In this document: piece by piece, positions 1 to 64,000 of the stretch
Layout: each line of letters opens with the position of its first letter
How positions within the stretch are numbered: the stretch's first letter is position 1
Origin: an uncultured Trueperaceae bacterium
Lineage (GTDB): Bacteria > Deinococcota > Deinococci > Deinococcales > Trueperaceae
Length of the DNA stretch: 64,000 bases
Reading direction: 5' to 3'
Assembly: GCA_963799485.1 (NCBI GenBank)
Contig: CAWCXJ010000007.1
Coordinates: forward strand, 320,001 to 384,000
Position numbers and translations under genes: made by a program
Notes under the pieces: model-generated
What the model saw: only the letters and a program-made list of their open reading frames with translations
Database searches by the model: none
What the model was told of the DNA's origin: nothing

Positions 1-164
1 TCAAGAACGATGCGGCTCGGCTGTAGATGCCTCAGCAGCTTGACCAACTCGCCGATACCGTCTGGCGTGTTGGCGTGTGAAAGGCGTTCACCGCTTGGTA
101 TGATCGCGATATCGAGACGGTACTTGGCGACGTCTACGCCAGCCACCAACACTTCGTTAAGCAT
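1..164 (-). CDS. IS110-family transposase/recombinase, N-terminal part (runs off the window edge)
   Basis: Manual translation MLNEVLVAGVDVAKYRLDIAIIPSG...LQPSRIVLE shows the GxDVAK and IVLE motifs of the RuvC-like DEDD domain; RBS GGAGGT upstream of the ATG at 164. Confidence 0.9.
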   Translation of the reverse strand, partial: MLNEVLVAGVDVAKYRLDIAIIPSGERLSHANTPDGIGELVKLLRHLQPSRIVL

Positions 165-184
165 GTCACCTCCGTGAGACGCTC

Positions 185-335
185 CAGCGTAGCCCAACCT
201 TGCAGATGCGAGCTTATTGCTCGGGTAACTGTTCGGGCTTAGGCTGAAGACAACAGCACGACGAGACTAGCTTTTTTACGGTCTTTAGAACCTAAGGGGC
301 GACGCTCTGCCGTGCCGTGTCCCATCCTCAACATA
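185..335 (-). ncRNA. Putative IS110 bridge RNA (target-binding and donor-binding loops)
   Basis: Two stem/internal-loop/hairpin modules; guide GTCGCCCCT (295-303) matches flank GTAGCCCCT (338-346) at 8/9; ends approximate. Confidence 0.75.
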
Positions 336-339
336 CAAG

Positions 340-523
340 GGGCTACCCCTGAACTCATCAGCTTGAGTATTCAAGAAGTTCGCCGCCTACTCGCTCGGCT
401 TATCTGGCACCACTCCCTTGATCCACCCCGAGTCCTTGTCTGGTCTTGCCGGCGTCGGCGTCGTCAAGCCAGAGCTAAAGCCGCTCACTTCAAACGAAGA
501 GGGTACTATCTGCGGCTGTAGTA
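340..523 (+). pseudogene. IS701-family transposase C-terminal remnant and element end
   Basis: LISLSIQEVRRLLARLIW...WSCRRRRRQARAKAAHFKRR and the terminal CTGCGGCTGTAGTA resemble IS701-type 3' ends; interrupted at the IS110 boundary. Confidence 0.7.
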
Positions 524-551
524 AAAAACTTGTAACACCGGAAAGACGAAG

Positions 552-587
552 AAAAAGGCGGACAGCTATTTAGCGTGTTCGCCTTTT
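552..587 (-). terminator. Intrinsic terminator downstream of tRNA-Leu
   Basis: AAAAGGCGGACA...TGTTCGCCTTTT stem followed by a U-tract on the minus strand. Confidence 0.7.
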
Positions 588-590
588 CGG

Positions 591-677
591 TGGTGCCGAG
601 AATGGGACTTGAACCCACACCCTCTTGCGAGGACTAGCTCCTGAAGCTAGCGCGTCTACCGATTCCGCCATCTCGGC
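591..677 (-). tRNA. tRNA-Leu(CAG)
   Basis: GCCGAGA acceptor stem, anticodon arm CTAGC-TTCAGGA-GCTAG, long variable arm, GTTCAAG T-loop, encoded CCA. Confidence 0.97.
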
Positions 678-692
678 GAGTTCAGGAAGTGC

Positions 693-721
693 AGTCTAAC
701 AAGAATATAAAGGGTTGACAA
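693..721 (-). promoter_or_regulatory. Sigma70-type promoter of tRNA-Leu
   Basis: Minus strand TTGTCA-17 bp-TAGACT. Confidence 0.65.
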
Positions 722-812
722 GACACCTATGCTCGTCCCAAAATTGGGAGCGCTCGACGAACTGACGGGTGAGCGGGTAAAGTTGACAAGACACCTATGC
801 TCGTCCCAAAAT
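714..812. repeat. Two identical 31-bp direct repeats with a 37-bp spacer
   Basis: GTTGACAAGACACCTATGCTCGTCCCAAAAT at 714-744 and 782-812. Confidence 0.95.
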
Positions 813-854
813 GTCCGACCTCAGCAGCGGCGAGGCAAATGATAGACTGTGAAG

Positions 855-1484
855 ATGACGCAGCGACAGCTCGACCGGGCGCTTTTGGCGGGTATCGGGG
901 TGATCCTCCTCGTTATCCTGGGGTTGGCACTAAGTCCTGCGCCGACCACGGCGCGAGGTGACATCAGCGACCCTGCCGTGCGTACCCCGCAGGTAGACGT
1001 GTTACCGGCCTCGCCTCCCGACGCAGCGGTGCTAGCTGACAGCAGAGAAGGGGAGTTGGAAAGTACGGATTCTGAACCGGCAGTTGTGGAGAACGATTCC
1101 GCCGCAGACACCGAAGAAGGTTCTCCGGTTGAAACCGCGCCGCCTCCTACAGATGAGCCGACCGCGCGAACTCCCTTTCAACCTGTTGCAGGCGTCCCGG
1201 TTGAGCGCGTTGGTTTTGCTTATGCGACCGGCAGCGAAGGCGCGTGCGGGGTACCGCTAACGGCCTGGAGCTATGTCGCGGTCAGCCGTGACCTCTTGGA
1301 GGCTTACCCGTGCGGCACCGCCGTTACGCTGAGCTTTGAAGATGAAATCGCCGGGCGCAGCTCGGTTACGGCGCAGGTCGGGGACACGATGGGAGCCGAT
1401 ATTACCGATACGGTCAATGTATTTGTCGGTGAAGATGAACCCGCGCTCGAGTACGGCGTCACTAGCGGCACGCTCGCACAGTAA
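855..1484 (+). CDS. Membrane-anchored protein with C-terminal 3D/double-psi-beta-barrel (lytic-transglycosylase-like) domain
   Basis: N-terminal TM helix, acidic/Pro-rich linker, VAVSRDL...PCGT...VGDTMG...VNVF pattern; probable leaderless ATG at 855 (GTG 849 alternative). Confidence 0.65.
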   Translation: MTQRQLDRALLAGIGVILLVILGLALSPAPTTARGDISDPAVRTPQVDVLPASPPDAAVLADSREGELESTDSEPAVVENDSAADTEEGSPVETAPPPTDEPTARTPFQPVAGVPVERVGFAYATGSEGACGVPLTAWSYVAVSRDLLEAYPCGTAVTLSFEDEIAGRSSVTAQVGDTMGADITDTVNVFVGEDEPALEYGVTSGTLAQ

Positions 1485-1820
1485 GTGGCTCAGGTGCGCC
1501 GTTTTACCGCTCAGGGAACGAATACGGGCTTTGTCTGCGCGCACTGTAAACGCACGGTGCCGCCCCTGCAAAACGGTTCGTACCGCAACCACTGCCCGTC
1601 TTGCTTCCATTCGCTCCACCTCGACATTTTCCCCGGCGACCGTGCCAGCGACTGCCACGGGCTTTTAGAACCCGTCGGCGCTGAACACAGCGGGAAAAAG
1701 GGCTGGATTATCGTCCACCGCTGCGCGCGTTGCGGCGAACTGCGGCGCAACAAAGCCGCCCTAGACGACGCTGTACCCGACGATTTCGAGGGGCTCGTCG
1801 CCCTGACCCGACCTCGTTAG
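1485..1820 (+). CDS. RNHCP domain protein (Zn-binding)
   Basis: CAHC...YRNHCPSCFHSLHLD...PGDRASDC...HRCARCG. Confidence 0.9.
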   Translation: MAQVRRFTAQGTNTGFVCAHCKRTVPPLQNGSYRNHCPSCFHSLHLDIFPGDRASDCHGLLEPVGAEHSGKKGWIIVHRCARCGELRRNKAALDDAVPDDFEGLVALTRPR

Positions 1821-1847
1821 TTTGCCTCGCAAAAAGGAGAGATACCA

Positions 1848-2627
1848 ATGTCCAGCAGCTACCGAATGCTAAAGGTCACACAAACCGGCGCACTTCTAAC
1901 TATTGCTCTCAACCGGCCTCAGGTGCTTAACGCTCTGACTTTAGAGTTACTGGGGGAACTCCAGTCAGCGTTAGGCGAAGCCGCCGCCGACGCAGTGCGG
2001 GCTGTTCTTTTAACCGGCGAAGGACGCGGCTTTTGCTCGGGTGCCGACCTCGGCGCGACGACCCTGGGTAAAGACACCACAAAAATTGTCGAAACTTACT
2101 ACAACCCGGTAGTGCTCGCACTCGCTGCGCTCCGTAAACCTGTGATTGCTGCCGTAAACGGCGTTGCAGCCGGGGCCGGAATGAGTCTGGCGCTCGCCTG
2201 CGACCTCAGGTTGCTATCCGAAGCGGCGGTTTTTACCCTCGGTTTTAGCCGCATCGGGCTCGTGATGGACGCCGCGATGAGTTATACATTGCCGCGCCTT
2301 GTCGGGCCGGCGCGGGCGCTCGAGCTCGCCTATACAGGGCGAAAGATAGGCGCTGAGGAGGCGCTCAAACTCGGTTTGGGTGAGCTGGTACTGCCCGCTG
2401 AGGATTTTGCGGAGAAGGCGGCAGAATTTGCGGCAGCGCTCGCCGAAGGCCCGACGCAGAGCTACGCCCGGATTAAAGCGCAGGTTGCGGCGTCTTTAGG
2501 GAATTCGTTAGAAGCGCAGTTAGGGCTCGAGGCCCGCCTGCAAGGTGAAGCCAGCCAGACGAAAGATTTTGCCGAAGGTGTCAGGGCTTTTGCTGAAAAA
2601 CGGACGCCGGTATTTCGTGGGCGATAA
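1848..2627 (+). CDS. Enoyl-CoA hydratase/isomerase (PaaG-like)
   Basis: LNRPQVLNAL, FCSGADL, AAVNGVAAGAGMSLALACD crotonase motifs; RBS AGGAG. Confidence 0.9.
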   Translation: MSSSYRMLKVTQTGALLTIALNRPQVLNALTLELLGELQSALGEAAADAVRAVLLTGEGRGFCSGADLGATTLGKDTTKIVETYYNPVVLALAALRKPVIAAVNGVAAGAGMSLALACDLRLLSEAAVFTLGFSRIGLVMDAAMSYTLPRLVGPARALELAYTGRKIGAEEALKLGLGELVLPAEDFAEKAAEFAAALAEGPTQSYARIKAQVAASLGNSLEAQLGLEARLQGEASQTKDFAEGVRAFAEKRTPVFRGR

Positions 2628-4194
2628 AAGCGTGCAAGATATTCTTTTTTACGGCGGCCCGATTTTAACGCAAGATGATGTGAATCCCCTTGCCGAAGCT
2701 GTTTTGATACGCGGTGAACGGATTGCGTTTGTCGGTTCTTTGGCGGACGCTGAAAGTTTGGCGAGCCCCAAAGTAGAACGTTTCGACCTCGCGGGGCGCG
2801 CGCTGCTGCCGGGATTTCACGACGCGCATGTTCATCTGACGCAGCATGGGTTCGACCTCTCGCGGCTCAACCTCACCCAAACGCAAACGTTAGGCGAAGC
2901 GCTTACGTTGGTGGCGGCGCGCGCACAAGAACAGGAACCGGGAACGTGGCTTCAAGGCTCGGGGCTTTCGATGAGCCGCTGGAACGTTTCAAGCCTCGAT
3001 AAACGCGACCTCGACCGGGTGTCGTCGCAGCACCCGGTTACGCTCCGCTCACAAGACGGGCACAGCGTTTGGGTCAATTCACAGGCACTAGAGCAGATGG
3101 GTATCACCCGCACTACCCCCAACCCCGAGCACGGCGTCATCGAAAGGGACAACCAGGGGGAGCCGACCGGACGACTGCTCGAGCTTGCGACCAAACTGCT
3201 AGAGGCCGCCATCCCGCAACCTTCGGAAGCAGACCTTCAAAAAGCACTGAAGCAGGCCGGGGAGCATCTCGCAAGTCTCGGCATCACGACCGTTCACCAC
3301 ATGGCTTACGAACCGGCGCGGAACTGGCGGCAGTTGGCGCTCTCAGCCAGCCGGGACGATTTCCCGCTGCGGGTGTGGGCGTGTATAGACCAGGAACATA
3401 TCGAAGCGGCGGACGCGCTCGGGGTGGCGACGGGGCAAGGGGGACGTTTTACGGTTGGCGGGGCGAAGTTTTTTGCGGACGGGGCGCTCGGGAGTCTGAC
3501 AGCGTGGATGCTCTCACCCTACACCGGCACGGATACGGTAGGTGTTACGGTTCACGGGCCGGAAGTTTTACGGCAGCGGTACCCAAAAGCGCTGGACGCA
3601 GGTTTGACGCTCGTTACGCACGCCATCGGCGACGCAGCGAACCGGGCGGTGCTCGACGCTCTCGAGGCAACTAGAGACCAGTGGCAAGCTAAAGGGTTGA
3701 GGCCGAGGCTCGAGCACGCCCAACACCTTCACCCGGACGACGTGGCCCGCGCTGCCCGACTCGGTGTGGTGGTGTCTATGCAACCGATTCACCTTACCTT
3801 CGACGTTAAGCGCATCGGTGAGCTTTTGGCTGACCGGCAGGGCGGCGCGTACCGAACGAAATCGCTGCTGGACGCCGGGACGGTGCTTGCTTTCGGTTCC
3901 GACACGCCGGTCGCGTCCCCCGACGTCATCGCGGGCATACGCGCCGCGTGCCTGCGCGAAGCGGTAGACGGGTCGGTGCTTAATCCGGCAGAAGCTTTGA
4001 GTATAGACGAGGCGCTCGCCGCCTACACGAAGGGTGCAGCCTACGCCATCAGCCGTGAACACCGTTCGGGAAGGCTTAAAGCAGGTTTCGACGCCGACTT
4101 CGTGCTCTTGTCGCACGACCCGCATACGTCTTTAGCGGGGCTTTCGGTCGAGGGGACGATGCTGGCGGGAGGATGGACGTATGCGCCAACCTGA
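2617..4194 (+). CDS. Amidohydrolase (YtcJ-like, amidohydrolase_3)
   Basis: PGFHDAHVH, KFFADGALG, THAIGD, RLEHAQ, FGSD; start GTG 2617 or 2632. Confidence 0.9.
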   Translation: MGDKSVQDILFYGGPILTQDDVNPLAEAVLIRGERIAFVGSLADAESLASPKVERFDLAGRALLPGFHDAHVHLTQHGFDLSRLNLTQTQTLGEALTLVAARAQEQEPGTWLQGSGLSMSRWNVSSLDKRDLDRVSSQHPVTLRSQDGHSVWVNSQALEQMGITRTTPNPEHGVIERDNQGEPTGRLLELATKLLEAAIPQPSEADLQKALKQAGEHLASLGITTVHHMAYEPARNWRQLALSASRDDFPLRVWACIDQEHIEAADALGVATGQGGRFTVGGAKFFADGALGSLTAWMLSPYTGTDTVGVTVHGPEVLRQRYPKALDAGLTLVTHAIGDAANRAVLDALEATRDQWQAKGLRPRLEHAQHLHPDDVARAARLGVVVSMQPIHLTFDVKRIGELLADRQGGAYRTKSLLDAGTVLAFGSDTPVASPDVIAGIRAACLREAVDGSVLNPAEALSIDEALAAYTKGAAYAISREHRSGRLKAGFDADFVLLSHDPHTSLAGLSVEGTMLAGGWTYAPT

Positions 4195-4211
4195 GGACGC
4201 TATACTGAGCT

Positions 4212-5483
4212 ATGCAGAATGTAACGCTGGACCGTACCAACCCAACGTTTGATTTGGCTGCCCTTCTGGGCCGCGCCCGCACTGCGAGTCGCCCACTGGC
4301 CCGCGCCGACCGTAACGGGGCGCTCTTGGCGGTAGCGGCGGGGTTGCTCGCGCATCAACCCGCCATCTTGACCGCGAACGCCGAAGACGTTACTGCTGAA
4401 CGTGCCAAAGGCACCTCGGACGCCCTGTTAGACCGCCTCAGTCTGAATGAAAAGCGACTTCAGGAAATCGCCGAAGCGGTGCGTCAGGTTGCCGCGCTGC
4501 CCGACCCGCTGCACCGGACGTTGGAGCAGTGGACGCTTGAAAACGGGCTCGAGGTTCGCAAAGTCAGCGTTCCCTTCGGCGTGATTGGGATGATCTACGA
4601 GTCGCGCCCGAACGTCACCGTAGACGCGGCGGTATTGGCCTTAAAAGCCGGGAGTGCGGCGGTATTGCGCGGCTCGGCGAACGCGCTGCGGAGCAACCGG
4701 GTGCTGGTCGCGGTGATGCGTGAGGCGCTCTCGCGTGCAGGCTTGCCCGAAGACGCCGCGCAACTTATCGACTCGCCCGACCGGGCGCTCGTCACGGAGT
4801 TGTTGTCCGCTCGCGGGCAGGTTGACCTGGTCATCCCGCGGGGCGGCGCGTCTTTAATCAATCACGTCGTCGAAACGGCGCAAGTCCCGGTGATTGAAAC
4901 CGGCACCGGCAACTGCCACATCTTCGTAGACGACTCGGCTGATTTGGAAAAAGCGAAAGAGATCGTTTTGAACGCAAAAGTGCAGCGCCCCGGCGTGTGT
5001 AATTCCGTGGAGACCCTCCTCGTTCACCGCGACGTAGCCGAAACCTTTTTGCCGGAGATGTTGGGGGCGCTGAGCGGGGCCGGAGTGCGGCTCCGAGGCT
5101 GTGAGCGTACACGGGCACTTTATCCCCAGGCAGACGCCGCGACCGAGGCCGATTGGGAGACGGAGTATCTAGACCTCGAGCTAGCCGTCCGCGTCGTGGG
5201 TTCAGTAGACGAGGTCATCGCCCATATCAATCTTTACGGTACGCAGCACAGCGAAGCCATTCTTACGGCGTCACCGGAAAATGCCCAGCAGTTTCAGGAC
5301 GAAATAGACGCCGCGGCGGTCTATGTCAACGCTTCAACGCGTTTTACCGACGGCTTCGTGTTCGGTTTCGGGGCGGAAATCGGGATTAGCACGCAAAAAT
5401 TGCACGCACGCGGGCCGCTGGGTTTAGCCGAGATTACGACCTATAAATATCTGCTTAACGGGCAGGGTCAGGTACGCGGCTAA
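4212..5483 (+). CDS. proA: Gamma-glutamyl phosphate reductase
   Basis: IYESRPNVT, CNSVETLL, NASTRFTDG, EIGISTQKLHARGP. Confidence 0.97.
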   Translation: MQNVTLDRTNPTFDLAALLGRARTASRPLARADRNGALLAVAAGLLAHQPAILTANAEDVTAERAKGTSDALLDRLSLNEKRLQEIAEAVRQVAALPDPLHRTLEQWTLENGLEVRKVSVPFGVIGMIYESRPNVTVDAAVLALKAGSAAVLRGSANALRSNRVLVAVMREALSRAGLPEDAAQLIDSPDRALVTELLSARGQVDLVIPRGGASLINHVVETAQVPVIETGTGNCHIFVDDSADLEKAKEIVLNAKVQRPGVCNSVETLLVHRDVAETFLPEMLGALSGAGVRLRGCERTRALYPQADAATEADWETEYLDLELAVRVVGSVDEVIAHINLYGTQHSEAILTASPENAQQFQDEIDAAAVYVNASTRFTDGFVFGFGAEIGISTQKLHARGPLGLAEITTYKYLLNGQGQVRG

Positions 5484-5580
5484 ACGTCTGAAAATAGCAT
5501 TGTAAATAAAGAGTATTATCGTCTCAGACGTGTCTCCCGGCGTCTCCGCAAGCCGCTTTGGAATGGTACACTACAGTTGA

Positions 5581-7566
<1,986 letters not shown>

Positions 7567-7585
7567 GATTTTCTTTAGAACCGTA

Positions 7586-7619
7586 AAAGAGCGGAGTCGC
7601 CAGCTCCGCTCTTTATTTT
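7586..7619. terminator. Bidirectional terminator between gyrB and pullulanase
   Basis: AAAGAGCGGAG-loop-CTCCGCTCTTT. Confidence 0.8.
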
Positions 7620-7633
7620 GGCCGATAAGAACT

Positions 7634-10600
7634 TTACCGTCCCAGAAAAACCGCCGTCGTCCGTCCCGGTACAACGAAGGTTCCGTCCGTTCTAGCCCGT
7701 GAAAACTTGACGAGCGGGTCGCCCCCTTCCTGCTGCACCGGATGCAGCTTCATTCCACCTGCTAACTCTGGAATGTTTAGAGTCTGCACGTCGGGCGTAC
7801 CGTTGAAAACGACGGTGATGCTCGCTAACTTAGGCTCGAGGTCGTCGGCGTCCTCGAGCCTCATCACAATCACGCCGGGGATTTGTTCCGGGCCGGTGTT
7901 GTAAAAGCTCAGAGCGCTTTGCACGGCTTCGGCGGTTTGCAAGCGGAACAGGGGAGAGCTGTTACGAATTTGAAGCATCTCTTGAAGATGTTCAGCGTTT
8001 TGGCGAATGTCCGTTTCACTCGGTGCAGGGAGGGTTCCAAGCAAGCGGCTCATCAGGGGCCAGTTGTCGCCGTTTTCTCCCTCGAGTGGTAGCCCTAAAC
8101 CCCAGTTGTTCGCCTTGTACGAAAAGTCCAGCCGGTTAAACCAGTCGCCGGAGTTGTAAGAGTTGCGGTCGAGCGATTTTGAACGCAGCAGGTCGCTGCC
8201 CGCGTGAAAAAACGGGACGCCTTGGGACAGGGCGACCAGAGACAACCCCAGATTTTGCATCCGTACTCGTTCGCTTATCGGGGTCTCGAGCGGCGCTTTA
8301 AGCGCAACCGCGTCGAAAAGCGTTTCGTTGTCGTGCGCTGAGACGTAAACGATGTTCTCTTGCGGGTCTTGGGTGTAACCCGCCGGACTCTCGCCGTAAA
8401 GGATGTCGGCCCCGCGCACCGTTTCGCCGTCGGCGTTTTGAAAGGTGTAATCGGCAAGGTTGCCTGCTAGTCCGATACGAATCTGGTCGCTGGCGAGCAG
8501 GAGTCTGGCTTTTTGCTCTGCCGGTGTTCCCTGCGCCGAGTCGTTCGGGTCGGTAAAGAGTCCGGTGATAAAACCCTGTTCTTGGGGCCCGGAAAAAGGT
8601 GTGCCCCCCCGCGCGGCGTCGCGCAACCTATCGTTAAACGTACCGATACCGAGCCCCGCAACGTTTTGCTGCGTCGCGTTGACGCCCCGCGCATTTCCGG
8701 CGACCTCGCCGAAATCCCAACCTTCGCCGTAAAGGTAGATGCTGGAACCGTCCACGCCGTCTTTTTCAAGGGTGAGGCCGCTGAGCGCCTCTTTGACCGC
8801 CACCATATTCGAGACCATATGATGCCCCATCAAATCGAACCTGAAGCCGTCTATCTTATAAGCTTTGGCCCACGTAACGAGTGAGTCCACCATCAGCTTT
8901 TCCATCATGGCGTGTTCTGTAGCGGTGTTTTGGCAGCAGGTCGAGGTTTCGACTGCGCCGTCCGGATTCAGGCGATGATAGTAACCGGGGACGATGCGGT
9001 CTAAGACCGACAACTCGGCTTGTCCGCTCGAGCTCGTGTGGTTGTACACCACGTCCATCACCACCCGCAAGCCGGTTTCGTTCAGGCTTTGCACCATCTG
9101 GCGAAACTCCAGGGTGCGCGCCGCTCCCTCCGGATTTACGGCGTAAGAACCCTCTGGAACAGTGTAGTGCAGCGGGTCGTAACCCCAGTTAAAGGCGTCT
9201 TGGTCTTGCACGGCGGTGACGGCGGCTTGTTGTTCGGGGCTGGCCGGCGCGTAACGCGTCAGGTCGCCCGCAGGCGTCTCCCACGTGCTTTTATCTTCGT
9301 CGATAGTGGCGATGTCGAATACGGGCAAAAGGTGCAGGTGGGTCAACCCGGCGTCGGCTAGTGCGCGCAGGTGCGTCATACCGTCCGACTTCGGCACGCT
9401 GAACGCGCCGTAAGTGCCGCGCAAGGATGCTGGAACAGTTTCGTCGGTGGCGCTAAAATCGCGCACGTGCAACTCGTATACACTGATATCTTCGGGCGCT
9501 GCCAGGGGTGGTTTGTCCAGAGTATTCCAGCCTTCAGGTTGCAAGGCGGGGTCGTCTAGGTCGACGATTTGCGAACGGGTGCTGTTTGTCGATAACGCGT
9601 AGGCGTAGGGGTCGGTGACAAGGTTGGTTTCAAGCTGCTGCGTGGTGGGCGCGTAAACCGTGACTTCAAAAAGGTAGTACTTGCCGTTCCAGTCGGGGTC
9701 GCCGGTAATATTCCAGATGCCGGTGGTGTCGCTGCGGGTCAGCTCGAGTACTTTCCCCGCGTCACTTTCGGCGTCGGGAAAAAGGTGTAGCCGGACGTTT
9801 TGCGCGGTGGGTGCCCAAACGCGAACAGTCGGCGTGTCACCCTCCCAAACGACGCCTAGAGGTTCGTCATAAGCAGCTTCGGCGTAGAGGTCGTCCAAAA
9901 TGCCGGGAATCTGTACGCCGGTTGCGTCTAAAGGTCTGCCTATAGGAAAATCTCCGGACTCAGCGATGGCGAAGACCGCAAGCTGACCGCGCAAAGTCTC
10001 GGCGGGATTATCGTCGTTCAGACGGTAAGCAGAGTAATCCGCGAGATAGGGAAACTTAGCTCGCAGTTCGTCGCTAAGTCCTGCTTTGAGAAGCTCGAGT
10101 TCAACAAATTTTTGGATGCCGACCTCTGTTGGCTCAACACCGGTTTCAGTCAGCTCGAGCCCCCCGCTTGCCGCAGAGGTGAGCACAACGCGGGCATCTT
10201 CCGGCAATTCAGCGTCCCAAACGAGGGTTGTCCGGTCGAGCCAGTGGGCCCGCGCCATACTCAAGTCACCGGGTAGTCGGGCCTGGTTCGGGTCGGGCAA
10301 AGAAGTATAGACCATCTTGTCTCCTGAAACGACCCACGCTTCAAGGTCTTGGGTCAAGTCGAGTGTCATATCCGGCCCGGGGTCTTTTTCGTCGCCCTTA
10401 TGAATGATAAACCCGAGTTGCTCGGCGTCGTTTGTTAGACTCACGTCCCAGTAGACGCCGAAATCGTCCTCGCCGGTGGGCCTCAGCCCCGTCTCCCAAG
10501 TTACGCTTTCCGAAGTGTCTCCCCAAACATGCAGTGTCCAGCCGGAAAAATCTGTGTCAGGGCGGTTGTAGTGAACACGGGCTACGCCTTCAGAAACTGC

Positions 10601-10666
10601 GCTCTGTGCACCTGCTGCCGTCCATAAGGCTAACATTGCCGCTAAAACGAAACCGTACCGTTTCAT
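7634..10666 (-). CDS. pulA: Secreted pullulanase-type alpha-1,6-glucosidase (CBM41 + GH13)
   Basis: Signal peptide, CBM41-like N-domain, NWGYDP, DVVYNH, GFRFDLMG, YGEGW, SAHDN. Confidence 0.93.
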   Translation of the reverse strand: MKRYGFVLAAMLALWTAAGAQSAVSEGVARVHYNRPDTDFSGWTLHVWGDTSESVTWETGLRPTGEDDFGVYWDVSLTNDAEQLGFIIHKGDEKDPGPDMTLDLTQDLEAWVVSGDKMVYTSLPDPNQARLPGDLSMARAHWLDRTTLVWDAELPEDARVVLTSAASGGLELTETGVEPTEVGIQKFVELELLKAGLSDELRAKFPYLADYSAYRLNDDNPAETLRGQLAVFAIAESGDFPIGRPLDATGVQIPGILDDLYAEAAYDEPLGVVWEGDTPTVRVWAPTAQNVRLHLFPDAESDAGKVLELTRSDTTGIWNITGDPDWNGKYYLFEVTVYAPTTQQLETNLVTDPYAYALSTNSTRSQIVDLDDPALQPEGWNTLDKPPLAAPEDISVYELHVRDFSATDETVPASLRGTYGAFSVPKSDGMTHLRALADAGLTHLHLLPVFDIATIDEDKSTWETPAGDLTRYAPASPEQQAAVTAVQDQDAFNWGYDPLHYTVPEGSYAVNPEGAARTLEFRQMVQSLNETGLRVVMDVVYNHTSSSGQAELSVLDRIVPGYYHRLNPDGAVETSTCCQNTATEHAMMEKLMVDSLVTWAKAYKIDGFRFDLMGHHMVSNMVAVKEALSGLTLEKDGVDGSSIYLYGEGWDFGEVAGNARGVNATQQNVAGLGIGTFNDRLRDAARGGTPFSGPQEQGFITGLFTDPNDSAQGTPAEQKARLLLASDQIRIGLAGNLADYTFQNADGETVRGADILYGESPAGYTQDPQENIVYVSAHDNETLFDAVALKAPLETPISERVRMQNLGLSLVALSQGVPFFHAGSDLLRSKSLDRNSYNSGDWFNRLDFSYKANNWGLGLPLEGENGDNWPLMSRLLGTLPAPSETDIRQNAEHLQEMLQIRNSSPLFRLQTAEAVQSALSFYNTGPEQIPGVIVMRLEDADDLEPKLASITVVFNGTPDVQTLNIPELAGGMKLHPVQQEGGDPLVKFSRARTDGTFVVPGRTTAVFLGR

Positions 10667-10716
10667 AAATACTCCTTAAATCGGCTTTGAAGCTAGTCTA
10701 CGCCAGGTACACCAAG

Positions 10717-10741
10717 AAAAAAGGTGAGCCTAAGCTCACCT
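10717..10741 (-). terminator. Terminator of the act operon
   Basis: AGGTGAGC-CTAA-GCTCACCT stem with a U-tract on the minus strand. Confidence 0.75.
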
Positions 10742-10766
10742 CGAGGTCGCCTGCTGGGTTTGTAGC

Positions 10767-11882
10767 CTATTGGTCTCCGCTTAAGCCGAGTTCTTGCCTC
10801 AGCGCGTAGACCTCATCGGAACTCAGGCCGGCGTCACGCACAGGCGTGATGTCCGCAGCAGTATAGGGTTGAAAGTTTTGCAGCGCGTCGGCGTTGCCCC
10901 AGGCATTTGAAGCGTAGTTGAGAACGTTGGCGATATCCTCGTCTGAAAGCTGTTGCCATGCGGGCATAACGCCGTTATAGGTCTGACCTTGAACCTGGAT
11001 TTCCCCCTGCAAACCGTACAAAAGGAGGTTGATAAGGTAGCTGCGGTCGGCGTTGTAAAGTACCGGAACGTGACCTGCAAGGGGCGGAAACGCGCCCGCA
11101 ACGCCCTGCCCGGTCGCTTGATGACACGCAGCGCAGTTAGCCGTGTAAACTGCTTCGCCGGCACTCAAGTCCAGCTGAGCGGGTTGAGCCTGACCGGCTT
11201 GGGCTTGCGTGGGTTGCGCAGGTGACGACGCGGCCTGCTGCGGTTGCGCGGGTTGTTGGGCCGGTGGTTGAGTAGGTTGCGCCTGAGCCTGCTGAGCCGT
11301 ATTTGCCGGTGCTGTACTTGCGGGGGTAGCAGGTGCCGCTAGCGCTTCGGTGATGGGGCCGAGTCCCCTTTCGGCAACGAGGGAAATCGCCTCGTCAATA
11401 GGAATGCGGGCTGTTTGTTCCCCTTCGTTCGGCGCCGTAACGCTTATCGCGTTGGTCGCCTCGAGCAGCGTCCTTTGATACTGCGTTTCGTCAGCCGGGG
11501 TGTAGCGGCCCTGAGGGCCGCTCGAGGCCAGCGTCAAGATAAAAACGATCAGCGCGACGCCGGCGACGTTGCTGGCGATAAACAGGTTGCGTAACCCCTT
11601 GGGCGAGATCAGGTAATTGCGCGCTTTGGGTGCGTGCGTCTCTTCTGCCGGTTCCGGGATAACGCGGGCGACTTTAGCGTTATCTTCGGGCCGGGTTAGC
11701 GGGCGACTTTGCCTCTCCTCGGCGTCGAGCTTGGCTTGACCAGAAACACCGGCTTCGTCTTCGGCGATATTTTCTCGGTCGTCCTGCGTCTTCTGGTTAG
11801 GTCGCAGGTCTTCAGCTTCGCGCTGCACTTCTTTTGGATCGTCGCCGGGATTGTGATTCTTGGCGTTATGTTTATCAGTCAT
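10767..11882 (-). CDS. ActG-like membrane subunit fused to a cytochrome c552-like domain
   Basis: TM helix + RIPIDEAISLVAERGL (ActG-like), Gln/Pro/Ala linker, CAACH...GAFPPLAGH...YGLQG...NGVMP. Confidence 0.8.
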   Translation of the reverse strand: MTDKHNAKNHNPGDDPKEVQREAEDLRPNQKTQDDRENIAEDEAGVSGQAKLDAEERQSRPLTRPEDNAKVARVIPEPAEETHAPKARNYLISPKGLRNLFIASNVAGVALIVFILTLASSGPQGRYTPADETQYQRTLLEATNAISVTAPNEGEQTARIPIDEAISLVAERGLGPITEALAAPATPASTAPANTAQQAQAQPTQPPAQQPAQPQQAASSPAQPTQAQAGQAQPAQLDLSAGEAVYTANCAACHQATGQGVAGAFPPLAGHVPVLYNADRSYLINLLLYGLQGEIQVQGQTYNGVMPAWQQLSDEDIANVLNYASNAWGNADALQNFQPYTAADITPVRDAGLSSDEVYALRQELGLSGDQ

Positions 11883-13074
11883 GGGCAGCTGCTCCCATCA
11901 GCTCGGGTTCGATACGTGGGTCGTGGGCGGGTAGGATTGAAGTCGACTTGAGCCGCCGGAAAAAGAAGCTCAACCAGATGCCGCCGAACGCCAAGATAAG
12001 CGCAACGTCAAGCAACCTAAAGGCGCTGCCGGGTCGTTCGAAGGTCGGGACGATAATCCAGTAGATGTCTACGATTCGCATCAAGATCATCCAGCCGGCT
12101 ATCCACACGAGCGCGCGGCCCTTTTGTTTGACCCAGCGAGAAAACAAGATTATGAAGGGGGCGATAAAGTGAAAGAGAAGCAGAAACGAGCTGACCCAGA
12201 CCCAACCGGACTCGAGGCGCGTTACGTACCAGGTGTTCGTTTCAACGACGTTGTTCGACCAGAGAATAATCAGCTGCGACATCTGCACGTAGGCCCAGAA
12301 CATCGTAAACGCCATTAAAAAGTTGCCGTAATCTTGGAGGCGGGCTGCGTTTAAGACTTTGGGCAGCGGTTCGACCTCCTGAAAGCTGACGAGCAGCAAG
12401 ATCAGGAGCGACACAGCGCTGATCAGCTGACCGATCATAAAAATGACGCCGTACATCCCCGAAAACCACTCCGGCGTCAGCGACATCCCCCAGTCGAACG
12501 CCGCAAAGGTCATCGTCACGACAAACATCAGCACGCCGAGTGCGCCCGCATTCTTCATCTGCTGGGTCATCCCCGGATCGCCCGCGTCTTGCCGCTTCGA
12601 CCAACCCTGAAAAAGCCGAACGAGAATGCCCCAGGTGGCAAAGTAGATGACGGTTCGGACGATAAAGAAGGGGATATTGAGATAGCCCGTTTTGAGTTCA
12701 ACGAAGGGGTGCGTTGCGACGTAAGCCGGGTCGGTCCACACATACAGGCTTCTCAGACCGAGGAGGATGGGGATTACTAAAACTGCCATCATAAAGATGT
12801 TGCTTGCCCCCGCCTCTAAAAAGCGTCGTGCGATGGCACCCCAAGGGCCGCCCGCTAAGTGCTGAAGCATCAGCAGCGCGAGGCAACCGAGTGTCAGCCC
12901 GATCCAGAAGAAAAAACCGACCAGATACGACTGGAAAAAAGCGGTAAGGCCGCCACTAAGCGGCACGAGGATAACGGCTAAAACGAGCCCTAGGACGCCG
13001 ACAACCGTGGCGAGGCTTTGAGCACGCCCGAGGCGCGCCTGATATGATTCGGAAGAAGTATCGGTGCGGCTCAC
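11875..13074 (-). CDS. actF: Alternative complex III subunit F
   Basis: About 10 TM helices, FDWGMSLTPEWFS, FWAYVQMSQLIILW. Confidence 0.9.
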   Translation of the reverse strand: MSRTDTSSESYQARLGRAQSLATVVGVLGLVLAVILVPLSGGLTAFFQSYLVGFFFWIGLTLGCLALLMLQHLAGGPWGAIARRFLEAGASNIFMMAVLVIPILLGLRSLYVWTDPAYVATHPFVELKTGYLNIPFFIVRTVIYFATWGILVRLFQGWSKRQDAGDPGMTQQMKNAGALGVLMFVVTMTFAAFDWGMSLTPEWFSGMYGVIFMIGQLISAVSLLILLLVSFQEVEPLPKVLNAARLQDYGNFLMAFTMFWAYVQMSQLIILWSNNVVETNTWYVTRLESGWVWVSSFLLLFHFIAPFIILFSRWVKQKGRALVWIAGWMILMRIVDIYWIIVPTFERPGSAFRLLDVALILAFGGIWLSFFFRRLKSTSILPAHDPRIEPELMGAAAHD

Positions 13075-13718
13075 TAATCGGCTCCTTCGGTGTTGGCAGC
13101 AACCCGGTCGGTATTTTGGTCGGTGTTCTGTGCAGTTGTCGATGTTTGGTCCGTAGCAGCTTGCGTGAGCTGTTGCCGCACGTTTTCGGGTAGGTCGGCG
13201 ATGGGGGCGTTTTGGGAGTACTGGAGCGTCTTGATATAGGCTGAAATGGCCCAGCGGTCTTCGGGAGGAACCCTCGAGGCGTACGAGTACATCCGCCCAA
13301 AACCGTTGGTGATCGTATTAAAAAAGTAACCGACGGGGGCAGCCTGTAAACGTGGGTCGTGAAACGAGGTCGGCTGAACGAACCCTTTTTGAACGATCAT
13401 CCCGCGTCCGTTGCCCGAATAGTTGTGGCACGGTGCGCAGTAGATATTGTAGCGCTCCTGACCGCGTTTCAAGACGGCTTCAGTCACGTCCATCGGGACT
13501 TCGGTGACGAGGCCGTTGGCGTCTTGTCCGGTAAAGAAAACTTCATCGATAGCCCCGCGGCTCCGCGACACGGTGCCGTCGACCAGCGGCCTCGAGGAAG
13601 CCCCGTCAGCGAAAAGTAGCGAAGGCTCGTCTTCTTGGTATTTGGCTTGTTCGTACATGTTGCGCCCACAGCCGGTAAGCACTAGCAGCAGGGCCGCGAT
13701 AAAAAGTAACCGCGTCAT
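13074..13718 (-). CDS. actE: Alternative complex III subunit E (monoheme c lipoprotein)
   Basis: Lipobox LTGC, RGQERYNIYCAPCH, DRWAISAYIK. Confidence 0.92.
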   Translation of the reverse strand: MTRLLFIAALLLVLTGCGRNMYEQAKYQEDEPSLLFADGASSRPLVDGTVSRSRGAIDEVFFTGQDANGLVTEVPMDVTEAVLKRGQERYNIYCAPCHNYSGNGRGMIVQKGFVQPTSFHDPRLQAAPVGYFFNTITNGFGRMYSYASRVPPEDRWAISAYIKTLQYSQNAPIADLPENVRQQLTQAATDQTSTTAQNTDQNTDRVAANTEGAD

Positions 13719-13719
13719 C

Positions 13720-14298
13720 TTAAACCTCGACCTTGGAAACGCGGAGTGGGCCCAGCGCCCTCAAGAACTCGCCGGTTTCGTCTGCGTCGAACTTTTCGTC
13801 GGTTGCCTCGATACAGAGAAAAAAGTGGTCGCGGGTTGCCGCCCCGAAGTTCGGTGTATTGAAAATAGAGTGGTAGGGCTGCGGCAAACCGTTACGGGCG
13901 AGCATAAAAAGTCCGGCGGTAAAGGCGGCGAAAAGAATCGTAGATTCAAACGTAATCACGATGAAGTTGGGCCACGAGTTGAGCGGTTTGCCGCCGATAT
14001 TGAGCGGGTAAAAGATGGCGTTGGCATAGTACTGCATGGCAAACGCGGCGAGACCGCCTGTAATTCCCATAAAAAGGACGAACCAACCCAAACGGGTATT
14101 GGTCATGCCCAAGGCTTCGTCGAGTCCGTTGACCGGGAAAGGGGTATAGGCGTCCATCTTTTTGTAACCTGCTTCACGGGCCTGGTTTGCGGCGTCGATC
14201 ACCGCTTCGGGCGTATCGAACTCGGCGACGACGCCGTACAGGTCGGTGTTCGCGTCGGGAGCCGCTGCTAGCGGTTTAACGTCGATGTGCGTAGTCAT
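13720..14298 (-). CDS. actD: Alternative complex III subunit D (DUF3341)
   Basis: DAYTPFPV, IGGKPLNSWP, ITFE; two TM helices. Confidence 0.92.
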   Translation of the reverse strand: MTTHIDVKPLAAAPDANTDLYGVVAEFDTPEAVIDAANQAREAGYKKMDAYTPFPVNGLDEALGMTNTRLGWFVLFMGITGGLAAFAMQYYANAIFYPLNIGGKPLNSWPNFIVITFESTILFAAFTAGLFMLARNGLPQPYHSIFNTPNFGAATRDHFFLCIEATDEKFDADETGEFLRALGPLRVSKVEV

Positions 14299-15710
14299 CA
14301 GCCCACCTCCCCGGGCATAGCTTCATGGGTGCCGCCGTGATGTTTGTCGTGGTGAACCAGCTCCTTGATTTCCGAGGTGGCAATCGACGGGAGCAGACGG
14401 ATAAAGACGAACCAGAGCGACAAAAAGAGACCCATCGAGCCGATAAAGAGCGACCAGTCGAATACGGTAGGGTAATAGTTGCCCCAGGAAGAGGGTAAAA
14501 AGTCGCGGGTCAGGGTGATGGCGACGATGACGTAGCGCTCGAGCCACATTCCCACCGATACAATCAGCGCGATCACAAACAAGGCTACGTTCGACTGCCG
14601 GACGCGCTTAAACCAAAGGGGCTGAATAGCAAGTCCGTTACAGATAATCAGCGCCCAAAATGCCCAGGCGTAGTCGCCGAAGACGCGGTTATACGCCATA
14701 AACCGTTCGTACTCAACGCCCGAATACCAGGCGATAAAGAGCTCGATGATGTAGCCGTAAAGTACGATCATGCCGGTGGCGAACATGACCTTGGCGCAGT
14801 TGTCGAGGTGCTTTTTGGTGATAAGACCCTCGAGCCCAAACGCCCGCCGGAGCGGAATCCCCAAAATCAGCACCATTGCAAACCCGGCGTAAACAGCCCC
14901 GGCGACGAAGTAGGGCGGCGCGATGGTGTTGTTCCAACCCGGCAGCTGCGCGACGGCGAAGTCCATGGCAATCGTCGAGTGAACCGACAACACCAACGGC
15001 GTTGATAGGGCCGCCAATAAGAGGTAGGCCCGCTGATAGCGCTGCCAGTGTTTGGCCGAACCGCGCCAGCCGAGCGCCAGCGTGCCGTAAAAGAGGCGAG
15101 GGAAAACGTGGGTGGCTTTATCGCGCATCGAAGCCAAATCGGGAACCAGCCCGATAAACCAGAACAGCGCCGAAACCGAAGCGTAGGTCGAAATAGCAAA
15201 CACGTCCCAGTCGAGCGGACTGCGAAACTGCGGCCAGAGGCCGTAAGTGTTCGGGTAGGGGAAAAGCCAGTAGAAGAGCCACGGACGCCCCAGGTGTAAA
15301 ATCGGCCCGAGACCCGCAACAACAACGGCAAAGAGTGTCATCGCCTCGGCAAAGCGGTTGATCGAGGTGCGCCAGTCCTGCCTAAAAAGAAGCAAAATTG
15401 CCGAAATAAGCGTTCCGGCGTGACCGATACCGATCCACCAGACGAAGTTGATGATCGGGAAAGCCCAGGCGACGGGGATATTGTTCCCGAAAATGCCGGT
15501 TCCGCGGATGATCAGCGTAACGACCGTGTAGAGCCACAGCATCAGCAAAACAAACCCGATCGCAAACCCCAAAAACCACCAGCGCGGGGTGCGCGTTGGA
15601 TTTCTAAAAATCGGACGGGTGACCACATCATCGACGCCGCCGTAAGACTGTCCCGGAGCGATCACCCGGTTGGTTTCCTGAACCCGCCGCCGTCTCGGTT
15701 GAACAGCCAT
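14298..15710 (-). CDS. actC: Alternative complex III subunit C (NrfD/PsrC family)
   Basis: NFVWWIGIGHAGTLISAIL, HLGRPW, FRSPLDWDVFAISTY; start ATG 15710 overlapping the actB stop. Confidence 0.95.
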   Translation of the reverse strand: MAVQPRRRRVQETNRVIAPGQSYGGVDDVVTRPIFRNPTRTPRWWFLGFAIGFVLLMLWLYTVVTLIIRGTGIFGNNIPVAWAFPIINFVWWIGIGHAGTLISAILLLFRQDWRTSINRFAEAMTLFAVVVAGLGPILHLGRPWLFYWLFPYPNTYGLWPQFRSPLDWDVFAISTYASVSALFWFIGLVPDLASMRDKATHVFPRLFYGTLALGWRGSAKHWQRYQRAYLLLAALSTPLVLSVHSTIAMDFAVAQLPGWNNTIAPPYFVAGAVYAGFAMVLILGIPLRRAFGLEGLITKKHLDNCAKVMFATGMIVLYGYIIELFIAWYSGVEYERFMAYNRVFGDYAWAFWALIICNGLAIQPLWFKRVRQSNVALFVIALIVSVGMWLERYVIVAITLTRDFLPSSWGNYYPTVFDWSLFIGSMGLFLSLWFVFIRLLPSIATSEIKELVHHDKHHGGTHEAMPGEVG

Positions 15711-18700
15711 CAGAGTTCTCCTGTCGTCTCGGTTCCGGCTTCGGCTAGAGCCGGGTTCGGATTGCTGAGCTTTGCCAGATAAGTTGTGCGCGGCTGCGTA
15801 TTGAGTTCGGTCAGTACACCGTAGTTTAGGACTGAACGCTTGGCAGCGACGACTGTACTCTCTTCGTTGTTGAGGTCGCCGAAGATGATGGCGTTGGTAG
15901 GACACGCGCCTTGACAGGCGGTCACAACCTCACCAGGGCGGATGGGGCGGCGTTCGTTGCCGGCGTAGATGTTCGCTTTACGGATACGCTGAATGCAGTA
16001 GGTGCACTTTTCCATGACCCCACGGCTCCGCACCGTGACTTGGGGATTGGCGAGCATCGCCAGACTGGTCTCCTCGAGTTCGCTGTACTGCAAGAAGTTA
16101 AAACGGCGCACCTTGTAAGGGCAGTTGTTCGAGCAGTAGCGGGTACCAACGCAGCGGTTATAGATCATCACGTTGAGACCCTCGTAGTCGTGAACTGTCG
16201 CGCCGACCGGACAGACGGGTTCGCACGGCGCTTGCTCGCACATCTGACACGCCATCGGCATACTGTAAAAAGTCGGGTCGTCAATGCTACCGGAGTAGTA
16301 GGCGTCGACGCGAATCCAGTGCATCTCGCGGCCTACTGCCACCTGGTCTTTACCGACGATCGGGATGTTGTTTTCGGACTGACAGGCGATGACGCAGGCG
16401 TTACACGAGGTGCAGACGTTCATATCGATGACCATGCCCCACTTGTTACCGGGGTAGCTGTAGTCGGCGTAGAGGTCAGATTCGACTTCTGGAACGGGAT
16501 TGACAAAACTTGGCTCTTCGGGTTCTGCGACAAGTTCGGCTAGCGTGCCGTACCGGACAATATGGCGGTTCTCGACCCCTTTGGTGTCGAGCGAGAAGTG
16601 CATCTGGGTGCTGACGAGGTTGTAGCGGGCCCCGGTCGGAGTCAGCTGTGCGCCCGTAGCGTGCCAGTAGGCCGCGGAGGTGCGAAGGGTGTTTACGTCA
16701 AACCCAACGCCGGTACCGATATGTCCGGCGTTCTCGCGGCCATAGCCGGTATGTAAAACGACGAGGTTGTCCGCTTGACCGGGCACCAGCCAGATGGGCA
16801 GCTCGAGGTTTCTTTGCCCCACGGTGACGCGCACCATATCGCCGTTACTGAGCCCCCGGCGTTCGGCTAAGGCCGGCGCGATCAAAGCGGCGTTGTCCCA
16901 GGTGAGTTTGGTAAACGGTTTGGGCAGTTCTTGCAACCAGCCGTTGTTGCTGTAGCGACCGTCCAAGATACTCGGGTCGAGCCTGAAAGCGACCTCGAGC
17001 CCCTCCCCCTCACCTGCGGGCGCAACCTGCGTTGCTGGTGCTGCGAGTGCGTCCGCCTGAAGCGTGAGCTGAGCCAGCGGCGCGTAACCCGTTCCCTTCA
17101 CGGCACCTAGATAGACCGTCTGCCGCCAGAAGTCGTCGAAGTTATCGACTTGATCGCGGTAGGTCGCTTGCACCAGCTCGAGCGGACTCGAGTCGGTGTC
17201 GCCCAAGATGGCGGCGAGTACCCGGTGCGACGAAATGCCGTTATAAAACGGGTCGATAAGCTGCTGCATAATCGTCGCCGTACCGTCGAAGGCGCGTGCG
17301 TCGCTCCAGGTCTCGAGTTCATGTGTTTGCGGCACGTGCCAGGTCGAGAGCGCGGAGGTTTCGTCCTGATACAAACTGAGGTGGGCGCTAAAGGGGACGT
17401 TCGTCAAGGCCTGGGCGAAGTCCAGATCGGCGGGGGCGGCGTAGACCGGATTACCGCCCAGCATCAGCAAAACCTGGACGTTGCCGTTACTGACCGCTTC
17501 GGTCAGCGTGCGAAGCGACTCGAGCGGGTCGTTCGGTCGCAGCTCTACTGGTTCGGTGTAAAAAACAGTCGTCCCGACGCTTCCGAGTGCGGCGTTCATC
17601 GCGTGGGCGAGCACGTGGACTTCAGCGGGTTGTTCGGCCCCGGCGACGACCACGCAGCGACCGTTCGCGCTTTGCAGGTCTTCGACGAGCGCTTGAGTCC
17701 AGGCCGCCGTAAGTCCTTCCGGAGCCTCACCCACGGCACCCTGAAGCCCGAGTTGGGCGCCGATGTGACGCGCCGCTGCTACAACCTGGGTGGGTCTTAA
17801 AACGACGCGGTGATCGGCCATGCCGCTGGTGATCGTGGGTGTGACCGCGAGGGCGTAAACGCGGTTCATCGTGTCGTCGGCGCTGCGTACCCGGCGGCGT
17901 TCTGAAAAACCTTTGTTATAGGCGAGTTGTCCCGGCCCCGGCCCGAGGAAGTCGGCGTCTAAAGACAACACCACGTCGGCGTTGGCAAAGTCGTAGCGTG
18001 TCTGCACGGGTCGTCCGAACGCTTGCACGGCGCCCGCATGAGCACCTGTTTGTAATCCGTCGAACTGGTGCCACTGCGCCTGCGGGTACTGACGTAACAC
18101 CTCGGCGAGCTGCCGCGCCAGCGTCGGTGAGGTTACGGTCTCGCTCAGGATGTGAAACCCGGCCCCGCCCCGAAGCCCGGCAAGTGCGGTAGTAAAAACC
18201 CGCATGAACTCGTCGAAACTGCTTTCGTTACCACCACTGACGACAAATTGCGAACGGTCGGGGTCGTAAAGCGCCAGCGTATTGGCCTGCATGTAGGGGC
18301 TCGAGCTACCTAAACTGTCGGGATGGTCGGGGTTGCCCTCGACCTTGATGGGGCGGCCCTGAACAGTTTCCATCAGCACCCCCTGGGCGTAACCACCGTA
18401 AGTCAGCGCCGAGGCAAAATAAAGGGGTTCGTCGGGGACGATCTCTTCGGGCGCTCTAACGTAGGGGGCGAACTTGTCTTGCTGATAGGGGCGTACACAC
18501 GAGGTCAGACCGGCGAGCGCCAGCGACGCACCCAGAAGCTTGATAAACCTGCGCCGGTCGAGCGAGCTTTCTAGCGGCGCAGCCTGACGCGGAAACTCTT
18601 TCGTTAAAAACTCTTCAAATTCAGGAGTCTCGGCGAGTTCTTCTAAGCTGCGCCAATAGGCTGGACCTTTTTGCGACTCCAACCGCGTGCGGATTTGAGC

Positions 18701-18775
18701 TAGATCGAGCGGCTTGACGGGGGTCGTAGTATCTGATGTGTCTGATTGTGTGTCCAAAATAGGTTCCGTCCTCAT
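15710..18775 (-). CDS. actB: Alternative complex III subunit B (molybdopterin-oxidoreductase-like + Fe-S domains)
   Basis: YWRSLEEL, TAT-like RRRFIK, EGNPDHP, CTSCNAC, CQMCEQAPC, CVGTRYCSNNCPY, EKCTYC; start ATG 18775. Confidence 0.95.
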   Translation of the reverse strand: MRTEPILDTQSDTSDTTTPVKPLDLAQIRTRLESQKGPAYWRSLEELAETPEFEEFLTKEFPRQAAPLESSLDRRRFIKLLGASLALAGLTSCVRPYQQDKFAPYVRAPEEIVPDEPLYFASALTYGGYAQGVLMETVQGRPIKVEGNPDHPDSLGSSSPYMQANTLALYDPDRSQFVVSGGNESSFDEFMRVFTTALAGLRGGAGFHILSETVTSPTLARQLAEVLRQYPQAQWHQFDGLQTGAHAGAVQAFGRPVQTRYDFANADVVLSLDADFLGPGPGQLAYNKGFSERRRVRSADDTMNRVYALAVTPTITSGMADHRVVLRPTQVVAAARHIGAQLGLQGAVGEAPEGLTAAWTQALVEDLQSANGRCVVVAGAEQPAEVHVLAHAMNAALGSVGTTVFYTEPVELRPNDPLESLRTLTEAVSNGNVQVLLMLGGNPVYAAPADLDFAQALTNVPFSAHLSLYQDETSALSTWHVPQTHELETWSDARAFDGTATIMQQLIDPFYNGISSHRVLAAILGDTDSSPLELVQATYRDQVDNFDDFWRQTVYLGAVKGTGYAPLAQLTLQADALAAPATQVAPAGEGEGLEVAFRLDPSILDGRYSNNGWLQELPKPFTKLTWDNAALIAPALAERRGLSNGDMVRVTVGQRNLELPIWLVPGQADNLVVLHTGYGRENAGHIGTGVGFDVNTLRTSAAYWHATGAQLTPTGARYNLVSTQMHFSLDTKGVENRHIVRYGTLAELVAEPEEPSFVNPVPEVESDLYADYSYPGNKWGMVIDMNVCTSCNACVIACQSENNIPIVGKDQVAVGREMHWIRVDAYYSGSIDDPTFYSMPMACQMCEQAPCEPVCPVGATVHDYEGLNVMIYNRCVGTRYCSNNCPYKVRRFNFLQYSELEETSLAMLANPQVTVRSRGVMEKCTYCIQRIRKANIYAGNERRPIRPGEVVTACQGACPTNAIIFGDLNNEESTVVAAKRSVLNYGVLTELNTQPRTTYLAKLSNPNPALAEAGTETTGEL

Positions 18776-18785
18776 CCGTGGGATC

Positions 18786-19439
18786 TCAGCGGTGGCAGAT
18801 TGAGCAGTTGGCGAGCGCGTCGGCGTTGATGTTATAGGCCTTGACAAGTCTGCGGCCTAACTCGAGCTGGTTCTCAGGGGGTTCATACGCCATATTAAAG
18901 ACCTCTTCGCGGGGCCGAATATATTTTGCCGGGGCGCGGTGGCATTCCAGACACCAGCCCATCGTTTGTGGCTGCGCCTTCCAGATCGCCGACATCTGAT
19001 CGACGCGCCCGTGACAGTAACTACACCCGACGCCGTTATTAATATGCGCGCCGTGATTGAAATAAACGAAGTCGGCAAGGTCGTGAACGCGGTTCCAGAC
19101 GATTGGCGTTCCTGTCTCCCAACTTTCGTAAACCGCCGAAAGCTGCGGCGCGCCAACGCGAATTTGCGAGTGACAGGTCATACAGACTTCGGTCGGGGGG
19201 ATATTTGAATACGCCGCAACCTCGACCGAGTAGTGACAGTAGCGGCAGTCGAGGCCGAGTTCACCGGCGTGCAGCGAGTGCTGAAAGCCCACGGGTTGTG
19301 CGACCGGCACCCCGACACGGTTTCTGTCGGTACGGGCAAAAACGACGAGCGCGGTAACAAGCGCAACAACAAATACGATCCCGCCGATAACGCTCCATTT
19401 GGCGAAGGTGTTCGAGTTGGGAGGCAAAATTTGCGGCAT
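18786..19439 (-). CDS. actA: Alternative complex III subunit A (pentaheme cytochrome c)
   Basis: One TM helix and five CxxCH motifs (CRYCH, CMTCH, CSYCH, CLECH, CSICH). Confidence 0.95.
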   Translation of the reverse strand: MPQILPPNSNTFAKWSVIGGIVFVVALVTALVVFARTDRNRVGVPVAQPVGFQHSLHAGELGLDCRYCHYSVEVAAYSNIPPTEVCMTCHSQIRVGAPQLSAVYESWETGTPIVWNRVHDLADFVYFNHGAHINNGVGCSYCHGRVDQMSAIWKAQPQTMGWCLECHRAPAKYIRPREEVFNMAYEPPENQLELGRRLVKAYNINADALANCSICHR

Positions 19440-19959
19440 TTAAGAGACCGTCCTAACGTCTGGATACGCCTGCCGACCGGCGGCTGGGGTGAGGGGCTGC
19501 AGCGTCACAAAAATAACACCTTTCATAAGGAGCATTATAGCCGGATTAAGAGCTTCTGAAACGGGTGAGGTCGCCACCGTTGCCGGTACGTTGACGGGAG
19601 TGCCCTCGGACACGGATGGCTTCAAGGCGTTGTAAGGTTGCAGTCGTGACACAGCCAGAGTCGTGAGTATGTCAACACCCCTTCCTGCGGTATACCCTAC
19701 GTTTACGTTGCACGTTTATGTTGCAAGGTGACCCCGCTTTTGAGAAACCGCACTAGACAGCTTCCCGGTCGGGCAAAAGGCCACGAAAAACGATAGGCTA
19801 GACTAAATTACCACAAGCACAACCGGGCACCCCTGGGACGTTTGTCCTAAGCGTCCCCGACGTACTAAACCTGAATTTTGAATCAAGCTTGTGCGGGCAG
19901 TAACGGCGTATCGGGTCGGCGTCTCAGCAACTTGAGTGAGGATGGTATCTTTGGAAGCA

Positions 19960-20946
19960 GTGATAGATGAACATACCTTTACGCCCCCATCTACCAACAC
20001 CCATGCCGATCTGCTGCACGCCGTGCAGGTCTTGAAACGCGGCAAGGTCGTCGCTTTTCCTACCGAAACGGTCTATGGCCTCGGTGCGGACGCCGCGAAC
20101 GAACGTGCGGTTGGGCAGCTCTTTCGTCTTAAAGGTCGTCCGGCGAGTCACCCCGTCATCGTGCATCTGCCGAGCGCCGCGCATCTAGAAAGGTGGGCGA
20201 GAGCTATTCCTGAAACGGCGTGGCGTTTGGCTGAAGCATTTTGGCCGGGCCCACTGACGCTGATTCTAGCGCGGCAGCCGTGGGTCGGCGACGTTCTGAC
20301 CGGGGCTCAGACAACGGTGGGGGTGCGCGTCCCGGCGCATCCGGTAGCCCTGGAGTTGCTGGAGCGTTTCGGCGGCGGGGTCGCGGCACCCTCGGCGAAC
20401 CGTTTCGGTCGCATCTCGCCGACGACGGCTGAACACGTTCGGGCCGAGTTTGGCGACGCGCTGCCGATTCTCGACGGGGGGGCGGCGCAGGTCGGGCTCG
20501 AGTCCACCATTCTCGATTTGAGCGGGAGCGTCCCAAGGATTTTACGTCCCGGTGGTGTTGCTGCGGCAGCACTAGAAGAGGTGTTGCAGGTAGCCGTTTG
20601 GGGCGTGCCGGTGTCAACATCACCGCGCGTTTCGGGCAGCCTCAAAAGTCACTACGCGCCGCAGACCCCGGCCTTTTTGGTGGCAGATGCCGCAACGCGT
20701 AGCCAAGCCGCCGACGCCGTGCTAAGCCGCAAACCTCGGGCTTCGGTGTTGAGCAAGGTTTGGCTGACACTGCCGGACGACCCCGAAGCTTACGGTCGGG
20801 CGCTCTACGCTGCGCTCCGCGAACTCGACGCGTCCGGCGCGGCGCGCATCTTTATCGAAACTGTTCCCGACACCCCGGTTTGGGTGGCGGTTTGCGACCG
20901 TTTGGCTCGAGCCACCGCTTCGGCGTGGGAGGAAACTCGTGGCTGA
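19960..20946 (+). CDS. sua5: L-threonylcarbamoyladenylate synthase (Sua5/TsaC)
   Basis: [32 protein letters not shown] plus SUA5 C-domain; start uncertain (19936-19960). Confidence 0.93.
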
Positions 20947-21424
20947 CGTACTAGTTGCCGTCGTAATGGGTAGCACCTCGGATTGGGAAACGATGCAGCA
21001 CGCCGACCGGGTGCTACAAGACTTCGGTGTGCCGCACCGCTGCGAGATCGTCTCGGCGCACCGCACGCCTGCCAGACTGACCACCTTTGCCGAAGGTGCC
21101 GTAAAAGCCGGATGCGAGGTCATTATCGCCGGGGCCGGGGGCGCGGCGCACCTGCCGGGGATGATTGCCGCGCAGACGCCGCTACCGGTACTCGGCGTGC
21201 CCGTAAAGAGCCACGCGCTAAACGGTCTCGATTCGCTTTTGTCGATCGTCCAGATGCCTGCGGGTGTCCCGGTCGGAACGCTGGCGATTGGACAGGCCGG
21301 GGCGACCAACGCGGGGCTGCTGGCGGTTGCTATCCTGGCAAACAGTCGTCCCGAACTGCGGGAAAAGCTAAACGCTTACCGCCAAGCTCAAACCGAGCGT
21401 GTACTTGGGGCTAAACTCCCATGA
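20939..21424 (+). CDS. purE: N5-CAIR mutase
   Basis: [29 protein letters not shown]. Confidence 0.97.
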
Positions 21425-22581
21425 CTACGGGTTCATCTATAGATTCATCTAAAGCTGTTTTACCCGGCGCTACCATAGGTATTTTTGGTGGCGGTCAGCT
21501 GGGGCGGATGCTCGCTTTTGCTGCCAAGAGAATGGGTTACCGCGTAGCCGTTTTCTCACCTGAAGCGTCTTCGCCTGCGGGCAGTGTTGCCGACGCTGAA
21601 CACGTCGCCGACTACACCGACTTGGGCGCAGTTACAGCCTTTGCCCAAGCTGTCGACGTCATCACCCTCGAGTTTGAAAACGTGCCCGTCACGGCGCTCG
21701 AGGCCGCCGCCATCTACGCGCCCGTGCGCCCTGGTTGGCGCGCACTCTACACCGCGCAGCACCGCCTCCGGGAGAAAAATTTTCTCGCTAAAGAGGGTCT
21801 GCCGACGCCCGCTTTCAGGCCGATTCGCCGCGCTGGAGAACTCGAGCTGGCCTTGCGCGAACTCGGGGCACCCGCCGTGCTTAAAACTGCCGGGTTCGGC
21901 TATGACGGCAAAGGTCAGCGGGTGGTTGAAACGCTCACCGGAGCTAAAGCAGCCTTTGCAGAACTAGGCAGCGAGTGCATTTTGGAGACGTTTGTAGATT
22001 TCGACCGTGAGCTTTCGGTCGTCGGCGCGCGCGGCGTAGACGGGACGTTCGTTCACCTCGCGGTCTCTGAAAACCGCCACGTCCGGCATATTCTAGACGT
22101 CTCACTTGCACCCGCCGCAGTACCCGCCGTCGTCGCGGAGCGTGCCGCAGCGCTGACACGTGAAATCATGGCAACGCTGGACGTTGTAGGCCTCCTCTGC
22201 GCCGAGTTCTTTTTGACTTCCGACGAAACGCTGCTCGTCAACGAATTGGCCCCGCGTCCACACAATTCCGGACATTTGAGCCTCGAGGCGTGCGATATCA
22301 GCCAGTTCGAATTGCAACTTCGCGCGGTCTGTGGCCTGCCGCTCGTCACCCCGGTGCAGCGTCCGGCGGCGACTGCTAATTTGCTCGGTGATTTGTGGGT
22401 ACAAGGCGAACCCGACTGGGCTGCTACCTTAACGGAGAATGATATGACTTTACATCTTTACGGCAAAGCTGAAGCGCGCCCCGGACGTAAAATGGGCCAC
22501 CTGACGGCGCTTGCCGAAACACCCTCGGCAGCAGCAGAACGCGTTCAGGCGGCCCGCCGCAAGTTGACGAGGCGCACCTAG
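21421..22581 (+). CDS. purK: N5-CAIR synthase
   Basis: [46 protein letters not shown]. Confidence 0.97.
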
Positions 22582-24536
22582 TGCGGACGCTAAGCGCACT
22601 CTCGAACAAAGCTCGAGTCACGCTCGAGTCCCTCCAAACCCCTCAGCTCGACGAAATTCTCAACAGTTTGGGTATGCGCGACCGGCAGCTCTTTCGACTA
22701 CGGCTCGCGCGGCAGTTCAGCAACCTCTTTGATGGTTTGGAGCCTCTTTACGGCGCACGTCCGGATTTTGCAACGGTGTTGGGCCGCCTCGTGCTCAAGC
22801 TCGCCGAGTTTTACCGTGACCGCCCCGAAGCGCTTAAAGTCCTCGACTTGGAGCGTGAACTCACCCCCGACTGGTTTCAACGCCCGGAGATGGTCGGGTA
22901 CGTCGCCTACGCTGAGCGCTTTGCGCCGAACTTGGCAGGCGTCGCGGAACACCTGGATTACCTCGAAGAACTCGGCGTGACCTATTTGCACCTGATGTCG
23001 GTCTTAAAGACCCGCGCGGGTGAAAACGACGGCGGCTACGCAGTCGCAGATTATCTGGCAGTGCAACCGGCCCTCGGGACGATAGACGATTTGGAGGCGC
23101 TCTGCGGCACGCTGCGCGGTTCGGGTATCAGCCTTTGCCTCGACCTCGTACTTAACCACTGCGCCGATACGCACGCGTGGGCCGAGGCTGCCAAACGCGG
23201 CGACCCGCACTATCAGGACTATTTTTACACCTACAGCGACCGCGTGTTGCCCGAACAGTTTGAACGGACGCTCCCTGAAGTTTTCCCCGACTTTGCGCCC
23301 GGTAACTTCTCTTACGTGCCGGAGATGCAGCGCTGGGTTTGGACGACCTTTAACACTTATCAGTGGGACTTGAACTATACGAACCCGGAGGTGTTTCTCG
23401 AGGTTGCCGGAATCCTCTTAGCACTTGCCAACCGGGGTGTTGAAGTATTTCGCCTCGACGCCGTAGCGTTTATGTGGAAACGGCTCGGGACGAACTCGCA
23501 AAACCAGCCCGAAGTCCATATGCTGCTGCAGGCGCTCCGGGCATGTTCAAAGATTGCCGCCCCGGCAGTCATCCACAAAGCCGAGGCTATCGTCTCACCG
23601 AACGACTTGGTACAGTATTTCGGTACCGGACGGCATTTCGGCAAAGTCTCGAATCTGGCCTATCACAACTCGCTGATGGTGCAGTTCTGGGCGTCCTTGG
23701 CAAGCCGCGATACCGGGCTGATGGCCCACGTTCTGCGAGGTTTTCCGCCGACGCCGCCGACTACCGCGTGGGCCACCTATATTCGTTGCCACGACGATAT
23801 CGGCTGGGCCGTAACTGACGAAGACGCGGCGGCGGCTGGCTTAAACGGCGCGGCGCACCGGAGCTTTTTGTCGGACTACTATGCCGGGCTTTTTCCAGGC
23901 TCACACGCCGTCGGCGAGGTTTTTCAGTACAACCCGGCGACGAACGACCGGCGCATTTCGGGAACGTTTGCGAGTTTGGCGGGGCTCGAGCAAGCCCTGG
24001 TGCAAGATGACAGTTACGGCGTCGATCTCAGCATCGAACGCATCTTGTTGGGTTTTGCTCTGATGCTTGGTTTCGGCGGCGTACCGCTCCTCTACATGGG
24101 CGACGAACTCGGGCTCTTAAACGACTACACCTTCTCCGAGCATAAGAGCACCCGTGACGACAACCGCTGGTTGCACCGGCCCCGGATGGACTGGGCGCAC
24201 GCCGAAAGACGTTTTGAGACGGGGACGCCCCCAGCCCGGATTTTTGCCGGGGTCAAACATCTCATCGAAGTTCGCCGCCGCACTCCCCAACTGCACGCAG
24301 GCTATCAGACTGAAATCCTGGACGTTCCCCGGCAATTTTTCGCCTATGTCCGGACGCATCCGCTCGGTAACTTGCTTGCGGTGTACAACTTCACCGAACA
24401 CGCGCAGGTGTTGCCGCTGAGTGAGTTAGGTCTTTACGGGTTTAGCGAGCTGACCGACCAGCTAACAAGACACCGCGCGACGCCCCGCGACGGGCTGCTC
24501 GAGCTGCCCCCCTACGCGCGGCTGTGGCTCGTATAA
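22581..24536 (+). CDS. Amylosucrase/sucrose hydrolase family (GH13_4)
   Basis: DGGYAV, QWDLNY, FRLDAVAF, KAEAIV, CHDDIGW catalytic motifs. Confidence 0.9.
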   Translation: MRTLSALSNKARVTLESLQTPQLDEILNSLGMRDRQLFRLRLARQFSNLFDGLEPLYGARPDFATVLGRLVLKLAEFYRDRPEALKVLDLERELTPDWFQRPEMVGYVAYAERFAPNLAGVAEHLDYLEELGVTYLHLMSVLKTRAGENDGGYAVADYLAVQPALGTIDDLEALCGTLRGSGISLCLDLVLNHCADTHAWAEAAKRGDPHYQDYFYTYSDRVLPEQFERTLPEVFPDFAPGNFSYVPEMQRWVWTTFNTYQWDLNYTNPEVFLEVAGILLALANRGVEVFRLDAVAFMWKRLGTNSQNQPEVHMLLQALRACSKIAAPAVIHKAEAIVSPNDLVQYFGTGRHFGKVSNLAYHNSLMVQFWASLASRDTGLMAHVLRGFPPTPPTTAWATYIRCHDDIGWAVTDEDAAAAGLNGAAHRSFLSDYYAGLFPGSHAVGEVFQYNPATNDRRISGTFASLAGLEQALVQDDSYGVDLSIERILLGFALMLGFGGVPLLYMGDELGLLNDYTFSEHKSTRDDNRWLHRPRMDWAHAERRFETGTPPARIFAGVKHLIEVRRRTPQLHAGYQTEILDVPRQFFAYVRTHPLGNLLAVYNFTEHAQVLPLSELGLYGFSELTDQLTRHRATPRDGLLELPPYARLWLV

Positions 24537-24841
24537 CGCGGCTCGTAACGGTTGGGCTTTGATTCGTTCGTGGTTTTTGGAGCGGTATTTGAAGCGTGCC
24601 GAGGTGTCTTGTCTTCTGAGTGTGCTGAGGTTTCCCTCTCAAATGACGTGCTGATCACTTCGGATTCACGGGACGCTTTCTGACGGCTGTTCAGATAGAG
24701 CGCCAGCGAAGTGATGCCAGCGAGAAGCGCGTAGCCAGCAGCGAGTGCAGCTTTGGGTTCACGGTGGGCAACGGTTAAAAGTCCGGCGGCGCAAAGTGCT
24801 AACAGGGCACTCAAAAGTAGAACGGTGTGGGGCTTCAGCAT
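24512..24841 (-). CDS. Small membrane protein, two TM helices, unknown function
   Basis: Two hydrophobic segments; TAAGCT 7 nt before the ATG. Confidence 0.5.
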   Translation of the reverse strand: MLKPHTVLLLSALLALCAAGLLTVAHREPKAALAAGYALLAGITSLALYLNSRQKASRESEVISTSFERETSAHSEDKTPRHASNTAPKTTNESKPNRYEPRYTSHSRA

Positions 24842-25161
24842 GGCTAGCAGCTTAAGCCCCTAATCTGAACGGTTTCTTAAGAGAGGCTTTAACCCGAAAG
24901 GGTGGACTCGAGCTTTGATAAAGCCGAAAGTACTGTCTGGTACGGATTTCCTGGTGTCCTTACCGCGATACAAGCGGCGTTTACCGACCGGATGGCCTAA
25001 CCGAGCTTAACAGCTGCCTAGAAATGCTGTTCTGGACAGTTCGCAGTGAAGTAGTTTTGCTGCTCCGTATAATTTTTCACAGTCCGCGACCGGCAGCCAC
25101 TTGTCTTTCATTTTAGCGACATCTGGAACTGCTAGAAACATATAAGCTTGTTGCCTGAGAC

Positions 25162-25191
25162 TTGATTTTTAGCCTGCCGCGTGGCTATACT
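25162..25191 (+). promoter_or_regulatory. Promoter of the ribosomal superoperon
   Basis: TTGATT-18 bp-TATACT about 165 bp upstream of rpsL. Confidence 0.6.
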
Positions 25192-25355
25192 CAAGTGTTT
25201 GAACTCCCTAACCCGCAGCGTTGGGTCTGGGAGCGGTTTTGTCGTGTGCAGCCAACTTCGTAACGCCTAGGTAGCCCGTCTACGCTTGCCGCCCACAACA
25301 CCCAAGTAACGTTGCAGCTCTAAAGAGCTTGCAGTCAGGTACGACCTGAGAGGAT

Positions 25356-25757
25356 GTGATTGCTCTGCCAACCGTTAACCAGCTCTTGCGTAAAGGGCGC
25401 AAAGCGCTCCCGAAGAAAAACAAAGTTCCGGCCCTCAAGGGGAGCCCGCAACGTCGCGGCGTCTGCACTATCGTCAAGACGCAGACCCCGAAGAAACCCA
25501 ACTCGGCGCTCCGTAAAATCGCCCGTGTCCGCCTCTCGCACGGCGCGGAAGTTACCGCCTATATTCCGGGCGAAAAGCACAACTTGCAAGAACACTCGGT
25601 TGTCCTTATTCGCGGGGGTCGTGTCAAAGACCTGCCGGGCGTGCGCTACCACATCGTTCGCGGGGCACTCGACGCTCAGGGTGTCGGCGTGGGCCGTTAT
25701 GTTCAGCGCAACCAGGGCCGCAGCAAATACGGTACGAAAAAGCCGAAAGCGAAGTAG
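25356..25757 (+). CDS. rpsL: 30S ribosomal protein S12
   Basis: [22 protein letters not shown]. Confidence 0.98.
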
Positions 25758-25764
25758 GAGAGAT

Positions 25765-26235
25765 ATGGGACGCAGAAGAAGAGCTGAAATCCGCCGCCTC
25801 GAGCCCGACCTCGTGTACAGCGACACGACCGTCACCGCGTTTGTCAATAAGCTGATGCGCGACGGCAAGAAAAACCTGGCGAGCCGCATCTTTTACGGCG
25901 CGTGCCGCCTGATTCAAGACCGCAGCGGTCAGGAACCCTTAAAGGTTTTCCGCCAAGGGTTGGACAACATCAAACCCCGTATCGAGGTCAAAAGCCGCCG
26001 CGTCGGTGGGGCCACCTACCAGGTACCTATCGAGGTTGCGCCGCGCCGCGCCCAGTCGTTGGCCCTTCGCTGGCTTGTCGCCGCGTCGAACGCACGTCCT
26101 GAACGCACCGCTGTCGAGCGCGTCGCGGGTGAGCTGCTAGACGCTGCTGCGGGTCGCGGCGGGGCCGTCAAGAAAAAAGATGATGTGGAGCGTATGGCCG
26201 AAGCCAACCGCGCCTACGCGCACTACCGCTGGTAA
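25765..26235 (+). CDS. rpsG: 30S ribosomal protein S7
   Basis: RRVGGATYQVP, MAEANRAYAHYRW; ATG 25765 after AGGAG. Confidence 0.98.
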   Translation: MGRRRRAEIRRLEPDLVYSDTTVTAFVNKLMRDGKKNLASRIFYGACRLIQDRSGQEPLKVFRQGLDNIKPRIEVKSRRVGGATYQVPIEVAPRRAQSLALRWLVAASNARPERTAVERVAGELLDAAAGRGGAVKKKDDVERMAEANRAYAHYRW

Positions 26236-26239
26236 AGAT

Positions 26240-26331
26240 GAGCTGACAGCGGCTGTGCCGCTAAGCTTTGAGGTGAAAGCGTCTGTGGCGCTAACCTCCG
26301 ATGAGCTAAAAGCGTCCCTGACGCTAGGCTC
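26240..26331 (+). promoter_or_regulatory. Three tandem 29-nt structurally identical hairpins (candidate cis-regulatory RNA)
   Basis: Units at 26240-26268, 26270-26298 and 26303-26331 with compensatory base changes. Confidence 0.7.
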
Positions 26332-26354
26332 TGCCTCGAGACACAGGAGAGACT

Positions 26355-28427
26355 ATGACGACTAAAACAGGCATCGACCTGAACATGACGCGAAATATCG
26401 GGATCGCCGCGCACATCGACGCAGGCAAAACGACCCTGACCGAACGCATCTTGTTCTACACCGGTCGGATTCACAAGACCGGCGAAGTCCATGAAGGCGC
26501 AGCCACGATGGACTGGATGGAGCAAGAGCGCGAACGCGGGATTACCATCACGTCGGCGGTGACGCAGGCGTTCTGGAAAGATTTCCGCATCAACATCATC
26601 GACACCCCCGGTCACGTGGACTTTACGATGGAAGTCGAGCGTTCGATGCGCGTACTTGACGCCGCCGTTGCCGTGTTCGACGCGTCGCAAGGGGTCGAAC
26701 CGCAATCTGAAACCGTCTGGCGGCAGGCCGACAAGTACCGCGTCCCGCGCCTCGCGTTTGCCAACAAGATGGACAAAACCGGCGCTGACTTTCAGCTCGT
26801 CTTGACCTCGATGGAAGAGCGCCTCGGCGCGAACGCCGTACCGATTCAGTGGCCGATGGGTCAGGAAGACTCGTTTAAGGGCATTATCGACCTCGTAGAG
26901 ATGCGCGCCTTTACCTATCTCGACGATTTGGGTCAGAACATCGAAGAGAGCGATATTCCCGCCGAATATGCCGACATCGCCGAAGAAAAACGCGGGGTGA
27001 TGTTGGAGAAACTCGCGGACATCTCAGACGATCTGGCGATGCTTTACCTCGAGGGCGAAGAGATTCCCGCAGATATTGTCAAAGACGCCATCCGCGAAGG
27101 CACCGTAAAACTCAAGCACTACCCGGTCTTGTGCGGTTCGGCGCTCAAAAACAAGGGTGTCCAGCGCCTTTTGGACGCTGTAACGTACTACTTGCCGAGC
27201 CCCCTGGACGTGCCGCCGATTCGCGGCGTCCTGCCCGACTCCGAGCAAGAAGACACGCGCGGCGCTGACGAAACTGCGCCGACTTCCGCACTTGCCTTTA
27301 AGATTGCCACCGACCCTTATGTAGGCCGCCTGACTTTCGTCCGTGTCTATTCGGGGGTGTTGGAGTCCGGCTCGTACATTTATAACGTCTCGAAAGGTAA
27401 AAAAGAACGTGTCGGTCGCCTTCTGAAGATGCACTCGAACAACCGCGAAGAGGTCGAGCGCATCGGCGCGGGCGATTTGGGCGCGATTATCGGCCTCAAA
27501 GACACCACAACCGGTGACACCCTCGCCGACGCGAGTGCTCCGATTATCTTGGAGCGCATGGAATTCCCCGAACCGGTGATTACGGTTGCTATCGAGCCAT
27601 CATCGAAAGCCGACCAGGACAAGCTCTCAAACGGTATGGTCAAGCTAGCCGAGGAAGACCCGACCTTCCGCGTCGAGACCGACCCCGAAACGGGCCAGAC
27701 GACGATTTCAGGGATGGGTGAGCTTCACCTAGAGATCATCGTCGACCGCCTCCGCCGCGAGTTCAACGTCAGCGCGACCGTTGGTGCGCCGCAGGTTGCT
27801 TACCGCGAAACGATTACACGCGCCGTCGATGTGCAAGGCAAGTTCGTCCGGCAATCCGGTGGGCGGGGTCAGTACGGTGACGTGCGCCTGAAAGCGGAAC
27901 CGCTCGAGCGCGGCACTGGCTTCGAGTTTGAAAACGCCGTCGTCGGTGGAACGATCCCCCGTGAGTACATCCCGGCGGTGCAAAAAGGTGTCGAAGAAGC
28001 GATGCAGAACGGCCCGCTTCTCGGGTTTCCGATTGTAGATATGAAGGTCAGCGTCTACGACGGGTCGTACCACGAAGTTGACTCGTCCGAAATGGCGTTT
28101 AAGATTGCCGCGTCGATGGCAATTAAAGAAGTTATGAGCAAAGGTTCTGCGGTGGTACTCGAGCCCGTTATGAGCGTCGAGGTTGTCACTCCGGAAAACT
28201 ACATGGGCGACGCCATCGGCAGCCTCAACTCGCGCCGGGGTCAGATTCAGGGGATGCAGCCGCGTGGTAACGCGCAGGTCATTAGCGCGCACGTTCCACT
28301 TTCGGAAATGTTCGGTTATGCGACCGACCTTCGCAGCCTTACGCAAGGCCGCGCGACCTTCAGCATGGTTTTAGATCACTACGCGCAGGTTCCGCGCAAC
28401 ATTCAAGAAGAGCTCGTTAAGAAGTAA
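26355..28427 (+). CDS. fusA: Elongation factor G
   Basis: [33 protein letters not shown]. Confidence 0.99.
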
Positions 28428-28491
28428 CTGACGTTAGGGGTGGCGTTTAAGTAGCGCCGCTCCACTACAAAACAGTAAGGAGAACAGCAAG

Positions 28492-29709
28492 GTGGCAAAA
28501 GCGACTTTTACGAGAACGAAACCGCACGTCAATATCGGCACGGTAGGGCACGTCGACCACGGCAAGACGACGTTAACGGCAGCGATTACGTTTACGGCAG
28601 CAGCAGCCGACCCTACGATTGAGACCTTGAGCTACGACATGATCGACAAAGCGCCGGAAGAGAAAGCGCGCGGGATCACCATCAACACCTCGCACGTCGA
28701 ATACCAGACGGCGGCGCGGCACTATAGCCACGTCGACTGCCCCGGACACGCCGACTACGTGAAGAACATGATTACCGGCGCGGCGCAGATGGACGGTGCG
28801 ATCCTGGTGGTCTCGGCTGCCGACGGCCCGATGCCGCAAACCAGAGAACATATCCTCTTAGCCCGTCAGGTGGGTGTGCCGTACATCGTCGTGTTCATGA
28901 ATAAAACCGACATGGTCGACGACGAAGAGCTCTTGGAACTCGTCGAGATGGAAGTCCGGGAACTGTTGTCCTCCTACGAGTTTCCCGGCGACGATATTCC
29001 TGTCATCAAGGGCTCGGCCTTAAAAGCCTTGGACGCCCTGACCGCCAACCCCAATACCCAACGCGGTGAAAACGAATGGGTCGATCATATCTGGGAACTC
29101 CTGGACGCGGTCGACTCGTACATCCCCACCCCCGAACGCGACATCGACCGTCCTTTCTTGATGCCGGTCGAAGACGTCTTTACCATTACCGGACGCGGCA
29201 CCGTGGCGACGGGCCGGGTCGAACGCGGGCAGGTCAAAACCGGCGAAGAGATCGCCATCGTGGGTCTTACAGACACCCGCAAATCAATCGTCACCGGGGT
29301 CGAGATGCACCGTAAAACGCTCGATTCGGGGATGGCGGGCGACAACGTCGGCGTCCTTTTGCGCGGCGTCCAAAGAGACGACATCGAACGCGGACAAGTG
29401 CTTTCAAAGCCGGGTTCGATCACCCCACATACGGGCTTTAAGGGCTCGGTGTATATCTTGAAGAAAGAAGAAGGGGGACGGCACAGCGCCTTCTTTAGCG
29501 GCTACCGCCCGCAGTTCTACTTTCGGACGACCGACGTGACGGGTGTCTGCACCTTGCCCGACGGGGTCGAGATGGTGATGCCGGGGGACAACGTCGAGTT
29601 GGACGTCGAACTGATCAAACCCATTGCGATGGAAGAGGGTTTGCGCTTTGCCATTCGTGAAGGTGGTCGCACCGTTGGTGCCGGCGTTGTCAGTCAGGTG
29701 ACCAAGTAA
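28492..29709 (+). CDS. tuf: Elongation factor Tu
   Basis: [28 protein letters not shown]. Confidence 0.99.
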
Positions 29710-30029
29710 TGGCGTCACCCCGCATTCGGATCAAGCTTCGGGCATTTGATCACCGCAGTTTGGACTCGTCGGCAACGAAAATTGTCGATACGGTCAAACG
29801 CACCGGCGCAAAAGTCGCTGGCCCCGTGCCGCTCCCGACCCGTATCCGCCGTTTCTGCGTGCTCCGCAGCCCGTTTGTCGACAAAGACTCGAGAGAGCAC
29901 TTTGAAATCCGTACCCACAACCGGCTGATCGACATCAAAACGCCCACCAAAAGCACCATCGACAGCCTGATGCACCTAGACCTCCCGACGGGGGTCGATA
30001 TCGAGATCAAGACGGTCGGAGGCCGGTAG
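29709..30029 (+). CDS. rpsJ: 30S ribosomal protein S10
   Basis: [21 protein letters not shown]. Confidence 0.98.
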
Positions 30030-30649
30030 TGAAAGGAATTCTAGGCACCAAGGTCGGGATGACGCAAGTATGGCAGGGAGACCGGCTTATTCCGGTAACT
30101 GTCGTGCTTGCGGGCCCCTGCCCGGTCGTGCAACGTAAAACGCCGGAGACGGACGGCTACAGCGCCGTTCAGCTCGGCTGGTCGGAAAAGCGCACCAAGG
30201 TCGCTAACAAACCCGAGCTCGGTCACGCCAAGAAAGCGGGCGTAGGCGCACAAAAGACGCTCTTAGAGTTCCGTGATTATGCGCCCGAAGATGACAACGT
30301 TACCGTTGAAATTTTCGCAGCGGGTCAAAAAGTCGATGTCACGGGCACAACCAAAGGTCGCGGGATGACCGGTGTGATGAAACGCTGGAACTTCGCCGGG
30401 ATGCCTGCCTCGCACGGGGTCAAGAAAAAGCACCGTGCGCCGGGGTCGATCGGTCAGCGCAAGTTTCCGGGCCGCGTCTACAAAGGTAAAAAGATGGCCG
30501 GACAGTACGGGAATGAACGGGTGACGACGGTGGGACTTGAACTCCTCGAGATTCGCCCCGACGAAAACCTGCTTCTCATCAAAGGAGCTATCCCCGGAGC
30601 CAACGGCGGCCTCGTCATTGTTAAAGATTCGCAGAGGAGGGCGTCGTAA
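30029..30649 (+). CDS. rplC: 50S ribosomal protein L3
   Basis: [23 protein letters not shown]. Confidence 0.98.
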
Positions 30650-31251
30650 TGGCTGTAACCCTCGATGTTATCGGGAGCGAGCGTAAGGTAACGCTCGACC
30701 TACCCGAACCCAAAGAAGCCGTATTGCACGAGGTTGTTTCGTGGCAGCTTTCCAAACGCCGCCGCGGAACCGCTGCAACCAAAACACGCGGTACGGTGTC
30801 CGGCACGACCGCCAAGAGCCGCCCGCAAAAAGGAACCGGTGCAGCGCGGCACGGCTCGTACAAAGCGCCGATCTTCGTCGGCGGCGGAATCGCCTTTGGG
30901 CCGCACCCCCGTGACTACGGGTATTCGTTGCCCAAGCGCGTCCGCCGTCTGGGTCTCGGGATGGCCCTCGCCGCCCGCGCCAACGACAGCAAACTCACCC
31001 TTGTCGAATCGTTCGATATTGGTGGTAAAACCAAAGAGTTCGTCTCATGGGCCAAAGACAACGGGTTTAGCGGTGCGGAGCGCGTGCTGCTCGTGACCGA
31101 TAACGAACTCGTTCGCCGCGCTGCCCGCAACCTGCCGTGGGTCGGCGTGTTGCCGGGACGCGGGCTCAACGTCTACGACATCTTGCGTTACGACCACGTC
31201 GTTGCTGACGCTGCGATCTTCAATGACGTGCAAGCTGAGGAGGCAGAATGA
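30649..31251 (+). CDS. rplD: 50S ribosomal protein L4
   Basis: QKGTGAARHG, GGGIAFGP. Confidence 0.98.
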   Translation: MAVTLDVIGSERKVTLDLPEPKEAVLHEVVSWQLSKRRRGTAATKTRGTVSGTTAKSRPQKGTGAARHGSYKAPIFVGGGIAFGPHPRDYGYSLPKRVRRLGLGMALAARANDSKLTLVESFDIGGKTKEFVSWAKDNGFSGAERVLLVTDNELVRRAARNLPWVGVLPGRGLNVYDILRYDHVVADAAIFNDVQAEEAE

Positions 31252-31535
31252 ACCCTCATGACGTTATCCTGCGCCCGGTCTTAAGTGAAAAAGCGCTGAC
31301 CGGCATTGAAGATAGCAAATACGTTTTTTACGTTCATCCGAACGCCAACCGTACCCAGATCAAAGACGCCGTAGAACTCGTTTTTGGGGTTCAGGTCGTC
31401 AAGCTCAATCTCGCAAACGTGCGCGGCAAAGAAAAAACGATGGGTCGTTACCGTGGCGTGCGTCCGCAGCGCAAAAAGGCGATGGTTACGCTGCGCGCAG
31501 GCCAGAAGATTCAGCAGCTGGAAGGGCTGGTCTAA
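31248..31535 (+). CDS. rplW: 50S ribosomal protein L23
   Basis: PVLSEKA, KKAMVTL; operon position. Confidence 0.97.
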
Positions 31536-32368
31536 TGCCAACCAAGAAGTACCGTCCGTATACCCCCTCGCGGCGTTTTATGACGACCTCGGACTTTGCC
31601 GAAGTCACCACCAGTACGCCGGAAAAGTCGCTGCTCGAGACGCAAAAGCGTACCGGGGGCCGTAACAACCGGGGCCGCATCACCTCGCGGTTTCGGGGCG
31701 GTGGTCACAAGCGCCGTTACCGCGTCATCGACTTCCGCCGCCGCGACAAAGAAGGCGTGCCTGCCAAAGTGGCGACGGTCGAATACGATCCGAACCGGAG
31801 CGCCCGCATCGCCTTGTTGCACTACGTCGACGGCGAAAAGCGCTATATCCTCGCGCCGGAAAACCTCTCTGTCGGGAGCCGTATCGTGGCTGGCCCCGAA
31901 GCCGAGCCGGTGTTGGGCAACGCCTTGCCCCTCCGCTTTATCCCGGTCGGGACGGTCGTTCACAACGTCGAACTCGTTCCCGGCAAAGGTGCGCAACTTT
32001 CACGCAGTGCCGGAACGAGCGTGCAGCTTCAAGGGCGCGACGGCAACTACGTCACCCTGCGCTTGCCCTCGGGCGAACTGCGCCGGATTCACGGCGAATG
32101 CTACGCAACTGTCGGTACCGTCGGCAACGCCGAACATAAAAACGTTGTTTACGGGAAGGCCGGCCGTACCCGCTGGATGGGCCGCAAACCGCACCAGCGG
32201 GGCCGCGCGATGAACCCTGTTGACCACCCGCATGGTGGGGGAGAGGGACGCTCCTCCAGCGGTCGTCCGCCGGTCAGCCCGTGGGGTCAGCAGGCCAAAG
32301 GTCTTAAAACCCGTACCAAACGCAAGGTCTCGTCGCGCTTTATCGTGCGCCGCCGGAAGGGAAGCTAA
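31535..32368 (+). CDS. rplB: 50S ribosomal protein L2
   Basis: [21 protein letters not shown]. Confidence 0.99.
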
Positions 32369-32634
32369 TGGGACGCAGCATGAAAAAAGGCCCGTTTGTC
32401 GACGATCACCTGCTCGATAAAGTTGACGTGGCGAACGACAAAAACGACCGCAAGGTCATTCGCACCTGGAGCCGCCGCAGCACCATCGTCCCGGAAATGA
32501 TCGGGCTGACTATCGGCGTGCATAACGGCAAACAGCATGTGCCGGTCTTTATTCAGGAAAACATGGTCGGGCATAAACTCGGCGAGTTTTCGCCGACCCG
32601 CACTTTCCGCATCCATGCAGGGAACCGCAAATAA
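32368..32634 (+). CDS. rpsS: 30S ribosomal protein S19
   Basis: KKGPFVD, TWSRRS, GHKLGEF. Confidence 0.98.
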
Positions 32635-32966
32635 TGGAAGCGAAAGCGCACCTGACGGCGCTCCGCGTAACGCCGCAAAAAACCCGTCTCGTGGCAAACC
32701 TGATCCGCGGCAAAGCGGTCGCGGAAGCCGAAAGCATCTTGCGGTTTACGCCGCGTAGCTCGGCTGCGCCGATGCTCAAGCTACTGCGCAGCGCCAAAGC
32801 GAACGCGGTCAACAATCATGACATGTTCGAAGATAGCCTCGTGGTGTCGAAGATCATGGTCGACGAAGGCCCGGTGATCAAACGCTACTTACCGCGCGCC
32901 CGTGGTCGCGCCGACTTGCTGCGTAAACGCACAAGTCACATCACGATCATTTTGGAGGAAAAGTGA
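32634..32966 (+). CDS. rplV: 50S ribosomal protein L22
   Basis: PRARGRA, KRTSHITI. Confidence 0.98.
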   Translation: MEAKAHLTALRVTPQKTRLVANLIRGKAVAEAESILRFTPRSSAAPMLKLLRSAKANAVNNHDMFEDSLVVSKIMVDEGPVIKRYLPRARGRADLLRKRTSHITIILEEK

Positions 32967-32969
32967 GCT

Positions 32970-33782
32970 ATGGGAAATAAGATCAATCCCGTCGGCTTCC
33001 GCTTGGGCGTCAATAAAGTGCCCTCAGCTAAATGGTACGCGAACACTAAAACGTACCCGAAGCTACTCGCGGAAGACGACCTTATCCGTAAAACCGTCTT
33101 GTCCGACGTTGGTCACTCGGGCGTCGCGCGTATCGACATCGAACGCGCCGCACACAACATCAACATCACGGTTCACACCGCGAAGCCGGGTGTGGTTATC
33201 GGTCGTGGCGGTGAATCGATCAAGGTGCTGCGTAGCAAACTCGACAGCCTGATCGAAGGCACGATTGCCGTTAACGTGCAAGAGGTCGCCAATCCGAACA
33301 CGAACGGCGCTTTGATTGCCCAACGTATTGCCGAGCAGCTCGAGCGCCGCTTCGCCTTTCGCCGCGCCATGAAACAAGCCATTCAGCGCACGATGGAGTC
33401 GGGGGCACAGGGCGTTAAAATCCGCTGCTCGGGTCGTTTAGGCGGTTCCGAACAGGCGCGTCCCGAATCGTACATGGACGGCCGCGTGCCGCTACAAACG
33501 CTCCGCGCCGACATCGACTACGGTACCGCTAGGGCGAGCACCACATACGGCGTCATCGGCGTCAAAGCGTGGGTGTTTCACGGTGAGATCGTCGGCGATA
33601 AGCAGCGCCGCGCGGCTAACTTGCCCCGCCCTCGTCAAGACGAAGACAAAAACCGCCGCCGCCGCCGCCCACAAGCGCGTCGTCGCCCTGAAGGTGGCCC
33701 CGGTGCCGGACGTGGCGGCAGTGGCGGGAGCGACCGACCCCCCGGACGCAGCCGACCGGCTGAAAGGAAAGAGCGTAAGTAA
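32970..33782 (+). CDS. rpsC: 30S ribosomal protein S3
   Basis: [25 protein letters not shown]; Arg/Gly-rich tail. Confidence 0.98.
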
Positions 33783-34207
33783 TGCTGTTACCCAAGCGCG
33801 TAAAATATCGTAAGCAGATGCGCGGACGGATGTCCGGCGACACCAAGGGTGGCGACTATGTGGCCTTCGGCGACTACGGCCTCGTCGCCATGGAACCGGC
33901 TTGGATCAAGTCGAACCAGATCGAAGCGTGCCGCATCACCATGAGCCGCTTTTTTCGCCGTGGCGGTAAAATTTACATCCGTATCTTCCCCGACAAGCCC
34001 GTCACCAAAAAGCCCGCCGAAACTCGCATGGGTAAGGGTAAAGGGGCGGTCGAATACTGGGTCTCGGTGGTCAAACCGGGGCGCATCATCTTTGAAGTTG
34101 CCAACGTGACCGAAGCGCAGGCGAAAGAAGCGTTTCGCCTAGCTGGACACAAGCTCCCGATCAAAACCAAGATGGTCAAACGCGAGGTCTACGATGAAGC
34201 CCAGTGA
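33782..34207 (+). CDS. rplP: 50S ribosomal protein L16
   Basis: RMGKGKG, KLPIKT. Confidence 0.98.
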
Positions 34208-34385
34208 GCTGCGTAAAATGAGCGTCTCAGAACTCAGCGGCGAAGTCGATAAGCGCCGGAAAGAACTGCTCGACCTGCGGATTCAGGCGTCGGTCGGTCA
34301 GGCGACGAATCCGCGCCGTATCCGCACCGCGAAACGCGAGATCGCTCAGCTGCTGACCATCGCCGCCGAGAAAGGAAACGTATGA
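34194..34385 (+). CDS. rpmC: 50S ribosomal protein L29
   Basis: ELRKMS...KREIAQLLT; operon position. Confidence 0.96.
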
Positions 34386-34627
34386 AGAAGACGCTCCAGG
34401 GGCGCGTCGTAAGCGACAAGGCCGAAAAGACCGTCACGGTTTTGGTCGAACGTCGCTTTAAGCACCCGCTTTACGGCAAGGTCGTCGCGGTATCAAAAAA
34501 ATACTTGGCACACGACGAAGAAAACGAGTATCACGAGGGCGACTTGGTCGAAATCATCACGCGCCGTCCGATCAGCAAACGCAAGCGGTTTGCAGTGACG
34601 AAACTCTTAGAGAAAGCCAGAGGCTAG
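34382..34627 (+). CDS. rpsQ: 30S ribosomal protein S17
   Basis: GRVVSDK, HPLYGK, RPISKRK. Confidence 0.98.
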
Positions 34628-34630
34628 GCC

Positions 34631-34999
34631 GTGATTCAGCAAGAATCTTATCTGGACGTGGCTGACAACTCAGGCGCACGCCGCATCCAGTGCATCCGCG
34701 TTTTGGGTACCGGCTCGCAGTTCGTCGGCGGTGTTGGTGATGTGATTGTTGCCGCCGTAAAAGACGCGATCCCCCGCGCCGGGGTTAAAAAAGGCGATGT
34801 CGTAAGGGCCGTTATCGTCCGCACGGCCAAAGAGATCAGCCGCAGTGATGGCAGCAGCATCCGTTTTGACAACAACGCCGCAGTCATTATCAATAACCAG
34901 AACGAACCGCGCGGTACCCGCGTTTTCGGGCCGGTAGCCCGTGAACTGCGCGAGCGCCGTTTTATGCGTATCGTCTCACTCGCGCCCGAAGTCCTTTAA
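34631..34999 (+). CDS. rplN: 50S ribosomal protein L14
   Basis: [22 protein letters not shown]. Confidence 0.98.
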
Positions 35000-35012
35000 G
35001 GGAGATGTTTTA

Positions 35013-35345
35013 ATGAAACAGGAGAAAACGCGTATTCGTCTTCGTAACGGCGACCAGGTACGCGTCATGACCGGCAAAAACCGGGGCGCAGAAGGCGAAA
35101 TTATCGCCATATTACCCGAAAAAAACCGCGTTGTCGTCAAGGGCGTCAATATCAATAAAAAGACGCGCCGTCCGACCCAGGAAAACCCGCGCGGCGGCTT
35201 TGACGAACGCGAAGCGCCGATTCACGCCTCGAACGTCCAGCTGTTAGACCCTAAAACCGGAGCGCCGACGCGTGTTGGTGCCGAATTTGACGGCGAGCGC
35301 AAACGCCGTATCAGCCGCAAAAGCGGTGTGCGTTTAGGCGAATAG
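35013..35345 (+). CDS. rplX: 50S ribosomal protein L24
   Basis: KOW-like [22 protein letters not shown] 35013. Confidence 0.97.
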
Positions 35346-35352
35346 GAGAGCT

Positions 35353-35904
35353 ATGAGCAAGGTGGATGTAGCGCTCAAAGCGCGCTATCAAAAAGAAGTT
35401 CGGCAGAGTATGCAGGAGCGGCACAACTATCAAAACGTGATGGCGGTGCCCAAGCTCGAGAAGATCGTCATCAATATCGGCCTCGGCGAAGCCCGCGACG
35501 ACTCGAAAGTCATCGACCGCGCCTCACGTGAGTTGGCGCAGATCGCGCTGCAACGCCCCGTTGTCACCAAAGCCAAAAAGTCGGTGTCGAACTTTAAGTT
35601 ACGCGCCGGAATGCCGATCGGCCTTAAAGTAACGTTGCGCGGTGAGCGGATGTGGGTTTTTTTAGAAAAGCTCATTAACGTAGCGTTGCCGAGAGTTCGT
35701 GATTTTCGTGGCGTAAGCGCCAACGCGTTTGACGGTCGGGGTAACTACACGCTCGGACTACGCGAACAGCTGGTGTTCCCGGAAATCTCAATCGACCAGG
35801 TTGACGCAACGCGCGGGATGGACATCTCTATTGTTACGACCGCCCAAACTGACGAAGAAGCCCGGAGTCTCCTAGAGCTGCTCGGGATGCCTTTCAGGAA
35901 GTAG
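35353..35904 (+). CDS. rplE: 50S ribosomal protein L5
   Basis: [25 protein letters not shown]. Confidence 0.98.
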
Positions 35905-35915
35905 AGGAATAACGT

Positions 35916-36101
35916 ATGGCTACAAAAGCACATATCGCCAAATCGAAACGGACGCCTAAATTTGCGGTGCGTCAGGTCAACCGTTGCGGTCGTTGTGGTC
36001 GTTCACGCAGCTACCTGCGCGACTTTAACCTCTGCCGCATCTGTGTTCGTGAGATGGCCCACCAAGGGTTTTTACCCGGCGTCCGCAAGGCCAGCTGGTA
36101 A
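35916..36101 (+). CDS. rpsZ: 30S ribosomal protein S14, type Z (Zn-binding)
   Basis: 61 aa, CGRC...CRIC, RKASW. Confidence 0.97.
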
Positions 36102-36124
36102 ACCTAAACAAGAAAAACTTTTTG

Positions 36125-36164
36125 CGAGGTGATGGTTAGCGCGTTTGCGCTAAGACCAACCTCG
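36125..36164 (+). promoter_or_regulatory. Bulged hairpin upstream of rpsH, candidate S8 autoregulatory site
   Basis: CGAGGT-GA-TGGTTAGCGC-GTTT-GCGCTAA-GA-CCA-ACCTCG. Confidence 0.5.
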
Positions 36165-36186
36165 GCGAAGGAGATACAGGAGACTC

Positions 36187-36582
36187 ATGTATACGGATCC
36201 CATTGCTGACATGCTGACGCGCATCCGCAACGGCGCGGCTATCGTTGCTGCGACCGTCGATGTACCGGCGAGCAAATTTAAGAAGTCGCTGGCTGATGTT
36301 CTTGTGAAAGAGGGTTATCTCAAGTCCGTCGAGCAGACCAAAGTCGACGGCAAATCGGTGCTGCGTATCGGCCTTAAGTACGGCCCGAAGCGTTCATCTA
36401 TTATCAATGAACTTAAACGGGTTTCAAAGCCCGGACGGCGTGCCTACGCCAAAGCGACCCATATTCCGGTCGTTCGCGGTGGTCTCGGGGTCGCGGTTAT
36501 CTCGACGCCGCAAGGTCTGCTCGTCGACCGTGACGCGCGCCGTCACCACGTCGGCGGCGAAGTCGTCTGTGAGGTGTGGTAG
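36187..36582 (+). CDS. rpsH: 30S ribosomal protein S8
   Basis: [24 protein letters not shown]. Confidence 0.98.
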
Positions 36583-37121
36583 TGAGCCGTATCGGACGTA
36601 CCCCCATTACGCTGCCTAAAGGCGTCGAGATCAGTGCGGCGAAAACCGCAGTGACGATCAAAGGGCCAAAGGGCCAACTCGTCGTGCCGTTTAATCCGCG
36701 TCTCAAGCTCAACCAAGAAAACGGTGTGTTGACCTTAGAGCGCCCCAGCGACGCCCCCCGCGACCGTGCCCAGCACGGCCTCACCCGTAGTCTGCTTAGT
36801 AACGCTGTTCAGGGCGTCACCGAAGGTTACTCTCGCAACCTGCAGATTCAGGGCGTCGGTTACCGCTGCGCGATGAAGGGCAAGAACTTGGAGCTTCAGC
36901 TCGGTTTTTCGCACCCGGTTGTATTCGAGCCGCCCGAAGGCATCACAATCGCCGCGCCGCAACCGACCTCAATTACAATCTCAGGTATCGACAAGCAACT
37001 TGTCGGTCAGGTTGCCGCCAATATCCGCGAAGTCCGTCCGCCCGATTCGTACCACGGCAAAGGCGTCCGGTACGAAGGCGAGCAGGTTCGCCTCAAGCCC
37101 GGTAAAACCGCGGCCCGCTAG
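36582..37121 (+). CDS. rplF: 50S ribosomal protein L6
   Basis: [25 protein letters not shown] 36582. Confidence 0.98.
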
Positions 37122-37129
37122 GAGTTCGT

Positions 37130-37477
37130 ATGACTGTTTTGCATACCAAAGAGCGTCGCCGCTTTCGCACCCGCCGGAAGCTGCAGCGCCCCGTAACGAC
37201 TGACCGCCTCCGCTTAACGGTGTTCCGGAGCGCCAAGCATATCTATGCTCAGGTTATCGATATGACCGAAGGGCGCACCGTTGCCGAAGCAAACAGCAAG
37301 AGTTTGGGCGCAATCGGCAACAAAACTGAACAGGCCGCTGCGGTAGGCCGCGCCATTGCTGTCCGCGCTACCGAAGCCGGTGCTAAGCGTATCGTTTTCG
37401 ACCGGGGCGCTTACCGCTACCACGGTCGCATCAAGGCGCTCGCCGAAAGCGCCCGTGAAGGAGGGCTCGAGTTCTAA
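37130..37477 (+). CDS. rplR: 50S ribosomal protein L18
   Basis: [18 protein letters not shown]. Confidence 0.98.
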
Positions 37478-37947
37478 TGGCTGAAGAGTTTGAAGATAAG
37501 GTCATCTTTATCCGCCGCACTGCCAAAACCTATCAGGGAGGCCGCCGCTTCCGCTTCGGCGCGATGGTCGCTATCGGCGACCGCAACGGTCGCGTCGGGA
37601 TCGGTCTCGGTAAGGCTAAAGAGGTACCGATTGCTGTACAAAAAGGTCAGTACGTCGCCCGCCGTAACCTCATCGAGGTGCCGATTGAAGAACCCGGCAC
37701 GATTCCACACGAGGTCTTGGGTACCCACAGCACGAGCCGCGTCATGCTTAAACCCGCAGGTGCCGGGACGGGCGTCATTGCAGGGAGTGTTCCGCGTGCG
37801 ATTATCGAGCTGGCAGGTTTTCGTAACCTGCTCACTAAAGAACTCGGTTCACGTAACCAGACCAACGTCGCTTACGCCGTAATCGACGGCCTCAAGCAAC
37901 TCAAGACCTTTGAAGAGTCGAAGCAAGAGCGGGAAGCCGCCAGATGA
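37477..37947 (+). CDS. rpsE: 30S ribosomal protein S5
   Basis: [14 protein letters not shown]. Confidence 0.98.
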
Positions 37948-38111
37948 AAGCAACCCTGGTTCGTTCGTTGATCGGCGTGAAAAAAGACCAAAAGGCAACC
38001 GTTCGTGCACTCGGCTTCAAAAAGACCGGTGACACCCGTGAACTTAAAGACACACCTGATGTTCGCGGCATGGTCAACAAGGTTTCGTATCTGTTTAAGG
38101 TGGAAGGATAA
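37944..38111 (+). CDS. rpmD: 50S ribosomal protein L30 (absent from the ORF track, 55 aa)
   Basis: Manual translation [11 protein letters not shown]...TVRALG...[20 protein letters not shown]. Confidence 0.96.
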
Positions 38112-38113
38112 GG

Positions 38114-38608
38114 ATGAAACTTAACGACTTAAAACCCGCCCCCGGTGCCAAGAAAAACCGCCGCCGGGTCGGGCGCGGTCTAGGGAGCGGACACGGCAAA
38201 ACTGCCGGTCGCGGTCAAAAAGGCCAGTCGAGCCGTTCCGGATTTTCGCAAGGCTCCGGTTGGGAAGGGGGCCGCTCACGTCTGGTCATGCGCCTGCCCA
38301 AACGCGGCTTTATTCATCACAACACGGATTACCAGATCATCAATTTGGGCGACCTGAACGCTTTTGAAGCGGGCGCAACGGTCAACGCCGAAACGCTTCG
38401 CAGTACGGGCGCAGTACGGCACCAAGATCGCCCCATCAAGCTTTTGGGTAACGGCGAAGTGACCGTGCAAAACCTGACCGTCGAGGTCGACGCCTACAGC
38501 CGTAGCGCGGTACGGGCCTTGCAAAATGCCGGCGCTACCGTTCTCGGTGACGTCGCAGGTACCAGCTCGGCAGACTCCAACCCAGCGCAGGCCGAAGGGC
38601 CGAACTAG
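38114..38608 (+). CDS. rplO: 50S ribosomal protein L15
   Basis: RVGRGLGSGHGKTAGRGQKGQ, RLPKRGF. Confidence 0.98.
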   Translation: MKLNDLKPAPGAKKNRRRVGRGLGSGHGKTAGRGQKGQSSRSGFSQGSGWEGGRSRLVMRLPKRGFIHHNTDYQIINLGDLNAFEAGATVNAETLRSTGAVRHQDRPIKLLGNGEVTVQNLTVEVDAYSRSAVRALQNAGATVLGDVAGTSSADSNPAQAEGPN

Positions 38609-39922
38609 ATGCTCTCCGCTTTCGGAAACGCCTTTCGCATTCCTGACCTGCGTGCCAAATTGCTCGTGGTGATCGGGCTTTTGGCGGTTTATCGCCTGGG
38701 CGTTTTTGTGCCGACGCCGGGTGTCGACGCTCAAGCCCTCCAAGGTCAACTTCAGGGAGGCGTCTTCGAACTGCTGGGGTTTATTACGGGCGGCAATATC
38801 AGCCAGTTTTCGGTGTTCGCGCTCGGCGTGATTCCCTACATCACGGCGAGCATCATCTTTCAGCTGCTGACGTCGATCTATCCACCCTTAGAAAAACTCT
38901 CCAAAGAGGGTGAAGAGGGGCGGCGCAAAATCACGCAGTACACCCGTTACGCCGCACTCGGTCTCGGCGCGGTGCAGGGACTCTTTTTGGCGACGGCTGT
39001 AATCGGGCCTTCCGGCGCACTCCGCGTCGGGTGGAGTAACGGCCCGTTTTTCTGGCTGACCGTTTTGATCACCCAGATCGCGGGTATCGCCGTGGTCATG
39101 TATCTGGGCGAGAAGATCACCGAATACGGCATCGGGAACGGAATTTCGCTTATCATCTATGCGGGTATCGTCGCCGCCTATCCTCAAGCTATCGCGCAAA
39201 ATATCGCGCTAGTCGGGACGGGCGAATCGAACCTGATCGGCATCATCATCTTCTTCGCGCTCCTGGTTGTGGCAGTCGCCGGAATGGTACTCATTCAACA
39301 AGCGGAGCGGCGAATTCCCGTGCAGTACGCTCGCAAGGTCGTGGGTCGCCGTGTGATGGGCGGGCAAAGCACCTACATTCCGATGCGTCTAAACGCTGCC
39401 GGGGTGATTCCGGTCATCTTTGCGGTGTCTGTTCTGGTGATCCCTACCACCCTTATTTCGGTGTTTCCCAACATCGTTTGGTTACAGTCAGCAGGCGTAT
39501 GGTTTAACCCGTCGAACTGGCAGGGTTTGATCGTCAGTACCCTCTTGATTGTCGCCTTTACTTACTTTTACACGCAAATCTCGTTCGACCCTAAACGTAT
39601 CTCGGAAAACCTGCGCGAGTACGGTGGTTTCGTACCGGGGGTGCGGCCCGGTCAGCAGACGACCGAACATCTGACCCGCATCACCAACCGTATTACGCTT
39701 TGGGGAGCGCTGTTTTTAGGTTTGGTCAACGCTCTGCCGCAAATTTTGGGCTGGATTACCGGGCAAGGGCAGCTCTCGCTGGTGTTTTCGGGAATCGGCC
39801 TCTTAATCGTCGTCGGTGTGGCACTCGATACCTTGCGGCAGCTCGAGTCTCAACTCAAAATGCGTCACTACGACGGGTTTGTCAGCAAAGGCCGGATTCG
39901 TGGACGCGGGCGGCGCTTTTAA
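38609..39922 (+). CDS. secY: Preprotein translocase subunit SecY
   Basis: LGVIPYITASII, GIGNGIS, VPGVRPG; about 10 TM helices. Confidence 0.98.
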   Translation: MLSAFGNAFRIPDLRAKLLVVIGLLAVYRLGVFVPTPGVDAQALQGQLQGGVFELLGFITGGNISQFSVFALGVIPYITASIIFQLLTSIYPPLEKLSKEGEEGRRKITQYTRYAALGLGAVQGLFLATAVIGPSGALRVGWSNGPFFWLTVLITQIAGIAVVMYLGEKITEYGIGNGISLIIYAGIVAAYPQAIAQNIALVGTGESNLIGIIIFFALLVVAVAGMVLIQQAERRIPVQYARKVVGRRVMGGQSTYIPMRLNAAGVIPVIFAVSVLVIPTTLISVFPNIVWLQSAGVWFNPSNWQGLIVSTLLIVAFTYFYTQISFDPKRISENLREYGGFVPGVRPGQQTTEHLTRITNRITLWGALFLGLVNALPQILGWITGQGQLSLVFSGIGLLIVVGVALDTLRQLESQLKMRHYDGFVSKGRIRGRGRRF

Positions 39923-40488
39923 TGACGTCTGAAGTCTTGTTGCTCGTCGGCCCGCCCGGAGCCGGTAAAGGCACGCAAGCTGAGAAGCTGGCGCGGGCGC
40001 GTCGCCTGACGAAACTCTCGACCGGTGATATGCTCCGCGACCACGTAAAGCGGGAGACCGAGGTCGGTCAGGTTGCCAAGCAGGTGATGGCGGCAGGCAG
40101 GCTCGTTTCGGACGATTTGATCGTTGCGATGGTGCGGAGTGAACTCGAGGGTCAGGAAGTCGTCCGCGTTCTGCTCGACGGGTTTCCCCGAACGGCAGTT
40201 CAGGCTGAAGCGCTCGATACTTTATTACAAGAACTTGGTACGGCGATTACAGCAGTAGTGTTACTCGAAGTCGATACCGAAGAACTCGTCGCCCGTCTTG
40301 TAGGACGTGCCGAAGCGCAAGACCGTACCGACGACAACGAAGCAACGATTCGCACCCGGATGCAAGTTTACGCCGAGCAAACTGCGCCGCTTTTAGAATA
40401 TTACGACGCGCGTGGCAGACTCCGGCACGTCGACGGCACCGGCAGCGTCGAAGAGGTCTTTGCCCGTATCTCTGAGGTTCTGCCATGA
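39922..40488 (+). CDS. adk: Adenylate kinase (short LID)
   Basis: GPPGAGKGTQ, STGDMLR, LDGFPR, RTDD; ATG 39922. Confidence 0.97.
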   Translation: MTSEVLLLVGPPGAGKGTQAEKLARARRLTKLSTGDMLRDHVKRETEVGQVAKQVMAAGRLVSDDLIVAMVRSELEGQEVVRVLLDGFPRTAVQAEALDTLLQELGTAITAVVLLEVDTEELVARLVGRAEAQDRTDDNEATIRTRMQVYAEQTAPLLEYYDARGRLRHVDGTGSVEEVFARISEVLP

Positions 40489-40498
40489 GGGTTTTACC

Positions 40499-41308
40499 GT
40501 GATTCTCAAGCGTGCCCGCGAAATCGACGCGATGGTCGAGGCGGCGGTAATTAACCGTGAAGCTTTGGAAAGTATCGAGCCGCTTATTCGTCCGGGGGCG
40601 ACAACTGCCGAACTCAACGCCGCAGCTGAAGACTTTATCGTTTCAAGAGGTGCGACGCCTGCGTTTAAGGGCTACCGGGGCTCGAGCGCCTCGACGGTGC
40701 CGTTTCCCGGAACACTCTGCACTTCGGTCAACGATATCGTCGTTCACGGCATTCCCGACCGTAAGCCGCTTAAAGAAGGCGACATTGTTTCGGTCGATAT
40801 CGGGTTATTCTATAAAGGCTACGCTGCGGATATGGCGAAGACCTACGCTGTGGGCGCTGTCTCCAAGCGCGTTCAGGCGCTACTCGAGGCGACCGAACGC
40901 TCGCTCTATGCGGGTATCGAAGCGGCGCAACCGGGCGGCCGTTTGGGCGACGTCGCCGCAGCCATTCAGCGCACTGTCGAAGCCGCAGGTTTCTGGGTGG
41001 TGCGCGAATTTGTCGGTCACGGTATCGGGAGTGCCTTTCACGAGTCGCCGGACGTGCCCAACTACGGTCGCGTCGGAACCGGGCCGAAGCTCAGGCCGGG
41101 ACTCGTATTGGCGATTGAACCGATGGTCACGGAATCGGAGACCGAGATCAAGATATTAGGCGACGGCTGGACTGCGCCGACCAAGAACGGCTCGCGGGCG
41201 GCCCATTTCGAGCACACCGTTGCGATCACCGAAGCAGGGCCGCGCGTGCTGACGATGGCAGGCGCACCCATTTATGAGAAAGAGCTAGGAGGTGTACGTG
41301 GCGCGTAG
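40499..41308 (+). CDS. map: Methionine aminopeptidase type I
   Basis: VVHGIP, VSVDIG, GHGIG...FHE, AIEPM, AHFEHT; GTG 40499. Confidence 0.97.
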
Positions 41309-41579
41309 TAGATCAGGCGGAGGCCGCCGAGGCCCACCCAAAGAGCGCACGGAGCGCCCCGAAGAGACGACCCAAGATACGATTCGTACGGAAGGGGTCG
41401 TGCTCGAGGCTCGTCCCAATACTACATTTTTAGTCCAGCTCGACGCCGGGCCGGAAATTTTGGCGCACGTCGGCGGCAAGATGCGGCGGCACTACATCCG
41501 CATCCTCCCCGGCGACCGCGTGGTTTTAGAAATCAGCACCTACGACCCCGAAAAGGGCCGTATCGTTTACCGAAAGTAG
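41298..41579 (+). CDS. infA: Translation initiation factor IF-1 (with N-terminal extension)
   Basis: [25 protein letters not shown] after AGGAGGT. Confidence 0.97.
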
Positions 41580-41598
41580 CAGGAACCAGAGGAGAATT

Positions 41599-41715
41599 AT
41601 GAAAGTACGTGCGTCCGTCAAGCCGATCTGCGACAAGTGTAAAGTCATTCGTCGCCACGGCAAAGTGTTCGTCATCTGCTCGGTGAACCCGAAGCACAAG
41701 CAAAGGCAGGGCTAG
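41599..41715 (+). CDS. rpmJ: 50S ribosomal protein L36 (absent from the ORF track, 38 aa)
   Basis: Manual translation [38 protein letters not shown]. Confidence 0.98.
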
Positions 41716-41716
41716 C

Positions 41717-42097
41717 ATGGCGCGAATTGCCGGTATTGACCTCCCCCGCGACAAGCGCGTCGAGTACGCGCTCCCGTACATCTACGGCATCGGTCTGACC
41801 CGCTCGCAGCAGGTCTTGGCTGAAGCGGGTGTCAGCCCCGACACGCGGGTTAAAGACCTCGCCGAAACCGAAGTCGCGCGGCTACGCGAGATCGTCGAAA
41901 AGACCTACAAGGTCGAAGGCGACCTCCGCCGCGAAATCCAGCTCAATATCAAACGGCTGATGGATATCGGCTGCTACCGGGGTTTACGGCACCGCCGCGG
42001 TCTACCCGTTCGCGGGCAATCGACCAAAACCAACGCCCGCACCCGCAAAGGGCCACGCCGCACCGTCGCCGGTAAAAAGAAAGCCGCGAAGAAGTAA
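41717..42097 (+). CDS. rpsM: 30S ribosomal protein S13
   Basis: ARIAGID, IYGIG, GLPVRGQ. Confidence 0.98.
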
Positions 42098-42106
42098 GGG
42101 GTTCTG

Positions 42107-42505
42107 ATGAGCAGACAAGCCGCGAGAAACAAAACCAAAAAGCGCGTCAGACGTAACCTCGCCGAAGGCAAGGTTTACATTCACGCGTCGTACAACAACA
42201 CCATTGTGACGATTACCGATATGGACGGCAACACGGTTGCCTGGTCGAGCTCGGGCAGCATCGGCTACAAAGGCTCGAAAAAAGGGACGCCTTACGCCGC
42301 CCAGCTCGCTGCTGCCGACGCCACCCGCAAGGCGCAAAACATGGGCGTCAGCCAGCTCGATATCGTCATTCGCGGTACCGGTTCGGGCCGGGAGCAGGCC
42401 ATTCGTTCAATTCAGGCGACGGGCGTGAACGTGCGTTCGATTATCGACGCCACGCCGGTCGCGCACAACGGCTGCCGCTTAACCAAACGTCAACGCCTCA
42501 AATAA
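42107..42505 (+). CDS. rpsK: 30S ribosomal protein S11
   Basis: ASYNNTIVT, TPYAAQLAA, HNGCR. Confidence 0.98.
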   Translation: MSRQAARNKTKKRVRRNLAEGKVYIHASYNNTIVTITDMDGNTVAWSSSGSIGYKGSKKGTPYAAQLAAADATRKAQNMGVSQLDIVIRGTGSGREQAIRSIQATGVNVRSIIDATPVAHNGCRLTKRQRLK

Positions 42506-42532
42506 ACCAGCACTTGCTATCAAGGGAGAACT

Positions 42533-43150
42533 ATGGGCCGTCAGAGAGAACCGATTGTCAAGCTGAGTCGCCGCGAAGGGGTCAACCTCGCGGAGACGCC
42601 GAAAGTACAAAAATATATGGAGCGCCGCCCGTATCCTCCGGGACAACACGGGCAGCGCCGGGGCCGCAAGATTTCGGACTATGGTGTGCGCCTCCGTGAA
42701 AAGCAGAAGCTGCGCCGCCTGTACAACATGAGCGAAAAGCAGTTCCGCACGCTTTTCGACGAAGCAGTACGTCAGGAAGGGGCGACCGGCGCGGTATTTT
42801 TACAACTGCTCGAGTCCCGCCTCGACAACGTGGTGTTTCGTTTGGGCATTGCACACACCCGCCGTCAGGCACGTCAACTCGTGTCGCACAAGCACCTCAA
42901 CGTCAACGGCAAACCGGTCGACGTCCCGTCGTACCGCGTCAAACCCGGTGACGAAATCTCCGTGGCGACGCGCAGCCGCAGTAATGAGATCATTAAAGGC
43001 AACGTCGAGGCGCGCAAACGGGGGCGACTCAGCCCGTGGCTCGAGTTCGACTCTGAAAACCTCAAGGGTAAGTTCCAGCGCCTGCCCGCCCGCGAAGACC
43101 TGAGCGTTCCCGTAAATGAACTTCAGGTTATCGAGTATTACTCGAGATAG
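42533..43150 (+). CDS. rpsD: 30S ribosomal protein S4
   Basis: [21 protein letters not shown]. Confidence 0.98.
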
Positions 43151-43181
43151 CGCCTAGACTTGATGAGAACAGGAGTTTACG

Positions 43182-44129
43182 GTGCAGATTACACCTGAAT
43201 TTAAGGCCCGCGTAGGCGAGCAGTACGGCGAGTTTACGGTCGAACCGCTGCCACGCGGTTACGGCGTCACCATCGGCAACCCGCTGCGGCGTATTTTGCT
43301 GTCGTCGGTTGCCGGGACTGCCGTCACCAGCGTTTATATCGAAGATGTACTCCACGAGTTTTCGACCATCGAGGGGATGAAAGAGGATGTCATGCAGCTG
43401 ATCCTCAACCTCAAAGAGTTGGTCGTCAAACTGCACGACAACGAGCCGGTCACGTTGACCCTCCGCGCCGAACGTGCCGGGCCGGTCACTGCCGGGGACT
43501 TTGAAGTCCCGATGGGCGCGTCCGTCGTCAACCCCGACCTTTATCTAGCGACGTTGGCCGATGGCGGCAAGCTCGTCATGGAAGTCCGGGTCGAACCCGG
43601 TATCGGCTACGTTCCGGCGGAGATTCACGCGACCAAAGACCGTATCAATTCGATTCCGGTCGACGCCGTCTTTACCCCTGTGCGCCGCGTCGCCTACCGC
43701 GTCGAAGACACCCGCGTCGGACAAAAGACCGACCTCGACCGTTTGGTGCTTCGTGTCTGGACGGACGGCAGCGTCTCGCCCAAAGAAGCGTTGGAGAGTG
43801 CGGTCGACACACTTCGTAACCAGCTCTCAGTCTTTAGCGGCGGCGAGTTTGAAGAGCCGGTGCCGGTCATTGCTGCGCCGACGACAGCAAGTGCCGCCGC
43901 TTCAGAGCCGGCCGGTGTAGGCCGCGCCGAGACCACGCAGGTTACGCTGGAAAGCCTCGAGCTCTCGAGCCGCGTGTTGCATTCGCTGCAAGAAGAGGGT
44001 ATCGATTCGGTCGACGCACTTTTAGCGCTGTCTGAACGCGACCTTAAGAAAGTCGGCGGCGTCGGTGACAAGTCGCTCGAGGAGATCAAAGAGCGCCTGC
44101 AAGCGCAGGGCTTCGAACTAAAGGAGTAA
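43182..44129 (+). CDS. rpoA: RNA polymerase subunit alpha
   Basis: EPLPRGYGVTIGNPLRRILLSS, HEFS, WTDGS; alpha-CTD. Confidence 0.98.
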   Translation: MQITPEFKARVGEQYGEFTVEPLPRGYGVTIGNPLRRILLSSVAGTAVTSVYIEDVLHEFSTIEGMKEDVMQLILNLKELVVKLHDNEPVTLTLRAERAGPVTAGDFEVPMGASVVNPDLYLATLADGGKLVMEVRVEPGIGYVPAEIHATKDRINSIPVDAVFTPVRRVAYRVEDTRVGQKTDLDRLVLRVWTDGSVSPKEALESAVDTLRNQLSVFSGGEFEEPVPVIAAPTTASAAASEPAGVGRAETTQVTLESLELSSRVLHSLQEEGIDSVDALLALSERDLKKVGGVGDKSLEEIKERLQAQGFELKE

Positions 44130-44132
44130 ATC

Positions 44133-44495
44133 GTGAGACACATGTCTAGCGGGCGCAAGCTGAACCGCAACAGCAGCCACCGCATCGCCCTTGCGCGTTC
44201 ACAAGCGACCTCGTTATTTCGTCACGGTCGCATCAAAACCACGGTTGCCAAGGCCAAAAACCTGCGCCCGTATGTTGAAAAGCTCATCACCACCGCTAAA
44301 GGTGGCAACCTCCACGCACGGCGGCTGGTGCTTAAAGAGATTCACGATGTTGTAATTGTCCGTAAACTGATGGACGAGATCGCGCCGTCGTTTAGCACCC
44401 GTCCGGGCGGCTACACGCGTATTTACCGCCTCGAGACTCGGCGCGGCGACGGCGCGCAAGAGGCGCTGATCGAACTCGTAACGGATATTACCTAA
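44133..44495 (+). CDS. rplQ: 50S ribosomal protein L17
   Basis: [24 protein letters not shown]. Confidence 0.98.
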
Positions 44496-44512
44496 ACAAA
44501 GATCGCAACACC

Positions 44513-44539
44513 GGCTCCCGCAAACTTTCGGGAGCTTTT
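44513..44539 (+). terminator. Terminator of the ribosomal superoperon
   Basis: GGCTCCCG-loop-CGGGAGCTTTT. Confidence 0.75.
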
Positions 44540-44633
44540 CTATTACTATTTTTTATTACTATTCTGAAACGGTGGTTTTTCGTTCCCGCTACGACTCTGC
44601 AGTCTTTTGTCCGGGGTTCAGGAGGGAGTATCA

Positions 44634-44980
44634 ATGCATACTGGCATACGAAAAGCGAGTCGGAGCCTTGAAACCGGCTCGAGCGCATCTTTTTCGAGGC
44701 GATAAACTCGCACAAAGACTGGTTGACTGAACCCTTTAACGAAGATTACGTTGCGGTGGCTGCCGAAGCTGCGCAGTATCTGGTCGAGCGCAAAACCGCT
44801 GTCGTCGGCGTAGATTATCTCTCCGTTGCACCTTTTTCCGACACCTTTCATACCCACCGGGCGCTGTTAGATGCAGGCGTTTGGGTCACCGAAGGTCGCG
44901 GCTTGCGAAACATTCGAGAAGGACACTTTGAGACGGCAGCGACGCCTCCCCACTGCGGGTGCGGGTGCTTTACGCCCCGT
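44634..44980 (+). pseudogene. Degraded cyclase/kynurenine formamidase (KynB-like) family gene
   Basis: AAQYLVER...VGVDYLSV...THRALLDAGVWVTEG C-terminal half; only an MHTG remnant of the metal motif; ends approximate. Confidence 0.65.
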
Positions 44981-45045
44981 TTAGGTCAAGCACCTAAACC
45001 AAAAGAGCTGCCCTGCTACCGGCAGCCTTTTTCGTTTATGGCACC

Positions 45046-46431
45046 CTATTTACGGCGTTTGTTCCCGATGTGAATCGCTAGACCGTGCGCGGCTTCGGCA
45101 GCTTCCATAAAGCTCTCGGCAACCGTCGGGTGCGCGTGCTGCGTCAGCGAGATGTCTTCTAAGGTTGCGCCCATCTCGATAGCGAGCGCCGCTTCGGAGA
45201 CCATATCGCCCGCACTCGGCCCGACCATGTGAAAACCCAAAAGCAGGTCGGTCTCTTCGTCGCCGATGACCTTGACGACGCCTTCGCTCACGCCTAACGT
45301 CATGGCGCGGCCCGACGCAGCGAGCGGGAACACCCCGACGCGCACCTTATGACCGGCGTCTTTAGCCTCTTGTTCGGTCATGCCGACCGACGCGAGTTCG
45401 GGGCTTGTGTAGACGACTGCCGGGACGATGGTGTCATAGGCGGCAGGTTGACCGGCGGCGTGTTCAGCAGCGACCAGGCCCTCTTTCATCGCTTTGTGCG
45501 CCAGCAGGGGCGGTTTGCTCACGTCACCGATGGCGTAGATGTTGGGGATGTTCGTCTGCATCTGCGGGTTGGTCGGAATAAAACCGCGCTCGAGCTCTAC
45601 CCCCACCGCTTCCAACCCGAGCCCTGCGCCGCGTGGTTTGCGCCCTACTGCAACTAAAATCTTGTCGACGACGAGCTTTTCTTCTTTGCCGTCACGCTCT
45701 AAGGTGACTTCAATACCACCTTTAATCTTTTTCTGGCTCAGCGCTTTGGTGCCGGTCAGGATTTTGACGCCGCGTTTGTCGAAAGATTTACGTAGCTCTT
45801 TGGCCGCGTCACGGTCGGCGGTCGGGACGATTTCGTCCATCAGTTCAACCACGGTGACTTCTGCGCCCAAGGCGTGATAGATGTCGGAAAACTCCAAACC
45901 AATCGCACTCCCGCCGATAGCCAAAAACCGCTTCGGTACTTCGGAGACGAGCAGCGCCCCCGTCGAATTGACAATCGTGTCGCCGTTTGTCTCAAACCCC
46001 GGAATCTCGATGGGTTCCGAACCGGTCGCAACGATGATTTTTTCTGCCGTAAAACTTTTATCACCGACCTGCACGGTATTTTTGTCTTTAAGAACTGCGT
46101 GGCCTTCGATCAGCTCGACCTTGTTGCTCTTGAGCAGACTCCGCACACCGCCGGTTAGTTTATTGACGACGCTCGTCTTCCATTTGTCTACTTGCTTCAA
46201 GTCGACTTTAGGTTTGCCGAAATCGATCCCATAAGCTTTGGCGTGTTGCGCCTCGCGCAAATCTTCCGCGACGTGCAAGAGCGCTTTGGTTGGAATGCAG
46301 CCGACGTTCAGGCAGACGCCGCCCACATAGGTTTCTTCGACACACGCCGTTTTTAGACCGAGCTGCGCGGCGCGGATGGCGGCGTGATAGCCCCCCGGCC
46401 CCGACCCGATAATCAGCACTTGGTAGTCCAT
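45046..46431 (-). CDS. lpdA: Dihydrolipoyl dehydrogenase
   Basis: [28 protein letters not shown]. Confidence 0.97.
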
Positions 46432-46570
46432 CTCTCCTCCTCGGCACCTCTTGGAGATGCGGTAGCTTTAGTTTACCTTGTCCCTCAGCGCGCAAACGTT
46501 TAGGCACGCTGTTTTAGGTAAGGCGTTACGGGTCGCAAAAGGCGGCGTATCGACCTGTTAAGCTAATCAT

Positions 46571-47827
46571 GTGACGCAGAATGAAAAGCATGTCGTGGTG
46601 GTCGGTGCGGGGTTAGCCGGGTTGACGGCGGCGCGTGTCTTGAGGCTTGCGGGGGTACGGGTGCGGGTACTCGAGTCCCAACCCCATCTCGGGGGCCGGG
46701 TTCATTCTCTGAGCCAAGACGGGTTTACCCTGGACGCCGGGTTTCAGGTCTTGTTTACGGCCTATCCCGCCGTAAAACGCAACCTGGACCTCAAACGCCT
46801 AGACCTCGTAAGCTTGCTTCCGGCAGCGGTTATCTGTCAGGGACGTTCGCGCGAAACCGTCGGGCGCGACCCCGGCAGTTTACGGGGGACGCTCCGAGCC
46901 GGGAGTCTGAACTGGCCCGACCGGGTGAGGCTACTGGCGCTCGCCGCGACCTTGAAAAGCGCTCCGGTCTCACAGCTGCTAATGGGTGACGACGAACCGA
47001 CGCACGACTTTTTACGGCGTTACGGCCTTTCAGAGCGGGTTATCGAACGGTTTTTTGCACCGTTTTTCGGCGGTATCTTTTTACAGCGTAATCTCTCAAC
47101 GAGTTCCAGGCTTTTTCGCTACTACTTCCGGATGTTGCTGGACGGTCCGGTTGCGCTGCCGAGGGGCGGCATAGGCCGGATTCCGCAGCAACTTGCTGAA
47201 GGGTTGGACGTCAGCTTTGATACGAAAGTGGCGGGCCTCGAGCCCCACCCTTCAGGCGTCACCGTAAAAACAGCGGGGGAGAGCTTAGAGGCGACCCACG
47301 TCATCGTCGCCACCGACCCGCCCGAACTGGGGCGGTTGACGGGCGTTGCCGCTCCTAAGGGGAGCGTCGGCAGCACCTATCTCTACTACGCTTCGCCGCT
47401 GCGTTTAGACGCCGAACCGCGCCTGCTGCTAAACGCCGAGCAGGGTTACGTCAACAATGCCCTCTGGCTAAGTAATGTCAATCCGCTGCTCGCTCCGTTA
47501 GGGCAACACCTGCTTTCGGTTACGGCGCTCGGCGCAGAAGAACTGGATGACAGTGAATTAGATGACAGGATAAAACGTGAGCTTGCAACTTGGTATGGCG
47601 ACGCCGTAAAACAGCTGCATCTTCTGAAGATAATCCGTATTCCCTTCGCCCAGTTCGTGCAACCTGCCGGGTTTAGTGCAGCGTTGTCGGAAAATGAGAC
47701 GCCGCTACCAAACGTCTTTATCGCTTCCGAGGCGACCAGTATGAGTTCAATTCAGGGGGCGATGGAGAGTGGTGAACAGGCAGCGGCGCTGGTTTTGGGG
47801 CGTGGGGTGAGGGCTCGAGGGGCCTGA
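46571..47827 (+). CDS. FAD-dependent oxidoreductase (amine oxidase/protoporphyrinogen oxidase-like family)
   Basis: VVGAGLAGL, GGRV, DAGFQV, SIQGAMESG. Confidence 0.85.
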   Translation: MTQNEKHVVVVGAGLAGLTAARVLRLAGVRVRVLESQPHLGGRVHSLSQDGFTLDAGFQVLFTAYPAVKRNLDLKRLDLVSLLPAAVICQGRSRETVGRDPGSLRGTLRAGSLNWPDRVRLLALAATLKSAPVSQLLMGDDEPTHDFLRRYGLSERVIERFFAPFFGGIFLQRNLSTSSRLFRYYFRMLLDGPVALPRGGIGRIPQQLAEGLDVSFDTKVAGLEPHPSGVTVKTAGESLEATHVIVATDPPELGRLTGVAAPKGSVGSTYLYYASPLRLDAEPRLLLNAEQGYVNNALWLSNVNPLLAPLGQHLLSVTALGAEELDDSELDDRIKRELATWYGDAVKQLHLLKIIRIPFAQFVQPAGFSAALSENETPLPNVFIASEATSMSSIQGAMESGEQAAALVLGRGVRARGA

Positions 47828-47828
47828 C

Positions 47829-48101
47829 TTACGTACTTTTGCGGCGGTTTTGACGTTCGATATATTTTACGGCGAAGGAGCAGAGCGCGATGACCTCGAG
47901 CCCGTTTGCAGCGGCGTACTCCAGCACCTCTTTGGTCAACTTACTCGCCACGCCCTGACCTTCAAAGGCAGATGGAACGTAAGTATGAGTAATCGTTAAT
48001 GTACCTGCTCCGGGACTCAAAACATAACTGAGTTCAGCGAGTGCGCCGCCTTTTAGGGCGACTTCAAAACGGTTTTGGGCAGCGTTATGAATGACGTTCA
48101 T
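47829..48101 (-). CDS. Small GNAT-family (YjdJ-like) acetyltransferase
   Basis: ITHTYVP...GQGVA...LCSF. Confidence 0.85.
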   Translation of the reverse strand: MNVIHNAAQNRFEVALKGGALAELSYVLSPGAGTLTITHTYVPSAFEGQGVASKLTKEVLEYAAANGLEVIALCSFAVKYIERQNRRKST

Positions 48102-48120
48102 GGCCCCAGCATAGCTGCGT

Positions 48121-49068
48121 CTACCGCTGAACAACGTTTTTTAGGGGTTGCCCTGCCGAAAACCGCCGGAGATTCTCGGCAATCAAGGCTTCCGCGCCCT
48201 GCGGTCTGCCCCCGGCAGCGTGCGGCGAGATGATGAGGTTCGGCGTGTCCCAGAGGGGCGAAGCTGCGGGCAGCGGTTCGGTTTGGAATACGTCGAGCGC
48301 CGCGCCGCCGAGCTTGCCTGCGCGGAGTGCGTAAGCAAGCGCAGTTTCATCGACTGAAGTACCGCGCCCGACGTTGACGACCCACGCGTGGCGGGGGAGA
48401 AGGGCTAAACGCCCCTCCGAGAGTGCGCGCCGCGTCGCCTCGGAACCCGGCAAAATCATCACCAGTACGTCGGTTTGCGGTAACAGTTGCGGTAATGCGT
48501 TTTCGGTAAAGATTTCAGTGCCGTCTCTGACTCCGGCGCTGCGGGCTACGCCGCGAACGTGTGCGCCCAACAACTTCAGGTGTGGGGTGAGTGTTCGGGC
48601 GATGTTGCCGTAACCCCAAACAAGCACCTGGGCGTCTCGCAACGTCCGAAAGCTGTCTTTGGGCCGGTCGGGTTGTAAGCCGCCCAAATGCTCTGCCCAG
48701 CGGCGCTCCGTCTGAAAGTCGCGCATTTCGTAAAACCGCCGGGCAGCGTTAAGCAGCAGCCCGAGCGTGTGTTCGGCAACCGTACAGTCATGAAGTCCGC
48801 TCCCGCTCGTAATAGTCACGCCTTCTGCAAAACCGGCGTTCAAAACGTCGTTGGGGCCGGCTGCGAGCGACTGAATCCAGCGGAGACTCGCGAGCTTCGT
48901 GGCTGCATCTTTGAGCATCTCAGCGCTGTTGCCCCAGGTGACCAAAACTTCAGCGTCATGGTGTTCTGTGGGTAACGCCTTGTCAACATCGTAAGAGAAA
49001 AGGGTGACGCCGAAACCCTCGAGCAAGCCCACATCAAACGCCAAAGAGGTCGGATAGAGCAGTTTCAT
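48121..49068 (-). CDS. D-2-hydroxyacid dehydrogenase family protein
   Basis: GYGNIA, VNVGRG, LDVFQTEPL, ISPH. Confidence 0.92.
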   Translation of the reverse strand: MKLLYPTSLAFDVGLLEGFGVTLFSYDVDKALPTEHHDAEVLVTWGNSAEMLKDAATKLASLRWIQSLAAGPNDVLNAGFAEGVTITSGSGLHDCTVAEHTLGLLLNAARRFYEMRDFQTERRWAEHLGGLQPDRPKDSFRTLRDAQVLVWGYGNIARTLTPHLKLLGAHVRGVARSAGVRDGTEIFTENALPQLLPQTDVLVMILPGSEATRRALSEGRLALLPRHAWVVNVGRGTSVDETALAYALRAGKLGGAALDVFQTEPLPAASPLWDTPNLIISPHAAGGRPQGAEALIAENLRRFSAGQPLKNVVQR

Positions 49069-49089
49069 CCGCTAACTATAGCAATGAGC

Positions 49090-49134
49090 AAAAAGCAACG
49101 AGCCATGAGGGCAAAACCCTCATGGCTCGTTGCT
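49090..49134 (-). terminator. Strong terminator after the Crp-family gene
   Basis: 18-bp perfect stem AGCAACGAGCCATGAGGG/CCCTCATGGCTCGTTGCT with a U-tract on the minus strand. Confidence 0.85.
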
Positions 49135-49150
49135 CGGTACTTGTTACGGC

Positions 49151-49807
49151 TTACAGAACCTGCATCACGTAGTCGTCGGTGGCGGCCTCGAGCCCTTGCG
49201 GGTCGGCGTAGTAAACGCCGCGTGTGCCGGACAAGGCACCTTCTTGGCGCAGCTCACCCAGAATACGGGTGATGGTAACGCGTGAGGAGCCGGTCAGCGA
49301 AGCCAAATCTTCGTGTGTCAGTGCGAGCGGCAGCTTAACGCCTGCGCCGGTATCGGACGCTTGACCGAAACGCTCGACGAGGCGCAGGAACGCTTTGGTC
49401 ACGCGGGCACCGACCGGGAGCTCGGCGTCGTCGATACCCTGGCGGGCGTGACGGAGCTGGCGGGCGAGGCTCCGCAGGATGTGGTCGCGCAAGTTTCGGT
49501 CGTTCATCGCCTGGGCCGGGTCGAGCGGGACGAGCTGCGCGTCGTGGACAGCGACAACGGTTTCGGCGTGCTGACCGCCGTCGAGGGCGGCAGTGCCAAC
49601 GACGTCACCGGGGCCGTAGAGGTCGGCGATGCGTTCTTTGCCCATCGAAGTGGGGACGACGGCTTTTAAGACGCCGCTGCTGACTAGGTAGAGCGAAGAG
49701 GCGTCGCGGCCTTCTTCGTATAAAACATCGTCGGGCTCGAGGACGCGCGTCGGTAGGGCGAGCGTTGAAGGGACAAGGGGATGAGTGGTGCTAAAAATCT
49801 GGGTCAT
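49151..49807 (-). CDS. Crp/Fnr family transcriptional regulator
   Basis: cNMP-type beta-barrel plus HTH LTHEDLASLTGSSRVTITRIL. Confidence 0.92.
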   Translation of the reverse strand: MTQIFSTTHPLVPSTLALPTRVLEPDDVLYEEGRDASSLYLVSSGVLKAVVPTSMGKERIADLYGPGDVVGTAALDGGQHAETVVAVHDAQLVPLDPAQAMNDRNLRDHILRSLARQLRHARQGIDDAELPVGARVTKAFLRLVERFGQASDTGAGVKLPLALTHEDLASLTGSSRVTITRILGELRQEGALSGTRGVYYADPQGLEAATDDYVMQVL

Positions 49808-49860
49808 CTGAAACCTCTTTTGGGTTGAAAAGGGTGAAGTGGTGCGGGTGGATGTGGGTC

Positions 49861-49918
49861 TTTTACTGAATCACATCATCAGTAAAACTATTCTACCTCA
49901 TTTTTTAAGGTTAGTCAA
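49861..49918 (-). promoter_or_regulatory. Promoter of the Crp-family gene with an overlapping palindromic operator
   Basis: TTGACT-17 bp-TAGAAT on the minus strand; TTTTACTGA-N9-TCAGTAAAA at 49861-49887. Confidence 0.7.
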
Positions 49919-50031
49919 GTACGCTCAAGGTAGCGAAAAGCTCGTACTGGACGATAAAAACTACTTTGTAAGGCATACCTAAATTGCTAGGTTCTACCCC
50001 TCTGACATGATAGGGCGTATCCTTGTGAGAT

Positions 50032-51144
50032 ATGTCAGATTATCCAAAAAGGCGGGTTAAGGTCCGTGAACTAGCAGAACTCGAGGCCGTCGTGCTTGTA
50101 CCGGGGGCCAACCTGCACTACTTTACCGGCCTGAACTTCGGGCTTTCCGAACGGCCTGTTCTGGCGTTTGTCGGCGCGTTTAGCGCGGGCGACGGACTGG
50201 CGCTGCTGCTGCCTGAACTCGAGGTTTCGCAGTTAGCGGCGCACCCCAAGTTAGCTCCCCGCATCTTCTCATGGAGCGATGAAGCGGGGTATAGCGGCGC
50301 GCTCCGGGCAGCCCTAGACGAGTTGGAACTGCGCGAGCAGGTACTCGGTATCGACGCCCTGACGATGCGGGCGTTTGAATATCTGGCGCTTTTGGCAGAA
50401 GCTCCGGAACTCCAGGTACGCCGCGCCGAAGAGGAGCTGATGCGTATTCGCGCCCGCAAGGAACCCGGCGAGCTGGCGGCGATTCGTGAGGCGGTGGCGC
50501 TGAGCGAGCGTGCCTTGACACGGCTTTTGCCCGAGCTAAAGGTAGGGCAGAGTGAAGCGCAAATTGCAGCGCGGCTCACAGAACTTTTGGGAGAAGAGGG
50601 CAGCGAAGGCCACGCGTTTGCGCCACTGGTGCAGTCCGGCCCGAACAGCGCCCTGCCCCACGGCAACCCGTCGGCGCGGACGCTAAAGGCCGGTGAACCG
50701 CTTTTGATCGACTACGGAGGTCGCAAGCGCAGCTACCCCGCCGACATCACCCGGACACTCTTTTTAGGCGAGCCGACGCCGGAACTAGCCCGCATCTTCG
50801 AGGTCGTATCGGACGCGAGCCGGGCGGCGATCTCAGCGGTGGGGCCGGGTGTCCCGATGCAGGCAATCGACCGGGCAGCACGGCGCGTTATCGAGGCGGC
50901 AGGCTACGGTGAGCGGTTCATTCACCGCACCGGACACGGTTTGGGCCTCGAGGTTCACGAGAGCATCCCGCAGCTTGCCGAGGGAGTCGAGATACCTTTA
51001 GAACCCGGTATGGTCATGACGATAGAACCGGGGGTGTACCTGCCGGGCGTAGGCGGGGTGCGGCTCGAGGACGTTGTAATCGTCACCGAAACGGGTGCCG
51101 AAGTCTTGACCAAGCTGCCGCACAAACTCTTTGCAGGTGAGTAG
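50032..51144 (+). CDS. Xaa-Pro peptidase (M24B)
   Basis: SALPHG, DITRT, HRTGHGLGLEVHE, TIEPG, GVRLED. Confidence 0.93.
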   Translation: MSDYPKRRVKVRELAELEAVVLVPGANLHYFTGLNFGLSERPVLAFVGAFSAGDGLALLLPELEVSQLAAHPKLAPRIFSWSDEAGYSGALRAALDELELREQVLGIDALTMRAFEYLALLAEAPELQVRRAEEELMRIRARKEPGELAAIREAVALSERALTRLLPELKVGQSEAQIAARLTELLGEEGSEGHAFAPLVQSGPNSALPHGNPSARTLKAGEPLLIDYGGRKRSYPADITRTLFLGEPTPELARIFEVVSDASRAAISAVGPGVPMQAIDRAARRVIEAAGYGERFIHRTGHGLGLEVHESIPQLAEGVEIPLEPGMVMTIEPGVYLPGVGGVRLEDVVIVTETGAEVLTKLPHKLFAGE

Positions 51145-51274
51145 GCGTTTGTGGGGCTTGTCAACTGCAGGACTTGTCAATCCAGCCGTGAAAGCGTAGG
51201 AATTTAGGTGATGCGCTACTGGCTGCACTCCCCGCACGGTAAAGTGCTCAGCCTTAAAGGGTCGTTTTGTTACG

Positions 51275-52939
51275 TCAGCGCGGCACAGATGGCACAGTGA
51301 GCGCGTTCAAGGCCGCGCTTAAGGCTGTTTGGGGGTCGTTGCCGACCTTGACCATCGTAAAACTCAGGTCGTCGCTGCTACCGTCGTCTTCATACCACGC
51401 GCCGCCACCCCGAAAGGTCGGGGCACCGTCTTCGTTTTCGATACGGTCGTTTTCATCGTAAGCGACGAGTCTTTCAGCGCCGGACTCGTCGTAAAAGACG
51501 ATATCGTAGGTTTCGCCGTCGCCGAAATCGAGAACGTCGATGTGGCCTACGCCAGTCGGCGCGCCGCACGCCTCGAGGCCGTTTTCACAGTACGTCCACG
51601 CACCCTTGCCGCCCCGGACGAAAAACTCCGCGAGCCCGGAGTCGGCGCTCGAGGACGCCTCTGAAATGCTCAAGTAACCCACGAACGCTTTATCTCTAGA
51701 ACTTGCCGCCCACGCCCATTCGCCGTAAAACGGCACGTCGGGCGTTTCGGAACCTCCCCCGGTTACTTCGACCGTGACTTGTTCACGGGTTTTGCCGCCC
51801 TTACGGTCGCCCACAGTTACCGACGCGGTGTAAGTTCCGGCTTTCTGGTAGGTATGGCGCGCCGGGTTTTCGCCTGAAATCACGCCGTCGCCGAAATCCC
51901 ACAGATAGACGAGGGTATCGTCGTCGGCGTCGGTTGCCGAGGCGCTGAACTCGACCTGTAAAGGCGTCGTGCCCGAAGGGGGGTCGGCGGTCGCCGTGAC
52001 GTCTTCGGGTGGGGTGTTTTCAGGCGGCGGCGCGGCGGGCGCTTCAACGCTGATCTCGGTACCGGCAGACGTTTCAGCGAGGCCGTCGCTGACCGTGACA
52101 GACGCGGTGAACGTGCCGGGTTCGGTATAGGTGAGCGTGCGGCTCGAGTTCCCCTTTGCCTGTTCACCGTTGCCAAAATCCCAGGTGTAGCTGAGCGGTT
52201 CGCCTTCGGGGTCTTTGGCTTTGGCCCTAAACGAGACGGTCAGCGGCGCACTACCTTCAGTCTCGCTCGAGCTGAGCGAAACCTCGGGCGCTTCGTTGTC
52301 GGGTACTGTTGGCGGTTCGGTCGGGGGAACCTGAGGGTCAGGGTCGGTTACAGCAACGCGCTGCTCGGCTTGTGTCACACCACCACGCCCGTCGTCTACT
52401 GTCACAACGGCGATATAGACACCGGCTTCAGCGAAGGTATGCGTTCGGGTTGCACCGCCTACCGCGGCTTCACCGTCGCCGAAGTTCCAGCTGTAGGTCG
52501 CTGCGTCGCCGTCCGGGTCGGTTGCCGTAGCGCTAAACTTGACTTTTAACGGCGCTTTGCCCGTAGTTCTCGAGGCTTTTAGCGTAACGCTCGGGGCACC
52601 GTTTTCGGGAACAACTCGGGGCGCGGCAACGCTTATATCAACATCCGCCGTCGCCGTCTGCGCGTCCCGACTGACCCTGACCGAAACGGGAAACGTTCCG
52701 GCTTGCTTAAACACGTAGGCGCGGCTGGGGCTGCCCTGCGCCGTTTCGCCTGTGCCAAAATCCCACAAATAGCCGACTTCGTTGCCACCTTCCGGGACGC
52801 TGGCAGAGAAGTTGACCTCGAGGGGTGCTTCGCCGCTGAGTTTGTCGGCGTTCAGCGCGACCGAAAGCTCGTTTTGTCCGCCACTACACGCAGCGAGCAA
52901 GAGCAGCAGACCGAGCGAAAGTTCTTTCACCGGTATCAT
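51275..52939 (-). CDS. Lipoprotein with four PKD domains and an unknown C-terminal domain
   Basis: Lipobox LAAC; four W(D/N)FG repeats each preceded by a GxAPL/TPL-V-F-type motif; start uncertain (52972 alternative). Confidence 0.88.
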   Translation of the reverse strand: MIPVKELSLGLLLLLAACSGGQNELSVALNADKLSGEAPLEVNFSASVPEGGNEVGYLWDFGTGETAQGSPSRAYVFKQAGTFPVSVRVSRDAQTATADVDISVAAPRVVPENGAPSVTLKASRTTGKAPLKVKFSATATDPDGDAATYSWNFGDGEAAVGGATRTHTFAEAGVYIAVVTVDDGRGGVTQAEQRVAVTDPDPQVPPTEPPTVPDNEAPEVSLSSSETEGSAPLTVSFRAKAKDPEGEPLSYTWDFGNGEQAKGNSSRTLTYTEPGTFTASVTVSDGLAETSAGTEISVEAPAAPPPENTPPEDVTATADPPSGTTPLQVEFSASATDADDDTLVYLWDFGDGVISGENPARHTYQKAGTYTASVTVGDRKGGKTREQVTVEVTGGGSETPDVPFYGEWAWAASSRDKAFVGYLSISEASSSADSGLAEFFVRGGKGAWTYCENGLEACGAPTGVGHIDVLDFGDGETYDIVFYDESGAERLVAYDENDRIENEDGAPTFRGGGAWYEDDGSSDDLSFTMVKVGNDPQTALSAALNALTVPSVPR

Positions 52940-53178
52940 CAGGTTTCTTACTGTGGTTTTGCTGTGTATCACCGTAATTTTTTCATCGGGGCTTCCCCTA
53001 AAAGACCGGTACGAGCCGAATTGGCGTAAAAAAACTTGAGGTGGGCAGTGCCCTTACTGTAAGTTTGCCTCACCCGGCTGAGAGCTTTCTGTGAAGGTTG
53101 TACTTACGCCAGCGGGCACAAGTTAAGTCGGGCTTGTCTGAGCCTACAAGACCCTGAAACGGCGTGCTACCCTAAAGC

Positions 53179-53823
53179 ATGTCCGCACGCACCGCCCCCT
53201 CTGTGACCGTCATCGACCACCCGCTCGTGCAGCACAAACTGTCGCTTTTACGCGACCGCACGACCGATGTCCGCGATTTTCGGGAATTGTGTCAAGAACT
53301 CAGTATGCTGATGGCGTTTGAAGCCATGCGCGATTTGACCGTTGAGCCCATCACCATCGAAACACCCGTCGCCGAGGCGAAAACGCAGCGCCTGAGCGGT
53401 AAAAAGCTCGCGCTGGTAGCGATTTTGCGTGCGGGCCTAATTATGGTTGACGGCATTCTGGCACTCGTCCCGACGGCTCGAGTCGGACATATCGGGCTCT
53501 ACCGCAATCCCGAAACACTCGAGCCCGTCGAGTACTACAACAAGCTCCCCGCCGATATCGCCGAACGCGACGTTTTTTTGCTCGACCCGATGCTGGCGAC
53601 CGGTGGCAGCGCTGCTGCTGCGATTACCATTCTTAAAAGTCTAGGTGCCGCGCGAATCCGGCTGCTGTGTATTCTGGGCGCACCTGAAGGTATCGCCGCC
53701 GTTCACAGCGCCCACCCGGACGTTGAAATCATCCTGGCAGCCAAGGACGAACGCCTGAACGACCACGGTTATATCGTGCCGGGACTCGGCGATGCGGGCG
53801 ACCGGATTTACGGGACACGCTAA
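53179..53823 (+). CDS. upp: Uracil phosphoribosyltransferase
   Basis: [26 protein letters not shown]. Confidence 0.98.
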
Positions 53824-53884
53824 CGCGTAAAATACGAGGTGTATCCCTACTTTACACATGCTACTCTTCGAGTAAACTAGACTT

Positions 53885-54973
53885 GTGCGTGACCAACTGC
53901 TCGTCTATCTGCCCCTCGTCTCGCTGACCTTTTTCGCAGCGCTCGTCCTGGTTGCCGCTCTGACCCCGCGCGTCGAGGGGTTCGCGCGGCGTATCGGCGC
54001 GCTGCAACAGGGCGGCGGGCGGCGGGTTCACGAGGGGGCTGTGCCGAACATCGGCGGCGTCGCTATCTTCGGCGGCTTTATGGGTGCGCTGCTCGTCGGC
54101 GGGCTGCTTCGGCCCGACCTGCTGGTGACGTACCGTGAAGAACTCCTGGCGATTGTCCTCGGCGGCGCACTGATGACGCTCGTCGGCTTGTTCGACGACC
54201 TCTGGGAAGTTCCGGCCCTGACGCGGCTCGTGTGTCAATTTGTGGCTGCTGGAATCGTCGTGGTGAACGGTGTCCGGGTGGACTTTATCACCAACTATTT
54301 CGGCGCGACGCCGTACCAGTTTTTCGGGCCGGTACTCGCTGCCGGGCTCACCCTCCTCTGGATTGTCGGGTTTACCAACGCGTTTAACTTCATTGACGGG
54401 TTAGACGGGCTTTCGTCGGGGTTGGCGGCAATCTCGAGCCTCGCTCTCTTAGCCGTCGCCGTGCAGCTCCCCGACCGGGGCGCGGCGGTCTTGCTGCTCG
54501 CCGCTTTAGCCGGGTCTGCTTTGGGGTTTTTACGGCACAACTACAACCCTGCCAAGGTCATTATGGGCGATTCGGGGGCGTATCTGCTCGGCTATGTGCT
54601 GGCAGCCGTCAGCGTTTTGGGCGCGCTCAAGGTTACGGCGGCGGTTACGGTTGCGGCTCCTATCCTGATTTTGGCGGTGCCGGTTGTCAATCTGACGCAG
54701 GTGACGCTCCGCCGCTTGTCGCGCCGCGCGAACCCGGCGGCGGCGGCGAACGACCATCTGCACGACCTCATCCGGGTGCGGAGCGGGTCGAAACCGCTGA
54801 CGGTGCTCGTGCTGTGGGGTGCGGCGCTCGTGTTCGGGGCGTGCGGGATGACGCTTTCACAGACGCCGCCCGAACTCATCTACCTGACGGTTACGGCGAC
54901 GGTCGTGCTGGTCGGTGGGGTGAGCTTTTTGCGCGTTCGCGAGTTGGCCCGTCAAACCCCTCACCGGACGTGA
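53885..54973 (+). CDS. wecA: Undecaprenyl-phosphate GlcNAc-1-phosphate transferase (WecA/TagO, MraY family)
   Basis: GLFDD, NAFNFIDGLDG, MGDSG, HLHD. Confidence 0.88.
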   Translation: MRDQLLVYLPLVSLTFFAALVLVAALTPRVEGFARRIGALQQGGGRRVHEGAVPNIGGVAIFGGFMGALLVGGLLRPDLLVTYREELLAIVLGGALMTLVGLFDDLWEVPALTRLVCQFVAAGIVVVNGVRVDFITNYFGATPYQFFGPVLAAGLTLLWIVGFTNAFNFIDGLDGLSSGLAAISSLALLAVAVQLPDRGAAVLLLAALAGSALGFLRHNYNPAKVIMGDSGAYLLGYVLAAVSVLGALKVTAAVTVAAPILILAVPVVNLTQVTLRRLSRRANPAAAANDHLHDLIRVRSGSKPLTVLVLWGAALVFGACGMTLSQTPPELIYLTVTATVVLVGGVSFLRVRELARQTPHRT

Positions 54974-56152
54974 CAAAATCAGGGGTGCCGGCAAGGGTCT
55001 GTGTCGCCTTCGGTACCCGCCCGGAAGCCACCAAGATGGCCCCGGTTGTGTATGCGCTGCGTGAACAAGCGGGGACTCGAGCCCCTCTTGCTCGTCACCG
55101 GACAGCACCGCGAACAGCTCCGCAGTGTGCTGGCTTTGTTCAAGCTCACCCCGGACTTCGACCTCGACGTGATGCAGGTTCAGCAGACGCTCCCTGAACT
55201 CCTGGCCCGCACCGTTCCCGCCGCCGCGAAAGCCCTTAAAACCCTGCGGGCAGATTACGTTCTGGTTCACGGCGACACCTTGTCAACTTTTGCCGTAGCG
55301 CTCGCGGCCTACTTTGAAGGCATTCCCGTCGCGCACGTCGAGGCGGGGTTGCGTTCACACAACCTCAGAGAACCGTTTCCCGAAGAGGCGAACCGCCGTT
55401 TGACGGATGTTTTGACCGACCTCGAGCTGCCGCCTACGCCGCTCGCCAAAGCCAATCTGCTCCGTGAAGGCAAACGTGAAGCAACGATGGTCGTAACCGG
55501 CAATACCGCCGTGGACGCCGTGCGGTTCGTGGCCCAGAACGCACACTGGGCCGAACTGCCACCTGGCCCGGTCATCACCCTCACGATGCACCGCCGCGAA
55601 AACCTGCCGGTGCTTCGCCCTCTCGCTGAACTGTTTGCACGGCTCGCCGCCGAGTTTTCTGCCTTTACCTTCGTCTATCCGGTTCACCTCAATCCGGCGG
55701 TGCGCGGAGCGGTGTGGGAACCGCTGGCAAATGTCCCCAACGTCATTTTGACCGACCCGCTGGGCTACCCCGAAATGGTCGCCCTGATGAAAGCCTCGGA
55801 ACTGATCGTCACCGATTCGGGCGGCTTACAAGAAGAAGGAACGGCGCTCGGGGTACCCGTTGTCGTTCTCAGAAACGTTACCGAACGGCCCGAAGGCGTC
55901 GCGTCGGGGTCGCTCAAGCTGGCGGGGAACACGCCCGAAAGCGTCGAGGCGAGCTTGCGCCCGCTGCTTAGTGACGGTGCAGCAAGGGCTGTCATGCGAA
56001 ACCGGCCCAACCCTTACGGCGACGGTCTCGCCGGTGTCCGGGTCGCACGGGCGGTGGCGTGGCGTTTAGGGCTGGCGGAGCGGCCTGCGGACTGGGCGGG
56101 TGGGCAACACGTGTTTGAGCGCGACGAGGAGCGCAATCAGGCACGCGGCTAG
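54970..56152 (+). pseudogene. wecB: UDP-GlcNAc 2-epimerase, split by a +1 frameshift near 55071-55074
   Basis: [12 protein letters not shown] lies in one frame; [20 protein letters not shown] and TDSGGLQEE lie in another. Confidence 0.85.
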
Positions 56153-56680
56153 GGTCGTTGCCGTAATCCGTTCCGGGGATGCGGACGAAGCCAGCGACAA
56201 GTAGATACCGACCGGGTAGACGAGCGCCGTTAAAAATGTCGCCAAGGTCACGCGGCGAAAAATCAGGATAAAGAGGAGCAGCGCCGCAAGTCCGTAAAGT
56301 CCGCCGAGCGGATAGACGGGCAGCGCCACGCCGAGCGTCGTCGCCAAACCTTTCCCGCCGCGAAACCCGACCCACACCGACCAGAGATGTCCGACAATCG
56401 CCCCGACCCCGGCAACGAGCGGCGTAACGAGTGGGTCGCCACCGAGTGCGCCGAGCCATAAACCGATAAAACTTGCCAGGGCACCTTTGCCCAAATCGAG
56501 GAGTAGGACGAGCGCCCCGAGCGCCCAGCCGAGATTGCGGGCGGTGTTCATCGCACCCATGCTGCTCGAGCCCACCTCGAAAATATCTCGGTGCTTGAGC
56601 CGCGCGACTAGCGCCGCACTCGGCAAACTGCCGACCAAATAGCCGGTCAGCACACTCAAACCTAAAAAAATCCAGCTCAT
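56066..56680 (-). CDS. plsY: Glycerol-3-phosphate acyltransferase
   Basis: YLVGSLP, GAMNTAR, DLGKG, GH...FRGGKGLAT. Confidence 0.92.
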
Positions 56681-56703
56681 ACGGTGCTATTCATAAAGCT
56701 TGT

Positions 56704-57447
56704 TTATACCGCAGCTTCCGGCGTTCTCGGCAAATAGAGCAAGCTCTGCACCTCACCGACGTGATAGCCCAGATACCGCGACAACAGCGCCCAGTGCGCG
56801 CGGCGCTCGCCGAAGGGCAAGGTAAGCGCCTCCGCAACCCCCAAGCGGTGCAGCGCCGCGAGTTCATCCCGGACGCTCGGCAACAGCCGAAACCCGCCCC
56901 CGCACGCCGCGCAGCTGAGGCCCCCGGCAGCAACGTCGAACGTTGTTGCGTCTCCCAAATCGCGCTCACCACAACGGGCGCAGCGCGTCAAGCTTGGTGT
57001 CAACCCGCCCTGCGCCAACAACCGCCAGCTCATGACCAGCGCGACGCGTTCGGGGTCGGGGTCTCTCGACACCCCGCGCAGCGCTCCGGTAAAGTAGCGG
57101 TAAAAGCTACCGTCGAGATGCACGTCTACCGCGAGTTTGTCGGTCAGCTCGGCGAGGACGTGGGCGTAAGGGTAAACAGCCGGGTCGCTCAGCCGGGGCA
57201 GCGCGCCGTTAAGTTGAACTTGTGTGATGAGCGCCAAATCGCTCTGGTCATTCGGACGGGTGTAGTGCTGCACGGTTACGTCGTGAAACAAGCTCAGCTT
57301 GCCCAGGTTGCCGCCGACGAGCTTGCCTTTACGGGCAACGGCGCGCCATTTGCTCTGTTCGCTCAGGAGCGTGACTACGATGTCCCCGCTCGGTAATTCG
57401 GAGCGGCGCAAGATGATCCCTTCTTGGACGGTGTAACGTTGTCCCAC
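56704..57447 (-). CDS. recO: DNA repair protein RecO
   Basis: OB-fold EGIILRR...AVARK and C4 Zn finger CARC...CAAC. Confidence 0.9.
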   Translation of the reverse strand: MGQRYTVQEGIILRRSELPSGDIVVTLLSEQSKWRAVARKGKLVGGNLGKLSLFHDVTVQHYTRPNDQSDLALITQVQLNGALPRLSDPAVYPYAHVLAELTDKLAVDVHLDGSFYRYFTGALRGVSRDPDPERVALVMSWRLLAQGGLTPSLTRCARCGERDLGDATTFDVAAGGLSCAACGGGFRLLPSVRDELAALHRLGVAEALTLPFGERRAHWALLSRYLGYHVGEVQSLLYLPRTPEAAV

Positions 57448-57858
57448 ACGGCTATTTTAATCCGAACAAAGGGTTTTGGGTGTCTCGGCTCAAGCGACTT
57501 CTTGCAGCAGCGTTTCGGTTTTGCGGTGGTGACCTGATTTGAGTCGGTATGCAGGCAATGACCCGCTACCGAACGACGTCCAAGTTGTAACGGTGTAAGA
57601 GAAGGGGTAGATAAATAAGCTGCACTAGCACGGGCAGCTCCCAAGGGTCGCCGGTCTCGTGAGCCTAGTTCTCGCGTCGGACTTGAGGAAAAAGTTTTAC
57701 GAACGAAACGGGCAAGTCTTCGTCCAAGATAGCGGCGGCGCTTAGTGGTTTCACTTACCATTTCTTACATCAGTCTTAGATGAGCCATCACCCCTTAAGC
57801 AGCAAAACGTAACAGGAGAAATCAGGTGCGCGTTTGGCCCGGTCGTCAGCAGCAGGGG

Positions 57859-59850
57859 CTAGTTGAGCGTTTCACCGGTCCTGGGCGGCGCGCCGAGAAC
57901 CAAATGCTGTTTAAGGAGCAGCGCAAACTCGTCTTCAGGCATGGGTTTTGCGAAGAAAAACCCTTGCCCGACGTCGCAACCGAGGTTGCGGAGCAGTTCA
58001 AGCTGTTCAGCCGTCTCAATACCTTCGGCAACGAGTTCGACGCCCAGGTTTTGCGCCAGCTTGACGATCGCCTCGACGAGGGCAAGCGCGTAGTGCGGCG
58101 CGCGGCGCGGCGCGTTCAAGTCACGGACGAATGAACGGTCAATCTTGATAGTGTCGATTGGAAAGTCGCGCAGGTACGACAAGGACGAGTAACCGGTACC
58201 GAAGTCGTCTACCGCCACGGTGATGTTCGCGCGTTTGAGGCTTTGCAGGTTGCGCCGGACGATTTCAGGGTTACGGAGCATGGCGCTTTCGGTCAGCTCG
58301 AGTTCCAACATACCGGGCTCGAGGCGTGAACGCCGGAGCGCCTCCATCACCGAATCGCCGAAGCCGGGTTGGGCAAACTGCAGCGCCGAAACGTTGACGC
58401 TGACCCGAACCGACGAACCCGAAAGCTCCCAGGCGCGCGCCTGCCGGGTTGCCGTTTGCAACACCCAAGCGCCCAAAGCAACGATATGACCGCTTTGCTC
58501 GGCTAGGGGAATAAAGTCGGCGGGTGAAACGAGGCCGCGTTCGGGATGTTCCCAGCGTAGCAGCGCTTCGGCCTTGACGAGCCGATCTGTGCGGAGGTCG
58601 AAAAGCGGTTGGTAAAAAAGTTGCAATTCGCCCCTGGTGAGCGCTTGCCGCAGGTCACGTTCCAAAGCTTTATGCGCCTCGAGGGCGGCGTCGACGGTTT
58701 TGTGGTAGCGCTTGACGCCGTTTTTGCCGGCGTGTTTAACGTGATACATGGCGCTGTCGGCGTGCCGTAAAAGTTCGGCAGGGTCGTCGGTATCGTCGGG
58801 GTAAACGCTTACGCCGATACTCGCCCCAAGGTTAAACACCTGCGCGCCAAGAAAAAACGGCGTATCGAGGTTTCGTTTGATCTTTTCGGCAACTTTGACC
58901 GCTTCACTGCTCGTTTTGAGGCCACGCAGCAAAATAGCGAATTCGTCGCCGCTAATTCGCACCAAGAGGTCGGTCTGCCGGGTCGTGCGCCGTAAACGTT
59001 CGGCGATTTGCATAAGGAGGGTGTCGCCCGCCTCGTGTCCCACCGTGTCGTTGATGAGCTTAAAGCCGTCGATATCGATCAAAAGCAGGGCGAAAACCTC
59101 TTGCGTGGTCTCGGCGCTGCGCCGCAGGGTGTCCTCGAGCGTCAAGCGGTTCGGCAGGCCCGTTAAGAGGTCGGTATAGGCAAGCCGCTCCACCGTTTCG
59201 ACGTGGGTTTGCGAACGGACGAAACGGCCCATATAACGGCTGAAAAAGTAGCTCAGCGCGTAAAAGGTGAGGTTGGCTAAAAGCAGCTGGGCGAGTGCCT
59301 GAACCTCCCCGTAATTTTCGCCTGCCCACAGCTGGGACGCGCCGTAAACGACCCCGAGCGCGACCATCGCGGCAAAGCACGACGAGGCGACGCGCCGCCC
59401 GCCACAATGTCCGCCACAATGTCCGCCACAATGTCCGCCACAATTTCCGCCGCAATGTGGCAACAGCGCGGTCAACACGTAGAGCGCCGGAAGCCACACG
59501 AACGTTTCGCTGAGTTCCCGAAAAAAACTTGCACCGGGGGGCAAAAAGTAGAGGATATAGACGAGTTTACTCAGAAAAAAGAGCGCCGCCGCTGTTATCG
59601 TTCCTAAAAAGATGCGTTCAAAGGGGAGAACGCGGAAGTAGAGCAGCGCGCCGAAGAGCAGCAACACGCCCGCCAGCGCAGGGTACGCGGCGGTGTCGTA
59701 GGGGGTCGCTTGCGACCCTAGACGCTCGAGCGCCAGCCCGAGCAAAAGTGCCAATGCCGGAACAGGCAGCGCCACTAAAAAAGCACTCCGCCAGTTTTGC
59801 TGCGGCGTCCGGCCTAACGTGCCAAGCTTTTGAACGAGGCGTTCTAGCAT
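57859..59850 (-). CDS. Membrane-sensor diguanylate cyclase/phosphodiesterase (TM-GGDEF-EAL)
   Basis: About 6 TM helices, DLLTGLPNR, SGDEF, EAL, DDFGTGYSS, KID, EGIE; start 59850 or 59904. Confidence 0.93.
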   Translation of the reverse strand: MLERLVQKLGTLGRTPQQNWRSAFLVALPVPALALLLGLALERLGSQATPYDTAAYPALAGVLLLFGALLYFRVLPFERIFLGTITAAALFFLSKLVYILYFLPPGASFFRELSETFVWLPALYVLTALLPHCGGNCGGHCGGHCGGHCGGRRVASSCFAAMVALGVVYGASQLWAGENYGEVQALAQLLLANLTFYALSYFFSRYMGRFVRSQTHVETVERLAYTDLLTGLPNRLTLEDTLRRSAETTQEVFALLLIDIDGFKLINDTVGHEAGDTLLMQIAERLRRTTRQTDLLVRISGDEFAILLRGLKTSSEAVKVAEKIKRNLDTPFFLGAQVFNLGASIGVSVYPDDTDDPAELLRHADSAMYHVKHAGKNGVKRYHKTVDAALEAHKALERDLRQALTRGELQLFYQPLFDLRTDRLVKAEALLRWEHPERGLVSPADFIPLAEQSGHIVALGAWVLQTATRQARAWELSGSSVRVSVNVSALQFAQPGFGDSVMEALRRSRLEPGMLELELTESAMLRNPEIVRRNLQSLKRANITVAVDDFGTGYSSLSYLRDFPIDTIKIDRSFVRDLNAPRRAPHYALALVEAIVKLAQNLGVELVAEGIETAEQLELLRNLGCDVGQGFFFAKPMPEDEFALLLKQHLVLGAPPRTGETLN
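59399..59458. repeat. 12-bp tandem repeat x5 (CCGCCACAATGT) encoding (H/N)CGG
   Basis: Three exact units and two single-mismatch units. Confidence 0.95.
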
Positions 59851-60034
59851 CTGGAAAGGTGAGAAATTGGTCGGCGCGTAACCATAGGCATAATCAAGAT
59901 ACACACAAAACAGCAGTTTGGATTCGTGAAATTTAGCACTCTGCCGTCTGCGCCTGCGAATCCGGCTTCAGCGCTGAAATCCGGCGAACCTCGCCCCGCA
60001 CAAAAGCTGAACGGCAACGCGCCGACGTTATAGA

Positions 60035-60907
60035 ATGCCGAGTGTGACCCTGCCCCTTAGCACCGTCGCTGAACCCACTCGTCCGCCCGAACCCATAACC
60101 GAAGAAACGCTGCTGAGACGTATTTGCGTCTCGAAGCCTTATTACGCGCTGCTAGACCCGGCAAGCGCCGGTAACACCTTTTACGCCAGCGCCGTCGCCG
60201 ATTTGCCCTTGGGGGCCGAAGTCGGGCCGATGGGCAGCGCTGAAATCAGTCGCCACGCCGCAATTTCGGGTTTGTGCGCCGCAGCCCTCGCCCAAAAAGA
60301 CGACAAGCGGCGGTTTTATCTGGCGCAACGCGCTGAATACCGGGGCGTTGCGAACGCGGCACCTTACGGCGTACCTGTTACGTTCGCAGCGACGCTCAAG
60401 CGTCTGGATAAACGCGGGGCACGTTCGGAAATCATCGTCGAGGCGGCAGGAAAGCCGTTGGCAAAACTCGTCGTTGATTACACCATCTTGACCGAATACG
60501 CTTTCAGCAGACTTTTTCGGAGCCGTTATCGTCCGACCGAGCCGCAACCGGCGATGAATATCGACCTTCCTGGAAGCGTCTACAGTTCGGGTAAACGGTC
60601 GGTTTACGAGGTAGACGCGCTGCCTGAAACGGTTTGTGCGGGTCACTTTGCCGACCACCCGGCCCTTCCGGTTGCGCTGCTGATGGGTCAGCTCGGTACG
60701 GCGGCGTGGCGGCTGATGGACTCGGCGGGTTGGCGTGGTGTTCAGGCAAGTGTAAACGCGACCGACCTCTGCTGGGCGGACGAACGCGTCCGTTTCGAGG
60801 CCGAACGCGCAGCACTGCACCCCGATAAGCAGAGTACCTTCAAGTGTCGGGTCACCGCCGGAGACCGGCTCGTCTGCACCGCCGAGTTCAGGCTCGAGGC
60901 TCACTAG
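60035..60907 (+). CDS. Double hotdog-fold protein, AfsA/FabA-like
   Basis: AEISRH and GHFADHPALPVALL resemble hotdog active-site motifs; start may be GTG 60044. Confidence 0.55.
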   Translation: MPSVTLPLSTVAEPTRPPEPITEETLLRRICVSKPYYALLDPASAGNTFYASAVADLPLGAEVGPMGSAEISRHAAISGLCAAALAQKDDKRRFYLAQRAEYRGVANAAPYGVPVTFAATLKRLDKRGARSEIIVEAAGKPLAKLVVDYTILTEYAFSRLFRSRYRPTEPQPAMNIDLPGSVYSSGKRSVYEVDALPETVCAGHFADHPALPVALLMGQLGTAAWRLMDSAGWRGVQASVNATDLCWADERVRFEAERAALHPDKQSTFKCRVTAGDRLVCTAEFRLEAH

Positions 60908-61277
60908 CCAGACGAGTCCTACATCCAAACCACGCAGTGGTGTGTATACCCCCGATAGAGTTGCCCTTTTACGGTTCAGACGTCTCGGCGGCTCTAAGGC
61001 GCGCACCCATCCCCCCGGCGGGTGTGCGTTTTTTATGCCTTTCGCAAGAACAGCCGGTCGGTACGAAGTTCTGCAGCGCAACATCTTTTGTAATCGCTCC
61101 CGATTTCACTGACCGCTACGCACCTTTCAAGGTGACGCCGAGATCTCGCGCGACCAACCTACCGCAGAAACGGGACACACGTTCGCCTTTGGCGCGAGCG
61201 ACTTACACTGCACCGCCGACTTCCGGCACCAAGCCCCCAATCGGGGTTCAGACGGACTTTAGACGCTACACTTGGGT

Positions 61278-63653
61278 ATGCATGAGGGTTACTTTAGAGC
61301 ACCCGAACCGCAAGGTGCCGCCGCGTCCGGTCAGGTTATCTTGCGCGACGGCAGCACCGCGACGCTCAGGCCGGCTAGGGCGAGCGACCGAGCGCTGCTA
61401 GAAGCGTTTCTCGAGCGGATTGCACCCGAGTCGTATCAGCGCCGGTTTTTCGGTGAAACGCCCCCCAAAGTTGCCGCCGCGCGGATGCTGGCCCCCGAAC
61501 CTCCCGACACCAAGCTCGTGCTTTTTGTTCTGACCGGCGAGCCACACCAGCCCCGGCTTATCGCCACGGGTGAGTACGCCCGCGAAACGCCCGACTCGGA
61601 GCGCGCCGAGGTCGCTTTTTTGGTCGCCGACAGCGTTCACGGCAAGGGGTTGGGAACGCTTATTCTGGAGCGGCTGGCGCTCGTCGCGGCGCGGCACGGT
61701 ATAAGCCGGTTTACCGCCCTGACGATGGCGCGTAACCGGGCGATGCTCAGCATGTTTCAGAGCAGCGGCTTCCGGGTCAACCGGCGCTTGGAATACGGCG
61801 AGGTCGAACTCGACTTTTCGATCATGCCGAATGAGTCGAGCGTCGCGCGGATGGAGCTTCGTGAACGGGCGGCGACGGTCGCCTCGCTCTATCCTTTTTT
61901 CAGGCCGCGCCGCGTCGCCGTCTTCGGGCTTTCGACCTCGCCCAAAAGCGCGTCGCGGCGGGCGCTGGCCTACTTGCAAGCGGGTGGTTTTACGGGACAG
62001 GCGCACCTCATTAATCCCAATTTGAAGGGGGCCTATCCGTCGCTGGGGGCACTTCCGGACAAGGTCGAGCTGGCGCTGCTGGCCTTACCGCAAGACGCGG
62101 TACTAGCTGCTGTAGACGCGTGTGGGGCGGCGGGCGTCCGGGCGCTTATCGTCCTCAGCGCAGGCTTCGCCGAGTCGGGGACGGTCGGCGAGGCGCTCCA
62201 AAACGAGCTGGCGCGGCGGGTGCGCGGTTACGGGATGCGGCTCGTCGGCCCGAACAGTTTAGGTCTCTTGAACGCGGCCGAGGACGTAAGGCTTAACGCG
62301 AGTCTGGCTCCTGAATTGCCGCCACCCGGTAACGTCGCGGTGTCGTCGCAGTCGGGGGCCTTGGCGCTGGCGATACTCGAGCACGCGGGCGCAGCCGGGT
62401 TGGGCCTCAGAAGTGTCGTGTCGCTGGGCAATAAGGCGGACGTCTCGAGCAACGACCTCTTGCAGTACTGGGAGGACGACCCCGGTACGCATCTCATTGT
62501 CCTCTACCTGGCGTCGTTCGGGAACCCGCGCCGGTTCGCGCGGCTCGCACGGCGCGTCGGACGGCAAAAACCCATTCTGGTCGTCAAGGCCGGGGAGCCC
62601 GAGCTGACCGAAGCAGCCACCGACGCGCTCTTTCGGCAGACCGGCGTCATCCGCGCCGCGACTTTTGAAGAGCTGTTTGAAGTAGCGAACTTGCTCGCGC
62701 ACCAGCCCCTACCCAAAGGGCCACGTGTCGGCGTGTTGACCAATGCGAGCGGCCCGGCAGCGCTCGCAGAAGACGCCCTCGCCGCTCAGGGGCTCGAGCC
62801 CCGCCTTACCGACCTGAGCGCCTTTGCCGACGCCGAAGCGTACCGGGGAGCGCTACACACCGCTCTGGAGAACCCGGATTTGGACGCGCTGCTCGTCATC
62901 TTTTCACCCGTCGGTCTGAGCCGCGCCGACGAGGTGGGCGCGGTTATCGGTGAAGTGGTCTCTGCGGCGCGTTTACGCGGTCTGGTCAAACCGGTTTTAG
63001 GCTGTTTTACCGGCGCACACGCGCCCCTTTTCGCAGGCTCTGAAAGGCTGCCGAGCTACCGTTTTCCGGAGTCGGCGGCGCGTGCGCTCGCCCGCGCCTA
63101 CACCTACGCAACATGGCGCGACGAACCGCTCGGTCGGTTGCCGGTCTTTGAGGGCCTCGAGCCCCACCCTGCCCGCCAACTCTGCCGGGAGGTCGCCAGT
63201 GCAGGTGGCGGCGAGCTTTCCGAAACGCAGCGCGCCGAGGTTTTGCGGGCTTTCGGCGTCCCGTTTGAGCCGAATACCAAAGCGGGAACCGAGCTCAGCT
63301 TGCTGGTGCAACCTCACCCGCTCTTCGGCCCGGTGATGTCGCTTGGACTAGGTGGCCTTTACGGGGAGTTGGGCGACAAGACGTACCGGATTACGCCGCT
63401 GACCGGGCGCGACGCCGCTGAAATGGTGCGGAGTTTGCGAAGTTACCCGCTGCTTACGGGCTACCGGGGGCATCCGGCTGCGGACGTCTTAGCCCTCGAG
63501 ACACTCCTCTTACGGGTCTCGCGGCTCGTCGAGGAGGTGCCGGAACTCGGGACGTTAAACTTCAGTGTGCGGGTGCTCGCTCCCGGAGCGGGCGCTGTAG
63601 TCTCAGCGGCACGACTATCCGTTTTACCCACAGAAGAAGGTGAAGATGTCTGA
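61278..63653 (+). CDS. GNAT + CoA-binding/acyl-CoA synthetase fusion (Pat-type protein acetyltransferase)
   Basis: AEVAFLV...HGKGLG GNAT motif, then GPNSLG, SQSGAL, GNKADV, TNASG and a short ATP-grasp-like tail. Confidence 0.9.
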   Translation: MHEGYFRAPEPQGAAASGQVILRDGSTATLRPARASDRALLEAFLERIAPESYQRRFFGETPPKVAAARMLAPEPPDTKLVLFVLTGEPHQPRLIATGEYARETPDSERAEVAFLVADSVHGKGLGTLILERLALVAARHGISRFTALTMARNRAMLSMFQSSGFRVNRRLEYGEVELDFSIMPNESSVARMELRERAATVASLYPFFRPRRVAVFGLSTSPKSASRRALAYLQAGGFTGQAHLINPNLKGAYPSLGALPDKVELALLALPQDAVLAAVDACGAAGVRALIVLSAGFAESGTVGEALQNELARRVRGYGMRLVGPNSLGLLNAAEDVRLNASLAPELPPPGNVAVSSQSGALALAILEHAGAAGLGLRSVVSLGNKADVSSNDLLQYWEDDPGTHLIVLYLASFGNPRRFARLARRVGRQKPILVVKAGEPELTEAATDALFRQTGVIRAATFEELFEVANLLAHQPLPKGPRVGVLTNASGPAALAEDALAAQGLEPRLTDLSAFADAEAYRGALHTALENPDLDALLVIFSPVGLSRADEVGAVIGEVVSAARLRGLVKPVLGCFTGAHAPLFAGSERLPSYRFPESAARALARAYTYATWRDEPLGRLPVFEGLEPHPARQLCREVASAGGGELSETQRAEVLRAFGVPFEPNTKAGTELSLLVQPHPLFGPVMSLGLGGLYGELGDKTYRITPLTGRDAAEMVRSLRSYPLLTGYRGHPAADVLALETLLLRVSRLVEEVPELGTLNFSVRVLAPGAGAVVSAARLSVLPTEEGEDV

Positions 63654-64000
63654 ACCGGGTCACTATGACAGATTCGTTCGTTACAACACCTGGGCCAACC
63701 GCCGCACCGCTGAGATGCTGGCAGCTTTGCCTACAGACCGGCTAGCGCGGCCCCTGCTGCTTTTTAGTCACCTGCTGCGCGCCGAACGGGTGTGGCTGGC
63801 GCGTATTCAAGGTTCGCGTATTCAAGGTTTAAGTGCTGCGCCTGAGCTTTGGGAAACCGATTCGCTTACGGTTTGCCGGGAACGCCTCGAGGTGAACGCT
63901 GCGGCGTTTGAACTGCTACTGACGGGACTCGAGCCCGCAACCTTGACTCAGCCTACGCACTACGCGAATTCTCAGGGTACGCAGTACAGCACACCGCTCT
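63646..64000 (+). CDS. DinB/DUF664 family protein, partial (runs off the window edge)
   Basis: Manual translation YNTWANRR...FSHLLRAERVWLARI...YANSQG. Confidence 0.85.
   Translation, partial: MSEPGHYDRFVRYNTWANRRTAEMLAALPTDRLARPLLLFSHLLRAERVWLARIQGSRIQGLSAAPELWETDSLTVCRERLEVNAAAFELLLTGLEPATLTQPTHYANSQGTQYSTPL

Follow-up and report, generated by a model that had tools for sequence, protein, structure and literature searches.

The minus strand of window positions 165-346 (the window being the 64,000 nucleotides of G000:C7:320001-384000) forms the non-coding left end of a 1135-bp element, and this is very probably the left end of an intact IS110-group insertion sequence that encodes a bridge RNA and moves by a cycle analogous to that of IS621. 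The element crosses the left edge of the window. With the remainder taken from the genome sequence, the whole element, including one CT core, occupies G000 C7:319203-320337 on the minus strand. It may be considered a genuine, apparently recently active and otherwise ordinary member of the IS110 family. A first-pass annotation of the window had already proposed an IS110 bridge RNA with readable guides at this position, a reading supported by the sequence features, by conservation of the RNA structure and by the covariation of guides with flanks. All of the strings that it quoted were found on the minus strand where it had placed them, including GTCGCCCCT at 303-295, ACAGTTACC at 232-224 and TGCAAG at 204-199. 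The features are collected in Table 1.

Table 1. Features of the element's left end, listed from the insertion site toward the recombinase gene; positions are those of the window.
Feature	Position	Strand	Basis
Left half of insertion site: target GTAGCCC (346-340) and core CT (339-338)	338..346	minus	Copy junctions
Left terminus TGTAT; with the core, right donor half CT-TGTAT	333..337	minus	Copy identity begins here
-10-like hexamer TATGTT, 2 nt inside the left end	330..335	minus	Sequence
Target-binding-loop stem, 5' strand GACACGGCACGGCAGAG, bulged A at 308	305..321	minus	Fold and covariation
Left target guide region GUCGCCCCUU	294..303	minus	Earlier register 303-295, homology register 302-294
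Inner hairpin of target-binding loop, then GU linker (279-278)	280..292	minus	4 pairs, 92.8% paired
Right target guide AAAAAAG (277-271: five bases and AG opposite the core), then handshake CU (270-269)	269..277	minus	Flanks and family covariation
Target-binding-loop stem, 3' strand CTCGTCGTGCTGTTGTC	249..265	minus	Covariation
Donor-binding-loop stem, 5' strand AGCCC, then GA linker (234-233)	235..239	minus	Alignment pairing
Left donor guide ACAGUUAC(C)	224..232	minus	Compared with right end ACAGTTG-CT
Inner hairpin of donor-binding loop CGAGC-AATAA-GCTCG	209..223	minus	5 pairs, 88.8% paired
Right donor guide AUCUGCAAG (207-199), then handshake GU (198-197)	197..207	minus	Pairing with CTTGTAT and covariation
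Donor-binding-loop stem, 3' strand GGGCU	191..195	minus	Alignment pairing
Ribosome-binding site GGAGG, five bases ahead of ATG (164-162)	169..173	minus	Sequence
First 54 codons of the 314-aa IS110-family recombinase	1..164; rest at L001 2220-3164, left of window	minus	Pfam and structure matches

A blastn search of the genome with the element identified four full copies (A to D, copy A being the one at the edge of the window), three at 100% identity and one at 99.9%. Two partial copies were also found, one at C6:714982-715140 (161 nt, 75.8% identity) and one at C12:16641-16680 (40 nt, 95% identity). The four full copies account for all matches to PF01548 in the genome. Identity among the copies extends from CCCCT-TGTAT on the left to GTTGCT-TTTTT on the right, and the outer flanks are unrelated beyond a 10-bp site. 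Ahead of the CT, the left halves of the four sites read GTAGCCC, GAGCCCC, TTGACCC and CGTCCCC. On the right, all four read TTTTT, with A, G, A and G as the respective next bases. When the two remnants are included, CCC-CT terminates six of the six left junctions in the genome, and the sequence common to the four insertion sites is reduced to CCC-CT-TTTTT. The junctions thus bear out the flank GTAGCCC-CT (346-338) and the element start TGTAT (337-333) that had been proposed from the window, and the flanks of the other copies share CCC-CT with the guide as was anticipated. The target had been read as GTCGCCC-CT-TTTTT, of which CCC-CT-TTTTT is common to the four sites.

The same core dinucleotide, CT, is found on both sides of each of the four copies, before TGTAT and after ...GTTG, and there are no terminal inverted repeats. 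Since CTT is present at both junctions, the element boundary is ambiguous by one T. Conservation of the sequence CTTGTAT reaches 90% or more in the alignment of 80 rows described below. The non-coding left end is 173 nt in length, against 17 nt past the stop codon at the right end. In the copy that reaches into the window, the element closes with ...ACAGTTG-CT and is followed by TTTTTAGTGC. The right end lies outside the window and had been predicted as approximately ACAGTTAC(T). This was close, given that an ACAGT-like end followed by CT is present; the true end is ACAGTTG-CT, and the guide has an A where the end has a G. In all four copies the right junction presents the expected order of an ACAGT-like end, a CT core and a T run.

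Since the copies are 99.9-100% identical and the element was not found in any of the five same-genus genomes that were searched, a recent spread in one strain is suggested. Among 40 other genomes searched, one (G035) contains a DNA relative of 65% identity. A pre-insertion site was sought in the relatives and none was readable; the 250 nt adjoining the element occur only in the present genome, and other genomes share nothing of the left flank except its tRNA-Leu segment (query 254-363). The mismatch between the left donor guide and the element's own end, together with the two truncated left-end remnants, might be taken as signs of a decayed relic whose four copies arose by segmental duplication and not by transposition. 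That explanation is very improbable: the identity of the copies ends exactly at the element termini with unrelated flanks past the 10-bp site, the reading frame and catalytic residues are intact, and the near-perfect copy identity combined with the absence from the five same-genus genomes points to a recent spread.

The public runs that contain the element are DNA metagenomes, in which it is present as Logan contigs, with no joints reported among them. One run yields a 1147-nt contig made up of the element and 5-6 shared flank bases. A variant of approximately 97% identity is found in metagenome run X5, and its differences within the RNA region fall at window positions 295, 293, 275 and 247, three of the four being in the target loop. 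The element may already be among the orthologues in the supplementary tables of Durrant et al. 2024.

The recombinase encoded by the element is 314 amino acids in length and its frame ends in TGA. Both the N-terminal DEDD RuvC-like domain and the C-terminal Tnp domain of the IS110 family are present, as identified by matches to PF01548 (DEDD_Tnp_IS110; E 4.4e-26, 92 bits, cut-off 29) and PF02371 (Transposase_20; E 7.2e-18, 65.2 bits, cut-off 21.3). A search against solved structures identified the transposases of IS621 (8wt6_A, E 2.6e-41, with residues 3-307 aligned to 5-316) and of ISCro4 (9t56_A, E 1.4e-40, with residues 4-307 aligned). The composite active site of IS621 is made up of D11, E60, D102, D105 and S241 (Hiraizumi et al. 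2024, PMC11208158), and from a hand count on the alignment these residues correspond to D11, E55, D97, D100 and S236 of the present protein. In terms of novelty, the nearest relatives are at 60% identity in protein (among the best 80 of 531 relatives) and at 65% in DNA (among the 40 other genomes).

A minimum free energy fold of positions 330-166 presented two modules, each with a stem, an internal loop and a hairpin. The folding energy of -57.6 kcal/mol was not significant when compared to shuffled sequences (z = -1.06, with 27 of 200 shuffles folding as well). As the folding energy was uninformative, the test of structure had to be comparative. Relatives were gathered by a scan of species-representative genomes, from which the best 80 of 531 were kept as 79 loci with 51-60% protein identity, distributed over many phyla. 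The 230 nt upstream of each gene were aligned with MAFFT without structural information. The resulting 80 rows consist of 78 loci, copy A and the C6 remnant; locus L049 was excluded from the alignment, having less than 200 nt upstream.

Over the 80 rows, 84.7% of cells are paired in the whole structure, compared to 73.6 ± 0.5 in shuffled alignments. When the 3' partners were moved by 1-3 columns, pairing fell to 34-43%, a comparison in which the structure counted on the alignment, that of copy A, is favoured over the slid controls by having been derived from one of the aligned sequences. Changes on both sides of a pair were observed for 26 of 30 pairs, against 18.4 ± 1.8 in the shuffles. The comparative data are decisive on this point, and the predicted two-loop RNA is conserved with compensatory changes. 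The two-loop fold that had been drawn from the single sequence therefore stands, as its conservation in the 80 rows attests. In the target-loop stem, pairing reaches 92.4% over the inner 12 pairs, of which 11 have changes on both sides; the four outermost pairs (GACA/UGUC) are not conserved (39%). The stem that had been proposed for the second loop, AGCCUAA/UUGGGCU, was discarded, with 39.3% of cells paired in the 80 rows. Its place is taken by AGCCC/GGGCU (239-235 with 195-191), which is 76.6% paired overall and 84-96% paired in its four inner pairs. In the C6 remnant, this stem contains a compensatory change of C-G to U-A.

The bridge RNA is predicted to be compact, roughly 135 nt in length, and to lack a 5' stem-loop. 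At the position of the 5' stem-loop, the alignment contains a gap in copy A and in about a dozen homologues. A transcript that begins approximately 7 nt past the -10 hexamer would start at 323-322, which is flush with the target-loop stem. A scan of the RNA strand against Rfam identified no family, bridge RNA included, that reached its threshold, and a miRNA match in that scan was dismissed as chance.

The strand opposite the RNA aligns end to end (1-159) with the Rfam family RF02234 (sX15) at 26.4 bits. The same family was the sole match, at 39.6 bits and opposite the transposase, at L073 among eight loci scanned at E values up to 0.01. Neither region was accepted as a member of sX15 since both scores are below the gathering score of 55, both matches are antisense, and sX15 is not a bridge-RNA model. 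The sX15 RNA and its complement asX7 are encoded on plasmid pXCV183 of Xanthomonas, and ten homologues have been described in Stenotrophomonas maltophilia K279a (Schmidtke et al. 2011, PMC3300014). When the pXCV183 locus is read on the asX7 strand, the two loops of an IS110-group left end are recognizable, as are GCCCGAACAGTTGCC and the beginning of a transposase (MNGIGIDV...), which is broken off after a few codons. From the antisense alignment of sX15 and the left end on the asX7 strand, sX15 reads as an antisense partner of a bridge RNA; asX7 itself looks like the bridge RNA. A literature search for sX15 together with Xanthomonas, and for asX7, found no paper linking them to bridge RNA.

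With the loops established, the guides could be compared to the insertion sites. The right target guide AAAAAAG is the complement of CT-TTTTT, and it was correctly recognized in the first reading, as TTTTT follows CT in all four copies. The left target guide in the register first proposed, GUCGCCC-CU (303-295), matches 6, 4, 4 and 3 of the seven non-core positions in copies A to D. The match of 8 out of 9 that had been reported therefore holds for copy A and does not extend to copies B to D, at 4, 4 and 3. When the register is shifted by one base to UCGCCCC-UU (302-294), the matches become 3, 5, 5 and 4 of 7.

In the family-wide comparison, 74 of the 80 rows provided a usable left junction, the other six having a short flank or an unaligned terminus, and 69 junctions remained after identical pairs of guide and flank were merged. 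To locate the right ends, the 320 nt around the gene end were searched in each row for the sequence closest to that row's left donor guide with CT appended. Those with no more than one mismatch were found in 70 of the 80 rows (the other ten had none within one mismatch, or no right end), leaving 56 after duplicates were merged. In the best of two registers, left target guides agree with their flanks at a mean of 4.58 of 7 non-core positions over the 69 junctions, compared to 2.83 for 4672 mismatched pairs. By position from 1 to 9, the match is 0.36, 0.35, 0.61, 0.70, 0.80, 0.86, 0.91, 0.90 and 0.70, the background being 0.33-0.39 over positions 1-6, then 0.67, 0.71 and 0.42 for positions 7, 8 and 9. 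Thus, positions 3-9 match the flank in 61-91% of the junctions, positions 1-2 are at background, and approximately five non-core bases of the left target are informative. The right target guide agrees with its flank at a mean of 4.34 of 5 positions, with 33 of 56 junctions perfect, compared to 1.35 for 3062 mismatched pairs; agreement at its positions 6 and 7 is no better than chance (0.16 and 0.21). Across the family, the target guides covary with the flanks of the insertion sites.

The register of the left target guide is uncertain by one base. Since the G at 303 corresponds to a conserved linker in the homologues and by homology to IS621, the guide may instead occupy 302-294. In the 80-row alignment, this base aligns with the near-invariant linker G of the sequence CAGACCG. 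Such a shift would place UCGCCCC-UU opposite a TT core, or opposite a CT core by way of a U-G wobble, so that either the crossover or the left guide would be one base away from the register first proposed. The shifted register fits 42 of the 69 family junctions; it raises the scores of copies B, C, D and of the C12 remnant to 5, 5, 4 and 5 of 7 from 4, 4, 3 and 3, the CTT at both junctions accommodates it, and the X5 metagenome variant reads UCGCCCC-CU. However, copy A prefers the earlier register by 6 to 3 of 7. Exactly five T follow CT in all four copies with a sixth base that is not T, which suits a five-base guide on a CT core, and a TT core would leave just four conserved T. The core of the family is CT as well, with left-guide positions 8 and 9 matching at 0.90 and 0.70 and AG conserved in the right guides. 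A crossover or guide that is one base off is on balance unlikely. With runs of C and T in both the guide and the target, the two registers are physically almost equivalent.

The donor loop is compared to the ends of the element itself. The left donor guide places an A opposite the G at position 7 of its own end, ACAGTTG-CT, and its ninth base is a C where the core has a T. Within the family, guide and end agree at 91-100% over positions 1-8 and at 13% at position 9, an agreement that is partly circular because the homologue ends were located by similarity to their own guides. However, the right-end matches keep a constant distance to a conserved TTGAC; in most rows, the runner-up match carried 2-5 mismatches. 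A variant left donor half (ACGG..., ACAGC..., ACAGG..., ACAGTC..., ATGG..., ACAAT... or ACCG...) is mirrored in the guide at 15 loci, with the same partial circularity. An A at position 7 of the left donor guide is found in five rows including the present element, and it matches the end in none of the five (G, T, T, T and G).

The right donor guide had been annotated as TGCAAG, pairing with the end of the element with G over T. This extent is revised: the guide is longer, at AUCUGCAAG, and is discontiguous with respect to CTTGTAT. Its GCAAG pairs with CT-TGT, with a G over the T that is the fifth donor base, and its AU pairs with the AT that follows. The variant GUAAG occurs in four of the five rows with an A at the fourth donor base, compared to 0 of the 75 others. 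Covariation was also observed at the handshake bases. In the target loop, the first of the two bases and donor position 7 are complementary in 68 of 70 rows, including three that are doubly changed (A with T). In the donor loop, the first base and target position 7 make a Watson-Crick combination in 61 of 69 rows and a G-T combination in four more. The facing bases in the present element are C270 with donor G7 and G198 with target C7, and the second handshake base of either loop is left unpaired. Homologues were expected to keep the two-loop structure if the bridge-RNA reading was correct, and they do, with guides that covary with their flanks.

An alternative account would be that the left end is a mere structured 5' leader, that the protein alone recognizes the ends and the target, and that the guides are coincidental. 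The folding energy is unremarkable, and family-wide conservation on the donor side is so high that sequence identity alone would not prove pairing. Against this, the variable segments of the loops covary with variable flanks over 56-69 independent junctions, rare variants of the donor end are mirrored in the guides, the handshake positions covary, and the protein is clearly homologous to that of IS621, an element whose RNA guidance is experimentally established. Coincidental guides can hardly be credited with these observations, and the bridge-RNA reading is strongly preferred.

How much of the target is specified by the RNA may be considered separately. It is conceivable, if rather doubtful, that the left guide is loose, with the UU that faces the core wobbling or slipping and the A at left-donor position 7 not pairing, such that the RNA would specify little beyond CCC-CT-TTTTT. 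If true, this would be a natural low-stringency mode, resembling half-match insertion, that opens many terminator-like sites to the element. The genome contains 11 further unoccupied CCCCTTTTTT sites, among them GCCGCCC-CT-TTTTT (C7:506058) and TCGCCCC-CT-TTTTT (C8:75367, minus strand).

The insertion sites were also considered in terms of secondary structure. Site A forms the 3' side of a small GC-rich hairpin, AGGGG-TAG-CCCCT, that ends at the core. Site D similarly ends a small GC hairpin at the core, site B lies inside a strong hairpin, and site C is without one. A target hairpin was rejected as a family trait: 64 left flanks averaged -3.36 kcal/mol, compared to -3.42 kcal/mol in nearby control windows (Wilcoxon p = 0.75). 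Since there is no excess of hairpin stability in these flanks, a structural determinant of the target is not claimed.

The two ends of the element appear to contribute the two halves of a promoter. At the right end, outside the window, the stop codon of the transposase gene overlaps a TTGACA (L001 2223-2218), which lies 15 nt short of the element's terminus. The joining of the ends in a circle would place it 17 nt from TATGTT, and the integrated copy has no -35 hexamer at that distance. Of 70 homologous right ends, 49 have TTGAC at the identical position and 59 have TTGA[CT] within 2 nt of it. Thus, a σ70-type promoter may be formed only when the right end is joined to the left end. A junction promoter of this kind has been described for IS110 elements (Durrant et al. 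2024, PMC11208160).

By analogy with IS621, the element would excise as a circle, and the promoter created by the joined ends (TTGACA, 17 nt, TATGTT) would transcribe the bridge RNA and the recombinase. The donor loop of the RNA, with ends as predicted above, would then bind the circle junction ACAGTTG-CT-TGTAT, and the target loop would bind genomic DNA reading nn(n)CCC-CT-TTTTT. The DEDD/serine recombinase would exchange strands at the CT core, aided by one handshake base in each loop.

The present element adds a well-documented natural example to the family of bridge recombinases and leaves the known mechanism unchanged. It is compact (1135 bp) and probably recently active, with a T-rich target, a seven-base right target guide and a short RNA, and may serve as a candidate small orthologue for tool builders. 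The 80-row comparison identifies, position by position, the guide bases that matter in this subfamily, namely left target positions 3-9 and right target positions 1-5, and demonstrates that handshake positions covary in nature. For annotation, it is of use that the guides, the target and even the unseen right end were readable from the left end alone. The bridge-RNA mechanism has already been covered (PMC11208160, PMC11208158), as have excision and handshake effects (PMC13626964) and half-match insertion (10.64898/2026.08.31.748434).

Among known systems, the closest comparison is to IS621 of Escherichia coli, in which RNA guidance was shown experimentally (Durrant et al. 2024, PMC11208160; Hiraizumi et al. 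2024, PMC11208158). Both proteins belong to the DEDD plus serine recombinases and act, or in the present case are predicted to act, on a CT core (IS621: PDB 8wt6). In IS621, as predicted for the present element, the left end specifies a bridge RNA that has one loop for the target and one for the donor, and a promoter arises across the junction. The order within the loops is alike: a stem with a bulged A, a linker, the left guide, a one-base linker, a hairpin, a two-base linker, the right guide, the handshake bases, a linker and the closing strand of the stem. The GU linker of the target loop in IS621 (G72-U73, PMC11208158) lies at the same place as the GU at 279-278. In both, the right guide ends in AG opposite the CT core and is followed by two handshake bases, and the discontiguous right donor guide of IS621, nine bases on seven with a G-T pair, has a similar pattern here. 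The left donor guide of IS621 pairs only through the first core base (PMC11208158), and the same is found in the present element.

The two systems differ in several respects. The IS621 RNA is 177 nt in length, compared to the roughly 135 nt predicted here without the 5' stem-loop, and the right target guide has 2 + 2 bases in IS621 and 5 + 2 in the present element. Compared to IS621, the present subfamily has about five informative left-target positions, its target is a run of C, CT and a run of T, and a natural mismatch is present at left-donor position 7. For ISCro4, whose transposase (PDB 9t56) is the second solved homologue, the comparison covered the protein sequence. ISPpu10 of Pseudomonas putida is described as an IS110 element whose target has a GC-rich stem-loop on the 5' side (10.64898/2026.03.19.712850), and hairpins are present at sites A, D and B; however, such a structural gate is not supported as a family trait by the 64 flanks analysed here.

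The IS1111 group shares the recombinase family and the principle of RNA guidance, its guide RNA being named seekRNA. In that group the RNA is encoded in a long right end and subterminal inverted repeats of 7-17 bp are present, whereas here the RNA lies in the left end and the right end extends 17 nt past the stop codon; membership in the IS1111 group was rejected for these reasons. A long non-coding left end and a short right end are the layout of the IS110 group (Durrant et al. 2024, PMC11208160), and this is the layout of the present element. Judged at the level of sequence, the element thus has all of the defining features of an IS110-group bridge-recombinase element.

The element is compared here with its family, with a variant recovered from a metagenome and with related sequences elsewhere in the source genome. 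The features discussed are collected in the table below.

Features of the element, its surroundings and related loci (window coordinates unless a contig or locus is named)
Feature	Position	Strand	Remark
Left donor guide position 7	226		A in the element and in homologous loci L027, L034, L039 and L056
Stretch between tRNA-Leu(CAG) and element	338-590		250 nt
tRNA-Leu(CAG)	591-677	-	~250 nt away from the element
Direct repeat, ~31 nt (...TTTTGGGACGAGCATAGGTGTCTTGTCAAC...), two occurrences	782-812 and 714-744	-	just upstream of tRNA-Leu
Solo left end with complete bridge-RNA region	G000 C6:714982-715140 (L005 2482-2640)	-
Remnant, first ~35 bases of the element's left end	G000 C12:16641-16680 (L006 1641-1680)
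Rfam sX15 model (RF02234) alignment	173-331	+	full-length, below threshold, opposite strand to bridge RNA
Rfam sX15 model (RF02234) alignment	L073 1334-1492	-	full-length, below threshold, opposite strand to bridge RNA
sX15 type locus, pXCV183	L099 (NC_007507.1 114500-118500) 1687-2060	-	IS110-group left end on the asX7 strand

Five rows of the family alignment carry A at left donor guide position 7, and the corresponding base of their own ends is G or T, never A (0 of 5). The handshake base of the target loop tracks the element end even in these five rows. In the elements that carry the A, this guide position may be left unpaired on purpose.

Low-depth contigs from a rock metagenome (run X5) provided a variant with ~97% identity to the element. 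Its RNA region differs at four positions (window 295, 293, 275 and 247), of which three belong to the target loop. In these same contigs, one difference makes the left guide UCGCCCC-CU, a 7/7 match to an unoccupied site in the source genome, and another changes an A of the right guide to G, where a wobble pair with T would remain possible.

Within the source genome, the solo left end on contig C6 is 75% identical to the element, is flanked by GAGACCC-CT and carries different left guides. Fragments of ISL3-like and other transposases surround it, no transposase lies downstream of it, and no cognate IS110 transposase was identified in the assembly. The shorter remnant on contig C12 is preceded by the flank TGACCCC-CT and followed by unrelated sequence.

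Near the element, tRNA-Leu(CAG) is kept in all 30 relatives searched, while the 250 nt that separate it from the element were present in the source genome only. Parts of this stretch occur again on contigs C14 and C6, and it may represent the edge of a strain-specific insert beside the tRNA gene.

The sX15 alignments lead to the Xanthomonas plasmid pXCV183, where asX7 detection dates from 2011 (Schmidtke et al. 2011, PMC3300014). A literature search found no published link between sX15/asX7 and the IS110 bridge RNA. Read on the asX7 strand, the sX15 type locus is an IS110-group left end that has the two loops and the beginning of a transposase, truncated after a few codons. Therefore, judged by its sequence, asX7 is probably a bridge RNA and sX15 the RNA antisense to it.

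Follow-up and report, generated by a model that had tools for sequence, protein, structure and literature searches.

The window analysed here, a stretch of 64,000 nucleotides (C7:320001-384000) from an uncultured Trueperaceae bacterium, opens within a 1.1-kb element of the IS110 family, the left end of which takes up positions 1-339 (the remainder lying beyond the window's left edge), and the flanking DNA that begins at position 340 encodes the C-terminal tail of a different, IS701-type transposase. One insertion sequence (IS) here lies within the gene of another. The original prediction was that the RNA guide of the IS110 element is aimed at an A6G slippery site in IS701-type transposase genes, a multi-copy and low-cost target, and that insertion there disables the victim. 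The analysis set out below leads to a broader reading, in which the element is probably a bridge-RNA IS110 element aimed at the slippery run of other ISs, mostly splitting their transposase genes.

The IS110 element, its copies and its predicted bridge RNA

The N-terminal part of the IS110-family transposase gene occupies positions 1..164 on the minus strand, with the ATG at 164 taken as the predicted start (the list of open reading frames offers a TTG at 197 as an alternative), and the gene continues to C7:319223. Its product belongs to the IS110 group by its DEDD (RuvC-like) N-terminal and Tnp C-terminal domains (Pfam PF01548, E 4.9e-26, and PF02371, E 7.3e-18) and by a score of 223.6 bits, against a cut-off of 140, with the family model NF033542, 'IS110 family RNA-guided transposase'. 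When C7:318501-321000 was compared by BLAST with its own genome, four full copies of the element were recovered (C7:319198-320342, C7:561830-562974, C1:22598-23742 and C6:508140-509284), three at 100% and one at 99.9% identity in alignments that ran slightly longer, 1-3 nt into the flanks; in a second search all four were 100% identical over 1145 nt. The sequence outside C7:319198-320342 is unlike among the four copies, and such complete identity between unrelated flanks points to recent transposition. A fifth site retains a 32-nt remnant of the left end (C12:16649-16680; remnant E). The left-end fragment of a paralogue, 76% identical, lies at C6:714982-715140 in sequence homologous to the flank of copy B, and its left guide (AAGACCCC) fits that flank.

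In a public metagenome run the element assembles as its own 1147-nt contig, at a depth of 14.2 against 2.7 for a flank contig (about fivefold), and the run of another study holds a variant with about 35 differences and, at the level of contigs, a different right-end flank. Neither joints across the element nor empty sites were found in the assembled contigs of public sequencing runs. DNA of the element was not found in any of the five same-genus genomes, although these carry IS701 copies with A6G4, and among 40 relatives it was found in one genome of the same family, in a copy about 65% identical that has other guides.

The limits of the element follow from its own copies and from 79 recombinase relatives collected from genome contigs (51-60% amino acid identity). 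In the orientation of the window the junctions of all four copies read flank, AAAAAAG-CAACTG...ACATAC-AAGGGG, flank, the DNA outside being unrelated; the sole sequence common to both junctions of the four copies is AAG, with the CT core, and there is no target-site duplication. The element also appears to lack terminal inverted repeats. The terminal 7 nt of the left end lie at 331..337 on the minus strand (TGTATGT; ACATACA on the plus strand), and throughout the 79 relatives the left end invariably starts CT-TGTAT(C/G); CT also follows the right end in relatives. The core dinucleotide is therefore CT, read as AG on the plus strand at 338..339, and it is found at both junctions. Because the overlap of AAG and AG is this core, the pre-insertion site is A6G4 wherever in the overlap the crossover falls, and all five junction sets bear A6G4.

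The comparative evidence that the non-coding left end encodes a bridge RNA is strong, and the RNA is predicted in some detail. On the minus strand, positions 190-325 can be folded as two stem-loops that both contain an internal loop, which taken singly is weak evidence (z = -1.4, with 22 of 200 shuffles folding equally well). The result is stronger in a consensus structure drawn from an alignment of 31 sequences, the element and 30 relatives, in which 12 of the 26 pairs show changes on both sides that preserve the pairing. The variable strands of the internal loops are flanked by near-invariant anchors (CAG-ACCG ... GGTC ... GACCG ... AGC). The putative donor-binding stem-loop, placed by the fold and the consensus structure at 190..240 on the minus strand, holds a candidate left donor guide ACAGUU(ACC) at about 224-232 on that strand, of which ACAGUU corresponds to the bases that close the right end (...ACAGTTG-CT), and a candidate right donor guide (G)CAAG at about 199-203, also on the minus strand, of which CAAG is complementary to the left-end CT+TG. 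The target-binding stem-loop, placed by the fold at 247..323 on the minus strand, has an outer stem that covaries (columns 18-31 with 71-83) and presents its two predicted guides on opposite strands of one internal loop. The left target guide is GUCGCCCCU (295..303, minus strand; 7 nt plus the core CU; AGGGGCGAC on the plus strand), at the position of a variable 9-mer in the alignment, and the right target guide is UAAAAAAG (271..278, minus strand; 6 nt plus the core AG; CTTTTTTA on the plus strand). Together the two guides spell GTCGCCC-CT-TTTTTA, or TAAAAAAGGGGCGAC when read on the plus strand. In IS621, left guides are described as top-strand sequence and right guides as complementary, all of them including the core, which is CT (PMC11208160).

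The guides covary with the DNA in which the relatives reside. Over 42 distinct pairs the left guide agrees with the left flank beside it at 5.38 of 9 positions on average, against 4.17 when permuted (maximum 4.76 in 2000 permutations), a signal that is understated since the register search overlooked some one-base offsets. The complement of the right guide matches at 5-6 of 6 positions in 25 of the 33 rows of relatives with a CT candidate, a count flattered because each row was scored by its best candidate out of as many as four; the 46 rows comprise these 33, seven with only non-CT candidates and six with none. The left end thus combines the features of a bridge RNA, namely two looped stem-loops, target guides that fit the flanks and donor guides that fit the element ends, core included. 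Rfam assigned no family at threshold to window positions 1-1000. A weak antisense match to sX15 was observed there (E 0.042, 26 bits against 55).

Insertion sites and the choice between aim and survival

Site A, the insertion site in this window, reconstructs as CACT-AAAAAAGGGG-CTACC, in which the guide-specified stretch is TAAAAAAGGGGCTAC. The left guide agrees with the flank GTAGCCCCT at 8 of 9 positions, or at 6 of 7 over GGGCTAC, the left-target half of the insertion site (340..346, plus strand), and the right guide fits CT-TTTTTA at C7:319197-319204 at 6 of 6 positions (8 of 8 including the core). With 14 of 15 positions matching the guide string, site A is the best match in the 3.66-Mb genome, and two other places reach 13. 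The expectation that the joined guides would spell out the pre-insertion site, as A6G4, is borne out here, and the gene concerned is an IS701-type gene entered between the end of its DDE part and its tail, at a -1 step in the reading frame.

The other sites are more diverse. Site C lies in an IS5-family gene, between segments that match positions 4-108 (DUF4096) and 100-258 (DDE_Tnp_1) of NF033580, with a -1 step in the run and a left-arm match of 4 of 7; the frames of copy C, together with six A5G6/A4G7 relatives, require a -1 shift at the run, and the junction is of the kind known from the IS427 group, for which a conserved ORF1/ORF2 frameshift motif has been described (PMC3281130). At site D the left-end flank is the last 52 positions of NF033580, an IS5 tail, and the run is an internal KKGG without recoding (left arm 3 of 7). 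The right-end flank of copy D is unrelated DNA; an exchange between two IS110 copies was considered as its origin, and no partner flank was found. Remnant E (left arm 3 of 7) adjoins an ORF that has no Pfam match, no other family match, and no similarity by BLASTP to the IS630-type ORF interrupted at locus L157, described below; the ORF upstream is weakly IS630-like (HTH_33, E 1.4e-7; NF033545 (IS630) positions 76-115, E 2.8e-4, a weak fragment match), and the position of the remnant is compatible with an IS630 frameshift region. Site B, GAGCCCCC-TTTTTTGATA-GGGGGGCTC, is an intergenic hairpin after ribH, without recoding and with a left arm of 4 of 7. The mismatches in the distal left guide at sites B-E indicate that most insertions used little beyond the 10-11 nt of the A6G4 core.

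Only one of the five sites is in an IS701 gene, most insertions lying outside that family, which is an outcome that the original prediction had itself named as counting against it, and its IS701-only form is thus too narrow. Its idea of a multi-copy IS701 target also fails in this genome, where no such target is found and 11 A6G4 10-mers stand empty. The prediction is thus partly supported as a whole and holds up in a broader form, with the target an A6G4 recoding or KKG motif common to several IS families rather than to IS701 alone; that insertion disables the host IS, and that such a target is of low cost, are plausible.

Unoccupied perfect A6G4 10-mers number 11 in the genome against 4.1 expected from base composition, and none of the 11 falls inside a transposase ORF, whereas four of the five occupied sites are in or beside one. 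By a reading of ORF maps about eight of the 11 are inside ordinary ORFs and about three are intergenic; they lie in or between tsaD/tsaE, fdhD and genes for an APP1-type phosphatase, a sulfotransferase, a SPOR protein, an ABC transporter, an M20 peptidase, a glycosyltransferase, tatA/ferritin-like proteins and an acyltransferase. The closest IS fragment to any of them ends 224 nt away. As a baseline, among 45 relatives with other guides three have a non-IS110 transposase domain (mutator, rve, IS66) within about 350 nt and five have another IS110 nearby, in a Pfam scan that covered 150 of 265 flank ORFs; at 3 of 45, members of this subfamily do not generally reside in another IS.

When metagenome contigs were scanned for a degenerate pattern of the target loop, 14 hits were obtained, seven of them IS110 bridge RNAs and seven chance matches in unrelated DNA. 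The exact 28-nt pattern of the left end gave no hits in metagenome contigs, and in the 364 genomes of the phylum sample the target-loop pattern matched only the element's own genome. Three of the bridge-RNA loci, L157, L159 and L165, represent one element at about 56% amino acid identity to the present one, which has the left guide ACAGCCCCU and the same right guide. L157 is inserted between CGA AAA AAG and GGG of an IS630-type gene (NF033545 positions 1-129 upstream, E 2.3e-18, and 216-249 downstream, E 2.6e-6), with the downstream ORF in the -1 frame, and L165 lies where DUF4096 meets DDE_Tnp_1 in an IS5/IS427-type gene (NF033580 positions 25-110 and 115-242), again with a -1 relation; L159 appears not to lie in an IS, its flanks having no assigned family. 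The remaining four loci, L154, L163 and L155/L164, represent three elements with the same right guide and have flanks without an assigned family. On a quick recombinase tree the four lineages with right guide UAAAAAAG are scattered, and forcing them together into a single clade lowers the log-likelihood by 43.9 units (AU p 0.016), figures to be read with the qualification that the trees are quick ones and that the constrained group was named after the tree had been seen. We offer as a tentative reading, short of probable, that several IS110 lineages have independently acquired the right guide UAAAAAAG and a left guide ending in CCCCU, and are hyperparasites aimed at the slippery runs of IS701-type, IS5/IS427 and IS630 elements. 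If so, their victims, which are unrelated families that need the run for transposase expression, could not easily mutate the motif, which would give these lineages a stable, multi-copy and host-neutral landing pad.

The most serious alternative is that the pattern reflects survivorship rather than aim. On this explanation the guide has not evolved towards other ISs; a short A6G4 string is rare in a genome of 59% G+C except where ISs keep such runs for recoding or KKG motifs, and insertions into host genes have been purged, leaving the copies in DNA that is dead or selfish. It would account for the mismatched distal guide positions at four of five sites, for an intergenic copy B and a copy D that is not at a recoding site, and for the empty 10-mers, about eight of 11 of which are in ordinary ORFs where insertion would be costly to the host; insertion at partial matches is moreover reported for IS621 (preprint 10.64898/2026.08.31.748434). 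Against it, the IS701 site, which fits the 15-mer better than any other place in the genome, is occupied, the roughly three intergenic 10-mers are nevertheless unused, and a second lineage, whose distal guide differs, is likewise found in two IS frameshift sites. We regard survivorship as the sole explanation as rather unlikely, while noting that it and aim at the slippery runs of other ISs are not mutually exclusive. Occupation of the best site, the intergenic sites left unused and the second lineage speak for a real preference; the distal mismatches seen at all sites but A, together with the 11 empty 10-mers, speak for a loose requirement of 10-11 nt plus a survival filter.

Reading frames of IS701-type genes at the run

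The proposed aim of the guide at a slippery run bears most directly on the gene at site A, where the flank proves to be what had been predicted, an IS701-type tail that starts at the IS110 boundary. The tail (339..521, plus strand, with the stop codon at 519-521) is read from 339 as GGG GCT ACC and encodes 60 amino acids of basic character, in the -1 frame with respect to the DDE part left of the element. On the far side of the element a six-frame HMM search of the genome matched C7:319100-319186 (plus strand) to positions 335-363 of the 363 of NF033540, the IS701 family (E 5.1e-7, a fragment below cut-off). The protein of this upstream flank ends ...WTGWYRHITLSLPAHAFLAALRAQA-L-K-K, encoded by CTA AAA AAG, and in the restored site the upstream frame reads CTA AAA AAG GGG, which places A_AAA_AAG in zero-frame phase. 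The 5' part of the IS701 gene had been expected beyond the other end of the element; it is present there, and only about 100 nt of it remain, the interrupted copy being a truncated remnant. This copy was a stump by the time of the insertion or turned into one afterwards, which counts against the proposed aim. Two inverted IS701-type pieces lie left of the element, with their junction at about C7:319097-319114; viewed as a possible scar of IS110 recombination at a second A5G4 run, this junction has its breakpoint 5-15 nt from the run.

The tail lies outside the NF033540 model, and neither the tail ORF nor the left-flank ORFs match a Pfam or NCBIfam family. It was assigned by alignment to residues 410-464 of the 468-amino-acid IS701 transposase at locus L060 (42% identity, pairwise E 6e-7), which scores 393.5 bits with NF033540 and has the tail fused in frame, with no A/G run. 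A tblastn search of the tail against plasmids gave no match, and looking among proteins for longer versions in which the tail is fused gave none at E <= 0.001, which is weak evidence.

Similar tails were found in 17 of the 364 genomes of the phylum sample, the element's own genome included. The 27 tail loci outside that genome yielded 20 for comparison, after leaving out L053, which has no upstream DNA, and the repeat copies L063, L066, L067, L070, L072 and L073. In 15 of the 20 the DDE frame (WxGWYRH...AHAFL) is +1 of the tail frame and the switch falls at an A4-7G4-7 run; one locus (L047) needs the other shift (+1) and has a stop in the DDE part too, one is the in-frame fusion without a run (L060), and three are uninformative for frame. 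The -1 arrangement at the A/G run therefore holds in 15 of 17 informative loci, belonging to about eight sequence lineages in several genera, which are not to be counted as 15 independent events. In every -1 locus the zero frame contains A_AAA or A_AAG, both of which belong to a named class of tetramers (PMC4066793), and the canonical A_AAA_AAG is present at site A and four other loci. At L056, in the same genus, three identical copies carry an intact ORF of 393 amino acids (NF033540, 423.7 bits) that ends two codons after KKG, as GAG AAA AAA GGG GCT CAG TAG. A stop codon closes the -1 frame just before the run in L046, L048 and L056, and the zero frame stops soon afterwards in L050 and L056; this suggests an overlap window between the stops. 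The same -1 arrangement in 15 of 17 informative relatives argues for a real recoding site, and by motif phase and conserved arrangement the run at site A is predicted to be a programmed -1 recoding site, as the original prediction had proposed for its A6G motif. Since the phase is not the same in all lineages, slippage during transcription, a process described for the A runs of IS elements (PMC1088944), is a possible alternative to slippage by the ribosome.

The broken frame might instead reflect the decay of pseudogenes rather than programmed recoding, an explanation that we consider improbable. The IS701 copies of the element's own genome are indeed broken, the C13 copy having three internal stops, and three A5 fragments require a different shift; our literature searches returned no description of programmed frameshifting or C-terminal recoding in the IS701 family, and a review of one species lists IS701 there with the elements that have a single ORF (PMC8944449). 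Decay would not be expected to leave the same -1 relation at the same run in so many lineages and genera, nor an otherwise intact ORF of 393 residues in three identical copies of one element, nor stop codons disposed about the run as in L046, L048, L056 and L050. Should the recoding be real, the family would gain a new example of it, in an IS701 clade that conserves a -1 step near the C-terminus.

The uninterrupted relatives also answer how much of each junction belongs to the IS110 element. As the original prediction had anticipated, intact IS701 copies have the run at this place: same-genus genomes carry AAAAAAGGGGC there, the three identical copies at L056 among them, and IS701-type uninterrupted elements of other genomes have A4-7G4-7. 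In the same way, seven uninterrupted copies of an IS5-family element hold the run intact, as A5G6 or A4G7, at the corresponding codons, and such unbroken runs mark the sequence as target DNA, not as IS110 ends. That the A and G runs are instead the element's own termini, the likeness of the flanks being coincidental and the target not specified by RNA, is very improbable, for while the runs are common to all copies and comparison of copies alone cannot place the boundary, the uninterrupted homologues hold the run at the same codons and in relatives the bases before the CT-TGTAT of the left end vary with the guide.

Proposed mechanism and relation to known systems

If the guides act as predicted, the following sequence of events is plausible. 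By analogy with IS621, the element with its DEDD/Tnp recombinase would excise as a circle, the ends of which, once joined, would read TTGACA-N17-TATGTT (TTGACA from the right end, TATGTT from the left), a putative junction promoter that would exist only in the circle and from which the bridge RNA might be expressed. The donor loop of the RNA would pair with the joined ends (ACAGTTG-CT-TG), and recombination catalysed at the CT core would insert the element without duplication of the target. The specified TAAAAAAGGGGCGAC would be met as a lysine-lysine-glycine slippery run, at which, in the IS701-type gene, the frame would drop by one and the C-terminal tail be added. Like runs, homologous only within each IS family, would be offered by the ORF1/ORF2 frameshift site of IS5/IS427 and by the IS630-type frameshift site seen at L157. 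With the specified run serving as a frameshift site in several IS families, the element would land mostly inside ISs and split their transposase genes, and this striking of other ISs may be an evolved preference rather than a by-product.

The natural targets of IS621 are REP sequences, and the present target differs in being a slippery run inside other transposase genes. Another member of the IS110 superfamily also lands in a conserved sequence that belongs to a different mobile element; its target is a DNA end to which the transposase of the victim binds, whereas here it is a recoding motif within the coding sequence of unrelated IS families. ISPpu10 of Pseudomonas putida is likewise described with all of its insertions at copies of one conserved repeat, but the repeat is an intergenic one of the host and not another IS (preprint 10.64898/2026.03.19.712850). 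In its construction the element resembles IS621 and the IS110 group, as they are described, in the pairing of a DEDD + Tnp recombinase with a left-end RNA that has target and donor loops, in a left guide of top-strand sense and a complementary right guide with the CT core in all guides, in left arms of 7 nt and in the lack of target duplication (PMC11208160). It differs in that the right target guide has 6 nt plus the core, against 4 bp in IS621 (PMC11208160). The present element is also about 1.1 kb long, and even the nearest relatives found share no more than about 60% identity with its recombinase.

The natural targets of bridge recombinases are poorly charted, and such recombinases are being developed as programmable tools for genome writing. 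A natural guide that reads the recoding signal of another transposon would link RNA-guided recombination with programmed frameshifting, and would exemplify a conflict between mobile elements that is set by a 15-nt RNA guide.

The recoding proposed for the IS701-type genes has its own precedent in IS3/IS1 and the IS427 group, in which a -1 frameshift at A_AAA_AAG joins overlapping frames and the fusion alone is complete (PMC3281130, PMC4066793). The IS701-type shift differs in position, falling near the C-terminus after the DDE domain, where it would add a basic tail of roughly 60 amino acids, in having a run followed by G4-7, and in a phase that varies between lineages. Gene callers will split IS701-type transposases of this kind, and IS annotation will miss elements nested in them as the present one is.

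The second IS701-type tail and related runs

To the left of the window, on contig C7, lies a second IS701-type tail (C7:318905-319114, minus strand), which is in the opposite orientation and carries a run of its own, CTAAAAAGGGGCGAT. The 5'-truncated IS701 piece that bears site A, the A6G4 run split by the IS110 copy at the left edge of the window, abuts this second tail approximately 5-15 nt from CTAAAAAGGGGCGAT. The run in the second tail is A5 and is without an IS110 insertion, and its G-side bases are a better match to the left guide of the bridge RNA than are those of site A. Elsewhere in the same genome, several repeats that read ...ACG(C/T)T(A/G)AAAAAGGGG(G)C... occur at C1:1304, C2:69804, C7:253987, C6:749926 and C7:481874, and these look like further insertion sequence recoding sites with A5G4-5.

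Paralogous and related IS110 elements

Locus L005 on contig C6 (C6:714982-715216 and C6:716919-716984) contains part of the left end of an IS110 paralogue, with 76% identity. Its right guide is the same as that of the IS110 element in the window and its left guide is AAGACCCC. The flank of this fragment is homologous to that of copy B, the IS110 copy in the intergenic hairpin after ribH, and is interrupted by an IS1182-type element (DDE_Tnp_1_6, DUF772). Quite different natural targets are exemplified within the same IS110 subfamily by a Dehalococcoidia MAG (L077), in which a DUF6226 gene is split by a related IS110 into N- and C-terminal halves, and by a second locus (L094), in which another relative is situated between two GNAT acetyltransferase ORFs.

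Features at and beyond the IS110 left end

The Xanthomonas small RNA sX15 gave a weak Rfam match at 173-331 of the window (26.4 bits against a gathering threshold of 55, E 0.042), located on the + strand, opposite to the bridge RNA; this may mean that sX15 itself represents the left end of an IS110 element in antisense orientation. Approximately 70 nt separate the end of the IS701-type tail from a tRNA-Leu gene (anticodon CAG; 591-677, minus strand; ARAGORN, and 58.6 bits in Rfam), and the IS701 remnant therefore adjoins a tRNA gene. Self-matches in the genome search revealed a perfect 31-nt direct repeat on the + strand (714-744 and 782-812), with a spacing of 68 nt and TTGACA within both units, and an ORF (849-1484) is found downstream of the pair.

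Follow-up and report, generated by a model that had tools for sequence, protein, structure and literature searches.

In Burkholderia, the RpfF/RpfR system joins a synthase of the fatty-acid signal BDSF to a receptor of PAS-GGDEF-EAL architecture. The gene pair described here, found in the window (the whole 64,000-nucleotide stretch of DNA that was analysed), is similar in that the gene of a putative acyl-ACP enzyme lies beside a GGDEF-EAL gene, and in its proposed logic, by which a lipid signal would set c-di-GMP turnover. However, RpfF has a crotonase fold, whereas the protein of the window, which we call HD290, has a hotdog fold; likewise, RpfR is cytoplasmic and senses through its PAS domain, whereas the putative sensor of the window carries a six-helix membrane module and no PAS domain. 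The pair does not fit a DSF system of the RpfF/RpfR type, and we know of no sequence relationship between the two pairs. Literature searches on the pairing of a hotdog protein with a c-di-GMP enzyme found nothing, and to our knowledge little has been described of c-di-GMP control in the Deinococcus-Truepera lineage, which resists radiation and desiccation. AfsA, ScbA and MmfL, together with the PBS domain of gladiostatin biosynthesis, resemble HD290 in their double-hotdog size and fold and in an E-x-x-R motif on the central helix; the AfsA family is reported to be distantly akin to FabA and FabZ (PMC13454427, PMC8209734), and the AfsA-like PBS domain at the end of a PKS is reported to release the gladiostatin chain (PMC7756379). 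The partner of AfsA is a TetR-family receptor, that of HD290 a c-di-GMP enzyme. On the sensor side, class III adenylyl cyclases (Rv1625c and the mammalian ACs), the diguanylate cyclase ImcA and CqsS also have a six-helix module directly before a nucleotide-cyclase-type domain. Such 6-TM cyclase anchors are reported to be lipid receptors (PMC11606603, PMC12505454), and one of them is reported to be functionally replaced by the 6-TM receptor CqsS (PMC4821796). In contrast to these proteins, to whose anchors it shows no sequence match, the sensor of the window has a GGDEF-EAL output; also, CqsA is a PLP enzyme and HD290 a hotdog protein.

Both open reading frames were found at the positions given in a preliminary description of this DNA (Table 1), and the divergent, head-to-head arrangement with a gap of less than 200 bp holds with either set of start codons: the gap measures 130 bp with the called starts and 196 bp with the revised ones. 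Comparison with L001/L002 and with P0004/P0007 suggests ATG 59847 as the likely start of the GGDEF-EAL gene and GTG 60044 as that of the HD290 gene. The L001 orthologue has a stop codon within the upstream extension and begins at the equivalent Met, and from ATG 59847 the GGDEF-EAL protein is probably 662 aa long; HD290 homologues start with MTLPL, which fits GTG 60044 rather than the called ATG 60035. Seven bases 5' of this GTG, at 60029-60036, stands TATAGAAT, which may, judged by its sequence, be the -10 box of a leaderless transcript; a scan of the intergenic region for consensus sigma-70 sites gave 0 sites, and the region has no Rfam match at E ≤ 1. A conserved DNA block, located 5' of the ATG at which the GGDEF-EAL gene probably starts, is common to the window and two other Truepera genomes (L001, L002). 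In the window and in four solo-sensor loci, the sensor gene has plsY at a distance of about 1-2 kb, in an arrangement that varies by lineage.

Table 1. Features of the hotdog/GGDEF-EAL locus, in positions of the window.
Feature	Position	Strand	Basis
Membrane GGDEF-EAL protein gene, 681 aa as called	57859..59904	(-)	ORF list, Pfam
EAL domain, catalytic motifs intact	57943..58659	(-)	Pfam E 2e-75
GGDEF domain, SGDEF motif and RxxD I-site	58720..59181	(-)	Pfam E 9e-45
Six-helix TM module, residues 36-238, no named family	59191..59799	(-)	AlphaFold model, alignment A2
Tandem repeat, 12-nt x 5	59399..59458	(-)	Tandem Repeats Finder
Conserved DNA block	59876..59935	.	alignment with L001, L002
Divergent intergenic region	59905..60034	.	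sequence
HD290, double-hotdog protein, 290 aa, unnamed family	60035..60907	(+)	ORF list
N-terminal hotdog half of HD290, ~residues 23-160	60101..60514	(+)	secondary structure of model
C-terminal hotdog half of HD290, ~residues 180-290, C201-A-G-H204-F-x3-P209-x2-P212	60572..60904	(+)	FabZ profile match

HD290 carries the motifs AEISRH (residues 69-74), YAFSRLF (155-161) and GHFADHPALP (203-212) and matches no Pfam family (0 at E ≤ 0.1) and no NCBIfam family. The 90% clustered database contains 126 homologues of it at E ≤ 1e-3, the 50% library contributes 428 representatives, and an alignment of 41 sequences has 35 invariant columns. The hotdog fold, previously assigned by eye, turned out to be a confident double hotdog: the AlphaFold model (pLDDT 94) consists of two hotdog halves and, in the fold search, matches double-hotdog thioesterases with Z 15.4-19.3 over 203-214 aligned residues (ACOT7 19.3; TesB 18.8) and PKS dehydratase domains with Z 12-16. 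The acyl-CoA and acyl-ACP thioesterases ACOT7, TesB and FatA/FatB are the best overall structural matches; however, this is a comparison by overall structure at 7-13% identity, and the family motif of HD290 is dehydratase-like. A weak match to the FlK thioesterase was obtained for 16 of the 41 members (best E 8.8e-5). In the N-terminal half, the central helix (residues 68-86) holds E70-x-x-R73-H74, with R73 and H74 invariant and E70 at least 90% conserved among the 41 sequences; in the C-terminal half C201, G203, H204, F205, P209 and P212 are invariant in the same set. In 42 remote members E70, R73 and H74 are each at least 90% conserved, and C201 and H204 are likewise conserved both in the Deinococcota members and in these remote members.

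In sequence, the C-terminal half of HD290 resembles the 3-hydroxyacyl-ACP dehydratase FabZ. The family profile from the remote alignment (A3) matches FabZ structures with 39.5 bits (E 4e-9) in an alignment that puts GHF..P..P on the catalytic-His motif of FabZ, and family profile A1 matches them with E 0.03; the GHFxxxPxxP motif of the dehydratase superfamily, with its invariant H204, is present in HD290, and PF07977 (FabA) is absent from the 14 families listed for the 41 members at E ≤ 1. E70 stands at the beginning of helix 68-86, where it may correspond to the Glu that the partner half supplies to the His/Glu' dyad of FabZ. We infer a single pseudo-dimeric site, composed of His204 and Cys201 of the C-terminal half with Glu70, Arg73 and His74 of the N-terminal central helix. 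HD290 is unlike FabZ in having two fused halves with one complete site and the family-specific residues Cys201, Arg73 and His74; in addition, its distribution is sporadic, and it is linked to a signalling gene and not to fab genes. Outside Deinococcota, the Myxococcota relatives stand at the end of PKSs, behind the ACP: P0229, P0253 and three Myxococcota PKSs (KS-AT-DH-ER-KR-ACP-X) have an HD290-type domain next to their ACP on its C-terminal side, and efflux genes adjoin two non-Deinococcota family members. The PBS domain is reported from the same place, the PKS C-terminus after the ACP (PMC7756379). Given this terminal position, HD290 would be expected to act on an ACP- or CoA-bound acyl chain. 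The pointers to its chemistry thus diverge, with the fold indicating a thioesterase, the motif a dehydratase and the PKS position off-loading.

For the second protein of the pair, Pfam and an AlphaFold model bore out the roughly six TM helices, the SGDEF motif and the intact EAL motifs of the preliminary description. On the 681-aa form, Pfam places the GGDEF domain at residues 242-395 and the EAL domain at residues 416-654, and finds no match in residues 1-235. SGDEF and EALLR are present, and an RxxD motif (RQTD) stands five residues before SGDEF. Over 21 orthologues G-D-E-F is invariant, preceded by S or G, and RxxD, EALxR, DDFGTG, K and EGxE are conserved; the invariants of the EAL domain (662-aa numbering) are E-L-R of EALxR, N485, E517, D547-D548, K568, E608 and Q628-G629. 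Judging from these motifs, both domains are apparently active. Residues 36-238 were modelled as six long helices (pLDDT 88), with the conserved motifs WRR, Q..FD..YP, FFLxKL, TE(S/T)FFWxP and LANLT in alignment A2 and with conserved polar residues (D, K, E, N) within the TM helices. The best structural matches are the anchors of AC9 (Z 12.4) and ImcA (Z 11.1), besides AC5 (9.9) and Rv1625c (8.7), all four of them below the Z of about 13 from which helical bundles are convincing; the nearest atlas cluster, MASE4 at 0.83, is a lead only. A protein search restricted to the module returned only 22 close relatives and is uninformative on its occurrence outside Deinococcota. The tandem repeat encodes an insertion, CGGNCGGHCGGHCGGHCGG, in the loop that joins helices 4 and 5, a region of low pLDDT (119-128 of the model); the insertion occurs only in this genome and is missing from 20 of 20 aligned orthologues.

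The preliminary description had made its proposal depend on the linkage of hotdog homologues to sensor genes, and in Deinococcota this linkage is near-universal, with the same TM-GGDEF-EAL gene and in three orientations. Of 364 Deinococcota genomes, 73 have the hotdog gene and 181 the TM module (these genomes are related and the counts not independent). The two lie within about 3 kb on one contig in 59 of the 73 genomes, as matched by eye; nine further hotdog genomes are unassessable for linkage, eight with the gene at a contig end and one unpublished. At species-representative loci a TM-GGDEF-EAL homologue adjoins the hotdog gene in 23 of 28 cases, and the other five comprise three loci cut at contig ends and two from other phyla. 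By lineage, the orientation of the 23 paired loci is divergent in 2, co-directional in 14 and convergent in 7. Across 22 loci and the window, no third gene is conserved beside the pair and no transporter is part of the two-gene cassette. The pair is found on plasmids and on chromosomes, is duplicated as a unit in G106 and G126, and has completely variable flanks. This adjacency shows functional coupling, the kind of which it does not specify. Within the phylum Deinococcota the two genes form a module complete in itself, and their near-constant adjacency points to an undescribed lipid-linked signalling pair.

The distribution of the two genes is asymmetric: the hotdog gene is almost never found without the sensor gene, and the sensor is often alone. 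In genus g28, for example, 9 of 10 genomes have the TM module and none of the 10 has the hotdog gene, and several genomes hold second sensor copies. Synthases and solo receptors show a distribution of this kind. Solo sensor loci, inspected for a gene that might stand in as synthase, have only rhomboid and subtilase genes, or GAF-GGDEF and GntR genes, as neighbours. There are counter-examples to the linkage. In G006 the two genes lie 178 kb apart on a contig of 234,777 bp; in G291/L023, one of the 23 paired loci, the adjoining GGDEF-EAL gene lacks the TM part; and divergent hotdog paralogues or fragments occur without a sensor in G048, G071, G029 and G040. Among the three of these that were inspected (G048, G071, G029), two lie near a zinc-dehydrogenase-type gene, one of them also near an acyl-CoA dehydrogenase gene.

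In the reading that we prefer, which is plausible although we rate it at somewhat less than an even chance, an acyl-thioester off-loading enzyme would make or remove a lipid-like ligand, the 6-TM domain would sense it, and c-di-GMP turnover would be set in response. HD290 would act in the cytoplasm, as a double-hotdog enzyme from an unnamed family related to FabZ, and would take an acyl chain off ACP or CoA through hydrolysis, with or without dehydration, or by transferring it to an acceptor. Its lipid-like product or substrate would partition into the membrane and be sensed there by the six-helix domain of the neighbouring protein; the ligand would then shift, in a presumed direction, the GGDEF/EAL balance between the making and the breaking of c-di-GMP.

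It is also conceivable, if somewhat unlikely, that the hotdog protein is a regulatory subunit: bound to the GGDEF-EAL protein from the cytoplasmic side, it would signal the state of the acyl-ACP or acyl-CoA pool, whether or not it turns substrate over, which would make the pair a sensor of lipid metabolism and not a synthase with its receptor. The tight, orientation-independent linkage without a third gene fits such a physical pair, as does the finding that the hotdog gene depends on the sensor gene but the sensor gene not on it, and there are reported precedents in the hotdog protein YbgC, whose thioesterase activity alters c-di-GMP in Shewanella (PMC5479800), and in the synthase CqsA, which inhibits its receptor CqsS (PMC13729885). 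However, H204, E70 and C201 are equally conserved in Deinococcota and in the PKS-fused relatives, which argues for real chemistry. Such chemistry might instead serve membrane-lipid homeostasis, with the 6-TM protein sensing a physical or chemical membrane property and a FabZ/FabA-like hotdog enzyme being co-regulated or downstream, its product not the ligand. The FabZ-type motif, the dehydrogenase-type genes near two of the three inspected divergent Deinococcus paralogues and the proximity of plsY would agree with this, but a housekeeping lipid enzyme is not expected in only 73 of 364 genomes and almost solely beside one sensor, the PKS-terminal relatives point to off-loading rather than to chain modification, and the plsY arrangement differs among lineages; we consider a homeostatic role decidedly improbable. 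That the adjacency is inherited synteny without a functional link is hardly credible: the genomes are related and their counts not independent, but three orientations, fully variable flanks, plasmid as well as chromosomal copies and duplication of the whole unit speak against it.

The AfsA-like identity originally proposed for HD290 was not borne out, and membership in the AfsA/ScbA family is unsupported. PF03756, the Pfam model of AfsA (phosphorylated butenolide synthase), whose 24-bit cut-off was the membership threshold, matches 0 of 41 family members at E ≤ 1; when the entire genome was searched in six frames at E ≤ 10, it gave three sub-threshold matches, none of them at the HD290 gene. 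As a positive control, Myxococcota genomes yield domains of 98-107 bits with this model; true AfsA domains occur in 5 of 251 of these genomes and never at HD290-family loci; G807 holds both an AfsA domain and an HD290-family member, at separate loci. On genuine PF03756 ORFs, the HD290 family profiles reach no more than 3.6 bits. Against A7, which comprises 22 PF03756-positive single-domain proteins, derived from Myxococcota and including no actinobacterial AfsA/ScbA, hhalign gave a probability of 3.2% for A3 (E 0.014, 108 columns, sensible register) and of 0.8% for A1. The E-x-x-R-H helix motif of the N-terminal half aligns there, not significantly, with E-A-x-R-Q of AfsA and is the sole motif to do so. 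The AfsA repeat HPxDHVPG...EAxRQ, as defined by the PF03756-positive alignments A5 and A7, is not matched: the N-terminal half has no DHxPG, and the C-terminal half has GHFADHPALP in FabZ register and G-Q where E..RQ of AfsA would stand. A very divergent AfsA-type enzyme, making a butenolide or butyrolactone signal from a beta-ketoacyl thioester and dihydroxyacetone phosphate, would nevertheless be consistent with the size and double-hotdog fold of HD290, with the helix motif aligned within those 108 columns and with the AfsA-like domain reported at the same PKS-terminal position in gladiostatin (PMC7756379). The fold search lists no AfsA, which is uninformative because AfsA structures are said to be lacking altogether (PMC13454427). 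In view of the profile results, the FabZ-type register and a partner gene that is not an ArpA/ScbR-type TetR repressor, we regard such an enzyme as very improbable.

The preferred reading, an off-loading enzyme whose lipid-like ligand is sensed by the neighbouring 6-TM domain, bears on several questions. A family without a Pfam or NCBIfam model is now defined by its Cys-x-Gly-His/Glu-x-x-Arg-His site and as a recurrent terminal domain of highly reducing PKSs, and its chemistry may be a new release route for polyketide or fatty-acyl chains. As a compact two-protein module with no extra genes, the pair could show a six-helix membrane anchor reading a lipid-derived molecule, and the same question of ligand reading by a membrane anchor stands for adenylyl cyclases. 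In a further reading, which we think unlikely, the pair would be an autoinducer system of Deinococcota, in which a hotdog synthase, neither of AfsA nor of crotonase type, frees a fatty-acid-synthase acyl chain from its carrier to give a lipophilic signal and a new six-helix receptor reads this signal within the membrane and turns it directly into synthesis or breakdown of c-di-GMP; genomes with only the sensor would then be eavesdroppers. If true, Deinococcota would have their first described system of chemical communication, and the unnamed off-loading domain that ends myxobacterial PKSs would gain a function.

We found a GGDEF-EAL homologue adjoining the hotdog gene in 23 of 28 loci from species-representative genomes, and both genes within ~3 kb of each other on the same contig in 59 of 73 hotdog-positive genomes, counts that do not represent independent events as the genomes are related. 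The linkage to sensor genes, on which the preliminary description had let its proposal of a signal synthase with a c-di-GMP receptor stand or fall, is thus borne out. The remaining five loci comprise three cut by contig ends, one in a Polyangiaceae MAG and one in a Saprospiraceae MAG. The pair takes three arrangements, which follow lineage: the genes diverge in Truepera (2 loci and the window), point the same way in Deinococcus and allies, where the sensor gene lies upstream (14 loci), and converge in other Trueperaceae, where their stops sometimes overlap (7 loci). Clustering of the flanking ORFs of 22 loci and the window revealed nothing else common to more than three loci, barring the antisense shadow of the hotdog ORF.

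The census covered 364 Deinococcota genomes and found the hotdog gene in 73 and the transmembrane (TM) module of the sensor in 181 (both tallies count the unpublished genome G325, which was set aside when the rows were paired by eye). In eight more of the 73 the hotdog gene lies at a contig end, on the partner's expected side. The adjacent GGDEF-EAL gene of one Trueperaceae genome (G291, locus L023, one of the 23) has no TM part, and a separate high-scoring 250-aa TM-module ORF is found ~510 kb from the pair; this looks like a rearrangement separating sensor from output. The two genes are 178 kb apart in G006, three genomes (G071, G029, G040) contain the hotdog gene as divergent paralogues or fragments only, and in G048 the divergent paralogue is a second copy. 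The relation is one of asymmetry: across whole genera, e.g. g28 (10 genomes, 9 with the TM module and 0 with the hotdog gene), the sensor is present and its partner is not, and second sensor copies stand alone in G005, G102, G069, G018 and the genome of the window. Beside the solo copies no enzyme was found that would take the partner's place. The second copy in the window's genome, with no hotdog gene nearby, is split into a 388-aa ORF (TM plus partial GGDEF) and a 297-aa EAL ORF and is probably frameshifted.

The 290-aa hotdog ORF matched no family in Pfam or NCBIfam. We obtained 126 homologues at E ≤ 1e-3 in a 90% clustered database and 428 family representatives in a 50% library; where the source names of the 126 give an organism, it is always Deinococcus or Truepera, and their function labels conflict ('A-factor biosynthesis hotdog', 'DH domain', 'thioesterase', 'PaaI-like'). 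The hotdog fold, previously called by eye, was correct: the AlphaFold model (41 sequences, pLDDT 94) has two hotdog halves and groups with double hotdogs. Its structural neighbours in Foldseek and VIA-align are ACOT7 (Z 19.3, rmsd 2.6, 211 aligned), TesB (Z 18.8), acyl-ACP thioesterases (Z 15.4-16.7), and PKS dehydratase and product-template domains (Z 12-16). The remote-member profile matched FabZ crystal-structure sequences (E 4e-9), placing GHFxxxPxxP on the catalytic-His motif, and the sequences provide evidence for kinship with FabZ. The family signature, PPY(F/Y), E70-x-x-R73-H74, YYLA and C201-x-G-H204-F-x3-P-x2-P, is conserved to at least 90% within Deinococcota and also among 42 remote members. 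Taking the FabZ His/Glu' dyad as analogue, we infer one composite site in which His204 (with Cys201) of the C-terminal half would be joined by Glu70, Arg73 and His74 of the N-terminal half. The nearest named clusters in a language-model atlas are ApeI/FabA-like (0.91), then AfsA (0.87-0.88) and AvrD (0.87), which we treat as leads only.

Beyond Deinococcota the family is rare: of 251 genomes sampled in each phylum, it was present in 4 from Myxococcota and 1 from Bacteroidota. Two representatives (P0229 and P0253) and three of five Myxococcota matches are PKS-terminal, with the domain order KS-AT-DH-ER-KR-ACP-X, X being the family domain in last place. As these PKSs already possess their own DH domain, a hotdog domain following the final ACP would most simply be a chain off-loading or terminal tailoring domain. 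According to PMC7756379 the gladiostatin chain is released by a pfam03756 hotdog domain in the same PKS position, via DHAP condensation, which therefore is a precedent for off-loading by a hotdog domain. Other members lie next to RND/MFP/OMP efflux genes (L038) or MacB/FtsX and HlyD genes (L026). One stand-alone member (L040) is located within a mevalonate-pathway operon (HMG-CoA reductase, diphosphomevalonate decarboxylase, GHMP kinase, polyprenyl synthetase), and this location hints that some family members act on CoA thioesters. At locus L039 the family domain closes a myxobacterial PKS whose neighbours are a methyltransferase, a dCache-adenylate/guanylate cyclase and two histidine kinases, a further case of the family beside nucleotide-second-messenger sensors.

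In the sensor, Pfam places GGDEF at residues 242-395 (E 9e-45) and EAL at 416-654 (E 2e-75); residues 1-235 matched nothing in Pfam or NCBIfam. The catalytic signatures (S/G-GDEF, RxxD, EALxR, DDFGTG, K, EGxE) are invariant or nearly so in 21 aligned orthologues. AlphaFold predicts six long helices for residues 36-238 (pLDDT 88), with conserved polar residues inside them: D (Q..FD..YP), K (FFLxKL), E (TE(S/T)FFWxP) and N (LANLT). The four most coherent structural matches of this TM module are all nucleotide-cyclase six-helix anchors (AC9, Z 12.4, 169 aligned; the diguanylate cyclase ImcA, Z 11.1, 174 aligned; AC5, Z 9.9; Rv1625c, Z 8.7), Z values under the convincing level for helical bundles, and the modelled resemblance serves as a lead. 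Six-helix cyclase anchors are reported to be lipid receptors (PMC11606603, PMC12505454), and that of Rv1625c to be functionally replaceable by the 6-TM quorum-sensing receptor CqsS (PMC4821796). The atlas gives a weak pointer to MASE4 (0.83), likewise a lead only. The helix 4-5 loop, which by topology should be cytoplasmic, contains a Cys/His/Gly-rich insertion, CGGNCGGHCGGHCGGHCGG, encoded by five copies of a 12-nt unit. None of the 20 aligned orthologues has this insertion, which may have arisen recently by slippage or may form a loop that binds metal.

The window has a G+C content of ~60%, and the MAGs closest to it carry the label Truepera sp. (75-76% hotdog protein identity). The divergent pair of ORFs on opposite strands is present as described previously, and the motifs AEISRH, YAFSRLF and GHFADHPALP do lie in the plus-strand protein. 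Judged from sequence, the sensor start is likely because a related locus (L001) has a stop within the upstream extension, and the hotdog start because homologue N-termini read MTLPL. The box TATAGAAT ends seven bases upstream of this homologue-matching GTG, which suggests that the hotdog transcript may be leaderless and that the gene starts at this GTG, nine bases after the ATG originally called. Upstream of the probable sensor start, a ~60-nt block is conserved in two other Truepera genomes, its reading frame not kept (L001: stop inside); it matched no Rfam family and may be a promoter, operator or 5' leader element. The GNAT fusion resembles Pat-type protein acetyltransferases and is found beside the pair elsewhere only in L001. 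The gene plsY lies ~1-2 kb from the sensor gene in the window and likewise, in differing arrangements, in four sensor-only Trueperaceae loci (L055-L058).

Coordinates of the features discussed (window positions unless a contig or locus is named)
Feature	Location	Strand	Length	Remark
Divergent gene pair	57859-60907			
Hotdog ORF	60035-60907	plus	290 aa	GTG 60044 likely true start
GGDEF-EAL ORF	57859-59904	minus	681 aa as called	ATG 59847 likely true start
TATAGAAT box through GTG	60029-60046			
Conserved upstream block	59876-59935		~60 nt	
CGGNCGGHCGGHCGGHCGG repeat	59399-59458		5 x 12 nt	
GNAT acetyltransferase fused to NDP-forming acyl-CoA synthetase-like domains	61272-63653	plus	793 aa	CoA_binding, Succ_CoA_lig, ATP-grasp
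plsY (acyl-phosphate:glycerol-3-phosphate acyltransferase)	56066-57447			
Second TM-GGDEF-EAL copy, window's genome	G000:C5:62194-64222 (L064 5194-7222)			
GGDEF-EAL gene without TM part in G291	L023 6900-8537			
TM-module ORF in G291	G291:C1:3807060-3807593		250 aa	
PKS locus L039	G807:C84, 385-18364			
Mevalonate operon locus L040	G365:C91, 6595-12978			

Membership in the AfsA family, as proposed in the preliminary description, is not supported. AfsA (PF03756) is missing from the families listed at E ≤ 1 for 41 hotdog family members, and when the whole genome was searched in six frames (E ≤ 10), three sub-threshold matches came up, none at the hotdog gene. Applied to 251 sampled Myxococcota genomes, the same model detects genuine PF03756 domains, scoring 98-107 bits, in five, and never at loci of the hotdog family; one genome (G807) has both, at separate loci. 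The hotdog family HMMs score at most 3.6 bits on these Myxococcota AfsA ORFs, and hhalign against 22 PF03756-positive proteins gave a probability of 3.2% with the remote-member profile and 0.8% with the family alignment. In the former alignment, the N-terminal half's E-x-x-R-H does fall on E-A-x-R-Q of AfsA, the motif noticed previously. PMC13454427 states that no structure exists for any ScbA homologue, and fold searches therefore could not have found AfsA. True AfsA chemistry, divergent beyond recognition, seems quite improbable to us.

Most observations fit a reading in which an acyl-thioester off-loading hotdog enzyme would make or remove a lipid-like molecule, the 6-TM module of the sensor would detect it, and detection would tune the opposing GGDEF and EAL activities; we hold it tentatively, at somewhat less than an even chance. 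A direct regulatory complex, in which hotdog protein and sensor together would report the acyl-ACP or acyl-CoA pool, is rather unlikely, and less likely still is a sensor that reads the membrane state with the hotdog protein as a co-regulated lipid enzyme. Mere synteny has the three gene orientations and the fully variable flanks against it and is hardly credible. We consider the two genes very probably functionally coupled, in some form. The cassette is without an exporter, and cell-to-cell signalling by the pair, as suggested originally, is not supported.

In the full-text literature searched (AfsA/hotdog/GGDEF, Deinococcus c-di-GMP, double-hotdog PKS chain release) the family and the pairing are undescribed. 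The nearest analogues are RpfF/RpfR, AfsA/ArpA and CqsA/CqsS, each of which differs in enzyme fold, receptor type, or both. We class the cassette as a putative signal-enzyme and sensor pair made up of two unnamed modules.
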